From positions 672,001 to 736,000 of the forward strand of contig CAXXQS010000002.1 in assembly GCA_963674735.2 (NCBI GenBank): a DNA stretch of 64,000 nt, written 5' to 3'. The notes under the pieces are model-generated. The model searched no databases, had not been told where the DNA came from, and saw nothing but the letters and a program-made list of their open reading frames with translations. Numbering within the stretch: the stretch's first letter is position 1; each line of letters starts with the position of its first letter. Below, in pieces: positions 1 through 64,000 of this stretch. A program made the position numbers and the translations under genes. Origin of the DNA: Myxococcota bacterium. Its GTDB lineage: Bacteria > Myxococcota_A > SURF-8.

Positions 1-15
1 CGATTGAACCGTTTC

Positions 16-1413
16 TCAGATCGCCAGTTGCAGCAGCACGCGCACGCGCAGATCGTTTCGGTCGTCGACGCCGTCCCGGTAGTCGTGCAGGCAAAAGCCC
101 ACATCGTTTTTCAACACCAGATGGCTGTCGAAAAAATGGAAGTTGAGCGCCGCCACGAATTCATGCTCCGCAAGCACGTTTCCAGCCTGGCCATACTGCT
201 CCGTTAAATCGTCTCGTTCATCGGCTTCCGCCTGGGCCAGAATATTCTCGGCATGCTTGCGGGCATCCTGGCGCAGGTCGCCGGTCGTCGCCACGAAGGC
301 ATAAGAAAAAGCCAGCTCCACCCAGTCGTTCAGCAGATAGCCGGTCTGCAGCAGGAACCCGTGGAAACCGACCTGCCAGTCATGATCGTCCTGAGTGGCT
401 TCGGTCACGCCGAGGTAGTAAATCAACGCCAGCGAATAGCCATGCACCTTCAGCAAAAACTCGGGGGCCAAACGCAAAGCCATGTCGCGCTCACGCTTGG
501 GCCGTAGAATGACACTACTGCTCAATCCGCTGGAAAACCGAAAACCACCCTTTTTAAAATCGGAGAAGCGGCGCGTATTGATACCCGCGTGGTTGTAAGC
601 GATATGCGCCGCCAGACCGGGATGAAATTCGTCCTGCGGCGCCGGATCGGTCAGGGAGGACGGACTGGTCAACTTTTCACCATACATCTTGGCCACACCG
701 ACCCCGTGAGATTTACGCGCGTTCCGGCCGCTGTAAATTCCCGCCTGATACTCGATACGCGGCGGTTTCGACTTACCGTTATGCAACGTCAGACCCAGTT
801 GCCGCTCGGTACCGAAATACGGCGACACCAAAGCCCAGTCCGCAATCATCTGGTCCTTATCGGAGTTCTGGCGGTAGCGGGTGAAAGGCGCTTTTGCTTG
901 ACCAATTTCCAGTTGCACCTGGGGCGTAAACGCGACGTTGAGTGTCGCGTCCAGCAGTTCCAGCGACCCCGGCGACAGATTGAACTGCAGGAAGTAAGAC
1001 AGGTTTTCCGCAAACAGACGTCCTTTAAACGAGGTACGGATACGCCGGAACTTGAATTCCGTGTGGGTATCGGCGGTATCGGCATCATCGAAGTCGGTGC
1101 TGTCGAGTTGCAGCAGCATCTGCACCCGCAATCCGAAGGTCAGGCTATTGCGTCCGTCGGCGCTTTCGAGCGTGAGCTTGGGCGATAGTTTCGAAGCGGA
1201 CGGCGCTGTTTTCGCCGGATCGGATGTTCCCGCAGCTTCTGTTATGATACCCGACGTCGGCGATGGCGGGGCGTCTTGCGCCTGCGCCGGAGAAACAAAG
1301 CCACCCGCCAGCAAACCCAGGATAACCAGACCCAGCAATTCGATCCGCACAACACAACCCTGCACCTGCACACCCGGCCACTCTCGACGTCCCCTACCCA
1401 TCCGATCGTTCAT
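16..1413 (-). CDS. Outer-membrane porin, phosphate-selective porin O/P-like
   Basis: Signal peptide (…AQA|QD), FRRIRTSFKG and LEIGQAKAPF motifs typical of OprO/P-like porins, amphipathic beta strands, C-terminal RVLLQLAI. Confidence 0.7.
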   Translation of the reverse strand: MNDRMGRGRREWPGVQVQGCVVRIELLGLVILGLLAGGFVSPAQAQDAPPSPTSGIITEAAGTSDPAKTAPSASKLSPKLTLESADGRNSLTFGLRVQMLLQLDSTDFDDADTADTHTEFKFRRIRTSFKGRLFAENLSYFLQFNLSPGSLELLDATLNVAFTPQVQLEIGQAKAPFTRYRQNSDKDQMIADWALVSPYFGTERQLGLTLHNGKSKPPRIEYQAGIYSGRNARKSHGVGVAKMYGEKLTSPSSLTDPAPQDEFHPGLAAHIAYNHAGINTRRFSDFKKGGFRFSSGLSSSVILRPKRERDMALRLAPEFLLKVHGYSLALIYYLGVTEATQDDHDWQVGFHGFLLQTGYLLNDWVELAFSYAFVATTGDLRQDARKHAENILAQAEADERDDLTEQYGQAGNVLAEHEFVAALNFHFFDSHLVLKNDVGFCLHDYRDGVDDRNDLRVRVLLQLAI

Positions 1414-1576
1414 TCGCCTCGCTCCTCTTCATGGATACAAATAAATACGGATTGCGTTTCTTCTTTATCCACGAGCGCACCGGGATTGTTAATCCAATGT
1501 TAGCGCCGCACCGGGGCGAGTGTAATTGAGGAGATGAAAGCGGGCAAGAAGAAAAGAAAAAGTTCGGCGCAGACCG

Positions 1577-2404
1577 TTACTTGCGTAAGGCGGTGATGTC
1601 GTCGAACAGAGTGACGAAGTAGCCGGGTTTCGGGCAAAAAACGGTGACGTAATACCAACAATCCACATGATCGGCATAAAACTCGTAACGGGCGGTTTCA
1701 CCGCTGATCGCCACATGGGCGAAGCGCTCCAGCCAAATACGACCGCCGTTGTCGAGACCGGGCAGCACCTCCGAGGCGCAATGATAGAGGGTTTCCGCTT
1801 CACTCATTCCAAAGATGCTTTCGAATTCGTGGTTAAGCTCCAAAAATTCGAAATCCACAACATCCCCGGCTTCGTTCTGGATGACCCGAAAATAGCCGAA
1901 CCCGACCGGCATGCTTTCGAACAGCGCGACATGCTTCTCCTCGCTCTCTAAAAGAGCCGACGTTCGCAGATCCACCTGTCGTTCCAACTCCCGCCGGTAA
2001 TTCAGATTTTCGGCTTCGAGTTGGTTTTTTTCCTGTTCGAGAATGGTAATACGCACGGCCGATCGGACCACCTGCAAAATAGTGGTTTTGGAAACCGGTT
2101 TACTCAGATAATCGAAAGCCCCGGCCCGCAGCGCTTCAGCGGCTGTTTCCACCGCAGGCTGGCCGGTAATTAGAATGACCTTGGTGAAGGAAGACAGTTG
2201 GCTAATCCGACGAACCAGGTCGACCCCGCTTGTTCGAGGAAGAAAGATGTCGGTAATCACCACCTCAAAACTCATCGACTGAATCAACTCGACCGCGGCC
2301 TGTGCATCTGCAGCTTGGTGAACCTCGTAATTGTCTTCCTTGAGAAACTCGGTCAGCGTGATTCGCATTCCTCGTTCATCATCGACGACCAATACGCGAG
2401 CCAT
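1577..2404 (-). CDS. Response regulator: REC + coiled coil + PAS domain, no output domain
   Basis: VLVVDDE, TDIFLP (phospho-Asp), ITG and KP motifs; PAS domain ending in FDDIT. Confidence 0.8.
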   Translation of the reverse strand: MARVLVVDDERGMRITLTEFLKEDNYEVHQAADAQAAVELIQSMSFEVVITDIFLPRTSGVDLVRRISQLSSFTKVILITGQPAVETAAEALRAGAFDYLSKPVSKTTILQVVRSAVRITILEQEKNQLEAENLNYRRELERQVDLRTSALLESEEKHVALFESMPVGFGYFRVIQNEAGDVVDFEFLELNHEFESIFGMSEAETLYHCASEVLPGLDNGGRIWLERFAHVAISGETARYEFYADHVDCWYYVTVFCPKPGYFVTLFDDITALRK

Positions 2405-2631
2405 GCGGTGCTCCTATTCCCGTTCGTCGGCACACAAACACACACGACAGCCTCGCCGTTCGAACGTTCAACCCCCGAAAATGCTTCAATGAACCGCCCT
2501 TACAAGAAGGTGCGCGATGTCAGGCCCTGCTCTTCGATTTCATTGAATCAGAATCAACCAAGCTTGTCCAGGGTTTTCCACATTTCGGTGATTTTCAGAT
2601 CTTATAAAAGCGAGTATTCGGTTCTTCAATT

Positions 2632-3780
2632 CTATTGAATCACCGATAAAAAGTATCCCGCCACGACGGCCGATCCGATTACACCCGCGACGTTCGGCCC
2701 CATGGCGTGCATCAAGATGAAATTGTTGGGATCTTCTTTGGAAGCCATTTCCTGCGATACTCGCGCCGCCATCGGCACCGCCGACACCCCGGCCGATCCG
2801 ACCAGCGGGTTGATTTTGTTTTTAGAAAACAGATTGAATAGTTTGACAAGCAAAATCCCCCCCGCCGAACCGCAGGAAAAAGCAACCAGACCCAAGAGCA
2901 GAATCTTAAGCGTGGCCAGGTTCAAAATATTCTCGGCTCGCAGGGTGATTCCGATACAAAGCATCAGGAAAATAGTGACCAAATTCAGAAGTTCGTTCTG
3001 AGCCGTTTTGTTCAATCGTTCCACCACTCCCGACTCGCGGAAGATATTGCCGATCATGAACATGGAAACCAGCGGAGCCGTCATGGGAATCAGAAGAATA
3101 ATCACGATCATGAGCAAGAGCGGGAACAGGATTTTAGCGGCTTTGTTCACCTGCTTGGGCGGCTCCATGCGGATCAGGCGCTCCTTGCGCGTGGTCAGCA
3201 AGCGGGCGATCGGCGGCTGGATAACCGGCACCAATCCCATATAACTATACGCAGTTACAGCCGTGATTCCCAACAAATGCGGAGCCATACGCGCCGAAAC
3301 AAAGATCGTCGTCGGTCCGTCGGCCCCACCGATGATGCCGATCGCGCAGGCTTCGCGCAGATCGAATCCCAGCAAAATCGCACCCATGAAAGCCACAAAA
3401 ATTCCAACCTGGGCGGCCGCTCCCAGAATGATCAGGCGGGGATTGGCCATGAGCGGACCGAAATCGGTCAGAGCACCCAGCCCGAGAAAAATCAGCGGCG
3501 GCAGAATATTGTTCAGATACAAGGTGTAATGGAAAAGCAAACCTAGCACACCCGAGGCCTGCATTTGATCGGACACCATACCCACCTGATGGCCCGGCAG
3601 ATTGATCAGGACAGCCCCCAACCCAATAGGCAGCAATTCGTAGGGCTCGTAATGCTTCACCACAGCCAGGTAAATGAAGATCAACCCCACCCCGATCATC
3701 ATCACATGTCCGAGGGTAAGATGGTAGACACCCGTCTCCACGACAAACATCTGTAACATATCGGCGAATCTGTCGAACAT
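2632..3780 (-). CDS. oadB: Sodium ion-translocating decarboxylase beta subunit (OadB/MmdB/GcdB family)
   Basis: YEPYELLPIG, IGIIGGADGPT, AYSYMGLVP, GVSAVPMAARV and HAMGPNVAGVIGSA signatures; start set at MFDRF (ATG 3780) after an AGGAAG SD. Confidence 0.93.
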   Translation of the reverse strand: MFDRFADMLQMFVVETGVYHLTLGHVMMIGVGLIFIYLAVVKHYEPYELLPIGLGAVLINLPGHQVGMVSDQMQASGVLGLLFHYTLYLNNILPPLIFLGLGALTDFGPLMANPRLIILGAAAQVGIFVAFMGAILLGFDLREACAIGIIGGADGPTTIFVSARMAPHLLGITAVTAYSYMGLVPVIQPPIARLLTTRKERLIRMEPPKQVNKAAKILFPLLLMIVIILLIPMTAPLVSMFMIGNIFRESGVVERLNKTAQNELLNLVTIFLMLCIGITLRAENILNLATLKILLLGLVAFSCGSAGGILLVKLFNLFSKNKINPLVGSAGVSAVPMAARVSQEMASKEDPNNFILMHAMGPNVAGVIGSAVVAGYFLSVIQ

Positions 3781-3803
3781 TCGATACCGCTTCCTGTCCG
3801 CGC

Positions 3804-3870
3804 GGCGGACGCCTGGCCGTTTTCCGCAACTGCGCCCGTCAACAGACAACCGGATCGGGCGCATAACCGC
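3804..3870 (-). ncRNA. Putative Na+-sensing riboswitch (DUF1646 RNA motif-like) in the oadB 5' UTR
   Basis: Minus strand reads GCGGUUAUGCGCCCG…GUUGACGGGCGCAGUUGCGGAAAACGGCCAGGCGUCCGCC; 8-bp stem (3831-3838/3856-3863) plus a small second hairpin; lies between a sigma70 promoter and a Na+ pump gene; similarity to the motif is from memory, not computed. Confidence 0.65.
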
Positions 3871-3887
3871 ATGCCTTGAATGCAACA

Positions 3888-3916
3888 TGAATACGCTGGC
3901 AAAGGAATTTTGTCAA
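3888..3916 (-). promoter_or_regulatory. sigma70-like promoter for the oadB leader
   Basis: TTGACA-17 nt-TATTCA on the minus strand, just after the upstream gene's terminator. Confidence 0.6.
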
Positions 3917-3936
3917 CTGTGTGCCGCCCTGAATAC

Positions 3937-3969
3937 AAAAAAACGGCCGACTCAAAAGCAGTCGGCCGT
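3937..3969 (-). terminator. Rho-independent terminator of the giant Cys-rich gene
   Basis: ACGGCCGACT/AGTCGGCCGT stem followed by a T-run on the minus strand. Confidence 0.85.
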
Positions 3970-3994
3970 CACGTCACCGGTGATAGCACAGCCT

Positions 3995-6900
3995 TCAGGG
4001 AGCGCAGGTGCCGTTGTCGACGTTCGTGCATCCGCTCACGGCGTCGCAGGCGTCGTCGGTGCACACATCATCATCATCGCAACGATCGTGGCGCAAAATG
4101 AGCTGACAGCCCGTTTCCTCGTCGCAGGTATTTTCCGTACAGACGACCCCATCATCGCATAGGAAATCCTGCGGGACCGCGATGCAATCGCCACTTGACG
4201 GATCGCAAAGGTCGTCGGTGCAATCGATCTCGTCATCGCACACCACGGGTTCGCCCGCCTGACAACCGCTTCCGACCACACAGTTTTCCAAGCCGTTACA
4301 GGCATTCCCATCATCGCAGCTCAGATCGTCGGGCGTATTGACGCACAAGTGGCTCTCGGAATCGCAGGTGTCGACCGTACAGACGATCTTATCGTTGCAT
4401 TGACCGGCTGTCGTGCAATACGGAATACAAGCCCCGTCGATGCAGGCTTCGGGCACATTCGGGATAAGATCACAGGCACTCTCATCCGGCGCGTTCTGCC
4501 GGGTACAACCCGTCCCGACTGCACACGTATCGATCGTACACGGATTCCCGTCCTCACAATCCAATTCAAGCGCACCTTCCTCGCACATGCCATCGACACA
4601 GACATCGCCCACCGTACAGACATTCTCATCGTCGCAGGGCAAGCCATTGACCTTGATGCCCGTGCAGCCGGATTCGGCCAAACAGACGTCCACCGTGCAC
4701 GGGTCCGCATCGTCGCAAACGATGGTTTCGGTAACCGTGCAGACCCCATCGAGACATTGGGCGGCAGCGGCACAGAGATTGTCGCTTTCGCAAGCGATTC
4801 CCGTCAACGGTGTCAAGACGCAGCGGCCGGTCGGATCGCAGGCGGCAGCCATGCAGGGGTTGTCGCTTTCGCACAAGCGCGGATCCCCGGCACACACGCC
4901 GGCTTGGCAACGATCGTCGGACGAACAGGGATCGCCATCATCGCAAGCCGTTCCGGTCAGGGGCTCGTGCAGACAGCTTTCTTCAGCCGTACAGGAGTCG
5001 GCTGTGCAGGGGTTGAAGTCGTTGCAGTCGACAGCCCCGCTCCCGACACAGAAACCGGCCATGCAGACACTCTGGGCGGTACAAGGATCGCCATCATCGC
5101 AGGCATCGCCGGTTTGTTTTTCGTTGACGCAGCCATAAGGCGGCCAGCAGATATCGGTGGTGCAGACGTTGTCATCGTTGCAGGTTTCGTGCATCGGATC
5201 GTGAACGCAAGCATCCGTCCCGACATCACAGCGGTCGACCGTGCAAGCTAACCCGTCGTCACAGTCCGGCGGGTCGATATAAACGCATCCCTGTGCCGTA
5301 CAACTGGCCGGACCCTCACAGAAGTTGCCGTCGGGACACTGCAACGAATGTTGACAGACGCCTTCTTCACAGGTGTCTTCCGTACAAGTCAACCCGTCGT
5401 CACAGTCGCCGGGCACCTGACATTCGCGCACGCAGATTCCGTCGGCACAAACACCCGGACCGACTTCCGCAATTTCGCAGGATGTGCCGTCTTCGGCATG
5501 ACCGTACTGACAGCCGCTGGTCGAACTGCAACCCGTTTCAACGGTGCAGGGATCGTCGTCATCGCAATCGATGGTTGTGCCACCGCAGAAGATACCCGCG
5601 CACACATCACCGGTGGTGCAGGCGTTGTTGTCATTGCAACTTTCGCCGTTGCGTGAATTGTGCTGGCAGGGCTGCTGCGGATCGCCGAAGGGGTTGCAGA
5701 GGTCTTCGGTGCAGGGATTCTGGTCGTTGCAATCCACCGGCACCGTGATTTCGCAAGTCCCGTTGACGCAACTTCCTTCATAAGCACAGATGTCATCCTC
5801 AGCGCAATTCCCCGCGTTGTTGCGGAAGTGACTGAAACAACCGATGGCCGGGTGGCAGCCGTTCCATAAGCAAGGCGTTTCTTCGCCGCAATCGATCGGA
5901 TCGCCCGGAATGCAGATCCCGTTTGCGCACAAACCTTCAGGCGCGCAAAGATCGCCGGTCGCACAAAGTTCATCATTCAGGAAATGCCGCACGCAACCGG
6001 CATCCGGATCGCAGGTCACGTCGGAACAAGGATTGCCGTCGTCGCAGAGCTGATCGTTGGGAGTGAAGAGACATTGGCGGCTCTCTTCATCGCAGCGATC
6101 TTCGGTGCAGGGCACGCCGTCGTTGCAATCGATGGGACGGCCCGCCTGGCAGCCGAAAGCCAGGTGACAGGTTTCCACGCCGTTGCAATACGCCCCGTCG
6201 TCACACAAGGCATTGTCGGCCAGATACCGGCACCGACCCCAGATGGGGTCGCAGACGTCCACGGTGCAGGCTACGCCATCGTCGCAGTCCGCATCGAGCA
6301 GACAGGCTCCGGCACACTGGCCGCTGATGCACACGCCATCGTTGTCGCAGGCCGCGCCATCGGAAACCGGCGTATTCAAGCATCCCCACAATGGGCTGCA
6401 CTCATCCGGGTCCGTACAAGGATTATCGTCGTTGCAATCGCGCGCGACACCGCCGCAGACTCCTTCCGTACAGGTATCGTTCACGCTGCAGGGATCGCCG
6501 TCATCGCAGGCCAGGCCGCTTAGAAGAGTCGATTCGCAGCCGGTCGACGGATTGCAAACATCGGCGGTACAAAATTCGCCGTCGTCGCAGGCAAGATTTT
6601 CCGCATCGTGGACGCAACCGCCTTGTCCCTCGTCGCAACGGTCGCGGGTGCAGGCAATTCCGTCGTCACAGTCGACTTCTTGATCGGAGATACACCCGAC
6701 GAAGGGCGCACAGATTTCGGATCCGGTGCACACCAAGCCATCATCGCAAGCCCCATGATCGGGGACATATTCACAGCGCCCAGTGGCTGAATTGCAGGTT
6801 TCGGCACTGCAGGCCACTCCATCGTCACAATCGGAGTCGACTTGGCAGTTGCGTAAAACACAGAATCCAGCCTGACACACACTTTCCAAACCGATACCCC

Positions 6901-9900
6901 AGAGATTACAGCTGCCGCCGTCGGCGACCGGCGTGTGGGTACAGCCACCGGCTTCGCTACAGCCATCGTTCGTGCAGGGGTTGTGGTCATCGCAGTCCAG
7001 CGCCCATCCGGAACGGCAGGCTCCGGTCGCGCAGGCTTCCCCGACCGTGCAGCGCAATCCATCATCGCAGGGACCGGCCAAATCGGAGACCAAGCACTGG
7101 CCATCGTCACAGGAAGCGCGGCGACAGACATTGGTCGTCGAACAGGCGGCCGGGTTGTCTTGATAGTAACAACCGATCAGCGGATGGCAGAAATCGGAGG
7201 TGCAAACGCTTCCGTCGGTGCAGTCCAGTTCCTCACCGACACAGTCGCCTTGGGCATCGCAGGCATCGTCGGTGGTGCACAGATTGCCATCATCGCAGAC
7301 GTTGAAATTGGGTTCGCTTTCACAACCCGCTTCCGTGCAGACTTCGTCGGTGCAGGGATTGCCGTCTTCGCATTCGGCGTCCAGATAGTCGATTTCGCAA
7401 TCGCCGGTCGACTCATTGCAATAATTGTGCGTACAGGCGATCGCGTCCTCACACACAACCGCCTCGCCCGCGAGACAGCCCTGAACCGGATCGCAGGTTT
7501 CGACACCGTTGCAAAGCAGGCCGTCGTCGCACAATTCATCCGCATCCCGATGTTCACAAGTCAATGTGACGGGATTGCAGAAATCCACCGTACAGCCCAC
7601 GCCATCGTCACAGTCACCGTCGCCCAGGCAGCTGGCCACGCAGACACCGGCGAGGCACAAACGCGGCAGACCGCCGGGATCGCCGCAGGCCGTGTAATCC
7701 GCCAAAGCGGTAAACACGCAACCGCTAGCCGTGCAGGCACCGGCGGTGCAGGGATTGCCGTCGTCGCAATCGAACGGCGTTCCCACGCAGCGACCGCTCA
7801 CGCAGGTATCCCCGACCGTGCAAGGATCGGCATCGTTACAGGCGCCTTCCACATTCACATACGCACAGTCGTTTTCGGTGCAATAGCCCGCACGACAGAC
7901 AGTCGCGCTGACACAGGCGCCGTCGTCGGGAGTATGAGTGCAGTCTTGAAGCTCGTTATCGCATTCGTCGAGCGTACAGTTCGTTTCATCGTCGCAATCG
8001 ATCGGCTCTCCATCGAGACAACCGAGCGTGGGGTGACAGCTTTCTTCGCCGTCGCACCAATTGGTATCGAAACAGCGGTCATCGACGGCCGTGTGCACGC
8101 AGCGGCCGATGGCCGTGTTGCAAGTATCCTCGGTGCAATCGATTTCGTCATCGCAGTCGTTGTCGTTATTGCATTTGGCGGCGCAATAACCATCCAGACA
8201 CACCATCGGCCCCAGCAGGTTATTTCCGCAACCGGTGTTATCCTCGGCGAGAACGTAGGTACATCCCTCCAAGGTGCAAAGATCTTCTATCGTGCAGGGA
8301 TTGTTATCCTCGCAACGCTCATGAATCGGTGTGAACTCGCAACCGAAAAGATCGTCGGCGCAATGATCCTGGGTACAGGCCACTCCGTCGTCGCAGGAAA
8401 TATCGCCGTTTGAAACACAGCCCTCTTCTTCCGTGCAGATTTCGTCGCCCGTACAGGTCTGGCCGTCATCGCAATCGCGCGGTTCTCCCACGCAAACGCC
8501 CTCGATACAGATGTCGGGATCGGTACAGAACTGGCCGTCGTCGCAAGATCCGCTCGCATATTCAGATACGCAGCCGACACCCGCCACGCAGCGCTCGTAC
8601 GTACAGGGATTGCCGTCTTCACAGACAAGCCGCACACCGCTCGCCCCACAGACGCCTCCGCTGCACCGATCCAGCAAGGTACAGGGATCGCCATCGTCGC
8701 ACGATCCCTCGACCGGCAAAAACACACAGCCTTCACCTGCACGGCAGACATCGGCCGTGCATAGGTTGAAGTCGTCACACAGCAGATCGCGGCTTTCATG
8801 CACGCAGCGATCGTTCAATTCATCACAGGCATCAGCCGTACAGTTGAACGGATCGGCGCAGTCGATCGGGTCGCCGTTGCGACAACCGAAAAGGACATCG
8901 CAAATTTCCACGCCGTTGCACCACTGGCCGTCGTCGCAGATATCGGATCGCGACTCATGCCGACAGTAACCGCTGGACTCGTCGCAGTAGTCGTAGGTGC
9001 AATCGATGAAGTCGCGGCAATCGGCATCGGTATCGCAGGGCGCAACACACTGGCCGTCGAGACAGATTTCGGTGATCCCCGGAATCAGGTCGCAGGGTGA
9101 GTTATCGGCCACCGCCTGATGGGAACACCCTTGCCCCGGCACACATTCATCGGGGCTGGTGCAGGGATTGTTATCTTCGCAGGCCAGATCGTTGGGGGTA
9201 TGGACGCATTCGGCGCGGTTTGTCCCTTCCTGACAGCTATCCACCGTACAGGCGATCCCGTCGTTGCAACCGACGGGATAAGGCGACGACACACCGCTTT
9301 CCGGGTCGCAAACCTCCGGACCGTTGCAGAATAGGCCGTCGCTGGGATCGGCCAAACTGCCGCGGCACGAACCGCTCGAACAGCTATCGCCGCCGGTGCA
9401 GGGATTGCCGTCATCGCAGGCTTCGTTTTTGGCCGGGTAGATACACCCGCGCACGGCATCGCATTCGTTGCGCGTACAGGCGTTTCCGTCATCGCATACG
9501 CGCGTATCCCCCACACACTCACCGGCTTCACAACGGTCGTTCTCGGTGCAAGCATCGCGGTCGTTGCAAACTCCCTCGATGGGAGTGTGCGCACAGCCGG
9601 TTTGCGGATCGCAGGTATCGGCGGTACAAGGCTTGCCGTCGTCGCAATCGTCGACCGCTCCGACGCATTGCCCGCGAACGCAACGATCGGCCTGCGTGCA
9701 AGGATCTTCATCGTTGCAGTCGGCCGTGTTGAACGGATAGAAGCAACCCCGGATTTCGCTGCAATCTTCGTCGGTGCACACCTGGCCATCGTCGCAGGGA
9801 CGCACATCTTTCGGGTTTTGGCAGCCGATTCCCGGCGTGCAGCGGTTTTGCGTGCAGAATTTTCCATCGTCGCAGTCGTCGGCATTTTCGACGTCGTCGC

Positions 9901-11104
9901 CCTCGGCCACGCAATCGACATAAGCCCCATCGCGACAAAACGACGTTTCGGGCGCGCAAAGCGCCCACACACAATAGCCGCGCTCACAAAAACGTCCCCC
10001 CTCGCAGGCCGCCTCTTCGTCCCAGGCCAACCCATCGGCATCACAAAGTTCCGGAACCCCATCCGTACAGCGCCGTAGGCCGGGCAGACAGATTTCGACG
10101 CAGATGCCATCGGCATCCATCCAGCCTTCGGGGCACTCTTCCGCTCCGCGACCGCTTATCGCGATCACCCGTTCGGGAGCGGCCGGATCGTCGCTTTCCA
10201 CGACCAACCAACCAACCACCGGCCCGGTCTCACTGGGAGCGAAAGCCACTTCCACCACCGCGCCCTCGCTGGGCAGGTATTCACCGGACTCGAAGTCGTC
10301 ACTCAGGCTGAAGGCGGAATCGGAGTCGTCATGCAGCGATACCGCATTCAGATTGAGAACCGCATTACCCGCATTCCCGATGGCCACCGGCAACCAAGCC
10401 GTTTGACCCGGCTCGACGAATCCGAAGTTGAGCGGCATGGGATCGGCGTAAAGGACCGGCAACCCGACACCGCAGTTGACATCGATGCGCAAATCGAGGA
10501 TTCCCCCCTCGGCGTCGTGACCCACCACCCGCAAACCGCCATCATGACGACCGGCATTCTGGGGCTCGCAGATCAGACCGCAAGACACCTCGTCACCCGG
10601 TTCCAAGACGAACGGCGGACTGCAATCGGCAGCCAAACGCAGCGCCGAACTCGACGAGGCCAGCCATTCAACGGAGGTAATGGTGACATCGGGGGAATCC
10701 GTGTCTGAGATGTTTTCGATGGTGACATCAAGATCGGAAATCTGACGGATGGGTACCAATCCAAAATCGATGGGATCCGGAGTTATCACCAACTCGGCGT
10801 CGGACAGCTCACCGTCTATTTCATCGGTATCGGTGTCGCCATCGGCGTCCGGCTCTTGATCGACATCCACATCGCCGTCGTCGCCATCGACAGGTGCGTC
10901 GTCCACATCACCATCGTCGCCATCGACAGGGGCGTCGTCTACATCGCCATCGTCGCCATCCGTATCATCGCCATCGGAGTCGACGCCATCGCCATCGCTG
11001 GTATCACCATCGACGTCATCGCCGCCGCCACCGCAGGCGAAAACCAAGAGGGCCAGCAAAAAGGCCATACCGACCAGAATCGGCCACGTCGATCGACGTC
11101 GCAT
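3995..11104 (-). CDS. Giant (~2370 aa) Cys-rich surface lipoprotein: DGD acidic linker, two choice-of-anchor D/ASH-like Ig domains, dozens of CDDGNPCTxDxC (Dictyostelium CTDC-type) repeats
   Basis: GAGGAGG SD before MRRRSTW; lipobox VFAC; PIDFG and PLNFG…GNAGNAVL…SDDP Ig motifs; continuous Cys repeats to the C-terminus. Confidence 0.85.
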   Translation of the reverse strand: MRRRSTWPILVGMAFLLALLVFACGGGGDDVDGDTSDGDGVDSDGDDTDGDDGDVDDAPVDGDDGDVDDAPVDGDDGDVDVDQEPDADGDTDTDEIDGELSDAELVITPDPIDFGLVPIRQISDLDVTIENISDTDSPDVTITSVEWLASSSSALRLAADCSPPFVLEPGDEVSCGLICEPQNAGRHDGGLRVVGHDAEGGILDLRIDVNCGVGLPVLYADPMPLNFGFVEPGQTAWLPVAIGNAGNAVLNLNAVSLHDDSDSAFSLSDDFESGEYLPSEGAVVEVAFAPSETGPVVGWLVVESDDPAAPERVIAISGRGAEECPEGWMDADGICVEICLPGLRRCTDGVPELCDADGLAWDEEAACEGGRFCERGYCVWALCAPETSFCRDGAYVDCVAEGDDVENADDCDDGKFCTQNRCTPGIGCQNPKDVRPCDDGQVCTDEDCSEIRGCFYPFNTADCNDEDPCTQADRCVRGQCVGAVDDCDDGKPCTADTCDPQTGCAHTPIEGVCNDRDACTENDRCEAGECVGDTRVCDDGNACTRNECDAVRGCIYPAKNEACDDGNPCTGGDSCSSGSCRGSLADPSDGLFCNGPEVCDPESGVSSPYPVGCNDGIACTVDSCQEGTNRAECVHTPNDLACEDNNPCTSPDECVPGQGCSHQAVADNSPCDLIPGITEICLDGQCVAPCDTDADCRDFIDCTYDYCDESSGYCRHESRSDICDDGQWCNGVEICDVLFGCRNGDPIDCADPFNCTADACDELNDRCVHESRDLLCDDFNLCTADVCRAGEGCVFLPVEGSCDDGDPCTLLDRCSGGVCGASGVRLVCEDGNPCTYERCVAGVGCVSEYASGSCDDGQFCTDPDICIEGVCVGEPRDCDDGQTCTGDEICTEEEGCVSNGDISCDDGVACTQDHCADDLFGCEFTPIHERCEDNNPCTIEDLCTLEGCTYVLAEDNTGCGNNLLGPMVCLDGYCAAKCNNDNDCDDEIDCTEDTCNTAIGRCVHTAVDDRCFDTNWCDGEESCHPTLGCLDGEPIDCDDETNCTLDECDNELQDCTHTPDDGACVSATVCRAGYCTENDCAYVNVEGACNDADPCTVGDTCVSGRCVGTPFDCDDGNPCTAGACTASGCVFTALADYTACGDPGGLPRLCLAGVCVASCLGDGDCDDGVGCTVDFCNPVTLTCEHRDADELCDDGLLCNGVETCDPVQGCLAGEAVVCEDAIACTHNYCNESTGDCEIDYLDAECEDGNPCTDEVCTEAGCESEPNFNVCDDGNLCTTDDACDAQGDCVGEELDCTDGSVCTSDFCHPLIGCYYQDNPAACSTTNVCRRASCDDGQCLVSDLAGPCDDGLRCTVGEACATGACRSGWALDCDDHNPCTNDGCSEAGGCTHTPVADGGSCNLWGIGLESVCQAGFCVLRNCQVDSDCDDGVACSAETCNSATGRCEYVPDHGACDDGLVCTGSEICAPFVGCISDQEVDCDDGIACTRDRCDEGQGGCVHDAENLACDDGEFCTADVCNPSTGCESTLLSGLACDDGDPCSVNDTCTEGVCGGVARDCNDDNPCTDPDECSPLWGCLNTPVSDGAACDNDGVCISGQCAGACLLDADCDDGVACTVDVCDPIWGRCRYLADNALCDDGAYCNGVETCHLAFGCQAGRPIDCNDGVPCTEDRCDEESRQCLFTPNDQLCDDGNPCSDVTCDPDAGCVRHFLNDELCATGDLCAPEGLCANGICIPGDPIDCGEETPCLWNGCHPAIGCFSHFRNNAGNCAEDDICAYEGSCVNGTCEITVPVDCNDQNPCTEDLCNPFGDPQQPCQHNSRNGESCNDNNACTTGDVCAGIFCGGTTIDCDDDDPCTVETGCSSTSGCQYGHAEDGTSCEIAEVGPGVCADGICVRECQVPGDCDDGLTCTEDTCEEGVCQHSLQCPDGNFCEGPASCTAQGCVYIDPPDCDDGLACTVDRCDVGTDACVHDPMHETCNDDNVCTTDICWPPYGCVNEKQTGDACDDGDPCTAQSVCMAGFCVGSGAVDCNDFNPCTADSCTAEESCLHEPLTGTACDDGDPCSSDDRCQAGVCAGDPRLCESDNPCMAAACDPTGRCVLTPLTGIACESDNLCAAAAQCLDGVCTVTETIVCDDADPCTVDVCLAESGCTGIKVNGLPCDDENVCTVGDVCVDGMCEEGALELDCEDGNPCTIDTCAVGTGCTRQNAPDESACDLIPNVPEACIDGACIPYCTTAGQCNDKIVCTVDTCDSESHLCVNTPDDLSCDDGNACNGLENCVVGSGCQAGEPVVCDDEIDCTDDLCDPSSGDCIAVPQDFLCDDGVVCTENTCDEETGCQLILRHDRCDDDDVCTDDACDAVSGCTNVDNGTCAP
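10868..10960. repeat. 36-bp imperfect tandem repeat (~2.6 copies) encoding DGDDGDVDDAPV
   Basis: Units begin at 10868, 10904 and 10940. Confidence 0.8.
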
Positions 11105-11302
11105 CACAACCTCCTCATCGTCCGGCTTTGAAACCGAACCTGCGTAAAACAAAAGGGCTCGCCTACCCATTGCGGGTATTTGACGGCCCATCGTTTCCAA
11201 TCCATCGAACCGCACCGCTTGCGGGCGCAGATGCCTTGTCGCTGACTTGTCTTTTCATCTTGCCCGTATCTTCACCGAAATGCAAACGGATTATACCGTA
11301 AG

Positions 11303-13132
11303 TCACTCAACCGTAACGGATTTCGCCAAGTTACGCGGCTGATCGATATCGGTCCCCTTGAAATCGGCGACATAATAGGCTAAAAGCTGCAATGGAATCA
11401 CCGTCAACAGCGGTTCCAGTTCTTCTTCAACCAATGGGATGGTCACCACGTCGCGCACGCGGTTTTGAATTTCTTCATCGCCCTCGCTGGCCAGGGCGAT
11501 AATGGTGGCTCGGCGCGCTTGAGCTTCTTCCATATTCGATAAAATCTTATCGTGGATGCGGTTGCGCGTCACAATCGCCACAACCGGAAGCTTTTCGTCG
11601 ATCAAGGCGATGGGTCCATGTTTCATTTCGCCAGCCGGGTAGCCCTCGGCGTGGATGTAGGAAATCTCTTTGAGTTTCAGCGCCCCTTCCAGGGCGATGG
11701 GGTAGTTGATCCAACGGCCGATGTAGAGGAAATCCGACACCTGGTGATAACGTTCGGCAATGATCTTGACCTGTTCTTCGTTTTTCAGGATATCTTCGAT
11801 CAGAGCTGGAATTCGGATCAATTCCAACAGTTTATGTGCGGCCTTGCGGGAATCCAATTGTTCCCGCACGCGGGCGCAGTAGATCGCGAACAGGTACAAA
11901 ACGGCCAACTGAGTCACGAAAGCCTTCGTGCTGGCCACCCCCACTTCCGGTCCGGCGTGGGTATAAATCACGTAATCGGACATTCGTGGGATGGACGACT
12001 CGACCACGTTGCATATCGAGAGGATACGCGCCCCGTTCTCCTTGGCGATTTGCATGGCCGCCAACGTATCGGCCGTCTCACCCGACTGACTGATGGCCAC
12101 CACCAACACCCGCTCATTGATAATCGGGTTGCGATAACGAAACTCGGAAGCCAGATCGATCTCGACCGCAATGCGCGCCTGACGCTCGATCCAGAACTTG
12201 CCCACCAGCGCCGCATGCCAACTCGTTCCGCAGGCCACGATCACGATGCGTTCGAGGCCGTCGAGATAATCCTTTTCAAGCTCGAAACCATCCAGGCTCA
12301 CCTCGCCGCGTTCAAGCGAGATCCGCCCACGCAAGGTGTCGGCAATGGCGCGCGGCTGCTCGTGGATCTCCTTGAGCATGAAATGCTTGTAGCCGCCCTT
12401 CTCCGCCATGGCGGGTGACCAATCGATGCGCTTGACCGGCCGCTCCACCAGACTGCCATCGAGCCGCATCACCTGGACGTCCGCACCCGTCAGCACCGCC
12501 AGATCGCCGTCATCGAGGAAAATCATATTCCGCGTGTGATTCAGAATGGCCGGAACATCGGAGGCCACGAAACCGGCTTGTTCGCCAAGCCCCAGCACCA
12601 GTGGCGACATATGGCGCGCCACCACGATTTTGTCCGGCTCGGTTTCGGATACGACCGCAATCGCATAGGAGCCCTCCACGGATGAAAGAGCCCCGCGCAC
12701 CGCCGTGGTCAGGTCCGCACCGCGATCCAATTCGCGATGGATCAAATGGCTGATGATTTCGGTATCGGTTTCCGACTGGAAGCGTCGACCTTCGGCGGTC
12801 AATTCCTGACGCAATGTCAGGTGATTTTCGATGATGCCGTTATGCACCACGACCACCGGTCCGGCCTTGTGCGGATGAGCATTTTGCTCAGATGGCGCGC
12901 CATGGGTGGCCCAGCGCGTGTGACCGATGCCCAGCGATCCCGGCAGCGGTCGCTCGGAAAGGGCGGCTTCCAGATTGGTCAACTTGCCTTCGGCACGCAG
13001 AATGTCGATCTGCGTTCCATTGTAAACGGCTAGGCCAGCCGAGTCATAGCCGCGATATTCCAGATGTTTCAGGCCATCGATCAGGATCGGCGTGCACTCT
13101 TCCTGTCCGACATAGCCGACGATTCCACACAT
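11303..13132 (-). CDS. glmS: Glutamine--fructose-6-phosphate transaminase (isomerizing)
   Basis: MCGIVG N-terminus, GHTRWATHG, SQSGETADT, C-terminal PRNLAKSVTVE. Confidence 0.98.
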   Translation of the reverse strand: MCGIVGYVGQEECTPILIDGLKHLEYRGYDSAGLAVYNGTQIDILRAEGKLTNLEAALSERPLPGSLGIGHTRWATHGAPSEQNAHPHKAGPVVVVHNGIIENHLTLRQELTAEGRRFQSETDTEIISHLIHRELDRGADLTTAVRGALSSVEGSYAIAVVSETEPDKIVVARHMSPLVLGLGEQAGFVASDVPAILNHTRNMIFLDDGDLAVLTGADVQVMRLDGSLVERPVKRIDWSPAMAEKGGYKHFMLKEIHEQPRAIADTLRGRISLERGEVSLDGFELEKDYLDGLERIVIVACGTSWHAALVGKFWIERQARIAVEIDLASEFRYRNPIINERVLVVAISQSGETADTLAAMQIAKENGARILSICNVVESSIPRMSDYVIYTHAGPEVGVASTKAFVTQLAVLYLFAIYCARVREQLDSRKAAHKLLELIRIPALIEDILKNEEQVKIIAERYHQVSDFLYIGRWINYPIALEGALKLKEISYIHAEGYPAGEMKHGPIALIDEKLPVVAIVTRNRIHDKILSNMEEAQARRATIIALASEGDEEIQNRVRDVVTIPLVEEELEPLLTVIPLQLLAYYVADFKGTDIDQPRNLAKSVTVE

Positions 13133-13205
13133 GCTGCCCTCCTCTCCGGTCTCTTAGCGACGTCCTTGATATGATAAGTGCCGCCGAGCCCGCCCGAGGC
13201 TGTTA

Positions 13206-14645
13206 TTATTTCTTCTTCGCCGTCTTGGATGAACCGGTTTTGCTTGTCTTTTCAATGCCTTTGCGCTTCTCCAGTTCATCACGATAGCCGGGTTTGACCA
13301 CCACGTCGGGACGCATGACCACCAACGCACCCGGTGACAGCGGCACCCGGCCGGTAAGACTGCATCCAGCTCCCAGCACCACCCGGTCTGGAACGGTCAC
13401 CGGTGCGATAAGCTGGGTATCGGACCCCACCAAAACGTCATTTCCCACCACGGTGCGGAATTTATCGTAGCCATCGTAATTGCAGGTGATGGTCCCCGCA
13501 CCGATATTCGTGCGCCGCCCGATGACGGCATCTCCCAGGTAGCTGAGGTGATTGGCCTTGGCTCCCGGTTTGAGCGTGGTTTTTTTGGTTTCGACGAAAT
13601 TGCCGACATGGCATTCCTCGCCGATCTCGCTGCCGGGACGCAGATGGGCGAAAGGCCCTAAAATCGCCCCCGCTTTCACGCGGCTATGCTCGATGATGGT
13701 GTAGGGCTGCACCCGCACCCGGTCGCCCAACCGAGATTCCACCAGAATACTCCCCGCCTCGATGCGGCAACCGCGTCCCACCGACACCGCGCCTTCCAAG
13801 CGGCAGTTGGACTGAATTTGCGTGTCGGCCCCGATCTTGGCGCGAGCATCGATCCACACCGTTTCGGCGTCTTCGATGGTCACGCCCTTCATCATGTGGC
13901 GATAACAGATCTCGCGCCGCAGACATTTTTCCTGGTCCATCAGCTGGCGGCGATTGTTGATCCCCGAGCTTTCCTGCTCACCGGCTTGGACTCCCGCAAC
14001 GGAATGCCCCGCCGCCACGGCCAGCTTGACCAAGTCGGGCAGGTAGTATTCACCCTGGTCGTTGTCGGTGCCGATCCGCTTGAGCATGCTGAACAGAAAA
14101 CGCGCGTCGGCCACGTAGATTCCCATGTTGGCTTCGTCGATCGCCCGTTCGGCGGCATCGGCGTCGCGATGCTCCACTACGCCGCAGATACGGCCCGCGT
14201 CGTCGCGCAGAATCCGGCCATAGCCCGTAGGGTCGCCCAGATGCGCCGAAACCAAACCCAGGACCGTTTTTTGTCGCCGGACTTTGTTCACCAGAGCGGC
14301 GACCGTCTTGCGTGTCAGAAGCGGCACATCGCCCGATAAGATAATCACGTAGCCATCAAAGTTTTTCAGCGCCTTCTCGGCCATCAACACCGCGTGACCG
14401 GTCCCGAGTTGTTCGGATTGCAAGACGGTTTCGACTTGGTCGTCGAACGTGGCCGCCAGGTGCGCCCGTACTTGCTCGGCTTGATGTCCCACCACCGCGA
14501 TGGTGCGCTCGCATTTCATCGCCAAAGCCAACTCCACCGGATAATCGATCAGCGGACGCCCCATAATCGGGTGCAGCACCTTGGCCAACTGCGATTTCAT
14601 GCGGGTTCCCATACCGGCCGCTAAAATGATCGTGGCGAGTTTCAT
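13206..14645 (-). CDS. glmU: Bifunctional UDP-GlcNAc diphosphorylase / glucosamine-1-P N-acetyltransferase
   Basis: ILAAGMGTRMKS, QLGTGHAV, GNFVETK, HLSYLGDA, TCNYDG. Confidence 0.97.
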   Translation of the reverse strand: MKLATIILAAGMGTRMKSQLAKVLHPIMGRPLIDYPVELALAMKCERTIAVVGHQAEQVRAHLAATFDDQVETVLQSEQLGTGHAVLMAEKALKNFDGYVIILSGDVPLLTRKTVAALVNKVRRQKTVLGLVSAHLGDPTGYGRILRDDAGRICGVVEHRDADAAERAIDEANMGIYVADARFLFSMLKRIGTDNDQGEYYLPDLVKLAVAAGHSVAGVQAGEQESSGINNRRQLMDQEKCLRREICYRHMMKGVTIEDAETVWIDARAKIGADTQIQSNCRLEGAVSVGRGCRIEAGSILVESRLGDRVRVQPYTIIEHSRVKAGAILGPFAHLRPGSEIGEECHVGNFVETKKTTLKPGAKANHLSYLGDAVIGRRTNIGAGTITCNYDGYDKFRTVVGNDVLVGSDTQLIAPVTVPDRVVLGAGCSLTGRVPLSPGALVVMRPDVVVKPGYRDELEKRKGIEKTSKTGSSKTAKKK

Positions 14646-14707
14646 GTTCTTCCCCTTATCGATTCGCGGGTCGCAGCGCAGCGGACGGTCTCACGATTGC
14701 GGATCAC

Positions 14708-17700
14708 TTAGCCCTGGTTTTTAAGCAAGGCCGTGCGTAACGGGGCCAGATCCTTCTTGATATCCGTCGCACTCTGATACCGCTTTTCTTTGTCCTTCTC
14801 CAGACACTTGAGAACGATCCGCTCCAGCGCTTCCGGCAGGCTCGGATTGTAGCGCGTCGGGGCCGGAGGCGGCGTATGAAGGTGATGATAGGCGATATCG
14901 CCCTTGGTGAACGGCAAGGTGCCGGTGGCCATCTCGAACAGGGTAACACCGAAGGAGTAAATGTCGGAACGGTGGTCAACCCCCACGCCTTCCACCTGTT
15001 CGGGCGACATGTAAAGCGGAGTGCCGCGCACCACGGTTTTGTCCTGCACGGCTTCGGTCATGATTTTAGCCAGACCGAAGTCCATGATCTTCACTTCGCC
15101 TTCGCTGGAAATCATGATGTTGGACGGCTTGATGTCGCGATGCACCACGTTTTTGTTGTGGGCATATTCGAGCGCCGCACAAATCTTGAGCGCGATCACC
15201 ACGGCGTTGTTGACCGTCAACCGCCCTTTCTCCATCACGAAGTCGGCCAGCGAACGGCCGTTCACGAATTCCATGGTGATGAAGTAATTGTTGCTTTCCT
15301 GACCCACGTCGTAAACCGTGACGATATTGACGTGATTGAGCGCCGCCAGCGATTTCGCTTCGGAAAGGAAATACTTGAGCGAAGCGGGATTTTCCTTGAT
15401 GGCGTTGGCAACCGTTTTGTAAGCCACCTCGCGATCGAGAGCCGTATCACGCGCCTTGTAGACAATCCCCATCGCGCCGCGTCCCAGTTCCTGATCGAAA
15501 ACATAACGATTGGAAACCGGCGTCTGACTGCCCGGCGGTGGTGTTTGATAAGCCCCCGCCAGCCCCGAAACGCTGGAGCGATACCCGGGGAAAGGCGGCA
15601 AGGTGCCGGGCGGCACGGCGGTGCCGTATTCCTGACGTTCGCGATCGATCTGTTCGAGCAGATTCTGCACGCGAATATTGACGTCGGCGTAATTGTACTT
15701 CACCGTCTGCAAACGCTCGAATAGGGCGTAAGCTTCATGCACCATGCCCTGTTCCTGAATAAGCACGCCGAATTCGTAGAAGCGCTCGATCTCGCCCTGA
15801 TCGAACTGGGCGTTCTCGACCACTTTGTGATACACGCTGCGGGCCAATTGATCTTCGTTCTTTTCGATGAAGATTTTGCCCATGATGAGCGAGGCTTTCA
15901 GGAAATCGGGGCTATCCGGTCGCACCTGCTGGCAGGCATGCACGGCCTCGTCGAGCAAACCGAATTTCTTGTAGCCTTCGGCGGCCTCGCAGAAGCGACC
16001 CGCCTTCTCCAGCAGGTTGAAAATCTTGACATTCGACCCCAGACGTTTATACAGCTCGGCGGCCTTGAGATACTGCGCATCCATCTCGAAAGCTTCGGCC
16101 GCCCGTTTCACGTCGTTGGCGTTGAGGAAGCATTCCCCGGCGTCCTGATAACGGCGAGCCCGATAATAGGCTTCACCGGCCTGCTGATAATTTTGCAGGT
16201 GTTCGTGCAACTCGCCGATTTTGTCCCAGGCACTGGCTTTTTCGAAAGCCGCCAAAGCACGCCCGATGTCGCCCCGATCCTCCCAGTACGCCCCACGGCG
16301 TCGATTGGCTTCGTCAAACAAGCGCAAGCCTTCGAGGGCATCCGCTTCCAAAAGCGGTTCTTCGGCATACTTGAACATCTCGACGGCCTCACGGTGGTTG
16401 CCCGCCTTGAGATAGCTGATTCCGTAGACTTTGTAGGTAAGTGCCTGATTGCCGGACTTCTGGCACATCTCCACCGCCCGATCGTACTCTCCCGCCCGCA
16501 GATAAAGCTCGGCGGCATCGTTGAAGCGGTCGTTCTGCTGCATCTGCCTGGCCTTGGCCAGATACTGCGCTTTGGAAGCGCTCGACCCCAGTTCGGCTTC
16601 CGCTTCGAACAGATTGTCGACCGGATCTTCCGTGTGGGTATCGAAAACATCTTCCAGATCCACCGGTCGGGAGCTCGACATACCCAGCGGAACTTCGCTG
16701 GGCGAGCGTTGCACCACCGGCGGCGTAACGCCATCGAGGATGTCATCGGCCAACTCGATGGGTTCGGGCGGCGCGGTGCTGCGCGAACCGGACGCCATAG
16801 CGCCGGGATGGGGCGGCACGTTGGGAATCGGCGGCTGACCTCCCAACGGTGCGGCATCCAAGCTGCTTTCGTCGAGAATCGGACGCGGCACCGGAGGCAT
16901 GTTGGCTTCGACATCCGCTTTGGGTTGCAGACGCAGTTCGATCTGTTTAGGGGTCGTATCGGTTATTTCGAGCTGATAGACGGCAGCCAGATCCCGATAG
17001 GAAGCCAACACGCGATACATGCCGAAAGGCAGATAATAATCGACCGGTTCTCCCAGAATGGAAACTTTGGTGAAAGCCGGATCGTCATTGACTTCGACCG
17101 TCGCGCCACCCACTTCGACCATTTTCTGGACTTCGCGCGTCACCTCGCGTTCGTCGTCGCCGTCTTTTTCCTTGACGGTTTCGACCTGCATGACGGTTTC
17201 GACGATACGGACCTCGACATAGGCCTCGTTGGTTTCGAGGCTCACTTCCAACTCAGCGGTTTTGTCCTTCTCCACCCGCACGCGCCGGATCAATTCATGG
17301 GAACCGATCGGCTTGCTGGTATCGAGATTGACCATGATACCCACCACATGCACATGATGGCGACCGGTCGGAATCCCGGTAAGCAGAATCTGGTTGCGTT
17401 CGGCCAAGCCGATCATACGGCTGCTGGACTTGAAGAATTTACGGATTTTCTTCTCGGTATCCGCTCGATTTCCCAGCCAGGGAAGCTTCATCAGTTTTTC
17501 GATATTGAAAGGCTGTTCGAGGGGCTTGGACGATAACCGCACTGCGAAGTAACCCTCTTCGAATGTACGATCGTAATTGAAACGAATGCTTACTCGACCG
17601 CGACCGATACGCAGATAGAAGAAAACGGCAGCGCCGAGCCCGATGATAAGCAACAGCGGGAGCAGAATCAGGCCAAAATTGAATCCCATCAATTCTTCAA

Positions 17701-20128
17701 CACGAAACGTGATGGTGTCTTTGGCGTGCAGCACTTCACCACGATCTTTGACAAAGCAGTAAAGATCGACATCCACGGCATCCTGATCCGGGTTTTTCGT
17801 ATTGGCATGCAGATCATAGAGCACCACACCGTCCAGATCATGGTTCTTGACCAGCCGCTTGAAGCTGTCGGGCAAAAACGGATGCTGCCCGGGATAGATA
17901 CGCACCAGGTCACTCAGGTCCGGATCGTCCAGAACGGTGGCGTGGGTGCGAATCAGAGCCGCCAGATCCTTGTGAATCGAGCTTGAATCAAAACTGACGG
18001 GGTTAAACATCAGATCGCTCAAACCGCTCAGCGCCGAGGTTTCGACCTGATGGCGATCGAACAGAGCGACACGCTTGAGCGTCGTCGGCACGGCCTTGAC
18101 CAGATTACGCGTGGTGGGAAACAGCACATCGATCGTGGAAAGCTTCGGAGGTTCCGCCTTCTTCGCGCTCGTGCTTTCGCCGGGTTTCGGTTGCGGCTTG
18201 GCTTTGACCAGCCGTTCCACGGCTTTCGCATCGATCGCTTTAAGCCGTTCCAATGCACGGCCTTCTTCGGCTTTATCGCCTTTTTTGGCAAACAATTTCG
18301 CCTGTTCTTCCCACGCAGGCGCATAATCGGGGTAATTCGTCAACAAACGGCCGAGGCGATCGGCCGCCGCATCGTAAAAACGGCAAGCGGTCTGCAGAGC
18401 CGCTACATCCAATTCGAGCCGCGGCGATTTGATCGACTGACGATCGATGGCCTCAATCGTTTCCGAGGTTTTATCGCAATAGTTCGCTTTCTGATAAATG
18501 CGCCCCAAGGCAAGCTGGGCAAGCCGATTGCGCGGATCGGATTTGACCGCCCGCTCAAGATACAGGATGGCTTTGTCGATATCGGGCCGACGCTCGGAGA
18601 AGAACTCCCCGGCCATCAAATTTGTCAACAGATGCGCCCGTCCGGCGTCTGCGGCCTGGCCGATCAAGTCGGCCGCTTCATCCCAGCGTTTTTCCTGCAT
18701 GGCCCGTCGTGCATCCAGCAACAGAACCGAACGTTCCGTTTGAGCCGGAATCCGCTTTTGCAGTTCTTCAAGTTCCGCACGCTGCTCATTGGTCAGCCGG
18801 TCGAGATCCAGACGATCGACCGCCTGCTCCCATTTTCCGTGCTCGGCCGCGTTTAGAAAAGCCCGAATGGAGGCCGTAAAGTTGAGGCGTTTTTCATACC
18901 ATTCTCCGGCGATCAATTCATGCCCACCCGCTCGATTCGGACGGCCCGCTTTGATTTCGTGCTGAGCCAGGGCTTCATGCAACGCCGGATCCGTCGCACC
19001 GTGATTGATTGCGGCAGACCATTTTTCAGCCGCCTGAGAACGGTTTCCGAGCGCCGCTTCCACGTCTCCGGCAAGAGCCAAAAGTTGCGGATTATCGGTA
19101 TCGTAACGCTGCGCTTCCGCCAATGCCTGTCGGGCCTGAGACAAGCGCCGGGCTTGCAGGTGAAGTCGCGCCAGATTCAGACGCGCTCGAAATACCTGGG
19201 CGGGAGGAGCATCGATTTCGGCGTACAAGGCCGCCGCTTCATCGGTTTTCCCAAACAGGTCGGCAGCCATGGCTTTATCCAATGGGGAAAGATCATCCTC
19301 CCCACTCTCCATCCGTTCCCGGATCGCCGCCTTCATCATTTTTCCCTGAATACCGCCGAAAGGTGCTTCCAGACGCCGGGCGTCGAGCAGAATGCGAAGC
19401 CCTTCCGTCAAGGAGGTCCGATGACTCATTTCCATCCAGCCCTGCCCGAGCATGACCAGATCGTGGAAGGTCAGATCGGCCGGTAGCGCCGTCGCATCGA
19501 CCTTTTCGGGACGATTCAACACCCGTTGAATGCCGGCCGCAATCTCGGCGGTCGCTTTGACGGGATCGTTCATTCGCAAATCGAGGTGTAGCGAATTCTC
19601 GAAATGGGCGGTCACGCCGTTGTATACGCGCAAATCGACGATCAGACGGTCGTCCTGGCGTTCCAACCAGCCAAGTAGAGCCTTCGGCGCATCGAGTTTA
19701 AGACACAAGTAAGGAAGATCCCGGCGTAAAATCAAGTCGTTATCGCGACGGATGTTCCCCTTGGCCGCGGCTTCCACAACCTCAAAACGCGAAGATAATG
19801 ACAAACTCGGATCGTCGAGAGCATCGACAAGGCGAATGCCAAGTCCGACTGCCAGAGCAATATCTTCCCGGCTGCCCTGCAGGTAAAAAACGCTCCGCAA
19901 CGGAGTGGCGGAATGGCCCGGTTTTTCGACGCGCGTTCCCACTTGGGCGGGATCGATTTTCTTGACTGGCATAGACGGTTTGGGTGTGACTTCGGTCTCC
20001 ACGGTCTGGATGCCGGGAGCCTGAGCCGAAACCGGCGATACGGTTGAAAATAGCCCCGTTACAACCAGCATGAAGCTCAGACACAAACGCAAGACGTATG
20101 TTTTCTGCACGTGCTTATTCTTCCCCAT
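14708..20128 (-). CDS. Membrane Ser/Thr protein kinase: signal peptide, extracytoplasmic TPRs, single TM, cytoplasmic helical repeats, C-terminal Hanks kinase
   Basis: GRGAMG, VAYK, HRDIKPSN, DFGLAK, GTPLYMSPEQ; TM FGLILLPLLLIIGLGAAVFFYL near residue 830. Confidence 0.9.
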   Translation of the reverse strand: MGKNKHVQKTYVLRLCLSFMLVVTGLFSTVSPVSAQAPGIQTVETEVTPKPSMPVKKIDPAQVGTRVEKPGHSATPLRSVFYLQGSREDIALAVGLGIRLVDALDDPSLSLSSRFEVVEAAAKGNIRRDNDLILRRDLPYLCLKLDAPKALLGWLERQDDRLIVDLRVYNGVTAHFENSLHLDLRMNDPVKATAEIAAGIQRVLNRPEKVDATALPADLTFHDLVMLGQGWMEMSHRTSLTEGLRILLDARRLEAPFGGIQGKMMKAAIRERMESGEDDLSPLDKAMAADLFGKTDEAAALYAEIDAPPAQVFRARLNLARLHLQARRLSQARQALAEAQRYDTDNPQLLALAGDVEAALGNRSQAAEKWSAAINHGATDPALHEALAQHEIKAGRPNRAGGHELIAGEWYEKRLNFTASIRAFLNAAEHGKWEQAVDRLDLDRLTNEQRAELEELQKRIPAQTERSVLLLDARRAMQEKRWDEAADLIGQAADAGRAHLLTNLMAGEFFSERRPDIDKAILYLERAVKSDPRNRLAQLALGRIYQKANYCDKTSETIEAIDRQSIKSPRLELDVAALQTACRFYDAAADRLGRLLTNYPDYAPAWEEQAKLFAKKGDKAEEGRALERLKAIDAKAVERLVKAKPQPKPGESTSAKKAEPPKLSTIDVLFPTTRNLVKAVPTTLKRVALFDRHQVETSALSGLSDLMFNPVSFDSSSIHKDLAALIRTHATVLDDPDLSDLVRIYPGQHPFLPDSFKRLVKNHDLDGVVLYDLHANTKNPDQDAVDVDLYCFVKDRGEVLHAKDTITFRVEELMGFNFGLILLPLLLIIGLGAAVFFYLRIGRGRVSIRFNYDRTFEEGYFAVRLSSKPLEQPFNIEKLMKLPWLGNRADTEKKIRKFFKSSSRMIGLAERNQILLTGIPTGRHHVHVVGIMVNLDTSKPIGSHELIRRVRVEKDKTAELEVSLETNEAYVEVRIVETVMQVETVKEKDGDDEREVTREVQKMVEVGGATVEVNDDPAFTKVSILGEPVDYYLPFGMYRVLASYRDLAAVYQLEITDTTPKQIELRLQPKADVEANMPPVPRPILDESSLDAAPLGGQPPIPNVPPHPGAMASGSRSTAPPEPIELADDILDGVTPPVVQRSPSEVPLGMSSSRPVDLEDVFDTHTEDPVDNLFEAEAELGSSASKAQYLAKARQMQQNDRFNDAAELYLRAGEYDRAVEMCQKSGNQALTYKVYGISYLKAGNHREAVEMFKYAEEPLLEADALEGLRLFDEANRRRGAYWEDRGDIGRALAAFEKASAWDKIGELHEHLQNYQQAGEAYYRARRYQDAGECFLNANDVKRAAEAFEMDAQYLKAAELYKRLGSNVKIFNLLEKAGRFCEAAEGYKKFGLLDEAVHACQQVRPDSPDFLKASLIMGKIFIEKNEDQLARSVYHKVVENAQFDQGEIERFYEFGVLIQEQGMVHEAYALFERLQTVKYNYADVNIRVQNLLEQIDRERQEYGTAVPPGTLPPFPGYRSSVSGLAGAYQTPPPGSQTPVSNRYVFDQELGRGAMGIVYKARDTALDREVAYKTVANAIKENPASLKYFLSEAKSLAALNHVNIVTVYDVGQESNNYFITMEFVNGRSLADFVMEKGRLTVNNAVVIALKICAALEYAHNKNVVHRDIKPSNIMISSEGEVKIMDFGLAKIMTEAVQDKTVVRGTPLYMSPEQVEGVGVDHRSDIYSFGVTLFEMATGTLPFTKGDIAYHHLHTPPPAPTRYNPSLPEALERIVLKCLEKDKEKRYQSATDIKKDLAPLRTALLKNQG

Positions 20129-20266
20129 AATCTTTTTTCTTCACTACCCCATACGAGTTTGCCCCTTGTCGGCAAAGGCGTATAATTATAGCTAAATTGT
20201 TGGAAAAAGTAAATAATTTGTCTGCAAATCCACACGCCGTAAAATTTCCCGGCACGGTTTTTTCGC

Positions 20267-20295
20267 TTGACCCGACACCCCTGCCCCCCCATAAT
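20267..20295 (+). promoter_or_regulatory. sigma70-like promoter for the single-domain response regulator
   Basis: TTGACC-17 nt-CATAAT. Confidence 0.55.
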
Positions 20296-20399
20296 CGGCG
20301 TCTGGGTATTCCAACAATTGTATCAAGGGAGATTTGATCGGCCGTCGGCGCCTTTGTTATCAGTTTGCAACCTTGAACCAACCAGACGATGAGGTGACT

Positions 20400-20795
20400 T
20401 TGGAAAAAGAACACCCACAACAAAGTAAACGCGTGCTGTTACTCGATGACGATCCATCGGTATGCCGTGTCGCTAAACTCATCCTGGAGCGTAACGGTTT
20501 CACTGTGGATCTTTACAACAGCGGCTTGGAGGCCTGGACCGTTATCCAATCCCAAGGCGACTGCTACGACTTGATGATTTTCGACTACCTATTGGAAGAC
20601 ATGGACGGCGTGGTACTGATGCGCCAGACGCGCGACCTCTACCCACAAACGCATGTGATTCTTTTAAGCGGCTACAACCCCGAAGACGTCGTGCCCGACG
20701 ATCTGTGGTCGGATTTGAAAGACGGCGGACTGGGATTCATCACCAAGCCTTTCACCGTCTCCGACCTGCTTGACCAGGTGCACGCGCTGATCTAA
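20400..20795 (+). CDS. Single-domain (CheY-like) response regulator
   Basis: LLLDDD, FDYLL, LSG and KPF motifs; TTG start after GAGG. Confidence 0.85.
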   Translation: MEKEHPQQSKRVLLLDDDPSVCRVAKLILERNGFTVDLYNSGLEAWTVIQSQGDCYDLMIFDYLLEDMDGVVLMRQTRDLYPQTHVILLSGYNPEDVVPDDLWSDLKDGGLGFITKPFTVSDLLDQVHALI

Positions 20796-20861
20796 ACAAC
20801 AACTGCGCATACAAACCTGCGATGACAGACTTGTGCGGGACGAGAATCCGACCCCGAACAC

Positions 20862-20887
20862 AAAAAAAAACCGCCCATAGGGCGGTT
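20862..20887 (-). terminator. Rho-independent terminator downstream of tRNA-Gly
   Basis: AACCGCCC-ATA-GGGCGGTT hairpin followed by a T-run on the minus strand. Confidence 0.8.
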
Positions 20888-20898
20888 GACGGATTACT

Positions 20899-20973
20899 TG
20901 GAGCGGGAGACGGGACTTGAACCCGCGACTTGAAGCTTGGGAAGCTTCCACTCTACCACTGAGTTACTCCCGC
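20899..20973 (-). tRNA. tRNA-Gly (CCC)
   Basis: GCGGGAGTAACTCAGTGGTAGAGTGGAAGCTTCCCAAGCTTCAAGTCGCGGGTTCAAGTCCCGTCTCCCGCTCCA: cloverleaf, CCC anticodon, GGTTC T-loop, encoded CCA; upstream TTGACT-17-TAGAAA. Confidence 0.97.
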
Positions 20974-21147
20974 AATACAAGCCCGCATTTTCTAACAAAA
21001 CCCCGCCTCGGAGTCAAGTGAAATGCGTTCTCAGACATTTTTCCAACGAATGATTCCACGGAGTTTAGCTTCGGTTGACAGCCATCGGCAGGAAAGCTAA
21101 ACTCCGAAAGTCTCATTTCGACGACGTAACCAAAGTGGAGAGATTCC

Positions 21148-23112
21148 ATGTCACCACGATCCATCGTGTTCCTGATTCTACTCATAACCGCTTACTCGAC
21201 CCCTCTTAAGGCCGATGATTCGGGTCAATGGGAGATGATCTCCCTCAATTTCAACGACGGCAACCAGTGGGTTACCGGCGACATGCTCGATGACTCTTTC
21301 GGCCTGGCCTACGGGGTCGAGAAGGGATCGAACGGAAGCGCGCCGGTTTTCAAACGCACCGTAAACGGCGGAGAGTCTTGGAGCGCGGTCACCCTGCCCA
21401 ATTTCGGGGGCATGTTCACCTTCTTCACCGACATCCAAATCATCAATGAAAACCTGGCCTTCGCCGCCGGACTCGAAGTCGGTGTCGGCGGCAACAGCGC
21501 CGGACCGATCTGGCGCGTTACCAACAAAGGCCAGGATCTGGAACCCCTGATCGTCAGACTGGGCGAATTCCCCGACTGCCGCAAACTGTTCTGCCTCAAC
21601 GCCGACCGCTGCTGGGCGACCTGTGCGGAAGGGGAAATCATTCGAACCTCGAATGGGGGCGAAAACTGGCAATCCGGCACTCTACCGGTCACCGATCTGC
21701 AACCCGGACCCATCCATTTCATCAATGAAAACGAGGGCTGGTGCGCCATGTACGACTCGGAAACCACCGAGCCGCAACAGGAAGGCGAGGAGGCGATTTA
21801 CACCGTGTTCGACAAAGGCAGCCTGTTCAAAACCACCAACGGTGGCCAAAACTGGACCCAGCTTACCTCCGGCGAACACTACACCTACAGTTCCCTGCAA
21901 ATGATCGACGACCAAACCGGTTTTCTGGCGGCGGCCGATGAAACCCACGGCTATCTGATGAAAACCACCAACGGCGGCCAAAACTGGTTCATCCAACCCC
22001 TGCCACCCAGCGTTTCCGGACAATTCGGCGACATGCCGTTGTTTATCGTAGGCGGTCTGCATTTCTTCGACACCCAAACCGGTTGGATCACCGCCAGCTA
22101 CGGCGAACCCGATTCGCACATCGGTGCACCTCTGTATTTCTACTACACCGAAAACGGCGGCACACAATGGGAAGCTCACCAGGCCACCAACCCGACGGAC
22201 AGCAGCACCGTCGGCGGCATTATGTTCGATTTCGCCGTGGTGGACGAACACCTGGCTTACGGTTTCGGCGACTACCAGATGGTGGTACGCTACACAGACG
22301 GCCAATACGAACCGCCCGTAGACGGTGACGACCCCGACGGCGATGGCGATACCGATGGTGAGGTGGACACCGGCCCTATCTATACCGGCGCACCGGGCGA
22401 GCCGTGTCCCGTTCCGGGCGATTCCTCCACCTACGATCTGCCGCGCTGCGACCCGGCCCAGAACTCGGGTGTATGCGTGTGGAAAGACGACGTAGCGGCC
22501 CACTGCACCGCCACCTGCAACATCGACAGCGACTGCCGTTCACTCTCGCCCGACGCCTGTTGCAAACCCGTCACCTTCGAAGACCGCACCGAGCGTCTCT
22601 GCCTGCTCGACTCGAACCACTGCATCGATTACAGCGGCCAATGGTACGGCTATTGGGGAGCGCTTCTCGGCGAACCCTGCAAAGACGAGAGCCACCCCGA
22701 CAACCCGGACCGCGATCCGGCCTACGGCGGCGATTTCTGCATCGACGAACAAACCGGCGCCCAGCCCTTTTGCTCACAAGCTTGCACCAGCGACATCGGA
22801 TGTGAAGGCGGTTTCCAGTCCCAATTTTGTTGCACGGGAACGGCGCAAGACATGGCCTACTGCCGTTTCGGCGCCGCCTGCGACCCGGAACCGGAAGACG
22901 GCGACACCCCGATCGACGGTGATACCCCGACCGACGGCGATATCCCGACCGATGGCGACGGTTCCGACACCGGCGGGTCCGCCACAACGGAGGGCTCGTC
23001 CGGCGGCTGCGGACAGGGAACCCCGGCCGCAGGGCTGACGCTGCTGCTTCTCCTGGGCCTGCGGTTGCGCCGGTCCCGCAAAATCCGATTGCAGGCCGAC
23101 GGCGGCCGCTGA
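21148..23112 (+). CDS. Secreted YCF48/BNR beta-propeller protein with Cys-rich modules and MYXO-CTERM-like sorting tail
   Basis: Repeated (K/R)TxNGGxxW Asp-boxes; DGD linkers; tail SSGGCGQG…LTLLLLLGLRLRRSRK. Confidence 0.8.
   Translation: MSPRSIVFLILLITAYSTPLKADDSGQWEMISLNFNDGNQWVTGDMLDDSFGLAYGVEKGSNGSAPVFKRTVNGGESWSAVTLPNFGGMFTFFTDIQIINENLAFAAGLEVGVGGNSAGPIWRVTNKGQDLEPLIVRLGEFPDCRKLFCLNADRCWATCAEGEIIRTSNGGENWQSGTLPVTDLQPGPIHFINENEGWCAMYDSETTEPQQEGEEAIYTVFDKGSLFKTTNGGQNWTQLTSGEHYTYSSLQMIDDQTGFLAAADETHGYLMKTTNGGQNWFIQPLPPSVSGQFGDMPLFIVGGLHFFDTQTGWITASYGEPDSHIGAPLYFYYTENGGTQWEAHQATNPTDSSTVGGIMFDFAVVDEHLAYGFGDYQMVVRYTDGQYEPPVDGDDPDGDGDTDGEVDTGPIYTGAPGEPCPVPGDSSTYDLPRCDPAQNSGVCVWKDDVAAHCTATCNIDSDCRSLSPDACCKPVTFEDRTERLCLLDSNHCIDYSGQWYGYWGALLGEPCKDESHPDNPDRDPAYGGDFCIDEQTGAQPFCSQACTSDIGCEGGFQSQFCCTGTAQDMAYCRFGAACDPEPEDGDTPIDGDTPTDGDIPTDGDGSDTGGSATTEGSSGGCGQGTPAAGLTLLLLLGLRLRRSRKIRLQADGGR
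22897..22959 (+). repeat. 18-bp imperfect tandem repeat (3.5 copies) encoding DGDTPI/DGDTPT/DGDIPT
   Basis: Units begin at 22897, 22915, 22933 and 22951. Confidence 0.8.
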
Positions 23113-23143
23113 CCGGGCAATCGACGCCGGTTCGCGCAGGCGT

Positions 23144-23566
23144 TTACGGCTGGGTCGGCGAGTCGCGCACCACCGTGCGCACGGAAAACTGCGGCGGGTC
23201 GAGGATCGTCTTTTTCACCGCACATTGATCGGCTACACGCATGATGGCGGCGTGGTATTTTTCCGGAAAACTCGGCGGCACTTCGATCTCCAATGCAATT
23301 TCACCGATGCCTTTTCCCGACGGAAGCGGCGTCAACTTCTGCACCACTCTGATATCATCCGTGGAAATGTGGCGGCTCTGGCAGAAACGCGCCACGTAGA
23401 TTCCCGCACAGGTGGCAATGGAAGCGAGAAACAGAACGAAAGGCTCGGGGGCGCTGCCTTCACCGCCGGATTTGACCGACTGATCCGTCTTGATCTCGAC
23501 ACCCATGAAGTGGGCATCCACTTTCGCTCCGCCGGGGAAGGTAACGACCATGTCAGTTGTGCTCAT
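23144..23566 (-). CDS. OsmC family protein
   Basis: TDQSVKSGGEGSAPEPFVLFLASIATCAG…CAVKKTI with two conserved Cys; AAGGAG SD. Confidence 0.9.
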   Translation of the reverse strand: MSTTDMVVTFPGGAKVDAHFMGVEIKTDQSVKSGGEGSAPEPFVLFLASIATCAGIYVARFCQSRHISTDDIRVVQKLTPLPSGKGIGEIALEIEVPPSFPEKYHAAIMRVADQCAVKKTILDPPQFSVRTVVRDSPTQP

Positions 23567-23780
23567 CGGGTGGCTCCTTGGTTCGCGGTTGTCGGGCACA
23601 GCTCTTTCCGCGTTTAATGTAAGCCCGATCTTCCCGAATGCAAGGTAAGCAAAGGAGAATTAATCGGAGCGCCGGAAACCGAATCAGAGCGCGGAGGAGT
23701 TTTTCATCGCATCTCGGCTTTCAAAACGCTTTGTGGTATGATAGTTGCTCATCGTTCGCGACTGACTTCAGGGGATTTTC

Positions 23781-25178
23781 GTGCTCGCTCGACTGACTCA
23801 ACAGCTGCTCAGCCTCAAAGCCGCCGCGTTGAAAGGCTGGGACCAAGGCCAAGACTGGGTATGGCAACCCAACGAGTCGCTCGTTCCGCCGTGGCAACAG
23901 CTTCAAACGGTGGCGCGGCTGGCGCTGATCCTGGGTTACGGCATTCGCGACAACCGTCTGGTGGTGCGCGCCTCGGCCCTCACCACCATGTCGCTGTTGT
24001 CGGTGGTGCCCTTTATCGCCGTGGGAATCGCGCTTTTGCAGACCTTCGGCGTGTGGAACCCGGAAACGCTGCGCGATCAGCTTATGCGCGGACTGCCCGA
24101 GTTCAAAGCGGTGATCGAACGGGTATTCCCTCTTCTTGAACAAACCGATTTCGCTGCCCTGGGACGTCTCGGCCTACTGGTGCTGGCCGCCTCGGTACTC
24201 TCGATGTTCGGACGCATCGAACGTAGCTTCAATGCCCTGTGGGGCATTCGCCGCGATCGGCCGCTATGGCGCAAACTCATCGATTACACCGGCGTTATGC
24301 TGATGGTCACCCTGCTGCTGGTGAGTTCCTGGTTTTTCCAGATCCTCTCCCTCGACCTGACCGCCGAATTGACCGGCTGGTTGTCTCCGGGAGCGCTGAC
24401 ACGCGTCATTTCCACCGTCGCCTCGGTGGCTTTCATCAGCTTGAGTTTCGCCATTCTGATCAAAACCATGCCCAACACGGATGTCCCGCTCAAAGCGTCA
24501 CTGATTGCCGGTGCGGTGGGCGGTCTCGGCTACTCACTCGTCAGTTTCGGCTATTTCGAGCTCCAGCTCGGCATGGCCAAAACAAACTTGCTGTATTCGT
24601 CGTTGGCTTTTTTACCGGCCACCATCGTGTGGGTGGAAATTTCATGGATTCTCATCCTGGCCGCCGCCGAGCTGGCCTATGTTCTAACCAACTTCCATCG
24701 TTTCCGCCGCGAATTGCTAAGCGGCGTCGTATCCCCGGAATTTCAAGAGCATACGGCCCTTAAAGCCGCGGCCGAACTGGCGCGAAATCACCGACGAAAC
24801 ACCGACCAAGGCCTGGATATCGGCGAGTTGTCCGACCGCCTGCGCCTGCCCAGCCACTTCGTTGCACGGGTGTGTGACCGGCTGCGAGCAGTGGGAATCG
24901 TCGAGCCGCTGGCCAAAGGCCGCCTGCGCCTGGTTGCCGCCCGCAGCAAAGACTTACGCCCCAACGACGTCCTGATGGCGGTCCGTCGTCTGGGTCCGGC
25001 CCCCCATGGAACCGAAGACGATGCAGCTGGGCGTTTCATCGCGGGTTACGCCGAAACGGTGGAATCCCTGTTGGCCGGACTTCCCGAGAACGGTCGATTG
25101 CTCGACATGGTCGATCCCGGCGACGCGGAAACCGCGCAGGGCCAAAAACCTCGACAGCCGTCGGGAGACACCCTATAA
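23781..25178 (+). CDS. YihY/virulence factor BrkB family membrane protein with C-terminal winged-helix-like domain
   Basis: ASALT…LLSVVP, IERSFNALWGI, MPNTDV, LYSSLAFLP motifs. Confidence 0.85.
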   Translation: MLARLTQQLLSLKAAALKGWDQGQDWVWQPNESLVPPWQQLQTVARLALILGYGIRDNRLVVRASALTTMSLLSVVPFIAVGIALLQTFGVWNPETLRDQLMRGLPEFKAVIERVFPLLEQTDFAALGRLGLLVLAASVLSMFGRIERSFNALWGIRRDRPLWRKLIDYTGVMLMVTLLLVSSWFFQILSLDLTAELTGWLSPGALTRVISTVASVAFISLSFAILIKTMPNTDVPLKASLIAGAVGGLGYSLVSFGYFELQLGMAKTNLLYSSLAFLPATIVWVEISWILILAAAELAYVLTNFHRFRRELLSGVVSPEFQEHTALKAAAELARNHRRNTDQGLDIGELSDRLRLPSHFVARVCDRLRAVGIVEPLAKGRLRLVAARSKDLRPNDVLMAVRRLGPAPHGTEDDAAGRFIAGYAETVESLLAGLPENGRLLDMVDPGDAETAQGQKPRQPSGDTL

Positions 25179-25185
25179 TCGAAAC

Positions 25186-25770
25186 ATGACACGCTTGTTT
25201 CATGCACTTCCCGTTCTCGTTGTCGCGCTCTTTTTCACCGGCGCTTGCGGCACGGGTTATGGCGATGGCCGCGGTAAAATAAGCGGCGTCGTGTGCCTCA
25301 ATCCCGATGACCCGACCGACTGCAACGACGCCTTTCATTTCACTCCCGATTTTTTCGCCATCGAGCAGGTCGGCGAACGCACGGTACTCGATCTGCGCGC
25401 CAAAGGCCGGGCGGAAGAAGAAGCCGATATCCTGCTCTTTTATCTCTACGACGTCGATGCCGTTCGCGCCCGCAACCTATGCGAAGACGGCGTGGAACTC
25501 CAGGAAGATGGCCTGGTGCGTCCGCAATTGCATCTCAACCGCAGCTACGGCGCCGATCACTACCCTCTGACCGTCTCGCCCGACTCCGAAAAGTCGGTTA
25601 TCCGCTTCGACCGCTTCACCTTGGAAAATGGCGAACGGATCGAAGGAAGCTTCAACATGCAACTCGTCGGTCGACCCGATGAGGCGGCGCGCGGACAGTT
25701 GAGCGGCTGGTTTCGCTTCGATGTACATGAAGCGCCGCCCGGCAACAACGTGGAACTCGACAACTGGTAA
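25186..25770 (+). CDS. Hypothetical lipoprotein
   Basis: Lipobox TGAC; FxPxFFA-type motif; preceded by TCGACA-17-TATAAT. Confidence 0.7.
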   Translation: MTRLFHALPVLVVALFFTGACGTGYGDGRGKISGVVCLNPDDPTDCNDAFHFTPDFFAIEQVGERTVLDLRAKGRAEEEADILLFYLYDVDAVRARNLCEDGVELQEDGLVRPQLHLNRSYGADHYPLTVSPDSEKSVIRFDRFTLENGERIEGSFNMQLVGRPDEAARGQLSGWFRFDVHEAPPGNNVELDNW

Positions 25771-25783
25771 GAAAGCAATAATC

Positions 25784-26707
25784 ATGAACGATTCTCAATA
25801 TCTGCACGCGCGGGGAACCGTCCCCGAATCTCTGGCCGACGACGCCGAAGCCCTGCTCCTGTTCGAAGGGGTCAAAGGCGTTCAGCGTGTCGACAGTACC
25901 TTTCTCCCGCCGGGCGAAACACCGCCCGCAACCGGTGACTGTCGTATCGAGTTTTACCTGCCGGCCAGTTCCAATACCGAACAGGGCCTTTTGCCACGCA
26001 TCAAGGACCAATGGAATGCCTTTATCGCGCGTCACTCCCTCGATCCGATAGGCTCGGCCCTGCAGATCGAAGCGCTGGATTCGGAGGAATGGGCTACCAG
26101 TTGGCGACGTTTTTTCCACCCCTTGAAGATCGGGCAACGCCTGTGGATCTCGCCAAGCTGGGAACCCGCCGTCCTGCAACCCGGCGACCTGAACATCGAA
26201 ATCGATCCCGGCATGGCTTTCGGCACCGGCTCCCACGAAACCACCCGCCTGATCCTCGATTGGCTCGACGCCCAGGCCGAAGCAGGCGCGCTCCCCGAGG
26301 TCTTGCTGGATGTCGGCGCGGGTTCGGGCGTGCTGAGCCTCGCCGCACTCCGTTTGGGCGCTCACCGAATCGTGGCGATCGACAACGATCCCGAAGCGGT
26401 GCGCGTGGCAGGTGAAAACACGAAACGAAACGGCATCGACGCGGAACAATTCAACGTCACGCTCACCCCGGTCGCCGCTCTTGACGGCGCTTATCCGGTC
26501 GTCATGGCCAACATTCTTTCCTCCATTCTGCTGGCCATGAAAGACGACCTGGCGCGCCTCACCGAATCGGGCGGCATGTTGCTGCTATCGGGTATTTTGG
26601 AAGAGGAAGCCGACGAGGTGGTCGATGCCTTCGTTCGCACCGGACTGAGCCACACCCACACCCGCCTCCTCAACGGCTGGGCGCTGCTGGAATTCAGCCA
26701 TTCCTGA
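25784..26707 (+). CDS. prmA: Ribosomal protein L11 methyltransferase
   Basis: WATSWRRFFHP, IDPGMAFGTGSHETT, LDVGAGSGVL, ANI, LSGIL. Confidence 0.95.
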   Translation: MNDSQYLHARGTVPESLADDAEALLLFEGVKGVQRVDSTFLPPGETPPATGDCRIEFYLPASSNTEQGLLPRIKDQWNAFIARHSLDPIGSALQIEALDSEEWATSWRRFFHPLKIGQRLWISPSWEPAVLQPGDLNIEIDPGMAFGTGSHETTRLILDWLDAQAEAGALPEVLLDVGAGSGVLSLAALRLGAHRIVAIDNDPEAVRVAGENTKRNGIDAEQFNVTLTPVAALDGAYPVVMANILSSILLAMKDDLARLTESGGMLLLSGILEEEADEVVDAFVRTGLSHTHTRLLNGWALLEFSHS

Positions 26708-26816
26708 CGATTCGCCCAACCGGCTCTAAATCGTGGAAATTCATCGCGGTCTGTGCTATTATACTGAGTGGTTTTTTCAAGGTTCCCACAAATGGCAAGG
26801 ATGGCGGACACGAAAC

Positions 26817-27563
26817 ATGGAGCGCGTATATGTGCCCGATGCGCAAGAAGGCGAAACGATCGGCCTGCCGAAAGACAAGGCCCATTACCTCACTCGCGTC
26901 CATCGTCTGAAAAACAGAGACCCTCTCTTGGCCTTCGACGGAGTGGCGTGTGAATACGCTGCGGAATTGGTCGTCGACAAGGGTATGCCGGTCCGGTTGG
27001 CCGTTGGGAACTGCGTGCGGCGCGAAAGCGCTCCGCGTTTGCATTTAACCCTGGCCCAGGGGCTGCCCAAACAGGGAAAACTGGAGACGATCATCCAGAA
27101 GGCCACGGAATTGGGCGTCTGCGCCATCGCGCCCTTCGCCTCGCGTTTCGGTTTACCGCGTATCCCGCGCTCGGGTGCCGAGGTCAAGCTGCAACGTTGG
27201 CGAACCATCGCTGAAGAGGCCTGTCGCCAATGCGGTCGCATCCGCCTGCCGCAAATCCTGGCCCCTCAGCCTTTCGAAAGGCTGATCGAGCAAGCGGCGG
27301 GACAGACCGTGTGGTTGGCCGATGAACACAAACGCGGCACGGTCTTGACCGAGCTGTGCAAAGACCCCGCGCCGCCGGAACTGACCCTGATCGTCGGACC
27401 GGAAGGCGGTTTTCATGAAGGGGAAGTCGCCCAGGCACAGGCTGCCGGGGCGCAACTGGTTTCACTGGGGCCCCGGATCCTGCGCACGGAAACGGCGGGA
27501 CCGGCCCTGCTGGCAATCGTTCAGACACTGTGGGGCGACATGGGCGCGTTCGACCGCCCCTGA
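26817..27563 (+). CDS. rsmE: 16S rRNA (uracil1498-N3)-methyltransferase
   Basis: KATELGV, EACRQCGR, VGPEGG, LGPRILRTETA. Confidence 0.95.
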   Translation: MERVYVPDAQEGETIGLPKDKAHYLTRVHRLKNRDPLLAFDGVACEYAAELVVDKGMPVRLAVGNCVRRESAPRLHLTLAQGLPKQGKLETIIQKATELGVCAIAPFASRFGLPRIPRSGAEVKLQRWRTIAEEACRQCGRIRLPQILAPQPFERLIEQAAGQTVWLADEHKRGTVLTELCKDPAPPELTLIVGPEGGFHEGEVAQAQAAGAQLVSLGPRILRTETAGPALLAIVQTLWGDMGAFDRP

Positions 27564-27592
27564 AGCGGAGCGACTGTACAAGGAGCACTGGG

Positions 27593-29140
27593 ATGAGATG
27601 TACCAAATGCAAGAAAGACATTCCCGAAAACGCCACCGTTTGCCCGATCTGCGGCTTTCCGGTGTTGGAAGACGATTCCTATTCGGCCGATGAAGATACG
27701 GTGGCGGAAACGGGAAAACCGGTGCGTCGCCTGCACTTCGGCCGTCCGGCCGACGACCTCGACGTCACGGTCCCGCTCGATACGTCGCTGGGGACTGATG
27801 TTGAAAACGGGGATTTTTTTCTGGATGATAACGGAACCGACGAAACGGAGGATGAAGGAGAATTCTCGCTGGATGATGGCGCAGAGTCACCCACCGACGC
27901 TGAATCCTTTGAATTTTCGGACGACGACCCACCGGTCCCACCAGAGAAAACCGAAGCGGATGTGACGGATATTCCCGACGAAAATACCGCCATACCAGAA
28001 CCGGTGACCGTCGTTGACGACGTCGCGGCGGTTGCAACACCCCCCGTGCCGAAACCGCCCAAAGCTCAACCCGCTCGCGTCGCCGACAAACCTCAAACAA
28101 CGGCGAAGCCGGTTTTGGGAAACCAGCCCTTGACATCGGAAGGCGGGGATTCTTCCGAAGAACTCAAGCGAGTGCTGAAAACCATTTTCACTCCGACTGC
28201 CGCAGCCAAACCGCATAGCCAGGCCACGGAACCCGCCGACAAACCCCACGCAGGCCCAAGCCGCCTGTCCTCCAAAAACGAAAAACCCGCTAGCGAGGAA
28301 CCGGCCTGGACGATGAATCAAGAGAAGGCGGAACCACCCGCCCCACCAGCCGCGACCCGACCCGCGCCGCCGACCCAAACCGTCCGGCCCGCGAGTCCTC
28401 CGCCCTTGCCGCAACAAAAAGCCGCGCCGCCGAAAAGAACCGAGGAACCGACCTGGACGTTGGGCGAAAGAAAAGCGACCGACCCGGCGAGTCGGCCGTC
28501 TCCCTCACCCATACCGGAACCTCCCAAGACAGTGCCAAACACCCAGCCCACCGCGCCAGAAGCCCCGAGCTGGACACCGCCGACGCCGATGAACGCGAAA
28601 AAAACGACCGCCGCGCCGAAACCCGTTGAAGCGGATACGGAAGTGGAAACCCAGGAAGTTCACGTCACCGTGGGCGGTTTTCTACGACGCCTGCTGGCGG
28701 GTCTGGTCGATCAAGCGATCGTTCTACTTCTGACGGCAGGCTTCATGACCGTCGCCTTGTGGGCCTTTGGCAGCCAGCGTCTGCCCGATTTGGGAAGCGG
28801 AGGATTGGGTTATCTGACGGCGTTGGCCACGAACTACCCGCAGATGCCGGTCGCCTACGCGACCCTCTACGTTTTTCTGTTCGCCTTGCTATCGATCTTC
28901 TTTTCCATGACAACCGGGCAAACTCCGGGTAAGATGCTGTTTGACCTTCGGATGATTCAGGATGACGGTGAACCGCTCAGCGGATGGCGCGCCATCGTGC
29001 GCTTCGTTGCCTATGCATTGAGCATCGCACCGTTTTTTATGGGTGTGCTGTGGATCTTGGCCGATCACAGCCGCCAGGCTCTGCATGACAAAATAGCCCA
29101 GACCCTGGTCGTCCGTGTGAATCCGAAACCGAAGATCTAA
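27593..29140 (+). CDS. RDD family membrane protein with N-terminal zinc ribbon and long acidic/Pro-rich linker
   Basis: CTKC…CPICG; GFLRRLLAGLVD, GQTPGKMLFDL, QALHDKIAQT. Confidence 0.85.
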   Translation: MRCTKCKKDIPENATVCPICGFPVLEDDSYSADEDTVAETGKPVRRLHFGRPADDLDVTVPLDTSLGTDVENGDFFLDDNGTDETEDEGEFSLDDGAESPTDAESFEFSDDDPPVPPEKTEADVTDIPDENTAIPEPVTVVDDVAAVATPPVPKPPKAQPARVADKPQTTAKPVLGNQPLTSEGGDSSEELKRVLKTIFTPTAAAKPHSQATEPADKPHAGPSRLSSKNEKPASEEPAWTMNQEKAEPPAPPAATRPAPPTQTVRPASPPPLPQQKAAPPKRTEEPTWTLGERKATDPASRPSPSPIPEPPKTVPNTQPTAPEAPSWTPPTPMNAKKTTAAPKPVEADTEVETQEVHVTVGGFLRRLLAGLVDQAIVLLLTAGFMTVALWAFGSQRLPDLGSGGLGYLTALATNYPQMPVAYATLYVFLFALLSIFFSMTTGQTPGKMLFDLRMIQDDGEPLSGWRAIVRFVAYALSIAPFFMGVLWILADHSRQALHDKIAQTLVVRVNPKPKI

Positions 29141-29159
29141 CCGGGAAAACGGGAGAACC

Positions 29160-30713
29160 ATGCAATCGGATGCGCCGGAAAATTCTTCTTCCGACTTCCT
29201 GTTCGCACTCGAACGGCGATTGGCGGATTTGCAGAATCCACGCCGGATTCTCGACGAAATCTGCCAGCACATCGCAACCGAAACCCCTTTTTGCGCCTTT
29301 TTGAGGGTTCACGGGCAGGCCGCCCGCGGGTGGTTGTTTCACACCCATCCCCCTATGCCGACCTTCGATATCGGTCGCCTGGAATTGATGACAGCTAACA
29401 TCCCCGAACTGGCACAGGTGTTGGAGCAGGATGTTCCGCAGACCCTGCACGCTCTGGAGGCCTCCGGCTGGAATGCCATCCGCGACCATGTCGGACACGA
29501 GCAAACGGAATTCTGTACGCTCTTTCCGTTGCGAATCAGTTCACGCACCCCCTTTCTTTTCCTGCTGGCTACCGCCGAGCCACCCGACGCCGCCCGGATG
29601 GGACTCTTGCGCCAACTGCTGGCCTATGCGGGATGGCGTCTCGAAGCGCTGATCCTCAATAAACGTGAAACACCCGGCACCTCTAGCTCCATTGCAGCCC
29701 CCCAACCGAAAAAACCGCAACGTGTATCGCGCTTGATGGGAATGAACTGGTTGTCGGCCTGGCGCACGGCCGACGATCCTCCGCGCCGTCGTCCGTCGGA
29801 CAAAGCTCTTGAAGCCATGAACGGTGAAAGCCGGCCCCTTGAGTTGCAGGCCGAAGACGCACGGCCCGACGAACCCGCCCCTGACACCGGCAACGCAAAA
29901 CCGGAGCACGATTCAACGTCGATCCTGGTCGATCCCAGCCTGATGGCCGCTGAATCAGGACACTCTCTCCATGCTTCCGATCATTTAAGTCTGTCAGCCA
30001 CCGCCAATCCGGTCCCTAAATCGGCGCTACCCGATCCGGCAGAGATCCCGGGAGGCGCGGAACGGCTCGCTCGCCTGAATCAAGACCCCGAGGCCGAACG
30101 CGAAGTCCGTCGCCTGTTGGCCAGCGAAGAAGCAGAAGAACGCAAACTGGCCGTTCTACTGGTGGCCAACGGGAACCTGGTCGGCAGCCTGCCGCATCTC
30201 GCCCTGCATTTGTTCGACCCTTCTCCCGACGTTGCCGAACTTTCGGCCCGAACCCTCCGTTACCATCGTCATTCCAAGCACTTCGCACCTGTCGAAGCGG
30301 TCGTCAATAGTCGTATCGACTTGCAAGATCCCGATATCGAACTCGCGATTCTGGCCGCCCGGCGACTGCGCGCCCGCCGCTGCCTCCCCGCCCTGATCAA
30401 TCTACTCGATGCACCGGACTATCGAGAAAGCGCCCGGGAAGCCTTGCTCCTGATCACCTTGAACGACCCCGGCGACCAGCGTAGCGACTGGCAAACCTGG
30501 TTTGAAGCGCACGGACACGACCCGGAAGAAGCCTGGTACCTGACCGCCCTGGAACAGTCCGACGTTCCCCTGGCCCGCCGGGCCGTGGAAGAATTGGAGT
30601 GGCTGGCCGGGCAAAGCCTGGGATCCTTCGATCTCAGTGTCGTCCGCGAACGCAATCAAGCCAAATCCATCTGGGAACAATGGTTGAAAGACAGGCAGAA
30701 AAACCCTGATTAA
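29160..30713 (+). CDS. Hypothetical protein, GAF-like N-terminus and HEAT-repeat C-terminus
   Basis: Long ORF with SD, 19 nt after the RDD gene; helical repeats (CLPALINLLD…AREALLLIT). Confidence 0.6.
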   Translation: MQSDAPENSSSDFLFALERRLADLQNPRRILDEICQHIATETPFCAFLRVHGQAARGWLFHTHPPMPTFDIGRLELMTANIPELAQVLEQDVPQTLHALEASGWNAIRDHVGHEQTEFCTLFPLRISSRTPFLFLLATAEPPDAARMGLLRQLLAYAGWRLEALILNKRETPGTSSSIAAPQPKKPQRVSRLMGMNWLSAWRTADDPPRRRPSDKALEAMNGESRPLELQAEDARPDEPAPDTGNAKPEHDSTSILVDPSLMAAESGHSLHASDHLSLSATANPVPKSALPDPAEIPGGAERLARLNQDPEAEREVRRLLASEEAEERKLAVLLVANGNLVGSLPHLALHLFDPSPDVAELSARTLRYHRHSKHFAPVEAVVNSRIDLQDPDIELAILAARRLRARRCLPALINLLDAPDYRESAREALLLITLNDPGDQRSDWQTWFEAHGHDPEEAWYLTALEQSDVPLARRAVEELEWLAGQSLGSFDLSVVRERNQAKSIWEQWLKDRQKNPD

Positions 30714-30968
30714 GCCGAATGGTTTTACGTGTTTTGACCCAACAGTAAAAAATGTGGCCGACTCCGATAGTCGGCAAATCGGGTGTTTGTAAAATTCCCT
30801 AACAATTCCCGGCAAATGTCCGATGTATGATTCAACTAGCTGTACTGCATCTTTCAAAACGTTTGAAATGCTCAATTTTTAGTTGCATTGCGACTTGTGC
30901 TGTGCTAATACCGCGACGCACTGCATCACAAAGCGCAACGAAAAAACTGAATCCAGGAGGAAAGTACG

Positions 30969-32447
30969 ATGAAGCGAATCGCGTATGTGGTAGTTGTTTT
31001 ATGCTTGTTATTAACCTCGTCGGTCTGGGCCGAAGAAGCCAAGGCGAAAGTCGACGGCATCGCCCCCGTCACGCCGACGTCCCCCGTCAAAGCGGTCGCC
31101 CCGGTCGAAGAGAAAGCGCCGGAGCAAGGCAAGGTTTTCACCAGCATCGGCAATCTGCTGCAGTTCTACGGTCAGTTGCGCCTGGACTACTCGCTGGATA
31201 CGTCCGAATGCGCGGGCGGCGGCAACTGGGTGTTCTGGGTTCTGCGCGACCGTAACAAAGCGGTCGGCGACCGTGATTTCAGCGACAATAAAGGATCCGA
31301 ATCCAACATCCACGCTCGCAACACGCGCCTGGGCTTCAAAATCAAAGGCACGCACATCGACGTTCTGAAGGCCGATCTCTCGGGTAAATTCGAGATCGAC
31401 TTCTTCGGCGGCGAAACCGGTACCGCCAACTGGAAAGCCATCCCGCGTCTGCGCGTCGGCGCCCTCACCCTCGACTGGGGCTGGGTTGAACTGATGGCCG
31501 GTAACAACTGGGACACCTTCAGCACCCTGTATCCCAGCAGCGACGACAACGCCATCAACTGGTGGACCGGTAACCTGGGCGCGCGCCGCACCATGCTGCG
31601 CCTCTCCTTCAAACCCATGATCGGCGATAAAACCCGCCTGTGGGTCCAGGCCGCCATTGCGCGTCCCTTCGATATCTCCGGTCAAGATTACGACAACCTG
31701 AACCAAGTCGGCACCGAAACCGATCTGAATGCCGACGGCATCATCACCGCCAAAGATGAATACGGGCGCGACACCGGCGAAGTCAAAGCGGCCGCCAAAG
31801 GCAACGGCGTCAACGACGGCGAAGCCTCCAAGATTCCGCAGATTCAGTGGCGCGTAGCCATCGAATCGCCGATCTGGACCAAAACGAATTTCCTGTTCGG
31901 CCTCAGCGGCCACTATCAGCGCGGCAAATATTCCAAGCCGATCATCAACAAAGAAAACTCCAAGACCATCAGCACCACCGATAGCTATCATATCGGCGCG
32001 GAACTGGTTCTGCCGATCATCGACGAATTGCTGCTGCGCGGCGAAGCGTTCTACGGCCAGAGCCTGAAGGACGTCATGGGCGGCCTCGGACAGGACATCA
32101 ACACCTACACCGGCGAAGAAATCAAAGGCATGGGCGGTTGGGCCGAGCTGTACGGCAAACCCTTCGGCCTGTGGCACCTCGCACTGGGCTTCGCCATCGA
32201 CACCCCCGACGACGGCACCATGGACGTCGGCAGCGCCGCCGCCCTCGAAGCCTTGCGCTTCAGCCACTGGTCGGTTTACTTCAGCAACATGTTCAACTTC
32301 GGTTCCGGCTTCGGCGCGCGCCTGGGCTACACCTACATGCGCACCGAGTACCGCATCGCCAAGGACGCCACCTACGCCACCACGGATTACATCAAAGAAA
32401 ACGCCAACAACCACCGCGTGAACGTGGCCATGTTCTACAAGTTCTAA
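30969..32447 (+). CDS. Outer-membrane beta-barrel porin (DcaP-like)
   Basis: AGGAGG SD, signal peptide, FYGQLRLD, ARNTRLGF, KFEIDFFG, terminal YKF; strongly C-ending codons suggest high expression. Confidence 0.75.
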   Translation: MKRIAYVVVVLCLLLTSSVWAEEAKAKVDGIAPVTPTSPVKAVAPVEEKAPEQGKVFTSIGNLLQFYGQLRLDYSLDTSECAGGGNWVFWVLRDRNKAVGDRDFSDNKGSESNIHARNTRLGFKIKGTHIDVLKADLSGKFEIDFFGGETGTANWKAIPRLRVGALTLDWGWVELMAGNNWDTFSTLYPSSDDNAINWWTGNLGARRTMLRLSFKPMIGDKTRLWVQAAIARPFDISGQDYDNLNQVGTETDLNADGIITAKDEYGRDTGEVKAAAKGNGVNDGEASKIPQIQWRVAIESPIWTKTNFLFGLSGHYQRGKYSKPIINKENSKTISTTDSYHIGAELVLPIIDELLLRGEAFYGQSLKDVMGGLGQDINTYTGEEIKGMGGWAELYGKPFGLWHLALGFAIDTPDDGTMDVGSAAALEALRFSHWSVYFSNMFNFGSGFGARLGYTYMRTEYRIAKDATYATTDYIKENANNHRVNVAMFYKF

Positions 32448-32469
32448 GCCCCGCACTCGTTTCGATTCG

Positions 32470-32502
32470 GCCCCCGGCATCCCCCGATGTCGGGGGCTTT
32501 TT
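32470..32502 (+). terminator. Rho-independent terminator after the porin gene
   Basis: GCCCCCGGCATC/GATGTCGGGGGC stem followed by TTTTT. Confidence 0.8.
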
Positions 32503-32602
32503 CGTTGAAACGCATCCCGTTTGCTGTAATTCTTGACAGCCCGACCCAACTCTCTGTATGGTTGGCGACTGAAAGATCGGAAGTCGTTTATCGGAGTTCA
32601 TC

Positions 32603-33595
32603 ATGACCCATCGTCGAATCGGTGAAATCGTCCCATTAATCTTCCTCACCCTCTTTGCCCTCAGCGCCTGCTCGGCGGATGACACGGAAACACCGGACGA
32701 CGGTTGCAGCTCCGACTCCGACTGTAACGGCGGGGAACTGTGCGTGTGGGGCACCTGCCATCCCTTCTGCACGTCGGACGACGACTGCGAGGACGACCTG
32801 ACATGCCACTCCAAAGGCGTGTGCGCCGAATGCGCCGGGCATGACGACTGCGCCGACGGCGAAGCCTGTTCCCAAGGCACCTGCACCCCGCTCACGGACG
32901 GCGACGACCCCGATGGCGACAATCCCGACATCAGCCTGTGCGAACAAACCACCGACTGTCCCGGCGGCTACATCTGCAATGGCGGTCTGTGCATTCCGCT
33001 TTGCACCAGCGACCGGGATTGTCCCGAGGCCTTCCCCATCTGTCATCCCGACCATTACTGTGCCGAGTGCCTGCGCGACGTCGACTGCAGCGCGAACGCC
33101 ATCTGCCAGAAAGATTTCTGTGTCGAACGGAGCGCTTGCGAAGAAACCTGCGACGGTGAAAACGGCTTGTATTGCGACGAGGAAGAAGGCGAATGCGTGT
33201 TGGTCGTCTGCCTCGCCTGCGATGCCGAGGATGATTGTCCGAGCGGAGATGTCTGCGCCGCTTCCGACATGGCCGACGGGCACCGCATCTGCTTGCCCAC
33301 CGGCACCTGCCCGGACGGCACCGCTCGCCAATTCGACGGCTACTGCCACCCGCTGGCAACCTGTCAGGATCTGGCTTACGCCACGCTCGCGAATAGCTGC
33401 CGCAATCCTTCCGATCAGACCTTGCCCCCCTGCGGGGACGACCTGGTCTGCCTGTACAACCCCAGTGGCACCTCGTTTTGCAGCCAAACCTGCAGCGACT
33501 TCGAAAGCGACTGTTCCGCCGACTTCCCCGACGGCTGCTGCGCAACGGCGCTCGACGACCAGACCTACTGCCTGACGGCACCCTTCTGCCCGTGA
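32603..33595 (+). CDS. Cys-rich lipoprotein (CxxDxDC repeats)
   Basis: Lipobox LSAC; repeated C-x2-D-x-DC-x5-C-x4-C; upstream TTGACA-18-TATGGT. Confidence 0.8.
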   Translation: MTHRRIGEIVPLIFLTLFALSACSADDTETPDDGCSSDSDCNGGELCVWGTCHPFCTSDDDCEDDLTCHSKGVCAECAGHDDCADGEACSQGTCTPLTDGDDPDGDNPDISLCEQTTDCPGGYICNGGLCIPLCTSDRDCPEAFPICHPDHYCAECLRDVDCSANAICQKDFCVERSACEETCDGENGLYCDEEEGECVLVVCLACDAEDDCPSGDVCAASDMADGHRICLPTGTCPDGTARQFDGYCHPLATCQDLAYATLANSCRNPSDQTLPPCGDDLVCLYNPSGTSFCSQTCSDFESDCSADFPDGCCATALDDQTYCLTAPFCP

Positions 33596-33746
33596 AATCA
33601 TACACAACAAAAACTGATGCTTAACTTGCCGTATAATGCGGAATGGTGCATCGTGAGCATGAGCTCGAATTCCGAATGCGAGTAATGGCAACGAGAATTT
33701 GACAGGTTGCGATCACACATATTTGATAAAAATGTAGGAGCTTGTC

Positions 33747-34247
33747 ATGAAACAGATCGCGGGTTTTCTCCTTCTCATGCTGGTCGTGCTGGGTGCTTCG
33801 GCCTGCGGCGACGACGGCAAAACGGACGGAAACGCTCGCTGCATCGAGACTTACGCGGTTGACAAAGGCTACGGCCATGAGGAGATCATCCCGGACGCCT
33901 ACGCATTCCTTCAACGCCCCTGCGACGATTCGAATACCGATACGGTTTGCACCATGGAAGACCTGCGGGCCCTCTGCCGAGCGGACGGCGGAGCGGATTG
34001 CGACGGCGAATTCATCTCTTCGGAGGCGGCGGCCTGCATCGCCGCCCTGAAAGGGGTGGAAGCGGTGGAGGGCGGTTACTACCGGCTCATGCTGGATTAC
34101 CCGGAGAAGGAAAAAACGCTCGTCTGGAGCGCCGGTCTTGTCACTTTTAGCGAAAAAGACTCCACCATGCATGAAACCGAGGTGCGCCTGCACGCCGTCT
34201 CGGGGAACTTCATCGGTCTAACCGACAGCCTCAGCACCATGGACTGA
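33747..34247 (+). CDS. Hypothetical lipoprotein (possible C-terminal PepSY-like strand pattern)
   Basis: AGGAG SD; lipobox ASAC; ending W…VRLHAVSGNFI. Confidence 0.65.
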   Translation: MKQIAGFLLLMLVVLGASACGDDGKTDGNARCIETYAVDKGYGHEEIIPDAYAFLQRPCDDSNTDTVCTMEDLRALCRADGGADCDGEFISSEAAACIAALKGVEAVEGGYYRLMLDYPEKEKTLVWSAGLVTFSEKDSTMHETEVRLHAVSGNFIGLTDSLSTMD

Positions 34248-34433
34248 TCCCCGACGACGCACCATCGAAAACGCCTGTCAAACACCCCCCTTCCGCCCGT
34301 AATTCCAAAGCTCGCCCGGGCTTGGAGGCTTCGAAAAGCTCTTTACATTCCGTAAGTGGAAATGGTAGAGTTAATCGTTTGTTTCTACTGGACTTTCAAG
34401 ACAATTTGAGTTTCAGTGAGGGGATCTTGCGAC

Positions 34434-37400
34434 ATGAAGACGGTGGACGACGGGATTGAAATCGATGAGATGGATCAGAGTGACGTTCCGGAAACATTGA
34501 CCGGCGAAACATCCATCGAACAGGCGACAGGCGCGGAAGCTTCAAGCGAGACAGAAAACGACCGACCACTCGAAGAAGCCGCAACGGAAACGGACGTGGA
34601 ATCCCAGGCGAACGCAGCCGCCGAGGCGGGAGATGAAACCCCGCCTCCCGATATGGACGCCGCAGACCCCACCGAAGCGGTACCAAACGAAGACGATGAA
34701 GACGACGTATGGGGTCGGATTCTCGCCCAACTCGAACAGGAACTCGCTCAAACAGACACTCCCGAACAACAAGCGGCCCTGCATCACCACCTCGGCACCA
34801 TCCTCGACCAGCAGCTCGGCCAAACCGAACGCGCCATCCTGCATTTTCAGCAGGCCTATGCCGCCGATCCCACGCATCAGCCTACCCTGAAAGCCGCAAC
34901 GCGTCTGTTCCGCGAAATCGGTCAGTGGGACATGGTCATCGAACTACTCGAAGCCCAGGAAGAAAGCACCCTGACCGATTCGGAACGTGTGGATCTCTTG
35001 ATGGAGCAAGCTTCGATCGATTTCGCCCACCTCGACAAAGCCGATGTCGCCATCGACCGACTGAATACCGTCTTGGAAATCGATCCGACAAACTATACGG
35101 CATTGAAACTGCTGGAAAAATTCCTCGTCATCCGCGACGACAAGGAAGCCTTGACCGCCTTTTACAATCGCTACATCTACGATGCCAACTTCGCGGCGTT
35201 TCACTTGCCCATGCTGCTGAACCTGGCGCAAGTTCTGGAAGAATCGACAGACCGCCAGCCTGAAGCCATCCCGATCTACCAGAAAATCATCGAGCTGGAC
35301 CCGAAAAACCGTCTGGCCATCAGCGCCCTCAAACGGCTGCTCATGCGCCACAAGCGCTGGGACGATCTGTCGGAAGTCTACCGCCACGAGGAAGACATCA
35401 CCGAGGAACCGAAGCGTAAAGCGCTTATCCAATACCTCCAGGCTCGCCTGTGCGCCGATCGTCTAAACGACCGCGAGAGAGCCGAAGCGCATATCCGCCG
35501 CGCGCTCGAAATCGATCCCGACAACATCATGCTGTGGGACGAGCTCGAAACCGTCAACGAGGCACGCCGCGACTGGCCCGCGTTGGCCGACGTACACGAA
35601 CGACAATACGAGTTGGCGATCAACCCGGAAAAGAAACTCGACATCGCCTTCAAGCTGGGAGCGCTCTACCAAGAACGCCTGGAAGACTATGAGCAGGCGG
35701 CCGACTGGTACGAAAAGGCTCTCGAAGCCAAAATGGATTACCTGCCCGCCCTGCATGTTCTGGGAAAACTCTACGGCCGCGCGGGCGACCACGCCAAGCT
35801 GATCGGCCTGCTCGAAAAAGAAGCCGACTGCATCGACGACATCAAACTCAAGGCAGCCAAATATTTCATGATCGCCGAACAGGCGCAACGATCCCTCGGC
35901 GACCACGAACGGGCGGTCGACGCCTACCGGCGGGTGCTCGAACTGATGCCGGGCTATCTCCCGGCCATCAAAGCCTTGTCCGAATTGTACGGATTTTTGG
36001 GTCGAGTGGACGACTTGATCGCCATGAACGAGTTGCAGCTTTCCCTCAATCCGTCGCTCAACGGCGAACAGTTCGTTTATCTGCTCGAAAAAAACGCCTC
36101 CCTGTGGGAACACAAGGGCGGTATCGACGAAGCCATCGACTGCCGCCGCCGCATCCTCGAACGCCATGCCGGTCACATCAGTTCCATCCAGGCTTTGGGA
36201 CGCCTTTACGCCAAGGCCGAAAAGTGGGAGGAGCTGATCGAGATCAACGAGCGCGAAGGCCAGATCATCAACGACCAACACCGCATTATCGCCCTCGTTC
36301 ACAAAAGCGGCGAGATCTGTGAACAAAAGCTCGACGACGAAGGACGTGCCGTACGTTACTATAAGCGTGTGCTCACCTTGAGCCCGTCGTACCTGCCCAC
36401 CGTCAAGGCCCTAGGCGCCATTTATCAGCGCCAAAGCCGCTGGGACGAACTCATCACCTTGTATCATCGCGAGCTGGAATCCGTCGGAGAAGGGGAACAG
36501 GCCATCAGCATCCGCTTCAAAGTGGCTCAGATCTACGACGAAGAACTGGATAACGCCCATCGCGCCGAAACCCATTACCGCAAGATTCTGGACGACGACC
36601 CGGATTTCACCCCCGCCCTGCATGCTCTGACCAAGCTCTACCAGCGCGAGAACAATCACGCCGCCCGGGTCGAGTTGTACGAAGCCCAGGCGGAGAAAAG
36701 CACGGAATCATCGTCACGGCTGCTGGCACTCTATAAAGTTGCCGAGTTGTACGAAACCGGCCTGGTGGATATGGGCAAGGCCGAATCCACCTACCGGCGC
36801 ATCCTCGACATCGACCCAAATAATCTTCCGGCGCGACGCGGCTTGTTCCGCACCTATGCCATGGCGGACGAACGCGAAAAGCAGCTCGACCTGCTCAACC
36901 AGGAGATCGACGCTGAAACCGAACCCGAGCGGCAATTGCCGCTTCTGATCGACGCAGCACACCTGTACAACGAAATGGGCGGCAACCCCGACGAAGCGGT
37001 CAAGCTGTTCCTCCGTATCCTCGACATCGAACCGGCCAACGACATGGCCTTCCAGCAATTGGAACGCCTCTACCGCCAACAACGCCGTTTCGAGGAATTG
37101 GCCGACCTGTATGAAGCGCACTTGTCCCGCATCGAGTCGGACGACGACAAAATGCCGCTTCTACGCATGCTGATCGACGTACTGGAAAACCATCTGGGCG
37201 ACTTCGATCGTCTTTTGGCCGTTTACCGCGAGTTTCTGCGTATCGAACCGCTCGACAGCACCGCGCTCGACTTCTTCGAAGAAGTCTATGCCCGCGAACA
37301 TCAGTGGGATGCGCTTCTGGATGTCTACGACCGCATGCGGCAGATCAGCGAAGACAAAACCCAGTTGCTGCACCTCTATCTGGTTTCCGGCCAGATCCTG

Positions 37401-39656
37401 GAACTCGAATTGAAGCGTTACGAAGAAGCCCTGAAACGCTATGAAAGTGCCCTGGAATTGGAACCGGAATCGTTTTTGGCCACCGAAGGAGCCAAGCGAG
37501 TCTATGCTCGCCTCGAACACTGGTCGGCTTTGAGCGATCTGCTCGAAAAAAACCTGGAAAACGCGGCGTCCACCTCCACTTACATCGTAACGGCCTACCA
37601 CCTGGCTTTTCTCAAAGAAGGCAAGTTCGGACGTCTGGACGAAGCCCGGCAGTTGTATGTCAAGGTGCTGGATCTCGATCCCGCCCACAAAGACGCCTAT
37701 CGCCGCGCGAAAAAATTGCTTACCCAGGAAAAAGATTTCCAAACCCTGGTGCAAATCCAGGAAAAGCGACTTGGATCCCTGGAAAACGACGACGAACGCC
37801 TCGATCTGCACCGACAAATCGCCGAAGTGGCGGAAAACCAGCTCTCCGATCTGCCGCTGGCCATTCATCACCGCCGTACCATCGTCGAAAAGTCGGCCGA
37901 CGATGTCGCCGCCAAGCGCCACCTGGCCGATCTTTTAGCGAAGAACGCCGAGTGGGAAGAGGCGATTGCGCTGTATGAAGAATTGGCTCCCAAGCTCGAC
38001 GATGCCGAGGATCTGCGCAGTCTGCATTTCGAAATGGGCCACATCTACCAGAAAGAATTGGGCAACCATTCCCGAGCGGTCTCGGCCTTCGAAACCGTTC
38101 TGGCTTACGAGCCCGACGACCTTCAAGCCATGGAACGCCTGGGCGATTTGTACAAGGAATTGCACCTGTCGGAAGAAGCCTGCGAAATTCTGCAGAAATT
38201 GCTGGCCCATGAACTCCCCAAAGAAAAAGCGATCCGCTACAACCTCACGATCGGTGAGATCCTACTCGACCAGATGAGCCAGGAAGAAGAAGCCCTGCCA
38301 TACTTCGACCGTGCCCTGGAACTCGATCCGTCCCACCCCGCCACGGTCGATCTGCTGTCGGCTCTGTTCGAACGGCTGGGACGCTGGGAGCGTCTGGTCG
38401 AACTGTACGAGCAGAATATCGATCGACTCGACCCGAACGCCATCGACCAGCGCACCGGTCTGATGCTGGGCCTCAGCCGGATCTACGTCGATAAGATCGG
38501 GGACGTGGAAAAAGCGCTGGCCAAACTGGAAACGGCCCACCGCCTCGACCACAGCAACACCGACATTCAAGCTGCCCAAGCTCGCGTTATGGGCATGAAC
38601 GCGCTCTATTATCTCGACGCGATCGATAAACACCACCAGCTTCTGCGCGAGAACCCCTTCCGCGTGGAAAGCTACCGGGAACTGTCACGCATCTACACCG
38701 AACGCAACGAACAAGACAAAGCCTTTTGCAGCCTCTCGGCGCTCGATTTCCTCAAAGCCCTCACCCAAGACGAGGCCGAGGATCTCTACAGCCTGCGCGA
38801 CCGCGTCCCCGGCGGCATCGCCGCCGTCATTCCCGAACGCGAGCAGGAACGCCTGTTGGTGCACCCAGCCGAACGCGGACTGCTGCGCGACATTTTCCGG
38901 CGTATCGAACCGGCGCTCTACAAACTCGAACCGGTGGATATGAGTCCCTACGATCTACCCAATTGCAAGGTGGCGGGCGTAAATTCGTCCATCTATCACC
39001 TCATGGAGAACGCCGCGTACCAACTGGGTGTCGATCTCTTCAAAATTTACATCAGCCAGAAGCAACCCGATCTGCTGGGAGTGGAGAACACCAAGCCGCC
39101 GACCATCGTCATGGGCGGCAACCTGGCTTTTGCAAAAGAGGGCATCAAGCGTTTTCTGGCGGGTATGGTGGTCAGCCGCATCGCCAACGGCCACGTGCAG
39201 TTCGTCGATATGCCATCCGACCGGTTACGCTACTGGGCGGAACTGACCGGTCACCTTTACATCCCGGAAATCCCAGTCCATAGTCCGGACGCACCCGACG
39301 GCGTGGAGAAATGGGCCGCACGCCTGAACCGCGCCATCCCAAAACCGGCCCGTAAGAATCTCGAAGAGTCCGCCCGCCAGATGGTCAAGCAGGAAACCCC
39401 GCTGGATTACGACGCTTTCAAGCTTGCCATGCGCCATAGCGACAATCGCATGGGACTCCTTTTGGCCGGCGATCTAACCGCTTCCGCCGAGAGTCTGGTC
39501 TATCTCGACAGCCATGAGCCTTATCGTACCGGAGCGAAGACTTGCGACGTGGTCGAAGCTTTCAGCTCCAACGACCAAATCAAGGAACTGCTGCTGTTCA
39601 GCGTATCGGAAGAGTATTTCGAACTGCGCCGCATGGTGCATTTGAACGTGGAGTAA
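34434..39656 (+). CDS. Giant cytoplasmic tetratricopeptide repeat protein
   Basis: Many TPR units (AxxxYxxxLxxDPxxxxAxxxLxxLY…W); acidic N-terminus; C-terminal M48-like domain. Confidence 0.85.
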   Translation: MKTVDDGIEIDEMDQSDVPETLTGETSIEQATGAEASSETENDRPLEEAATETDVESQANAAAEAGDETPPPDMDAADPTEAVPNEDDEDDVWGRILAQLEQELAQTDTPEQQAALHHHLGTILDQQLGQTERAILHFQQAYAADPTHQPTLKAATRLFREIGQWDMVIELLEAQEESTLTDSERVDLLMEQASIDFAHLDKADVAIDRLNTVLEIDPTNYTALKLLEKFLVIRDDKEALTAFYNRYIYDANFAAFHLPMLLNLAQVLEESTDRQPEAIPIYQKIIELDPKNRLAISALKRLLMRHKRWDDLSEVYRHEEDITEEPKRKALIQYLQARLCADRLNDRERAEAHIRRALEIDPDNIMLWDELETVNEARRDWPALADVHERQYELAINPEKKLDIAFKLGALYQERLEDYEQAADWYEKALEAKMDYLPALHVLGKLYGRAGDHAKLIGLLEKEADCIDDIKLKAAKYFMIAEQAQRSLGDHERAVDAYRRVLELMPGYLPAIKALSELYGFLGRVDDLIAMNELQLSLNPSLNGEQFVYLLEKNASLWEHKGGIDEAIDCRRRILERHAGHISSIQALGRLYAKAEKWEELIEINEREGQIINDQHRIIALVHKSGEICEQKLDDEGRAVRYYKRVLTLSPSYLPTVKALGAIYQRQSRWDELITLYHRELESVGEGEQAISIRFKVAQIYDEELDNAHRAETHYRKILDDDPDFTPALHALTKLYQRENNHAARVELYEAQAEKSTESSSRLLALYKVAELYETGLVDMGKAESTYRRILDIDPNNLPARRGLFRTYAMADEREKQLDLLNQEIDAETEPERQLPLLIDAAHLYNEMGGNPDEAVKLFLRILDIEPANDMAFQQLERLYRQQRRFEELADLYEAHLSRIESDDDKMPLLRMLIDVLENHLGDFDRLLAVYREFLRIEPLDSTALDFFEEVYAREHQWDALLDVYDRMRQISEDKTQLLHLYLVSGQILELELKRYEEALKRYESALELEPESFLATEGAKRVYARLEHWSALSDLLEKNLENAASTSTYIVTAYHLAFLKEGKFGRLDEARQLYVKVLDLDPAHKDAYRRAKKLLTQEKDFQTLVQIQEKRLGSLENDDERLDLHRQIAEVAENQLSDLPLAIHHRRTIVEKSADDVAAKRHLADLLAKNAEWEEAIALYEELAPKLDDAEDLRSLHFEMGHIYQKELGNHSRAVSAFETVLAYEPDDLQAMERLGDLYKELHLSEEACEILQKLLAHELPKEKAIRYNLTIGEILLDQMSQEEEALPYFDRALELDPSHPATVDLLSALFERLGRWERLVELYEQNIDRLDPNAIDQRTGLMLGLSRIYVDKIGDVEKALAKLETAHRLDHSNTDIQAAQARVMGMNALYYLDAIDKHHQLLRENPFRVESYRELSRIYTERNEQDKAFCSLSALDFLKALTQDEAEDLYSLRDRVPGGIAAVIPEREQERLLVHPAERGLLRDIFRRIEPALYKLEPVDMSPYDLPNCKVAGVNSSIYHLMENAAYQLGVDLFKIYISQKQPDLLGVENTKPPTIVMGGNLAFAKEGIKRFLAGMVVSRIANGHVQFVDMPSDRLRYWAELTGHLYIPEIPVHSPDAPDGVEKWAARLNRAIPKPARKNLEESARQMVKQETPLDYDAFKLAMRHSDNRMGLLLAGDLTASAESLVYLDSHEPYRTGAKTCDVVEAFSSNDQIKELLLFSVSEEYFELRRMVHLNVE

Positions 39657-39678
39657 CCCACACTCGAAGGGGGACGCG

Positions 39679-40470
39679 ATGGATCTCGGAATTCGCAATA
39701 AAACCGCCATTGTCTGTGCCGCCAGCCGGGGGCTGGGTTTGGCCGTTGCCACCCGCTTGGCCAAGGAAGGCGCCAAAGTCGCCATTTGCGCTCGCAATAT
39801 GGAGGCGTTGAACGAGGCTGTCGAACAAATCAATCCGGTAGCCGAAAACGACGTTTTCGCCTATCCCTGCGATGTCACCGACCCGCAACAGATCGATGCT
39901 TTTCATGACGCCGTGGTGGAAAATCTTGGAACGGTAGACATTCTGGTCACCAACGCCGGAGGACCGCCGCCGGGAACCTTCCAGAACGTCACGTCCGAGC
40001 AATGGCAGGCCGGTTTCGACTTGACGCTGATGAGCGCCGTTCATTTCATTCACCGCGTCCTACCTGCTATGCAAGAAAACGGCTGGGGCCGTATCCTGGC
40101 CATGACTTCCATTTCGGCCCGCCAACCGCTCCCCAACATGATCCTTTCCAATGCCATCCGGGCAAGCGTGATCGGAGCCATGAAAACGTTGGCCGACGAA
40201 GTGGCAGGCCGCGGCATCAACGTCAACAGCCTGTGTCCGGGCTTCATTCTGACCAGCCGCATGGAAGAAGTGGTACGCGCCCAGGCCGAGCAGGGCGGAA
40301 CCGATTATGACACACGGCTCAAGCAGGTGGAAGCCTCGATCCCGGTCGGACGATTGGGTAAGCCGGAAGAATTCGCGGACATGGCGGCCTTTCTCGTTTC
40401 CGAGCGGGCATCGTTCGTTACCGGAAGCACCGTTCTGGTAGACGGCGGCATGTATCGCGGCTTGATGTAG
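39679..40470 (+). CDS. SDR family oxidoreductase (FabG-like, atypical)
   Basis: AASRGLG, ILVTNAGGPPPG, SNAIR, GRLGKPEEF, VDGG. Confidence 0.9.
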   Translation: MDLGIRNKTAIVCAASRGLGLAVATRLAKEGAKVAICARNMEALNEAVEQINPVAENDVFAYPCDVTDPQQIDAFHDAVVENLGTVDILVTNAGGPPPGTFQNVTSEQWQAGFDLTLMSAVHFIHRVLPAMQENGWGRILAMTSISARQPLPNMILSNAIRASVIGAMKTLADEVAGRGINVNSLCPGFILTSRMEEVVRAQAEQGGTDYDTRLKQVEASIPVGRLGKPEEFADMAAFLVSERASFVTGSTVLVDGGMYRGLM

Positions 40471-40493
40471 CCCATCCGCAACAGGAAGCAACC

Positions 40494-41114
40494 ATGCAGA
40501 ATCACAGACTCATACCGATCATTACCGGACTGACGGTCCTCTTTCTGATGCTCGCAGCTTGCGAGGACGATGCCAAGCTGAAATTGATTTACGAAAACGA
40601 CTTCGAGTCGGGCGTGATCGGACCGGAATGGAAAAACGAGGGCGGCGACTGGCAGATCGTCAAGGGCACCTTGCGTTCGCGCCGCGCCTTGAACAAGGAT
40701 CTGGTGCTGAACACGCCTTTACCGGCCGAAGCGGTGATTCAACTGGACCTTATCTCCCATTCCCCCCATGTCGACATCAAGGTCCGCGCCTGGGGCGATA
40801 GTCGCGGAGATCTGCACGACGGTGCCTATCACTTCATTTTGGGCGGCTGGCACAACAAATATTCCATTATCGCGCCACAAGGGGAGCACGACAAACGCCG
40901 CATCTCACGCAGCGATCCGATGAAGCCGAACCACTGGTACAAGGTGAAAATCACGCGCCGAGCGGGTATGATCAAACTCTTTGTGGATGGAAAGAAATTC
41001 CTGAGCTATTCCGACACTGAGCCGCTCGACCCGGCCATTTTCCGGCACTTCAGTTTCGCCAACTGGGAAACCCCCTGTGAATTCGATAACCTGAAGATCT
41101 TCGCCTACGAATAA
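40494..41114 (+). CDS. Hypothetical lipoprotein with concanavalin/DUF1080-like beta-sandwich
   Basis: Lipobox LAAC; YENDF…W..GG.W, GGWHN, FDNLKI. Confidence 0.65.
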   Translation: MQNHRLIPIITGLTVLFLMLAACEDDAKLKLIYENDFESGVIGPEWKNEGGDWQIVKGTLRSRRALNKDLVLNTPLPAEAVIQLDLISHSPHVDIKVRAWGDSRGDLHDGAYHFILGGWHNKYSIIAPQGEHDKRRISRSDPMKPNHWYKVKITRRAGMIKLFVDGKKFLSYSDTEPLDPAIFRHFSFANWETPCEFDNLKIFAYE

Positions 41115-41218
41115 GCCAAGCTCTCCGATAAGACAAAGACTCCTCCGCCTTTCGAAGAACATCCGAAGCTTTCAATCGGGGAATAGCGGTGGTGAATACC
41201 TAGAACAGGCTGAAATCG

Positions 41219-42451
41219 CTACAAATTTTCGACAATCGCCGCAGCGAATTCCGAACATTTCAACAAGGTGGCACCCTGCATCTGGCGTTCCAGGTCGTAG
41301 GTCACGCGCTTCTGGCTGATGGTTGTGGCGATTCCGTCGTAAATCAGGCGCGCCGCCTCGTCCCAGCTCATGAATTCCAACATCATCGCCGCCGAGAGAA
41401 GCAGCGAGGAGGGATTCACCATATCCAAACCGGCATACTTGGGAGCGGTTCCGTGGGTCGCCTCGAACAATCCCATTCCGATACTGGTATTGGCCCCCGG
41501 AGCCATGCCGAGTCCGCCCACCTGGGCGGCACAGGCATCGGAGAGGTAGTCGCCGTTGAGGTTGGAGGTAACAATAGCGCTGTATTCCTTGGGGCGCAGC
41601 AAAATCTGCTGGAACATCGCATCGGCGATGCGGTCTTTGATCAACAATCGTCCTTCGGTCGGGTGGCCTTCCCATTGCTCGGCCTCGGTCACGATCCGAT
41701 CACGGTAATTTTTTTTGTAGTAAGCATACACCCAGTCGCGAAAGGCCCCCTCGGTGTATTTCATGATGTTGCCCTTGTGCACGATCGTGATGGAGGGCAG
41801 ATTTTTGGCCAACGCATGACGGATGGCGGTTTCGGCGATGCGTTCGGTCGCTCCTTGCGACATCGGTTTGATGCCGATACCCGAATCGGGACGAAGCACC
41901 TTCCCGTGCGTATCGCGCACCAATTCGATAAAACGCCGGGCTTCGTCGGAACCCGCGCGAAATTCAATTCCCAGATAGGTATCTTCCGTATTCTCGCGGA
42001 AAATCACCACATCCAGATCCTGTTGGTTTTTCACCGGCGAAGGAACACCTTCAAACCAGCGCACCGGACGCACGCAGGCAAAGAGATCCAATTCCTGGCG
42101 CAACGCAACGTTGAGCGAGCGAATCCCGCCGCCCACCGGGGTGGTCATGGGGCCTTTGATGGCCACCCGATATTCACGAATGGCTTCGATGGTTTCCTTC
42201 GGCAACCACTCCCCCAACTCTTTGTACGCTTTCTCGCCTGCAGGGATGTTCCACCAATGAATGCGACGTTCCCCGCCATAGGCCTTCGCAACCGCGCCAT
42301 CCACCACCAAACGCATGGCCGGGGTAATATCCACACCCGTCCCGTCTCCTTCGATAAAGGGAATGATCGGATCGTTTGGGACAATCAACTCACCGTTGAT
42401 AAAATCTATTTTCCGACCACCGATCGGCGGGGACAGTCTTCCGTAATCCAT
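41219..42451 (-). CDS. icd: Isocitrate dehydrogenase (NADP+), dimeric E. coli type
   Basis: [48 protein letters not shown]. Confidence 0.96.
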
Positions 42452-42829
42452 CTAAGGCCTCCTTGCGAACGGTACACCCCCCGAACAAGCTGAATCACTC
42501 CTTAGAGATAAGGGAGAGAAACGGGCGAACAATATTCCGCCCCATTTGCCGGTCGCGAAGTTCCAATGTTATACTCGTTTATTGTTTACCAAATGCAAGG
42601 GGTTCCAATCAAGGAAAAGCGTGGTATTTCCGAATTCTTCATTAATTTCAGGGAATTTTAGTTCCGCTTTGAAAATCTTACCCACGAAGAATGAATTCGC
42701 GGCGCATTCGGGGAGACTCGAACGGCCTGTCACCCATCACCGATTGCATCATCTTGACGACCAGGCATAACCCGCCGCTATGTGGATTAGAGGCGTATGG
42801 ACGGATCTATTGAAAAAGGGAGCGATTCT

Positions 42830-43753
42830 ATGAACATCGGTATTATCGGCAGCGGAAATGTGGGTATCACCACGGCCTTCGCCATCGCCGAAAAAGGGAG
42901 TGGCCACGTCCTGTTGTACGACAAGGTGGAAGGTCGTGCGAAAGGCAAAGCTCTGGATCTCGCGGAGGCCGCTCCTCTGCGGCGCTACGGCACGCGCATC
43001 GAGGGTACCGACAACTTCGACGACTTGATGTTGAGCGACATCCTGGTCATTGCGGCGGGCAGTCCACGCCAGGCGAACATGAGCCGGGTCGACTTGCTCG
43101 ATGAAAACCTGCCCCTGATCCACGAACTGGCCGACGCCATCAAAAGCGGCTACCGCAAGCCCGATCCCCCCATTGTGATTCTGCTGACCGAACCGGTAGA
43201 TCTGATGACACTCGCCTTCATTCGTCGTTCGGGTTATCCGCGCGAGCGCGTTTTGGGTGTAGGCGGGTTGCTGTCGTCGGCGCGCATGCGCTACTTCATC
43301 GCGAAAAAACTCAACATTTCACCGGAAGATATCGACGCCATGGTGGTCGGCACCCATGGAGACAAAATGGCCGTCCTGGAACGCTACACCCGCATCTCCG
43401 GCCTGCCGCTGAGTTTCTTTCTCGACCGCGAGCAGATCGATTCGGTGGTCAAACAAACCATCGACGCCGGGCATCAGATCGTGGAGCAGGCCAAAATCGG
43501 TTCCAGCTTCTACACCCCCGGGGCCGCCGTGGGCGCCATGGTGGACGCCATTTCGCGCGATCTCAACCGCGTAATGGGTGTCTCCGTCAAGCTCACCGGC
43601 GAATTCGGCATCGAAAATCAGTGTTTGAGCGTCCCGACCATGCTCGGTCGCAACGGCGTCAAACGCATTTTCGAGTTGAAGCTGAATGAGCAGGAGCGAG
43701 CGGCGCTGCATGCGTCGGCGAAATTCCAGGAACCCTACCTATCGAGAGTGTAA
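42830..43753 (+). CDS. Malate/lactate dehydrogenase family protein, divergent paralog
   Basis: GSGNVG, GKALDL, AGSPRQANMSR, GTHGD; non-canonical TEPVD and LLSSAR. Confidence 0.8.
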   Translation: MNIGIIGSGNVGITTAFAIAEKGSGHVLLYDKVEGRAKGKALDLAEAAPLRRYGTRIEGTDNFDDLMLSDILVIAAGSPRQANMSRVDLLDENLPLIHELADAIKSGYRKPDPPIVILLTEPVDLMTLAFIRRSGYPRERVLGVGGLLSSARMRYFIAKKLNISPEDIDAMVVGTHGDKMAVLERYTRISGLPLSFFLDREQIDSVVKQTIDAGHQIVEQAKIGSSFYTPGAAVGAMVDAISRDLNRVMGVSVKLTGEFGIENQCLSVPTMLGRNGVKRIFELKLNEQERAALHASAKFQEPYLSRV

Positions 43754-43765
43754 GCGAGGCTGAGT

Positions 43766-44698
43766 ATGAAACCGAAAGTTACCATTGTCGGAAGCGGAAA
43801 TGTGGGCGCAACCGCCACGTACTACCTGGCCGAACGCAATATCGCCGAGGTGGTGATGGTGGACGTCAAAGAAGGCGTGCCGCAGGCCAAGGCGCTCGAC
43901 GCCAATCACACCGCACCGCTTAGAGATTACGATGTCACCGTCACCGGTTCGAACGACTTCTCCGCCATGAAAGATTCCAAGGTGGTGGTGGTCACGGCCG
44001 GTCTACCGCGCAAGCCCGGCATGACACGCGAGGATTTGCTGAACACCAACGCGCGGATCATGAAGTCGGTCTCGCAGAATATCGCCGAATACGCCCCCAA
44101 TTCCACTGTCATCGTGGTGTCCAACCCCCTGGATATCATGACCTATGTCGCTTGGAAAGTAACCGGCTTCGGCACCAAAAAAGTGATGGGCATGGCAGGC
44201 GTTCTCGACTCGACGCGCTTCCGCACCTTCATTGCGCAAGAACTGCGGGTGGAACCGAAGGAAGTACAGGCGTTGGTTTTGGGCGGCCATGGCGACGAAA
44301 TGGTTCCGCTGCCCGAATATTCGGTCGTGGACGGCATTCCGATCACCGAACTGATCGAACCGGCTCGGCTGGAACAAATCATCGATCGCACGCGCAAGGG
44401 CGGCGGCGAAATCGTGGGCTACCTGAAAACCGGTAGCGCCTTCTATGCCCCGGCGGCCAGCACCATCGAAATGGTGGAAGCCATCATACGTAACAAGCGC
44501 CGCATTCTGCCCGTGGCCGCCTATTGCAAGGGCGAGTACGGCATCCAAAATGCCTTCATGGGCGTCCCGGCGTTGATCGGTAAAAACGGCATCGAAAAAA
44601 TCTACGAGATTCCGATCGCCGATCGCTGGAAGGAACAGATGCAGAAGTCGGTTAAATTGATTCAGACCACCATCGACAAACTGGATATCGAACTATAG
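43766..44698 (+). CDS. mdh: Malate dehydrogenase (LDH-like)
   Basis: AGLPRKPGMTREDLL, SNPLD, GVLDSTRF, GGHGD, KTGSAFYAP. Confidence 0.95.
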   Translation: MKPKVTIVGSGNVGATATYYLAERNIAEVVMVDVKEGVPQAKALDANHTAPLRDYDVTVTGSNDFSAMKDSKVVVVTAGLPRKPGMTREDLLNTNARIMKSVSQNIAEYAPNSTVIVVSNPLDIMTYVAWKVTGFGTKKVMGMAGVLDSTRFRTFIAQELRVEPKEVQALVLGGHGDEMVPLPEYSVVDGIPITELIEPARLEQIIDRTRKGGGEIVGYLKTGSAFYAPAASTIEMVEAIIRNKRRILPVAAYCKGEYGIQNAFMGVPALIGKNGIEKIYEIPIADRWKEQMQKSVKLIQTTIDKLDIEL

Positions 44699-44839
44699 AT
44701 AAACAAGGGTAAATGCTCGCAGAAGAACAATCGGTTCCCGGGACAAGCCAAGTCTGACCGGGGCCGCTCGTTCAACTTCGCGGACCGGTTCGCGGCCGGA
44801 GGCGAAACATGGGGCAGGGCGTGAATGGAGGTAACCGCG

Positions 44840-47605
44840 ATGGCATCCGATGAACTTGTCACCATTCCCCGCGGCGGTGCGGCGACACACTGGAACGCCG
44901 ACCTCATCGAAGATCTGCATGCGCGTTGGAAGGAAAATCCGGCGGCGGTGTCGGAATCCTGGCAGATGTTTTTCGAAGGATTCGAACTGGCCATGTGTCC
45001 GCGCAAATGCGTGGCCGCCGACCAGGCCCGCGCCCAATCGGAAGTCAACCGCATGATCTTCGCCTACCGCTCCCTGGGCCACATGGAAGCGCGCATCGAC
45101 CCGCTGGGGCATGTCCCGCCTTCTCATCCCGATCTGGATCCGAAAGGCTTCGGTTTCAGCGATGAAGATGCAACGCGAGTGTTCGACACGGGTTCCCTCG
45201 TCGGACCGGCGCGGGCTCCACTCAAAGACATCTTGGCCCACCTGCGCGACACCTACACCCGCAGTATCGGGGTCGAGTATATGCATATACAGGAGCCGAC
45301 GGTGCGCCGTTGGTTGCAGGAACGCATGGAGCCCATACGCAACCGCCCGCCATTTCCGAAAGAAAAGCGCCTGGAGACGCTCCGCCTGCTGATCGATGCA
45401 GAGGTATTCGAAACGTTTTTACATACGTACTACCCCGGACAAAAACGTTTTTCGTTGGAGGGAGCCGAAGCGCTCATTCCCTCCATGCACGCCATCGTCG
45501 AATGGGCGCCCGAGCTGGGCGTGCAGGAAATCGTTCTCGGCATGAGCCACCGGGGTCGTCTGAACGCCCTGGCGAATATCCTCGACAAATCTTACGGCAT
45601 GATCTTTTCGGAATTCGAAGACAGCCCGGTCGACCAGGTTTGGGGAAGCGGCGACGTCAAGTACCATCGCGGCTACGCCTCGGACCACGTCAACGCCCTG
45701 GGACAGACCGTGCACCTGAGCCTGACGTCCAACCCCAGCCACCTCGAAGCGGTGGATCCGGTCGTGGAAGGCCGCGCACGCGCCAAGCAGCGCCAACACG
45801 ACGACATGGAGGAACGCCGCAAGGTCGTACCCCTGATCGTCCACGGCGACGCCAGCTTCGCCGGACAAGGTATCGTAGCGGAAACACTCAACCTTTCGCA
45901 GCTTGACGGGTATCGTACCGGCGGCACCATCCACCTCATCGTCAACAACCAGATCGGTTTCACCGCCACACCGGAAGAAGCGCGTTCGTCCCATTACGCC
46001 ACCGATGTCGCCAAAATGATCGAAGCTCCGATTTTCCATGTCAACGCCGACGATCCCGAAGCCGTTGTGTATATCAGTGAACTGGCTTTGCGTTTTCGCC
46101 AGGAATTCCACCGCGATGTGGTCCTCGATCTGGTGTGCTACCGCCGCCACGGTCACAACGAAGGCGACGATCCCGCGTTCACCAACCCGACGATGGTCAA
46201 AGCCATCAAGGCGCGCCCCAGTATTCGCCGTCTTTACATGCAGCAACTTCTGCGCGACGGACTGATTACACCCGACGACGAAAGCCGCCTCACCAGCGAG
46301 ATCAAGGCCCGGCTTAAAGCCGAACTGGACCGCGTCAAGTCGGGTGAAACCGACAAAGAACCGCATGCCTTCGAGGGTCTGTGGGCGGCCTACAATCGTC
46401 CCTACTCCATCGCCACGGTTAAAACCGGCGTTTCACTGGACGATTTGGAGAAAATGACACGTGGATTGGCCACGGTCCCGCCCGGCTTCAAAATCAATCC
46501 CAAAGTAGCTCGCCGCTTGGAGGCAATGCAGACGGCGGTCCTGGGCGGTGGCAACATCGACTGGAGCTTCGCGGAATCGCTGGCTTTCGGTTCACTGCTG
46601 GTCGAGGGCACGCCCATTCGCCTAAGTGGCCAGGATTCGGCACGCGGCACCTTCAGCCAACGACATTCCGTGTGGATGGATGCCGATAGCGGACAAGCCT
46701 ACAAACCCCTCAACCATCTATCTCCCGGCCAGTCCAAATTCTGCGTCTACAACAGCCTGCTTTCCGAAGCGGCCGTGCTGGGCTTCGATTACGGGTATTC
46801 GCTGGCCGAACCGCGCATGCTGATTCTGTGGGAAGCGCAATTCGGTGATTTCGCCAATGGTGCACAAGTCATCATCGATCAGTTCATCGTCGGCTCGGAG
46901 TCGAAATGGCAACGCACCAGCGGCCTGGTGATGCTGTTGCCTCACGGTTTCGAAGGTCAGGGCCCCGAGCATTCCAATGCCTATTTGGAACGCTACCTTC
47001 AAGCCTGCGCCGAAAACAACATCCAGGTCACCTATCCAAGCACCCCGGCTCAATACTTTCATCTGCTGCGCCGCCAGATCAAACAGCCCTTCCGGCGTCC
47101 ACTGATCGTGATGACCCCCAAAAGCCTGCTGCGCCATAAATCGGCGGTTTCGCCCATCGGCGAGCTGGCGACCGGACATTTTCACGAGATTTTGGACGAT
47201 CCCGCCGCACCGGAAAAACCGGAACGGCTTATTTTCTGCAGCGGCAAGGTCTACTACGACCTGATACAAGAACGCGAAAAGATGGACAAACCTTCCAGCG
47301 CGATTGTACGCGTCGAGCAATTCTATCCTTTCGCCGACCACCTGATGCCCGATTTCGCCGAACGCTATGCCTCGGCACGTGAGGTGCTGTGGGTGCAGGA
47401 AGAACCGCAAAACCGGGGAGGTTGGACCTTCATCAAACCGCGCATCGAAGAACATTTCAAAAAAATACCCGTAAGATATGTCGGACGTCCTGCCAGCGCC
47501 AGTCCAGCCGTGGGATCGCACAGCACGCACCGCGAAACACAGGCAGACATCGTCCGGGAAGCCTTGACACGTATCGCGCCCTCAGCGGCGCAAACCCGTT
47601 CCTGA
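44840..47605 (+). CDS. sucA: 2-oxoglutarate dehydrogenase E1
   Basis: KRFSLEG, GDVKYH, NPSHLE, HGDASFAGQG, WEAQFGDF, GQGPEHS; start MASDE after GGAGG. Confidence 0.97.
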   Translation: MASDELVTIPRGGAATHWNADLIEDLHARWKENPAAVSESWQMFFEGFELAMCPRKCVAADQARAQSEVNRMIFAYRSLGHMEARIDPLGHVPPSHPDLDPKGFGFSDEDATRVFDTGSLVGPARAPLKDILAHLRDTYTRSIGVEYMHIQEPTVRRWLQERMEPIRNRPPFPKEKRLETLRLLIDAEVFETFLHTYYPGQKRFSLEGAEALIPSMHAIVEWAPELGVQEIVLGMSHRGRLNALANILDKSYGMIFSEFEDSPVDQVWGSGDVKYHRGYASDHVNALGQTVHLSLTSNPSHLEAVDPVVEGRARAKQRQHDDMEERRKVVPLIVHGDASFAGQGIVAETLNLSQLDGYRTGGTIHLIVNNQIGFTATPEEARSSHYATDVAKMIEAPIFHVNADDPEAVVYISELALRFRQEFHRDVVLDLVCYRRHGHNEGDDPAFTNPTMVKAIKARPSIRRLYMQQLLRDGLITPDDESRLTSEIKARLKAELDRVKSGETDKEPHAFEGLWAAYNRPYSIATVKTGVSLDDLEKMTRGLATVPPGFKINPKVARRLEAMQTAVLGGGNIDWSFAESLAFGSLLVEGTPIRLSGQDSARGTFSQRHSVWMDADSGQAYKPLNHLSPGQSKFCVYNSLLSEAAVLGFDYGYSLAEPRMLILWEAQFGDFANGAQVIIDQFIVGSESKWQRTSGLVMLLPHGFEGQGPEHSNAYLERYLQACAENNIQVTYPSTPAQYFHLLRRQIKQPFRRPLIVMTPKSLLRHKSAVSPIGELATGHFHEILDDPAAPEKPERLIFCSGKVYYDLIQEREKMDKPSSAIVRVEQFYPFADHLMPDFAERYASAREVLWVQEEPQNRGGWTFIKPRIEEHFKKIPVRYVGRPASASPAVGSHSTHRETQADIVREALTRIAPSAAQTRS

Positions 47606-47618
47606 AGGAGTTTCGGCC

Positions 47619-48929
47619 ATGTTGATCGAGGTCAAAGTACCGGAGGTAGGGGAATCCATCACGGAAGGCACCCTGGTGGAGTGGTTACAGGCGGATGGCG
47701 CGGTCATTGTGGCCGACGATCCGCTTTTCGAGCTTGAAACCGATAAAATCACCATGGAAGTGGTTGCCCAGGAATCGGGACGCCTGAAAATCCTGGTGGA
47801 AGCCGGGGCCTTGGTGCAAATCGATCAGGTGGTCGCCCAGATCGACACCGATGCGGCGACAACCGACTCGCACCCGGCAGTGGCGACACCCGACAAGCCA
47901 CCGACGGAATCCAAAGAACAGCCGCCCCCGGAACCGGCGTCCGAGCCCGCGCCGCCCCTCGCTCCGGCAGCGGGATTCGACCAGGCGCAGGCCAAACTGG
48001 CCGACAGCGCTTCCGCGCCTTTGTCCCCGGCCGTGCGACGGCTGGTCAACGAGCAAAAGCTCGACCCCGGCAGCATCCCCGCCACGGGTCGCGACGGACG
48101 ATTGACCAAAGGCGATGTTCTGACCCACATGAAGACGGACAGCCCCGCCAAGCCTGTGCAGGCACCGACCAAAGCGCAAGCGACCGCTCCGGTCGTCGAA
48201 CCCGTGCAGCCGCCTCCGGCCTCAGACGGTCCGCGTCAAACGCGCCAGCCTCTTTCGCGCCTACGGCAACGCATCGCCGAACGACTGGTGGAAGCGCAGC
48301 AGAACGCCGCCATCCTCACCACCTTCAATGAAGTCGACATGAGTCACGTGATCGAAATGCGCAGTCGCCTGAAAGAAGGCTTTGAGAAAAAACACGGCGT
48401 GCGCCTGGGGTTTATGTCGTTTTTCGTTAAAGCGGCCGTGGACGCACTCAAAACCGTTCCGTCCCTCAACGCCCAGATCGATGGCGATACCCTCATCCAA
48501 AATCACTTCTACGACATCGGCGTGGCAGTGGGCACCGAACGGGGCCTAGTGGTACCGGTTCTGCGCGATTGCGACACCCAAAGCTTCGCCGACATCGAAA
48601 AGGGCATCGGCGAATATGCTGCGAAAGTCAAAAACAAAACCATCAATCTGCAAGACCTGTCGGGGGGCGTTTTCACCATCAGCAACGGCGGCGTCTACGG
48701 TTCCCTGATGTCGACACCGATTCTGAATCCGCCCCAAAGCGGCATTCTCGGCATGCACGCCACGAAAAAGCGGGCGGTGGTGGTGGACGACCAAATCGTA
48801 ATCCGCCCCATGATGTATCTTGCATTATCTTACGATCATCGTATTGTAGACGGAAAAGATGCCGTCACGTTCCTGAAGCGGATCGTCGAATGCATCGAAA
48901 ACCCGGAACGCATGCTTTTGGAGGCGTAG
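47619..48929 (+). CDS. sucB: Dihydrolipoyllysine-residue succinyltransferase E2
   Basis: Lipoyl motif ETDK, TGRDGRLTKGD, SYDHRIVDG. Confidence 0.97.
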   Translation: MLIEVKVPEVGESITEGTLVEWLQADGAVIVADDPLFELETDKITMEVVAQESGRLKILVEAGALVQIDQVVAQIDTDAATTDSHPAVATPDKPPTESKEQPPPEPASEPAPPLAPAAGFDQAQAKLADSASAPLSPAVRRLVNEQKLDPGSIPATGRDGRLTKGDVLTHMKTDSPAKPVQAPTKAQATAPVVEPVQPPPASDGPRQTRQPLSRLRQRIAERLVEAQQNAAILTTFNEVDMSHVIEMRSRLKEGFEKKHGVRLGFMSFFVKAAVDALKTVPSLNAQIDGDTLIQNHFYDIGVAVGTERGLVVPVLRDCDTQSFADIEKGIGEYAAKVKNKTINLQDLSGGVFTISNGGVYGSLMSTPILNPPQSGILGMHATKKRAVVVDDQIVIRPMMYLALSYDHRIVDGKDAVTFLKRIVECIENPERMLLEA

Positions 48930-48932
48930 AGT

Positions 48933-50330
48933 ATGGAGCGGTTTGATCTGGTCATCATCGGAGCGGGGCCCGGCGGCTATGTGGCCGCCATTCGGGCCGG
49001 ACAGTTGGGATTGAAAACGGCGCTGGTGGAAAAAGAATCCAAACTCGGGGGCACCTGCCTGCGGGTGGGCTGCATTCCGTCGAAAGCACTGCTTGAATCG
49101 AGCGAACTCTATCACCAGGCGACGCACCGCCTCAGTGAACACGGGATCCAAGCCGACGGCCTGCGTTTCGATCTGCCCACGATGCTGGAACGCAAAACGC
49201 GTATCGTGGATGAACTGACCGCCGGGATCAAAGTTCTGATGAAGAAAAACAAGGCTATCGTGTTTGCCGGTACCGGTCGTTTGGCGGGAGACGGAAAAGT
49301 CGTCGTCAGCCAAGAAGGCGAGGAAACGACTTTACAGGCAGACGCCGTTTTGTTGGCCACGGGAAGCGTCCCGGTGGAATTGCCGAACCTGCCCTTCGAC
49401 GGTCAACACATCGTGTCATCCACGGAAGCACTGGCCTTCGAAACGGTTCCCAAACACCTGGTCGTCATCGGCGGCGGAGCCATCGGACTCGAATTGGGGA
49501 GCGTGTGGGGACGCCTCGGCGCCAAGGTGACGGTGATCGAAATGATGCCGCGGATCGCTCCTTTCGCCGACAGCCAGGCCTCGCAGATCCTGGCACGTAC
49601 GCTCAAACAACAGGGACTCGACATTCGTGTCAATACCAAGCTGCTGGGCGCGAAAGTGACGACCGATGGGGTGCAAGTCAGCGTTGAAGACGTCAAGGGT
49701 AAAACGGAAGAACTCACCGCCGACAAGCTGTTGGTGGCGGTGGGCCGCCGTCCGTTCAGCACCGGACTAGGCCTCGATGAGGTCGGCGTACACCGCGATG
49801 AAAAAGGCCGGGTGGAGGTGAACGAGCGCTTCCAGACGAGCGTCCCGGGCGTATATGCCATCGGCGACCTGGTGCGCGGCCCGATGCTGGCCCACAAAGC
49901 CGAAGAAGAAGGCGTTGCGGTAGCCGAAGTCCTGGCCGGAAAACCGGGTCATGTCAACTACGAAGCCATTCCCAATGTCATCTACACCGATCCCGAATTG
50001 GCCCAGGTGGGGCTGACCGAAGATGAAGCCAAGGCAGCCGGACACACGGTCAAAGCGGGCAAGTTTTTCTTCAAATCGAATGGTCGTGCTAAAACGATGG
50101 ATGCCACCGACGGCTTCGCCAAGGTGGTCGCCGACGCCGAAACCGACAAGGTTCTGGGTGTTCACATTGTCGGCCCGCACGCATCCGAACTGATCGCCGA
50201 AGCGGTGTTGGGGGCCGAATTCCAGGCCAGCGCCGAAGATATCGGTCGCACCACCCACGCCCATCCCACATTGTCGGAGGTGCTGAAAGAAGCCGCCCTG
50301 GCGGTGGACAAACGCGCCATTCACGGCTGA
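48933..50330 (+). CDS. lpdA: Dihydrolipoyl dehydrogenase E3
   Basis: GAGPGG, GGTCLRVGCIPSK, HAHPTLSE. Confidence 0.97.
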   Translation: MERFDLVIIGAGPGGYVAAIRAGQLGLKTALVEKESKLGGTCLRVGCIPSKALLESSELYHQATHRLSEHGIQADGLRFDLPTMLERKTRIVDELTAGIKVLMKKNKAIVFAGTGRLAGDGKVVVSQEGEETTLQADAVLLATGSVPVELPNLPFDGQHIVSSTEALAFETVPKHLVVIGGGAIGLELGSVWGRLGAKVTVIEMMPRIAPFADSQASQILARTLKQQGLDIRVNTKLLGAKVTTDGVQVSVEDVKGKTEELTADKLLVAVGRRPFSTGLGLDEVGVHRDEKGRVEVNERFQTSVPGVYAIGDLVRGPMLAHKAEEEGVAVAEVLAGKPGHVNYEAIPNVIYTDPELAQVGLTEDEAKAAGHTVKAGKFFFKSNGRAKTMDATDGFAKVVADAETDKVLGVHIVGPHASELIAEAVLGAEFQASAEDIGRTTHAHPTLSEVLKEAALAVDKRAIHG

Positions 50331-50351
50331 CATTTCAACAGTCCATAAACC

Positions 50352-50384
50352 AAGCGGACCGCCCCCTGGACGGTCCGCTTTTTT
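50352..50384 (+). terminator. Rho-independent terminator after lpdA (between convergent lpdA and xth)
   Basis: AAGCGGACCG/CGGTCCGCTT stem followed by a T-run. Confidence 0.85.
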
Positions 50385-50422
50385 ATATGCCACGAATCCA
50401 GACAGTGATGATCTTCGAAAGT

Positions 50423-51184
50423 TTACAACTTCAGGTCCACGGTAATGGGGCAATGATCGGAGCCCAAAACCTCGGGTAGGATTCCCGCCGCCTTGACCTG
50501 CGGAATGAATTCGTTGTTCACACAGGCAACATCGATACGCCAGCCCACATTCCGCTCACGCGCCCGGGCGCGATAGGACCACCAGGTGTAGTGCTCCGGT
50601 TCCGAATTGAAAAGCCGGAAGGTATCGGCATAACCGGCCTCCAGAAAACGGGTCAGCGCCTGGCGTTCCTCGATGTAATATCCGGCGGAATTCTCGTTGG
50701 CCTTCGGACGAGCCAGATCGATCTCGGTATGGGCGATGTTGTAATCTCCGACCACCAGCACGTGCCGTCCCTCTTTGACAAGCTGCTCGCAAAAAGCCTG
50801 CATGGCGTCGCAGAACGCCACTTTATAGTCGATGCGTGCCCGTTCGGGTTGACTGTTCGGGTAATAAGCGTTGACCAACACGAAATCGCCCAGGTCGGCG
50901 ACTTGCACACGCCCTTCGACATCAAAGGCTTCGACTCCCAGTACGCCCACTGAAAGCGGCGGTGTTTTGGCAAAGATCGCCGTTCCCGAGTAGCCTTTGC
51001 GTTCGGCCGACTGCCAGTAGGTGGTATAGCCCTCCGGTTCAAGCAAAGCCGCACTCAGTTGCTCCGACTGCGCTTTGGTCTCTTGCACACACAAAAAATC
51101 CGGCTGTTGTTCGTACAGGAAATCCAGAAAGCCTTTCTTTTCGCAGGCGCGAATGCCATTTACGTTCCATGAAATGATACGCAT
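50423..51184 (-). CDS. xth: Exodeoxyribonuclease III
   Basis: ISWNVNGIRA, QETK, GDYNIAH, YTWWSYR, GWRID, SDHCP. Confidence 0.95.
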   Translation of the reverse strand: MRIISWNVNGIRACEKKGFLDFLYEQQPDFLCVQETKAQSEQLSAALLEPEGYTTYWQSAERKGYSGTAIFAKTPPLSVGVLGVEAFDVEGRVQVADLGDFVLVNAYYPNSQPERARIDYKVAFCDAMQAFCEQLVKEGRHVLVVGDYNIAHTEIDLARPKANENSAGYYIEERQALTRFLEAGYADTFRLFNSEPEHYTWWSYRARARERNVGWRIDVACVNNEFIPQVKAAGILPEVLGSDHCPITVDLKL

Positions 51185-51371
51185 ACCCTGTTTGCTCCTT
51201 GCTATCAGTGCCATCCAGCAGTCAGCCGCCGACCGGCCGTCCATAGCATACCGATTTCAGCGGTGGCTGTCACGCCCATGCCCCATTTTACTGATTTTTC
51301 ATCCGTTTAAGATTGACAGCCCGGCCTGTGCTTGGCACACTTGCCGAAACACAAACGACCAGGAACAGTTG

Positions 51372-52073
51372 ATGACGCAAACGCCCACTCACCCGGCCTC
51401 GATTCCCTTGCGGCTGCAACTCCGCCTCGACATTCTCAATTCCAAAAGCGAAGACGAATCGGCGCTCTTGATGTCGGCGGACCGCCATAAACTGGTGTTT
51501 CGCGCTCACCGACCCTTTGCCCCCGACGAAACCATCACGATCATCGCCGAGCCAAGCATGCAGCATCAGTACCGTTTTGACACGCATATCGTGCACTCTC
51601 AGCGCATCCTGATCCCGGAGCAGCAGCTGGACTATTTTGAAATCCACGCCGAGGTGGGAACAAACGAGGATCAATACCTGGAGTTTCTAACCGGCTTACA
51701 CCAAACCTGCCAAGAACTGGGTGAAGATGTGCGGCTGTATGTCCGGCTGCCGGTAACTCTGGCTCACAACAATCGAGCCATCAACACTCACTGCGAAAAT
51801 ATCAGCGTGGGCGGCGCATTCATCGAATATGACGCACACACCGACCTGCCCAAACCGAAATCGGACATCGACCTGTCGATCGGCGGTGCCGAATCCACCA
51901 GTCCCTGCTTCAAGGGCAAAGGAAATGTGCTGTACACCATCACCCCACAAGATGCCGAACGCTTCGGCGTACAGCCCGGTTTGGGAATCCGCTTGCATTT
52001 CGACGAATCGACCCGGCAGCAGTGGACCGATTATGTCGAGACACTTCGCCGCGAAGCTTTGGCCACTTCCTAG
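51372..52073 (+). CDS. PilZ-like domain protein
   Basis: ENISVGGAFI and GLGIRL motifs in the C-terminal domain; upstream TTGACA-17-CACACT. Confidence 0.65.
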   Translation: MTQTPTHPASIPLRLQLRLDILNSKSEDESALLMSADRHKLVFRAHRPFAPDETITIIAEPSMQHQYRFDTHIVHSQRILIPEQQLDYFEIHAEVGTNEDQYLEFLTGLHQTCQELGEDVRLYVRLPVTLAHNNRAINTHCENISVGGAFIEYDAHTDLPKPKSDIDLSIGGAESTSPCFKGKGNVLYTITPQDAERFGVQPGLGIRLHFDESTRQQWTDYVETLRREALATS

Positions 52074-52127
52074 CGCCGTCCTTGCCGCCGCCTTCACATC
52101 GTGCTAAACCATGCACAGGAGGTGGAG

Positions 52128-54257
52128 ATGTCAACCCTCAGTTATTTCACTCGCTTTTTAACGATCCTCGCGACGCTTGGCGTTCTGTCGATTGCGGCTT
52201 GTCAGCCGCCCCAGACCGAAACCGCGCAACCCGCGGAGGCGGATCGTGAAAAAGCCTCCGTTGTCTGTTCGCAAGATGCAACGCGCTGCCTGGAGGGCCG
52301 CCGTCTTCAACACTGTCAGGATAACGCTTGGGTCGCCGTGGGCGACTGTGCATTCGATGAAGGTTGTGACAACACTTCGCCGCCCGTTTGTCGACCTTTA
52401 ACCCTGGGTCCAACCAACACCCTCGACCCGCTACCGGAATCGGCCGCATTGAGCGATATCGAAAGCCTGTTCGCACCCGTGATGAGCACCCCCGTCTGTC
52501 GCATGTTGACGGCGCGCGTCCGAAGTGGACAAGCCATCCTCACCGATAGCCGACGAATCGGCCTAGAGGGGGCACAGAAAGCCCGTTTGTTCCGCTGTGC
52601 CCTGGCATTGGCGGTGGAAGAAATCCGCCGTTTGTCGCCTGCCGATCCGGCATTGGCCGACTTGGACCGGACTATCGTCCAGTTGCGTGAGGAAGGTTAC
52701 GAAACGGACTATCGTCTGGAAACGATCGTCTCGGCACCGCATTCCGACCGACCGACCGACCTGCCCCTTGCCGAGTTGGCCTTTCAACTGACCTCACTCC
52801 CCAGCACCGGCATCGCCCAAGCCTCCCGGCTCGATGTGGCAAGCATCCCCGATCCCAAGGTCCAGCTGTTCGTCAGTTACCGCAGTAAAAGCCCGGATGG
52901 AAAGCAAACCCTGGTAATGGGTCTCAAAGAGTTGCTACGTCGTCTGAAATCCGGCCTCAGCGCGTTCTTCGATACCGAACGTTATCGTGACGCCACCGCC
53001 ATCGCCGCCGACCCGACGGTCCCCGAACTGATCCGAAAAGTGGTCCATCGCATTGCACTCCCCAAACAGATGCTGGCTTGCGATCCCGATTGCGTCGAGC
53101 TTGTCCGGAATTTGCTTCCGGATTTGAAGCGTTGGGCGCGCAACGGCGGAAAACAGGCCGACATCGAAAGCCGCCTATCCGCACTCACCGAGACCGAACG
53201 CCACGCGCTGTCACCCGGTATCGGCCTTCTGGCTGCGGCTCAAATGCTCAGCCAGGGCGGTTGGCTCGATCCACCGTTGCGACCGGATCAACGGCTCGCT
53301 GTGGCGGACTGGATGCGGATATGGCAAGCGGCGGCAGGTGATGCGGCCTTTGCCCGGAATCTCTGGGCGCTTCTTCGGGCCGCGCCCCCCGAATTTGCCA
53401 GCTTCCGCATCGGCTTCAATCGACTTCCCGCCGAATACCTGCGCGAACGGGTGATTCCAACACTCAACCAACCGCTCCAGGATAATCTGGCCCAGATCCT
53501 CCCGATTTGGGTGAACCGGGATCGTCTGGTGGCGGAACGCGAATTGATTCTGCGCTACCCGAGCTATCGAAAAAACACCAAACAGCGCGATTTCATTCTC
53601 GATCTCATCGGACACAGCCCCACTCGATCCGCCCTGCCTTTCCTGCTCGACCGTCTGAAGGAAGGCATCGCAACCCCAACCACCTTACAGGCTCTATTAC
53701 GGAATTCGTCAAGTAAAACAAAAGTGTATGACTTGCTACCGGATCGTTTGCCAAAATTACCCAACGACGCCGTTCTGACCGCATTGAACGATCTCTTCCA
53801 TCATGTCAGCACCCGACCGGATTTCGCCACTCATCCGCTGATACCGGTTTTGCGTAAATTGTACGATAACTCGCGTCATTTCGATGTGTTCCGCACCACT
53901 CATGCCTTGCTCAAACGGGCCGAGATCGGCCCTGAGTGGACATGGCCGAGCCGTCCGGGCGTCATCGACACCTTCGTCACTTCAGACGCCGACGAAAGCG
54001 GCCACAGCGCGCTATACGATGCCGCTCTGGCCAGCATTCCCAACGCCGATGAAGATTTCATGATCGCCCTCTTGCACTACGCCAACCTGGTCAACCCCAT
54101 CAAACGCCCACGCCTCGCCCGCTTTTTGTCGGATGTACCGGGAGACCTTGCGATGCACGAAAACGTCTTGCGGCGTGTCATACGCTGCACGGACACTCCC
54201 GAGTGGGCCGACCTGGCCAAGCAGGCGCTGGATGGCTTGGAAACTCGTAAACCCTAG
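52128..54257 (+). CDS. Hypothetical lipoprotein: N-terminal Cys module plus helical body
   Basis: AGGAGG SD; lipobox IAAC; CSQDATRC…C…W…C…C module. Confidence 0.65.
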   Translation: MSTLSYFTRFLTILATLGVLSIAACQPPQTETAQPAEADREKASVVCSQDATRCLEGRRLQHCQDNAWVAVGDCAFDEGCDNTSPPVCRPLTLGPTNTLDPLPESAALSDIESLFAPVMSTPVCRMLTARVRSGQAILTDSRRIGLEGAQKARLFRCALALAVEEIRRLSPADPALADLDRTIVQLREEGYETDYRLETIVSAPHSDRPTDLPLAELAFQLTSLPSTGIAQASRLDVASIPDPKVQLFVSYRSKSPDGKQTLVMGLKELLRRLKSGLSAFFDTERYRDATAIAADPTVPELIRKVVHRIALPKQMLACDPDCVELVRNLLPDLKRWARNGGKQADIESRLSALTETERHALSPGIGLLAAAQMLSQGGWLDPPLRPDQRLAVADWMRIWQAAAGDAAFARNLWALLRAAPPEFASFRIGFNRLPAEYLRERVIPTLNQPLQDNLAQILPIWVNRDRLVAERELILRYPSYRKNTKQRDFILDLIGHSPTRSALPFLLDRLKEGIATPTTLQALLRNSSSKTKVYDLLPDRLPKLPNDAVLTALNDLFHHVSTRPDFATHPLIPVLRKLYDNSRHFDVFRTTHALLKRAEIGPEWTWPSRPGVIDTFVTSDADESGHSALYDAALASIPNADEDFMIALLHYANLVNPIKRPRLARFLSDVPGDLAMHENVLRRVIRCTDTPEWADLAKQALDGLETRKP

Positions 54258-54264
54258 ATTTTGC

Positions 54265-55176
54265 TTAAGGAAATTGAACCTGTAGCGCCACCAGGTAGTA
54301 AGGATCAAGCAGGTCTCGGAAGCGTTTTTCAAGCGGAATGCTCGCCTCGAAACGAATCACCGCCCATTTGTACTGCGCTCGCGGGCCGATCGTCACGGCG
54401 TGCAAGGAACGCGGCCGCCGGATCGGCAAACCGAGAAGATCTCCCAAATTGGCTCCCGAAGAATTCGGGTCGACAAGACCAGTCAGGCTGGCATTGAGTT
54501 CCACATAACCGAACAAATCATAGCCCAAACCCAAACCGTAATTCAGCAACCAGTTGTTATCCTTACGATTCAGCGCATCGCGTTCGCGAACCAACGGTGC
54601 CCAGGTAAAGCCGCCCTCGACCTGAGCGAAGAAGCCATGGGTCTGAAAGCATGCAGCCAACTCCGGCGTCACGGGAAAGCTATCCTCAAAGGCATACTGA
54701 AACCGATAATGCCAATGAGAGAGGATGGCCCGGCGCGGGTCTTGCGGAAGCCCGAAATCGACGGAATCCGCCCGTTCGTAAGTCGGCATGTACAAACGCA
54801 GACCGAAACCGAGCGACACCCACTCGGCCAAGTCAAGCCGGTAGCTCCCTCCCACAAGGATATTACCGCGAATGAAGTTGTCGGCCCCGTCCACACCGCT
54901 ATAGCCGGAAAACGGAACCGCCAGCCGCAGGTGCCAGCCTTGAGCGACATTCACATCCGCCGCCAACAGATAATGCTGAAAATGCGCCGGAAGCGGCTCG
55001 TTCATCCATCCGGCCGCAACTTCCAGCTCGATGCGGCTGCGCTCCGAATAGTCCGTCAGACGCAGCGGATGCGCTCCGAAGGCGTCAACAGCCGGATATA
55101 CAAAGAAAAACGTCCAGACCAGAACGGCAAACCGCAACAGGTCGTGTAGCGAAAATTTTGGGCTGGACCGCATCAT
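54265..55176 (-). CDS. Hypothetical outer-membrane beta-barrel protein
   Basis: Signal-like N-terminus, GNILVGGSY, alternating strands, terminal LQVQFP. Confidence 0.55.
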   Translation of the reverse strand: MMRSSPKFSLHDLLRFAVLVWTFFFVYPAVDAFGAHPLRLTDYSERSRIELEVAAGWMNEPLPAHFQHYLLAADVNVAQGWHLRLAVPFSGYSGVDGADNFIRGNILVGGSYRLDLAEWVSLGFGLRLYMPTYERADSVDFGLPQDPRRAILSHWHYRFQYAFEDSFPVTPELAACFQTHGFFAQVEGGFTWAPLVRERDALNRKDNNWLLNYGLGLGYDLFGYVELNASLTGLVDPNSSGANLGDLLGLPIRRPRSLHAVTIGPRAQYKWAVIRFEASIPLEKRFRDLLDPYYLVALQVQFP

Positions 55177-55318
55177 ACTGCATCCCCTTCTTCCATGCCT
55201 GGATTGTAGCAATCGCGGTCCCTGGGAGCAAGGGAAACCGCCGACATATCCCCGTTACGTCCTTGACCCGTCCCAAACGATCTGGTAAGCATCAACGGTA
55301 TCGATGAAAGGATCTTTG

Positions 55319-56047
55319 ATGATTCCCCTGCGCGACACCATCCCCTCGCAAACCGTTCCCGTGGTCAACTACCTGCTGATCGTGGTCAATCTCGCCGTTT
55401 TCGTCTATCAGTTCATGTTGCCGGAAGGAACGAGCCACCAACTCATAACCGATTATGGAATCGTTCCGTTACGCACCGTTCATTTTTTCATCGGCCACGA
55501 TATTTCTTGGCAAGAAGCGCTGCTCCCTCTTTTCAGTTACATGTTTCTGCATGGCGGCGTACTGCATCTCGCTGGGAACACCCTCTATCTCTGGATTTTC
55601 GGCGATAATGTGGAAGACTATTTCGGCCATCTCGGCTATCTCGTTTTCTATTTGCTATCCGGAGTCGGATCGGCGATGATTCACCTGTTGTTGGGCTGGT
55701 CGTCAGACATTCCGACGATTGGCGCCTCGGGCGCCATAGCCGGAGTCATGGGAGCCTACTTGGTCTTGTATCCACGCGCGCGCGTGCTGACCTTGGTACC
55801 TATCTTTATTTTCATTCAAATTATGGAAGTTCCGGCAATCGTATTTCTCGCTTTTTGGATCTTGATTCAATTTATTTCGGTCGGAGGCGGACAGGAAGGC
55901 GTCGCCTGGTGGGCGCATATCGGTGGTTTTTTTGTGGGAATTGCTTTACTGCTCGCCTTTCAGTCAACAAAAGGCGGAAAAGGTTCTCGGGGGCATCATC
56001 GCGGCAATGGGGGAAACGGTGGAGGCCGCGTTATCCATCTCAACTGA
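55319..56047 (+). CDS. Rhomboid family intramembrane serine protease
   Basis: MIPLRD, MFLHGGVLHLAGN, GASGAIAGV (Ser), AWWAHIGGF (His). Confidence 0.93.
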   Translation: MIPLRDTIPSQTVPVVNYLLIVVNLAVFVYQFMLPEGTSHQLITDYGIVPLRTVHFFIGHDISWQEALLPLFSYMFLHGGVLHLAGNTLYLWIFGDNVEDYFGHLGYLVFYLLSGVGSAMIHLLLGWSSDIPTIGASGAIAGVMGAYLVLYPRARVLTLVPIFIFIQIMEVPAIVFLAFWILIQFISVGGGQEGVAWWAHIGGFFVGIALLLAFQSTKGGKGSRGHHRGNGGNGGGRVIHLN

Positions 56048-56080
56048 CAAACGCCGTATCTAAACGAACGAAAGCGAATA

Positions 56081-56446
56081 ATGGAAAAACGGCTCCAATG
56101 GATTCTAATCGGCACCAGTGTGTTCTGGGGCGGAATGCTGGGTGTCTTGCTGATTATCGGACGCTATGAATATCTGGACGGCATCCTCGCCGGCGGAAGC
56201 CTGGGATTGGGCAGCTTCGCTCTTTCAAACTGGCTCGTCCAGCGGATGGGAGCCGAGGTTGAACACCCGATCAAGTTGATCCTGATAATGGCGCTGAAAC
56301 ACCTGGTGGTGTTAGGCGGCGCAATCTTGTTCATCCTGGTTCTGGGAGTCTCGCTGTTCGGATTCGCGCTGGGCTTCGCCTGCCTGCCGCTTGCGGTAGC
56401 CGTTGAATCGCTCTTCGGCCCCGGACGTCCTGCCAAAACAGACTAA
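56081..56446 (+). CDS. ATP synthase subunit I (AtpI)-like 4-TM membrane protein
   Basis: 121 aa, GILAGGSLG, LK in TM3, GFALG pattern. Confidence 0.55.
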   Translation: MEKRLQWILIGTSVFWGGMLGVLLIIGRYEYLDGILAGGSLGLGSFALSNWLVQRMGAEVEHPIKLILIMALKHLVVLGGAILFILVLGVSLFGFALGFACLPLAVAVESLFGPGRPAKTD

Positions 56447-56473
56447 CCCGTTGAAACAACAGGAAATAACACC

Positions 56474-57610
56474 CTATTTCACATCTTCGATGCAGGCATT
56501 ATCCACGCAGATGTAATCAGGCCGACAATCCGAGTTGGGTCCACAGCTGCCCCGGCAGTTGCTATCGTCGAAACAAGAGAAATTGCCCGGGCAAGGGGCC
56601 GGATCTTCACGGGGATTGGGCACACAGCCCGCAAAATTGACGCAATTCTGACCTTCCCATAAGAGATACCCTGAAATACAGGCATCCTGGGGGCAGATCA
56701 CTTCAGCCAGCCACGTTCCCGAAGAACAGCGCTTGTAACCCTGGCCGTGACAGATCTTATCGCTATGATCGTACAACGCGGCCGGATCGCCTTCGGCTAG
56801 ATCCACATGATCGACACAGGTAAAGGAATCGGGGGCGCAATAACGACCGTTATCGTCCCAGTCGAGCTGACACGCGTGGCCGGGCAGACAATCATCCGCC
56901 GTGCTGCAGGGATATCCATCCTGATGATTGGGACGGTCAAGCTCCCAGGCGTCATCATCCGCATCGCCATCCGGTGGCGTATCGCTATCCACGGTATCCG
57001 CATCGCCGTCCGGCGGACCATCTTCCAGGCAGTAATCATCTTGTTCGGGATCGGGGTTGCTGACACAACCCTCGCTACAGGTATTGCGCGGCAATTCAGA
57101 GATCACATAACCGCAATTGGGGTAGTTGCAATCGAATAGTTGCTTGCATTGATAAAGCTGGCTTCCCTTGCACACCATCACATCATGGCTAACCTGACCA
57201 TCTCGACAAAAAACTTGCGAAACGAAATCGCCACACTGTGGGTCGAGGTTATCTCCCGTGCAACCTTCCGCCTCGACGTCACTCTCCGTGGATTCCGCAC
57301 CCTCCACGTCATCGTCGCCGATTTCTTCCCCGTCGCCGTCTATCGTCGGCTCCTCATCCACATCGCCATCCGTCGGCAACAGATCCTGATCCGCATCCCC
57401 ATCCGTCTCGTCGCCATCGGACGGAAGCGGATCATCGCCATCGATAATGCGTTTACATTCCTGATAAACACACTTGAAACCCGCCCCACAATCCGAATCT
57501 TTCAGGCATTCTTGATACGGATCGGCATCGTCGCCGCCTTTACAGGCAACCAACAAGCTCATGAACACAAAGACCATCAGCACGGTCCGGATCAATTCGA
57601 TCATACGCAT
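56474..57610 (-). CDS. Cys-rich lipoprotein with DGD acidic linkers
   Basis: AAGGA SD before MRMIEL; lipobox LVAC; CxxDxDC motifs. Confidence 0.75.
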   Translation of the reverse strand: MRMIELIRTVLMVFVFMSLLVACKGGDDADPYQECLKDSDCGAGFKCVYQECKRIIDGDDPLPSDGDETDGDADQDLLPTDGDVDEEPTIDGDGEEIGDDDVEGAESTESDVEAEGCTGDNLDPQCGDFVSQVFCRDGQVSHDVMVCKGSQLYQCKQLFDCNYPNCGYVISELPRNTCSEGCVSNPDPEQDDYCLEDGPPDGDADTVDSDTPPDGDADDDAWELDRPNHQDGYPCSTADDCLPGHACQLDWDDNGRYCAPDSFTCVDHVDLAEGDPAALYDHSDKICHGQGYKRCSSGTWLAEVICPQDACISGYLLWEGQNCVNFAGCVPNPREDPAPCPGNFSCFDDSNCRGSCGPNSDCRPDYICVDNACIEDVK

Positions 57611-57726
57611 CGGACATCCTTCTTTCACAACAGGTGGTCTGGCGAACCCTACCGTAATCGTAGAATTATACCACATTGTGCGCAGGGTGCAAAAGGAGAC
57701 GTCAGGTTGAAGAAAGAATCGAGGGT

Positions 57727-58911
57727 TCAGGGGCGCACGGCCGGACTTTCGATCGGCGCGGGAGTGGAATAACCCAGCCATTTTCGACACCGATCGCGCC
57801 AGGCGCTGAAGGCCGGCCACTCGTCGGCTCTTTCAAGGCTGCGCCGCCGTGATCCATGGACATCATAGGGATTACGGATGCGCCCGCTGGAGGTTTGCAG
57901 TTGATAGTGAAGGTGCGGGGCCGTCGAACGCCCGGTATTGCCGACACGTCCGATTAGAGTCCCCGCCTTCAATCGGCGTCCCGATTGGACCTCTTTAGCC
58001 ACACTGTCGAGATGCAAAAAGAGTGCATCAAGCCCTTTATTGGGAACACGCACCTTGATATAGCGCCCGTTGTAGCGCTGGATACGACGGGAAACCTGCA
58101 ACACTTCGGCATCCCAAGGCAAACGTACCGGCGTTCCCACCGGGGCTTTGAAATCGATCCCATCGTGGCGCGGTCGACGATCCCGCAGCAGAGAAGTTAC
58201 CTGTTCAAACTCTTCAAGCGGAGAATTGATCAGTTCCGGTTGAACGCTAACACCTTCCCCGTCATAGTGACGCCCGAAAGCCTTGCCCGCCGCTTTGTAA
58301 TAGTAGGCTTCAAACAACCGATCGTGGCGTGAACTCTCGTAAAGCGCGGCCAATATGCGCAAACCATCGGTGGACTCGTCGGTATGTTCCCAAACCAACG
58401 AATAGCGGTCTCCCGGGCGCAAATCCCGTTTGAAATCAAGCTCAAAGAAAAATAGGCGTTTAAAATGCGCCGCCAATTGCTCCGCCAATAAACGCTCTGC
58501 CGGTTGCTCGGAATCCACATGCTGCGCAAAACTGGTATAAAGGGAATGGGTCAACAAGCCCGTCATCACTTGGGGCAACGTGGCCGGTAGCGCCGGTCCC
58601 TCGCTCCCATCCTCCAAACCCGTCCAAGGAGGAAGATCCGGGACATCCGCAGCGGCGACCTTGGGTACCGCTTCGGCATCGGGCATTTCCGGATTCACCG
58701 GAGCGGCTTTATCCTCCACGACCGAATCGGAAAGCACCGTGTCGTCCACTGCCGGTTCCTTCGAAACATCAGAAGAGTCGGATGCTCCAAAAATCCACGC
58801 GGCAAAAACCAAGCCCACAACAGCCCCCGCCACACAGGCAAGCACCCGCGTGATTTTATTTCGACGACGGAATCCGGGTAACTCAAGGCTGGCTGGTGAA
58901 CGCGTTCGCAA
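57727..58911 (-). CDS. M23 family metallopeptidase (peptidoglycan DD-endopeptidase)
   Basis: HDGIDF, YNG, FLHL, GNTGRSTAPHLHY; N-terminal TM; TTG start after GGAG is tentative (ORF extends to 58977). Confidence 0.9.
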   Translation of the reverse strand: MRTRSPASLELPGFRRRNKITRVLACVAGAVVGLVFAAWIFGASDSSDVSKEPAVDDTVLSDSVVEDKAAPVNPEMPDAEAVPKVAAADVPDLPPWTGLEDGSEGPALPATLPQVMTGLLTHSLYTSFAQHVDSEQPAERLLAEQLAAHFKRLFFFELDFKRDLRPGDRYSLVWEHTDESTDGLRILAALYESSRHDRLFEAYYYKAAGKAFGRHYDGEGVSVQPELINSPLEEFEQVTSLLRDRRPRHDGIDFKAPVGTPVRLPWDAEVLQVSRRIQRYNGRYIKVRVPNKGLDALFLHLDSVAKEVQSGRRLKAGTLIGRVGNTGRSTAPHLHYQLQTSSGRIRNPYDVHGSRRRSLERADEWPAFSAWRDRCRKWLGYSTPAPIESPAVRP

Positions 58912-58980
58912 GCGGTAACTCCGTAAATACTGAATACACGAGGGGCATTGGTACCATCGCCGATCAACCCCTGTCAAGCA

Positions 58981-59436
58981 TCAATTCGACCGTTTCTCCG
59001 GTAACTTCAGTGATTTGTGGAAGGCATCGACAAACGCATCCCGGGTCGGCGACGATTGGAACAGGAATGTCAGGAAATCGATCAAGCGCTCAGCGGTTTC
59101 ATCGCCCATCGCATGCTCCATCTTACAGGCGTCTTCGATCGCGAGTTCTTCCGGCAATTCGAGGATTTCCTGAAAAAATCGTCGGATATTGCGCTCACGC
59201 CGATGGATTTTCTCCGCGATTCCGAGACCCGCTTCGGTCAATTTGACATAGCCGTAGCGTTCATGTTCGACAAGCCCCATCCCCTCGATTTTCTTCAGGA
59301 TTCCCGAGGTGCTCGGATAGGTGACCCCCATGGCCAGAGAAATTTCCTTCACCCGCACCACGCCCCGCTCTTTTTCGATTCGGTAAATGGCTTCCAGGTA
59401 ATCTTCGATATTCGATGTTATTTTATGTTTTGACAT
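58981..59436 (-). CDS. DtxR/MntR family metal-dependent transcriptional regulator
   Basis: EDYLEAIY, LTEAG, EDACKMEH. Confidence 0.92.
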   Translation of the reverse strand: MSKHKITSNIEDYLEAIYRIEKERGVVRVKEISLAMGVTYPSTSGILKKIEGMGLVEHERYGYVKLTEAGLGIAEKIHRRERNIRRFFQEILELPEELAIEDACKMEHAMGDETAERLIDFLTFLFQSSPTRDAFVDAFHKSLKLPEKRSN

Positions 59437-59602
59437 CTTATCGTCCCCAAACCTGATTCGAGGGTTGGCCGCGAGCAAAAAATAAAGCGGCCTTAACTTG
59501 TTTCGGCATCCCTTAATACTGCTTTGTTAGCACAACATACAATACTTGACAAGCGCAAGCCGCAGGTTTCGGTAGAAAACGCGCCAACACCCCACCACAA
59601 AA

Positions 59603-61003
59603 TCAGGACAAAGGTCCTCCGGCGGGATCGGCAAAAACGCCGCTATCCGGTTTTTTCAGTTCACCTGACACATAATCCAATTCATCGAAGAACTGACGTT
59701 CATATTCCGCCGGCAGGTCTCGGGCCAGTCGAATGGCATCGGCCAACTCCGGTTGATGGCAAAGCGCGATCAGGTCGTCGTATAAGCGAACTTTTTCAGC
59801 CGACCCCAAAAGAGGAAAGAGATAGCCGTTAAGTTCGTCCAATGGCTTCCCCGCAATCAAAGGCTGCAAACGTTCCCACTCCTGCGACCCCGGCACCGGG
59901 GCCAATGGAGAAAAAATGGGCCGCGCACCCAGCATCACCATCGTAATGTAGGTACGAAACAGAAAACGGATCGTCTCGTCATCGTATGCAAATAATGAGC
60001 AGGAATGAAAACGGCCGACTTTGAACCCCACCTCGCGCAACAATCGTAACGTACGCACCGGCGCGCCGAAACGGTAAGGCTTTTTGAAGCGTTTCAACAT
60101 GATGGGGTCGGATGTCTCAAAGGGGATGGTCATCTGGTTCACTCCGGCCTTGAGCATTTTCTCGGCAATAGACGAGGTAAGCCGATTCGATTGAATCCCC
60201 ATATTGAAACTCATACGAACATCCGTTCCGGCCGCGATCATCAGGTCGAGAAACTGGTCGAGCGCGTCGGGAAACAGCATCACGTTGGGATCCCAGTTGG
60301 CAAACTGCCGGATACCAAAGCGTTTCCGAACCGCCAACAGATAATAGAGCACTTGTTTGGGTTTGAACCGCAGGGTGGGCTTCCAGCGATGATTGATACA
60401 AAAACTACATCGGTTAGAGCATCCTGTAGCCAGATTGAACAATCCGATTTCCGGCGGAGATTCGTAAAGCGACAGATCTCCGACTTCCCATTCGGCCGCC
60501 TCGTTTTTACCCTCGACGATGTCATCGGCCAGACTCGTGGCGGCATGCTCGGGCATCAATGTCGGATAAATTCCGCCGAGACGCACCGGGATGTCCGGAA
60601 AGACTTCCTTGCATACGGCGATGGCGTCGTGGGCGGTTTCCCAGTTGAAGGTCAGGCAGGCGGTTACCCATATTTCATCCGGACGCTCGCCGTCGTTCAG
60701 GGCTTTGCGAAGCTCGGACAGAGGACGCCCCAGCAGATAGGAAGGTCGCCATTCGCTGTCGACCCGATTGTTGCCCGAACGCTTGCGGCCGTACTCGGGA
60801 ACATGTGCGGGCCACTTGGATAAATACCAGCTTTTATAATGATCGTATTCCATCAGGTCGATCAGGCGCACCGAGTGCCCCTGTTTCTTCAACCAGGTTC
60901 CCAGTTTGAGTAACCCGTAGGGATAAGGCTCGGGATACTGCAGCAGTTGCCAGCGACTGACCACCTGAACCGGTGGATTGACGAAGACGATATGCTTGCC
61001 CAC
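59603..61003 (-). CDS. Cobalamin-binding-domain radical SAM protein
   Basis: PYGLLKLGTWLK…GHSVRLID and LGGIYPTL B12 domain; CSNRCSFC motif; GTG start after CAGGAGA. Confidence 0.88.
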   Translation of the reverse strand: MGKHIVFVNPPVQVVSRWQLLQYPEPYPYGLLKLGTWLKKQGHSVRLIDLMEYDHYKSWYLSKWPAHVPEYGRKRSGNNRVDSEWRPSYLLGRPLSELRKALNDGERPDEIWVTACLTFNWETAHDAIAVCKEVFPDIPVRLGGIYPTLMPEHAATSLADDIVEGKNEAAEWEVGDLSLYESPPEIGLFNLATGCSNRCSFCINHRWKPTLRFKPKQVLYYLLAVRKRFGIRQFANWDPNVMLFPDALDQFLDLMIAAGTDVRMSFNMGIQSNRLTSSIAEKMLKAGVNQMTIPFETSDPIMLKRFKKPYRFGAPVRTLRLLREVGFKVGRFHSCSLFAYDDETIRFLFRTYITMVMLGARPIFSPLAPVPGSQEWERLQPLIAGKPLDELNGYLFPLLGSAEKVRLYDDLIALCHQPELADAIRLARDLPAEYERQFFDELDYVSGELKKPDSGVFADPAGGPLS

Positions 61004-61016
61004 CTGAATCTCCTGT

Positions 61017-62048
61017 TTAGGGCGGATCAACCGGTACGTAGTACAGCGTGCCACGGGTCGAGTCACCTTGTACCAGCGATAAACGGCTCATACCCATTCG
61101 CCGCGAACCACACAGGTTGCGCCAACCATTCAAGGCTGATTTCCACTCCGATGATTCAGTGTACGCCTCAAGGCGTTCCGGCGTCAAACCATTGAGCGGA
61201 GCATTGAAGTCGAGTTCGGCACCGCTCGCAATTTCGACATATCCATCCGGTCGAAAACGTTGGATTATAACCGCGTCTCTCAAAACATTATCTTCGCACG
61301 CATGCGTTATTTCATCCATCATAGCCCAGTCTGGATAACGTGATTTCAACGAAACCAACGGCCAACGGCTGATCCGTTCGTATGTTTTAACGCGCAGTAA
61401 ACCCTGCTCGCAAAAGTCAGCCCCAATGAGATGCAGCCTCGACAAAGCGGCGGAATCGCCAAGATCGGGCGTAGTCGACAACAGGCGGTTCAACACAAAT
61501 TCCTTTTCTCGACGACACCCCGGAGGGAATTGCCAGTAAAGCTTGAACCGGCGCGCCTGCGGTCCGGCCTCCAGACCGAATAAGAGTTGAGGTGTAACAC
61601 CGGGGTCGGCCGCACGCAGAAGTGGTTCAGCCACCACCGACACCTCTGATCCGAAAGCGGCCAACATCACACGAAGCGTGGTCAAATCCAACGCCGCCGC
61701 CCCTCGCGCAAAGGCCGGAAAACTAATGGAAAAACGGTAAGGAAAAACGTCATCGCCGCGCCAGGCAAACGAATACTCCAAGCAAAACGCATAACGCGTC
61801 ATTACGCGTTCAAGGTGAGCGCAGAGATGCCGCTCCATTTTCTTGTAAGGAACAGCCACGCGACCGGAGTTGAGTCCGGCCATGTCCCGCATCGCCGTGA
61901 AATGAGCCTCCACCGACCGCAGGTCCAGGAGACGACGGTCTTGGTAGCAAGCCGGATACACCTCGCTTCTTCCCCGATCGAGATCGGGACAACCGGGAGA
62001 TGCCCGGCAGAAGACACAACGGGCCGTTGGAAGATTCGTCTTTGTCAT
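61017..62048 (-). CDS. PatF/LynF/TruF-like (ABBA-fold) prenyltransferase homolog with N-terminal Cys motif
   Basis: LEYS…D…YRF, LLFGLE…FKLY and LIGADF…G…VKTY match PatF-family blocks as recalled; no search run. Confidence 0.6.
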   Translation of the reverse strand: MTKTNLPTARCVFCRASPGCPDLDRGRSEVYPACYQDRRLLDLRSVEAHFTAMRDMAGLNSGRVAVPYKKMERHLCAHLERVMTRYAFCLEYSFAWRGDDVFPYRFSISFPAFARGAAALDLTTLRVMLAAFGSEVSVVAEPLLRAADPGVTPQLLFGLEAGPQARRFKLYWQFPPGCRREKEFVLNRLLSTTPDLGDSAALSRLHLIGADFCEQGLLRVKTYERISRWPLVSLKSRYPDWAMMDEITHACEDNVLRDAVIIQRFRPDGYVEIASGAELDFNAPLNGLTPERLEAYTESSEWKSALNGWRNLCGSRRMGMSRLSLVQGDSTRGTLYYVPVDPP

Positions 62049-62054
62049 GCGCCC

Positions 62055-62083
62055 ATGGTAACGCGGGTAAGGGGTAACGTCAA
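62055..62083 (-). promoter_or_regulatory. sigma70-like promoter giving a probable leaderless mRNA for the prenyltransferase-like gene
   Basis: TTGACG-17 nt-TACCAT, then 6 nt to ATG; no SD. Confidence 0.55.
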
Positions 62084-62180
62084 TGATTGGCCCGACGGAA
62101 CTTGAGCCAAACCGAGGATCTGTGTTAATGTCGCTCAAACAGGTTATCAATCACCGTCACTCCGCGTGGAAAGGACCGTC

Positions 62181-63218
62181 ATGGACGAACAGCTTGCAGA
62201 TATTCTGGCCGATTTAGTCATGGCCCACACCGATGCCGAGAGCGTGGATGCCTCCTCGATCTCGCTTGTACCCGTTGATCCGATGTTCCACACCTATGCC
62301 GTCGGCGACTACTGGGTCAAGGTCATGAAAGCCGACCCGAAAAATCCGGGCTGGACTCCGCTGCACCGCGAGCAGTTCGCCTTGACAACCATCATCAAAC
62401 TGAACAAACGAACGGTCGAATACAAGCTACACATGCCGGTAACGGAACCCATCCACCTGGAGCCGGTGCCGGAAAAGCTGAAAAAGCCTTGCTTGATTGT
62501 CAAAAAAATCACCGGGCAGCCCCTCATCAAGACCCTCGGCACACCATCCGCCCTCGACTCGGCCGCCATCAAGAAACTGGGCGAACGCATCGGCTGCTAC
62601 ATGGCCCGAGTGCACGCGACTCAAATCAAAGGCGCCGGGCTACTGAGCCCTGAAATGAAAGGGGTCCATCCCGGTCCGTGGCAAAAATATTTCGCGGCCG
62701 TCTCCACCGCACAATGGAAACATTTGCAAGGATCGGGAGTCGTGGATGACAGTCTCCTCAATCGTTTGGCGAATCTGACCAACGATAAAATGAACTTGCT
62801 TATCGGTGAACCGGTGACCTTGATCCACAACGACTACACCTTCAGCAATATTTGGGAAGATCCGGCCGACAACAGCCTAACGGGCATTCTTAATTTCGCC
62901 CAATCCGGCGCCGGTTCGCCTCTGATCGATATCGCCAGCTTCTATCTGCACTGCTTCGATGCCAACTTGTGGAAAGAAGTCAAGGCCGGATATGAGATCA
63001 TCCGCTCCATGCCACCCAACACGGAAGTCAAAATGGCTTTCTATTCAAGCATTTTCGGAATGCGCGCAGCTTGGTTCTACCACCAGCGCGGAGATGAGGT
63101 CAGCAAAAATTACTATTTGAACCGGGCACTTAGCGAAGCTGCTAAAGTCGATAAGAGCTTTCAGACCGAGGCGTCACGTTACGGCGGCTCCAATAAGCCG
63201 TCGTATGCCGCAGATTAG
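62181..63218 (+). CDS. Aminoglycoside phosphotransferase (APH/choline kinase) family protein
   Basis: WVK, MARVH, LIHNDYTFSNI, GSPLIDIA; AAAGGA SD. Confidence 0.8.
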   Translation: MDEQLADILADLVMAHTDAESVDASSISLVPVDPMFHTYAVGDYWVKVMKADPKNPGWTPLHREQFALTTIIKLNKRTVEYKLHMPVTEPIHLEPVPEKLKKPCLIVKKITGQPLIKTLGTPSALDSAAIKKLGERIGCYMARVHATQIKGAGLLSPEMKGVHPGPWQKYFAAVSTAQWKHLQGSGVVDDSLLNRLANLTNDKMNLLIGEPVTLIHNDYTFSNIWEDPADNSLTGILNFAQSGAGSPLIDIASFYLHCFDANLWKEVKAGYEIIRSMPPNTEVKMAFYSSIFGMRAAWFYHQRGDEVSKNYYLNRALSEAAKVDKSFQTEASRYGGSNKPSYAAD

Positions 63219-63254
63219 CACAGGCTTTCGTGTCGATTTTTTGAAAAAGCGCGG

Positions 63255-64000
63255 TTATTCTTCCAGTTTTTCCATAACGACGCGCAGCGGCCACCCTTTT
63301 TCGCGTGCCAATCGCTTCAGTTCGTCGTATTCCGGCACCCAACGTTCCCGGTCGGAATAGGCAATCCGCTTTCCGCGAATGTGTCCAAGTGGCGTATCGC
63401 GCCATTCTTCGTGTCGCTCAAGCGACAAGCGGTTGATTTCCCGAACACGCAGCCCCGTGGTCGTCGTCTCGCTAAATATCCGATTCTGCAGACGTTCGGA
63501 CTGACCCGCGCGACACAGACAGGCCAACATCTGCCCCGGCCGCCCTTTTTTCATGAGGATCGGAGTCACCCACACATCCAACGCCCCGTCTTCAAACAGT
63601 TTTTCCATCACCCACGCGAAATGCTCCGGATTCATGTCATCGATATTGGTTTCCAGAACCTGAAGGATTTCGGAGCGGTTGTCACCCGTATCCAGCCAAA
63701 TCGCCCGAACGATATTGGGCCGCACCGTTCCCCGGCGTGTTCCAGCTCCGATACCGACGGATCGAACACGACCTTCTCCGAAACCTGAAAAAGACTCCCC
63801 GAAATGACGGACAATCGCCGCCCCGGTCGGAGTAACGGTTTCGCCTTGAATTTCGGTTGCATAGACGGGAATCCCATGCAGCAGTTCGAGAGTGGCCGGA
63901 GCCGGGAGCGGGACTTCGCCATGCGCGATGGTAATGGTTCCCTGTCCCATCGGTAAAGGGGAAAAACTGATATGGTCGGGATTCAATAAGTGGACGGCCG
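63255..64000 (-). CDS. larC: Nickel pincer cofactor biosynthesis protein LarC (partial, 5' end outside window)
   Basis: AHGEVPLPAPATLELL, TPTGAA, LETNIDDM, MKKGRPG, ETTTTGLR, PEYDE. Confidence 0.92.
   Translation of the reverse strand, partial: AVHLLNPDHISFSPLPMGQGTITIAHGEVPLPAPATLELLHGIPVYATEIQGETVTPTGAAIVRHFGESFSGFGEGRVRSVGIGAGTRRGTVRPNIVRAIWLDTGDNRSEILQVLETNIDDMNPEHFAWVMEKLFEDGALDVWVTPILMKKGRPGQMLACLCRAGQSERLQNRIFSETTTTGLRVREINRLSLERHEEWRDTPLGHIRGKRIAYSDRERWVPEYDELKRLAREKGWPLRVVMEKLEE

What the first reader, a model, noticed from the sequence alone, without database searches (positions are those of the whole stretch)
59603..63218. Cyanobactin-type prenyltransferase homolog coupled to a B12 radical SAM enzyme, outside any cyanobactin cluster
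Seen: ORF 61017-62048 sits 13 nt upstream of a cobalamin-binding radical SAM gene on the same strand and has its own promoter; an APH-type kinase is transcribed divergently. Knowledge: the blocks CLEYSFAWRGDDVFPYRF, LLFGLEAGPQARRFKLY and LIGADFCEQGLLRVKTY parallel the ExS…RF, GxD…K and IGFDF…G…Y blocks of PatF/LynF/PagF peptide prenyltransferases, including the Glu, Arg, Lys and Tyr positions used for acceptor activation and prenyl-diphosphate binding. These enzymes are best known from cyanobacterial clusters with PatA/G proteases and a PatE precursor, none of which is in the window. Inference: a two- or three-enzyme prenylation plus radical methylation system acting on a trans-encoded peptide or protein, or on a small aromatic or isoprenoid (for example a methylated prenyl donor).
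Basis: partly seen in the sequence, partly recalled or inferred. Interest (0 to 1): 0.82.

Follow-up and report, generated by a model that had tools for sequence, protein, structure and literature searches.

The report
Prenyltransferase-fold enzyme paired with B12 radical-SAM
A gene with no database annotation folds like an aromatic prenyltransferase and is repeatedly found next to, or fused with, one particular vitamin-B12-type radical SAM enzyme, so the two probably form an undescribed two-step modification module whose substrate is unknown.

Summary
ORF 61017-62048(-) and a class-B (B12-domain) radical SAM gene, 59603-61003(-), are separated by 13 nt that contain AGGAG.

- **Annotation:** the ORF has no Pfam, NCBIfam or PDB sequence hit.
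- **Fold:** it models at pLDDT 93.9 as five alpha-alpha-beta-beta repeats, i.e. a PT barrel. Foldseek's top hits are LimF, PagF, PirF and KgpF, then CymD, IptA and PriB.
- **Family:** a profile of its 64-member family hits LynF/TruF/PatF-type structures at 4.5e-5.
- **Pairing:** 13 of 18 strong family loci have the orthologous rSAM adjacent on the same strand.
- **Genome co-occurrence:** all 9 of 401 phylum genomes with that rSAM also carry the ABBA gene.
- **Fusions:** 3 natural rSAM-ABBA fusion proteins exist.

The protein is not a member of the curated cyanobactin or DMATS families. It carries an N-terminal four-Cys motif. The APH kinase is not a conserved partner, and the promoter match is at chance level.

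Prenyl transfer, methylation and the substrate are all inferred. I read this as a new ABBA subfamily working with a B12-rSAM. I found no paper describing the pairing.

The parts
61017..62048 (-). ABBA (PT-barrel) prenyltransferase-like gene, 343 aa, founding the window's copy of an unannotated family
   Evidence: AF2 pLDDT 93.9, pTM 0.92, five alpha-alpha-beta-beta repeats. Foldseek LimF 2.4e-9, then PagF, PirF, KgpF, CymD, IptA. Family profile against PDB sequences: LynF/TruF/PatF 4.5e-5. 85 relatives among 1.84 billion representatives. No Pfam or NCBIfam hit.
61947..62018 (-). N-terminal four-cysteine motif (C11-x2-C14-x5-C20-x13-C34), probably a small metal-binding knuckle in front of the barrel
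   Evidence: The motif C..C.{3,12}C.{6,20}C is found in 37 of 64 family members. It is retained between the rSAM and ABBA parts of fusions P0018, P0053 and P0073. pLDDT is 85-94 over residues 1-40. The only PDB sequence hint is rubredoxin at E 4.3, which is not significant.
61004..61016 (-). 13-nt intergenic spacer with Shine-Dalgarno AGGAG between the two genes
   Evidence: Read directly: TAA ACAGGAGATTCAG GTG.
59603..61003 (-). Class-B (B12-binding-domain) radical SAM enzyme, 466 aa, the conserved partner of the ABBA gene
   Evidence: Pfam Radical_SAM 1.1e-14; B12-binding 4.1e-7, below cut-off. Invariant CxxxCxxC. AF2 pLDDT 85.4. Foldseek TsrM 2.1e-14, AprD4, MgmA, OxsB, CysS. No NCBIfam model reaches its cut-off; the best is BchE at 48 bits against 481.
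62055..62083 (-). Sigma-70-like hexamer pair TTGACG-17-TACCAT ending 7 nt before the ATG at 62048 (chance-level match; if real, the mRNA would be nearly leaderless)
   Evidence: 3 sites found, 2.6 +/- 1.5 expected. Sequence read.
59605..59618 (-). Terminator-like hairpin plus T-run at the 3' end of the rSAM gene (chance-level match)
   Evidence: 8 sites found, 6.0 +/- 2.5 expected.

Best explanation
The two genes encode a two-enzyme tailoring module.

Shown by computation: ORF 61017-62048 is a soluble ABBA/PT-barrel enzyme of a previously unannotated subfamily. It is functionally tied to one particular subfamily of class-B (B12-domain) radical SAM enzymes, as an operon partner, a genome-level co-occurring gene and a fusion partner.

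Inferred mechanism:
- The barrel binds an isoprenoid diphosphate (DMAPP or GPP) through its conserved basic and tyrosine residues: R105, R167, K169, K221, R264, R322 and Y108, Y171, Y223, Y336, Y337.
- It ionises the diphosphate to an allylic cation.
- It alkylates a nucleophile positioned by the conserved E91.
- The partner rSAM then carries out a radical step on the same molecule. This is most probably a cobalamin-mediated C-methylation of an unactivated carbon. The order of the two steps could be reversed.

Substrate: it is not encoded in the cassette. I lean slightly (about 55:45) towards a small aromatic or amino-acid-like metabolite rather than a ribosomal peptide. The module travels alone, without a precursor, protease or leader-binding gene, and three loci have efflux or transport genes beside it.
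For: Fold:
- pLDDT 93.9, with ten strands in five alpha-alpha-beta-beta repeats.
- 99 Foldseek PDB hits at E<=1e-3; every one of the rows printed is a prenyltransferase of the ABBA/DMATS kind.
- 13 of the 16 PDB sequences hit by the family profile are ABBA prenyltransferases.

Active-site logic:
- All 22 invariant or nearly invariant columns of the 64-sequence alignment lie on the ten predicted strands, which make up 95 of 343 residues.
- They show i/i+2 spacing (E91/S93, R105/S107, R167/K169/Y171, K221/Y223, R322/S324), as expected for lumen-facing residues.
- Passages of the review PMC7973389 state that ABBA enzymes neutralise the diphosphate with basic residues and hydrogen-bond it with tyrosines.
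- HMMER aligns E91, R105, RxKLY and LHLxGxDF to the equivalent blocks of solved cyanobactin enzymes.

Coupling:
- 13 of 18 strong family loci have the orthologous rSAM adjacent on the same strand. One of these has the opposite gene order. One further locus has a related B12-rSAM convergent.
- In 401 genomes of the phylum, the ABBA gene occurs at E below 1e-50 in 12 and the partner rSAM at E below 1e-140 in 9. All 9 are among the 12.
- Three of the 4 long hits are B12-rSAM/ABBA fusions. P0018's rSAM half is 51% identical to the window's rSAM.
- The window's own genome holds a second, diverged cassette (22% and 33.6% identity).

rSAM class: best fold matches are TsrM, AprD4, MgmA, OxsB and CysS.

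Small-molecule lean:
- Only the two genes are shared across the neighbourhoods compared.
- MatE sits 4 nt upstream on the same strand in G003, and HlyD is beside the own-genome paralogue. An MFS/POT transporter is beside the G183 copy.

Methylation lean: in the one locus (L016) with a different neighbour, that neighbour is a class-I SAM methyltransferase. This is a single case.
Against: - No biochemical evidence exists. Prenyl-diphosphate binding, the acceptor, the reaction of the rSAM and the order of steps are all inferred.
- The geometry of the conserved residues was not inspected, because no coordinates were available to me.
- Class-B rSAM enzymes are not all methylases. AprD4, OxsB and BchE-type enzymes do other chemistry and are among the best matches.
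- The B12-binding Pfam score of the window protein is just under the cut-off.
- 4 of 18 loci lack an adjacent rSAM. G183 and G229 show no partner rSAM at E<=1e-60 anywhere in the genome, so the ABBA enzyme can apparently work without it.
- Points favouring a peptide substrate: the best sequence-profile hits are peptide prenyltransferases. The barrel part (about 300 aa) has their size. In G118, G313 and G148 the pair sits in islands with rSAM/SPASM-type domains, which are typical of peptide maturases.
- The related genomes are kin, so the counts overstate independence.
Confidence: 0.55

Rival explanations
1. RiPP-type reading. The ABBA enzyme prenylates a Tyr, Trp, His, Ser, Thr or Arg side chain of a ribosomal peptide or protein encoded elsewhere. 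The B12-rSAM C-methylates that peptide, as PoyC-type enzymes do.
For: - The best profile hits are LynF/TruF/PatF-family peptide prenyltransferases (4.5e-5 and 1.4e-4).
- The top Foldseek hits are LimF, PagF, PirF, KgpF and DciF.
- In G118, G313 and G148 the pair lies among multi-domain rSAM proteins with SPASM-type domains and further B12-rSAMs, some weakly matching RiPP C-methyltransferase models.
Against: - No precursor-like ORF, protease or leader-recognition gene is conserved beside the pair.
- The window's cassette leaves only 117 nt upstream and 124 nt downstream.
- No short ORF with coding-type GC pattern was seen in the intergenic stretches of the rSAM-rich islands that I inspected.
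- The curated LynF/TruF/PatF model is not matched.
- Where cyanobactin enzymes have Glu in the 'E-LY' strand, this family has Lys, like the small-molecule enzyme IptA.
Confidence: 0.3
2. Donor-modifying or adaptor reading. The ABBA domain mainly binds and presents an isoprenoid diphosphate to the rSAM, which methylates or rearranges an unactivated carbon of the prenyl chain. This would give a non-canonical (for example C6 or C11) prenyl unit that the barrel then transfers or releases.
For: - Fusions place the two domains in one polypeptide.
- The module is self-contained.
- All conserved residues are of the diphosphate-binding kind, whereas the family has no recognisable conserved acceptor pocket beyond E91.
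Against: - From recall: known methylated prenyl donors are made by class-I SAM methyltransferases acting on the alkene, so no precedent needs a radical enzyme.
- E91 is nearly invariant and aligns with the Glu of one solved LynF/TruF/PatF-family enzyme (9vtd), which argues for a real acceptor. From recall, the equivalent Glu acts on the acceptor in cyanobactin and DMATS enzymes.
- G183 and G229 keep the ABBA gene without the partner rSAM.
Confidence: 0.12
3. The adjacency is incidental. The ORF is an ABBA-fold relic or an unrelated enzyme, and the rSAM works in another pathway.
For: - The two genes are 3.4 Mb apart in G004.
- 4 of 18 loci lack the neighbour.
- The complex-prediction job gave no verdict; see Tried and rejected.
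Against: - The pairing is found in 13 of 18 loci across at least five families of the phylum, plus Desulfobacterales-type and metagenome contigs.
- Genome-level co-occurrence is 9 of 9.
- There are three independent fusion architectures, with two different B12-rSAM subfamilies.
- Both partners of the second cassette in the same genome have diverged together.
Confidence: 0.03

Closest known systems
Cyanobactin (LynF/TruF/PatF-family) peptide prenyltransferases: PagF, PirF, LimF, KgpF, DciF
   Same: - Ten-stranded PT barrel of about 300 aa.
- Best Foldseek hits (2.4e-9 to 4e-8, TM 0.50-0.64) and best profile hits.
- Shared blocks: E-x-S on strand 1, R-F on strand 2, G-x-D...K-L-Y, and L-H-L-G-x-D-F...L-Y.
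   Different: - Sequence identity is 11-18%, and the curated family model is not matched.
- This family has Lys, not Glu, before the conserved LY of strand 6.
- It has an extra N-terminal four-Cys motif.
- It is found in Myxococcota and Desulfobacterota-type MAGs, not cyanobacteria.
- There is no PatA/PatG/PatE-like context. The partner is a B12-rSAM instead.
Bacterial DMATS-type indole prenyltransferases: CymD, IptA, PriB, SCO7467-type 5-DMATS
   Same: - ABBA fold, with Foldseek E 4.6e-8 to 5e-7 and TM about 0.51-0.57.
- The K-x-Y strand motifs align with IptA.
- 5 of 64 family members weakly hit Pfam Trp_DMAT and 6 of 64 weakly hit NCBIfam DMATS.
- An all-basic diphosphate site suggests metal independence (inference, using the passages of PMC7973389 read).
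   Different: - This barrel is shorter: about 300 aa against 350-460.
- No curated model is matched by the window protein.
- It differs in the Cys4 N-terminus and in the rSAM partner or fusion.
Class-B cobalamin-dependent radical SAM enzymes: TsrM, MgmA, CysS, OxsB, and the B12-domain enzyme AprD4
   Same: N-terminal Rossmann-type B12 domain plus a radical SAM barrel with CxxxCxxC. These are the best fold matches.
   Different: - No NCBIfam family cut-off is reached; the best is BchE at 48 bits against 481.
- It forms its own subfamily, defined by motifs such as NWDPNV and KPY.
- It is the only one of these I know of (recall, plus the searches) that is paired or fused with an ABBA barrel.

Membership tests
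ABBA / PT-barrel prenyltransferase superfamily | Five alpha-alpha-beta-beta repeats forming a ten-stranded antiparallel barrel | tested here: met
   DSSP of the AF2 model gives ten strands in five repeats at pLDDT 93.9. Foldseek gives probability 1.00 to many ABBA structures.
ABBA / PT-barrel prenyltransferase superfamily | Lumen lined with basic residues and tyrosines that bind the prenyl diphosphate | tested here: inconclusive
   Six conserved Arg/Lys and five conserved Tyr lie on the strands with i/i+2 spacing, and some align with cyanobactin and IptA motifs. I could not inspect coordinates to confirm that they face the lumen.
ABBA / PT-barrel prenyltransferase superfamily | Catalyses prenyl transfer from an isoprenoid diphosphate | not testable with these tools
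   Needs an enzyme assay.
LynF/TruF/PatF cyanobactin peptide prenyltransferases (TIGR04445) | Matches the curated family model | tested here: not met
   The window protein has no NCBIfam hit at E<=0.1. Only 1 of 64 family members hits TIGR04445, at 0.0048.
LynF/TruF/PatF cyanobactin peptide prenyltransferases (TIGR04445) | Encoded with PatA/PatG-type proteases and a PatE-type precursor | tested here: not met
   The neighbours are an M23 peptidase, a DtxR-type regulator, an APH kinase and LarC. No conserved neighbour other than the rSAM was found in the 14 neighbourhoods compared. The whole genome was not searched with PatA/G/E models.
DMATS aromatic prenyltransferases (PF11991 / TIGR03429) | Matches the curated family model | tested here: not met
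   The window protein has no hit. 5 of 64 members (Pfam, best 0.003) and 6 of 64 (NCBIfam, best 5.4e-5) give weak hits.
Class-B (cobalamin-binding) radical SAM enzymes | CxxxCxxC cluster motif in a radical SAM barrel | tested here: met
   PF04055 at 1.1e-14, above the cut-off. C195, C199 and C202 are invariant in 9 of 9 sequences.
Class-B (cobalamin-binding) radical SAM enzymes | N-terminal B12-binding Rossmann domain | tested here: inconclusive
   PF02310 scores 30.3 bits against a cut-off of 32.1 in the window protein, but 41.1 bits in the 51%-identical fusion P0018. The best fold matches are TsrM, MgmA, OxsB and CysS, but also AprD4. From recall, AprD4 has the domain without using cobalamin. 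Cobalamin binding itself cannot be tested here.

The most novel reading that the evidence does not exclude
The ABBA barrel and the B12-radical SAM enzyme form one bifunctional catalyst, literally one polypeptide in some organisms. It would perform chemistry not yet described for either family: radical C-methylation or cyclisation of a prenyl group held in, or just delivered by, the PT barrel. The products would be methyl-branched or rearranged prenylated metabolites (or non-canonical prenyl donors) made under anoxic conditions. The N-terminal Cys4 knuckle would act as the docking or electron-relay element between the two.
Probability: 0.2. Interest if true: 0.8.

Novelty: new variant of a known kind. 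Interest (0 to 1): 0.62.

Why it matters
ABBA prenyltransferases and cobalamin-dependent radical SAM enzymes are both valued tools for late-stage C-C bond formation. They are normally found as accessory genes in large, recognisable biosynthetic clusters.

Here they form a minimal, recurrent and sometimes fused pair. No curated family model recognises it, and I found no paper on it.

If the pair is active, it defines a new subfamily of soluble prenyltransferases with a metal-binding N-terminus. It also defines a new B12-rSAM subfamily with a clear functional partner. That would give a directly testable entry point: two genes, or one natural fusion gene, leading to a new prenylation-plus-radical-alkylation reaction and to an unknown metabolite of uncultured Myxococcota and Desulfobacterota-type bacteria.

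If the substrate turns out to be a common metabolite or a peptide modified in a known way, the finding reduces to a useful but ordinary family annotation.

Tried and rejected
- **Word-index homologue search of the ORF:** found only itself. The exhaustive HMMER search was needed to find relatives.
- **Single-sequence PDB search:** nothing meaningful (best E 1.6).
- **Complex prediction on the rSAM (A3) plus the ABBA protein (A1):** verdict 'no answer', score 0.01 against a mark of 0.32. This is neither support nor evidence against binding.
- **The search for related loci with the 64-sequence alignment:** I repeated it with the 11 closest sequences (5 loci). The metagenome scan found only 1 locus.
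- **APH kinase as a third partner:** rejected. No homologue of it, nor of the DtxR, M23 or LarC neighbours, appeared in the loci screened with the window's proteins: 5 loci, 4 and 13.
- **Precursor-peptide search:** short ORFs were inspected only in four intergenic stretches of L035, L036 and L038, and nothing was found. No systematic RiPP-precursor scan of the genome was done.
- **NCBIfam naming of the accessory rSAM proteins of the rSAM-rich islands:** no model reached its cut-off.
- **Literature:** five searches found no paper describing an ABBA or cyanobactin-type prenyltransferase paired or fused with a B12 radical SAM enzyme.
  - I read passages, using 'find', of PMC11002830, PMC9231227 and PMC7973389.
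  - The other listed papers I saw only as search listings.
  - Subscription papers and supplements were not searchable and could hold such a description.
- **Recalled, not from any call:** the roles of specific residues in FgaPT2 and PagF, AprD4's lack of cobalamin use, and the statement that methylated prenyl donors are made by class-I methyltransferases.
- **Not done:** inspection of model coordinates (barrel open or closed, residue orientation), a phylogeny against known ABBA families, expression data, and a check of the genome's cobalamin supply.

Full report
**What is in the sequence**

On the minus strand, an ORF ends at 61017. One search lists it from a TTG at 62150 (377 aa). The ATG at 62048 gives 343 aa, and the ten closest homologues align to that Met.

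Its TAA stop is followed by 13 nt, ACAGGAGATTCAG, and then the GTG at 61003 of the next gene, which ends at 59603. Eight orthologues of that gene align from this GTG.

The downstream protein has these features:
- A Radical_SAM domain at 1.1e-14.
- A B12-binding domain at 4.1e-7, which is 30.3 bits against a cut-off of 32.1.
- An invariant CxxxCxxC motif.

An APH-family kinase gene, 62166-63218, runs divergently. Further downstream on the minus strand lie a DtxR-type regulator and an M23 peptidase. Upstream lies LarC.

The promoter-like and terminator-like sites around the pair are no more frequent than in shuffled sequence.

**What the ORF is**

It has no hit in Pfam or NCBIfam at E<=0.1 and no meaningful PDB sequence hit. 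In a 5.8-billion-protein word index it finds only itself.

An exhaustive HMMER pass over 1.84 billion representatives found 85 relatives at E<=1e-3, 11 of them at E<=1e-30.

I modelled it with a 64-sequence alignment of these (A1). AlphaFold2 gave pLDDT 93.9 and pTM 0.92. The secondary structure is five consecutive helix-helix-strand-strand units, which is the ten-stranded PT barrel.

Foldseek against the PDB returned 99 hits at E<=1e-3:
- The lead hits are LimF (2.4e-9), PagF, PirF, KgpF and DciF.
- These are followed closely by the bacterial indole prenyltransferases CymD, IptA and PriB, and by other ABBA enzymes.

The family profile searched against PDB sequences hits two LynF/TruF/PatF-family structures at 4.5e-5 and 1.4e-4. 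Of the 16 sequences listed, 13 are ABBA prenyltransferases.

**Active-site logic**

All 22 invariant or nearly invariant alignment columns fall on the ten predicted strands, which make up 95 of 343 residues. They show i/i+2 spacing.

They comprise six Arg/Lys, five Tyr, plus E91, D211, D280, H206 and some Ser/Gly. Passages of a review (PMC7973389) describe how ABBA enzymes neutralise the diphosphate with basic residues, hydrogen-bond it with tyrosines and shield the cation with tyrosines. The conserved set fits that description.

I could not inspect coordinates. That these residues face the lumen is inferred from their periodicity.

**How far it is from known families**

Identity to solved enzymes is 9-18%. 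The window protein matches neither the curated LynF/TruF/PatF model nor the DMATS models.

Among the 64 family members:
- 5 weakly match Pfam Trp_DMAT.
- 6 weakly match NCBIfam DMATS.
- 1 weakly matches LynF/TruF.

Where cyanobactin enzymes have Glu before the LY of strand 6, this family has Lys, as IptA does.

The family also has an N-terminal C-x2-C-x5-6-C-x12-13-C motif. It is present in 37 of 64 members and is modelled confidently. I know of this in no ABBA enzyme (recall).

I therefore file it as a new ABBA subfamily, not as a cyanobactin-type or DMATS-type member.

**The pairing**

I collected 18 loci with a strong family match (HMM score above 190). They came from the window, relatives in its phylum, titled MAG contigs and one metagenome contig. 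Three weaker matches (L029-L031) were left out of this count. None of them had an rSAM within 1.5 kb.

| Arrangement | Loci |
|---|---|
| Orthologous rSAM (31-57% identical) adjacent on the same strand | 13 of 18 |
| Related B12-rSAM adjacent and convergent (G003) | 1 of 18 |
| No adjacent B12-rSAM (G004, G183, G229 and the 2.4-kb contig L016) | 4 of 18 |

Among the 13, the rSAM is usually downstream, with gaps of a few bases or overlapping stop and start codons. One locus (L039) has the opposite gene order.

Several of these loci come from the same genus or the same study, so roughly nine lineages are independent.

At genome level, among 401 genomes of the phylum:
- The ABBA gene occurs at E below 1e-50 in 12.
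- The partner rSAM occurs at E below 1e-140 in 9.
- All 9 are among the 12.
- In G004 the two genes are 3.4 Mb apart.

The window's own genome has a second cassette at C2:74.5-77.0 kb. Both of its genes are diverged, at 22% and 33.6% identity.

Of the four long proteins among the 85 relatives, three are fusions of an N-terminal B12-binding domain plus Radical_SAM with a C-terminal Cys4 motif plus ABBA barrel:
- P0018's rSAM half is 51% identical to the window's rSAM.
- P0073's is 35% identical.
- P0053 is fused to a different B12-rSAM subfamily, whose relative in the window's genome lies at C1:30264-31802.

An all-against-all comparison of 14 neighbourhoods found no other gene shared by more than three of them, apart from shadow ORFs.

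The APH kinase, the DtxR-type regulator, the M23 peptidase and LarC had no homologues in the homologous loci screened with them.

**The rSAM**

Its model (pLDDT 85.4) matches TsrM, AprD4, MgmA, OxsB and CysS best. This is the class-B architecture. No NCBIfam family cut-off is approached; the best is BchE at 48 bits against 481.

Most characterised class-B enzymes are methyltransferases (recall), but AprD4, OxsB and BchE are not. Methylation is therefore the most probable assignment, not an established one.

**Context clues to the substrate**

For a small molecule:
- The module travels alone.
- A MatE gene lies 4 nt upstream on the same strand in G003, and HlyD lies beside the own-genome paralogue.
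- An MFS/POT transporter lies beside the G183 copy.

For a peptide:
- The nearest sequence relatives act on peptides.
- In G118, G313 and G148 the pair lies in islands with three-domain rSAM proteins of 1011-1050 aa, which carry SPASM-type segments, and with further B12-rSAMs.

For a methylation theme:
- In L016 the neighbouring gene is a class-I methyltransferase. This is a single case.

None of these clues is decisive.

**Organism**

G004, placed in the same family as the window's genome, coincides with a record titled 'Myxococcota bacterium'. Other hits are titled Deltaproteobacteria, Myxococcales and Desulfobacterales MAGs. The module is rare: 15 of 401 phylum genomes match at E<=1e-5.

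**Verdict**

Three corrections apply:
- It is a distinct ABBA subfamily rather than 'cyanobactin-type'.
- The kinase is not part of it.
- The promoter is not supported.

Chemistry and substrate remain inferred.

I rate it a new variant of a known kind. It is of good but not exceptional interest as a genome-mining lead with a simple two-gene test.

Noticed in passing
L011:7522-9985 (own genome, G000:C2 about 74.5-77.0 kb, outside the window): A second, strongly diverged copy of the whole cassette sits in the same genome: the ABBA gene at 22% identity and the B12-rSAM at 33.6% identity to the window's. A divergent HlyD-type gene, a thioesterase and a PMT_2 glycosyltransferase lie nearby.
   Followed up: partly
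L040:8815-11802 (own genome, G000:C1:28815-31802): Two convergent B12-radical SAM genes lie next to a Cache-GGDEF gene, with no ABBA gene nearby. One is 51% identical to an accessory rSAM of the G118 island. The other belongs to the subfamily that is fused to an ABBA barrel in P0053.
   Followed up: partly
L035:1861-16882, L036:2412-12642, L038:89-7765: In G118, G313 and G148 the ABBA-rSAM pair sits in rSAM-rich islands. These hold a 1011-1050-aa protein with three radical-SAM stretches (rSAM/SPASM-type plus B12-rSAM) and two to four more B12-rSAM genes. No NCBIfam model reaches its cut-off, and no precursor peptide was seen in the stretches inspected.
   Followed up: partly
L016:349-2444: In a Desulfobacterales MAG contig, a family member without the Cys4 N-terminus is convergent with a class-I SAM methyltransferase instead of an rSAM.
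   Followed up: no
L009:6030-8636: In G003 a MatE efflux gene ends 4 nt before the ABBA gene on the same strand. An 833-aa B12-rSAM lies convergent downstream.
   Followed up: no
L042:3519-6872: G043 has a second copy of the partner rSAM on another contig. It lies inside a 1118-aa open frame whose C-terminal 263 aa or so match neither the ABBA profile nor Pfam. This could be a different fused domain or an over-long frame in 70% GC DNA.
   Followed up: partly
window 56474-57820 (-): A 448-aa Asp- and Cys-rich protein with an N-terminal hydrophobic segment has no Pfam family (only a weak 'late nodulin' match at 0.019). Similar D/C-rich secreted-looking proteins appear elsewhere in this genome, for example at C1:31963-34122.
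   Followed up: no
window 62166-63218 (+): An APH/choline-kinase-fold phosphotransferase is divergent from the cassette. It is not conserved beside homologous cassettes, so it is probably unrelated. An ATG 15 nt downstream, preceded by GAAAGGA, may be the true start.
   Followed up: partly
window 62048-62083 (-): The -10-like hexamer TACCAT ends 7 nt before the ATG at 62048. If this promoter is real, the ABBA mRNA would be leaderless or nearly so. The match is at chance level.
   Followed up: no
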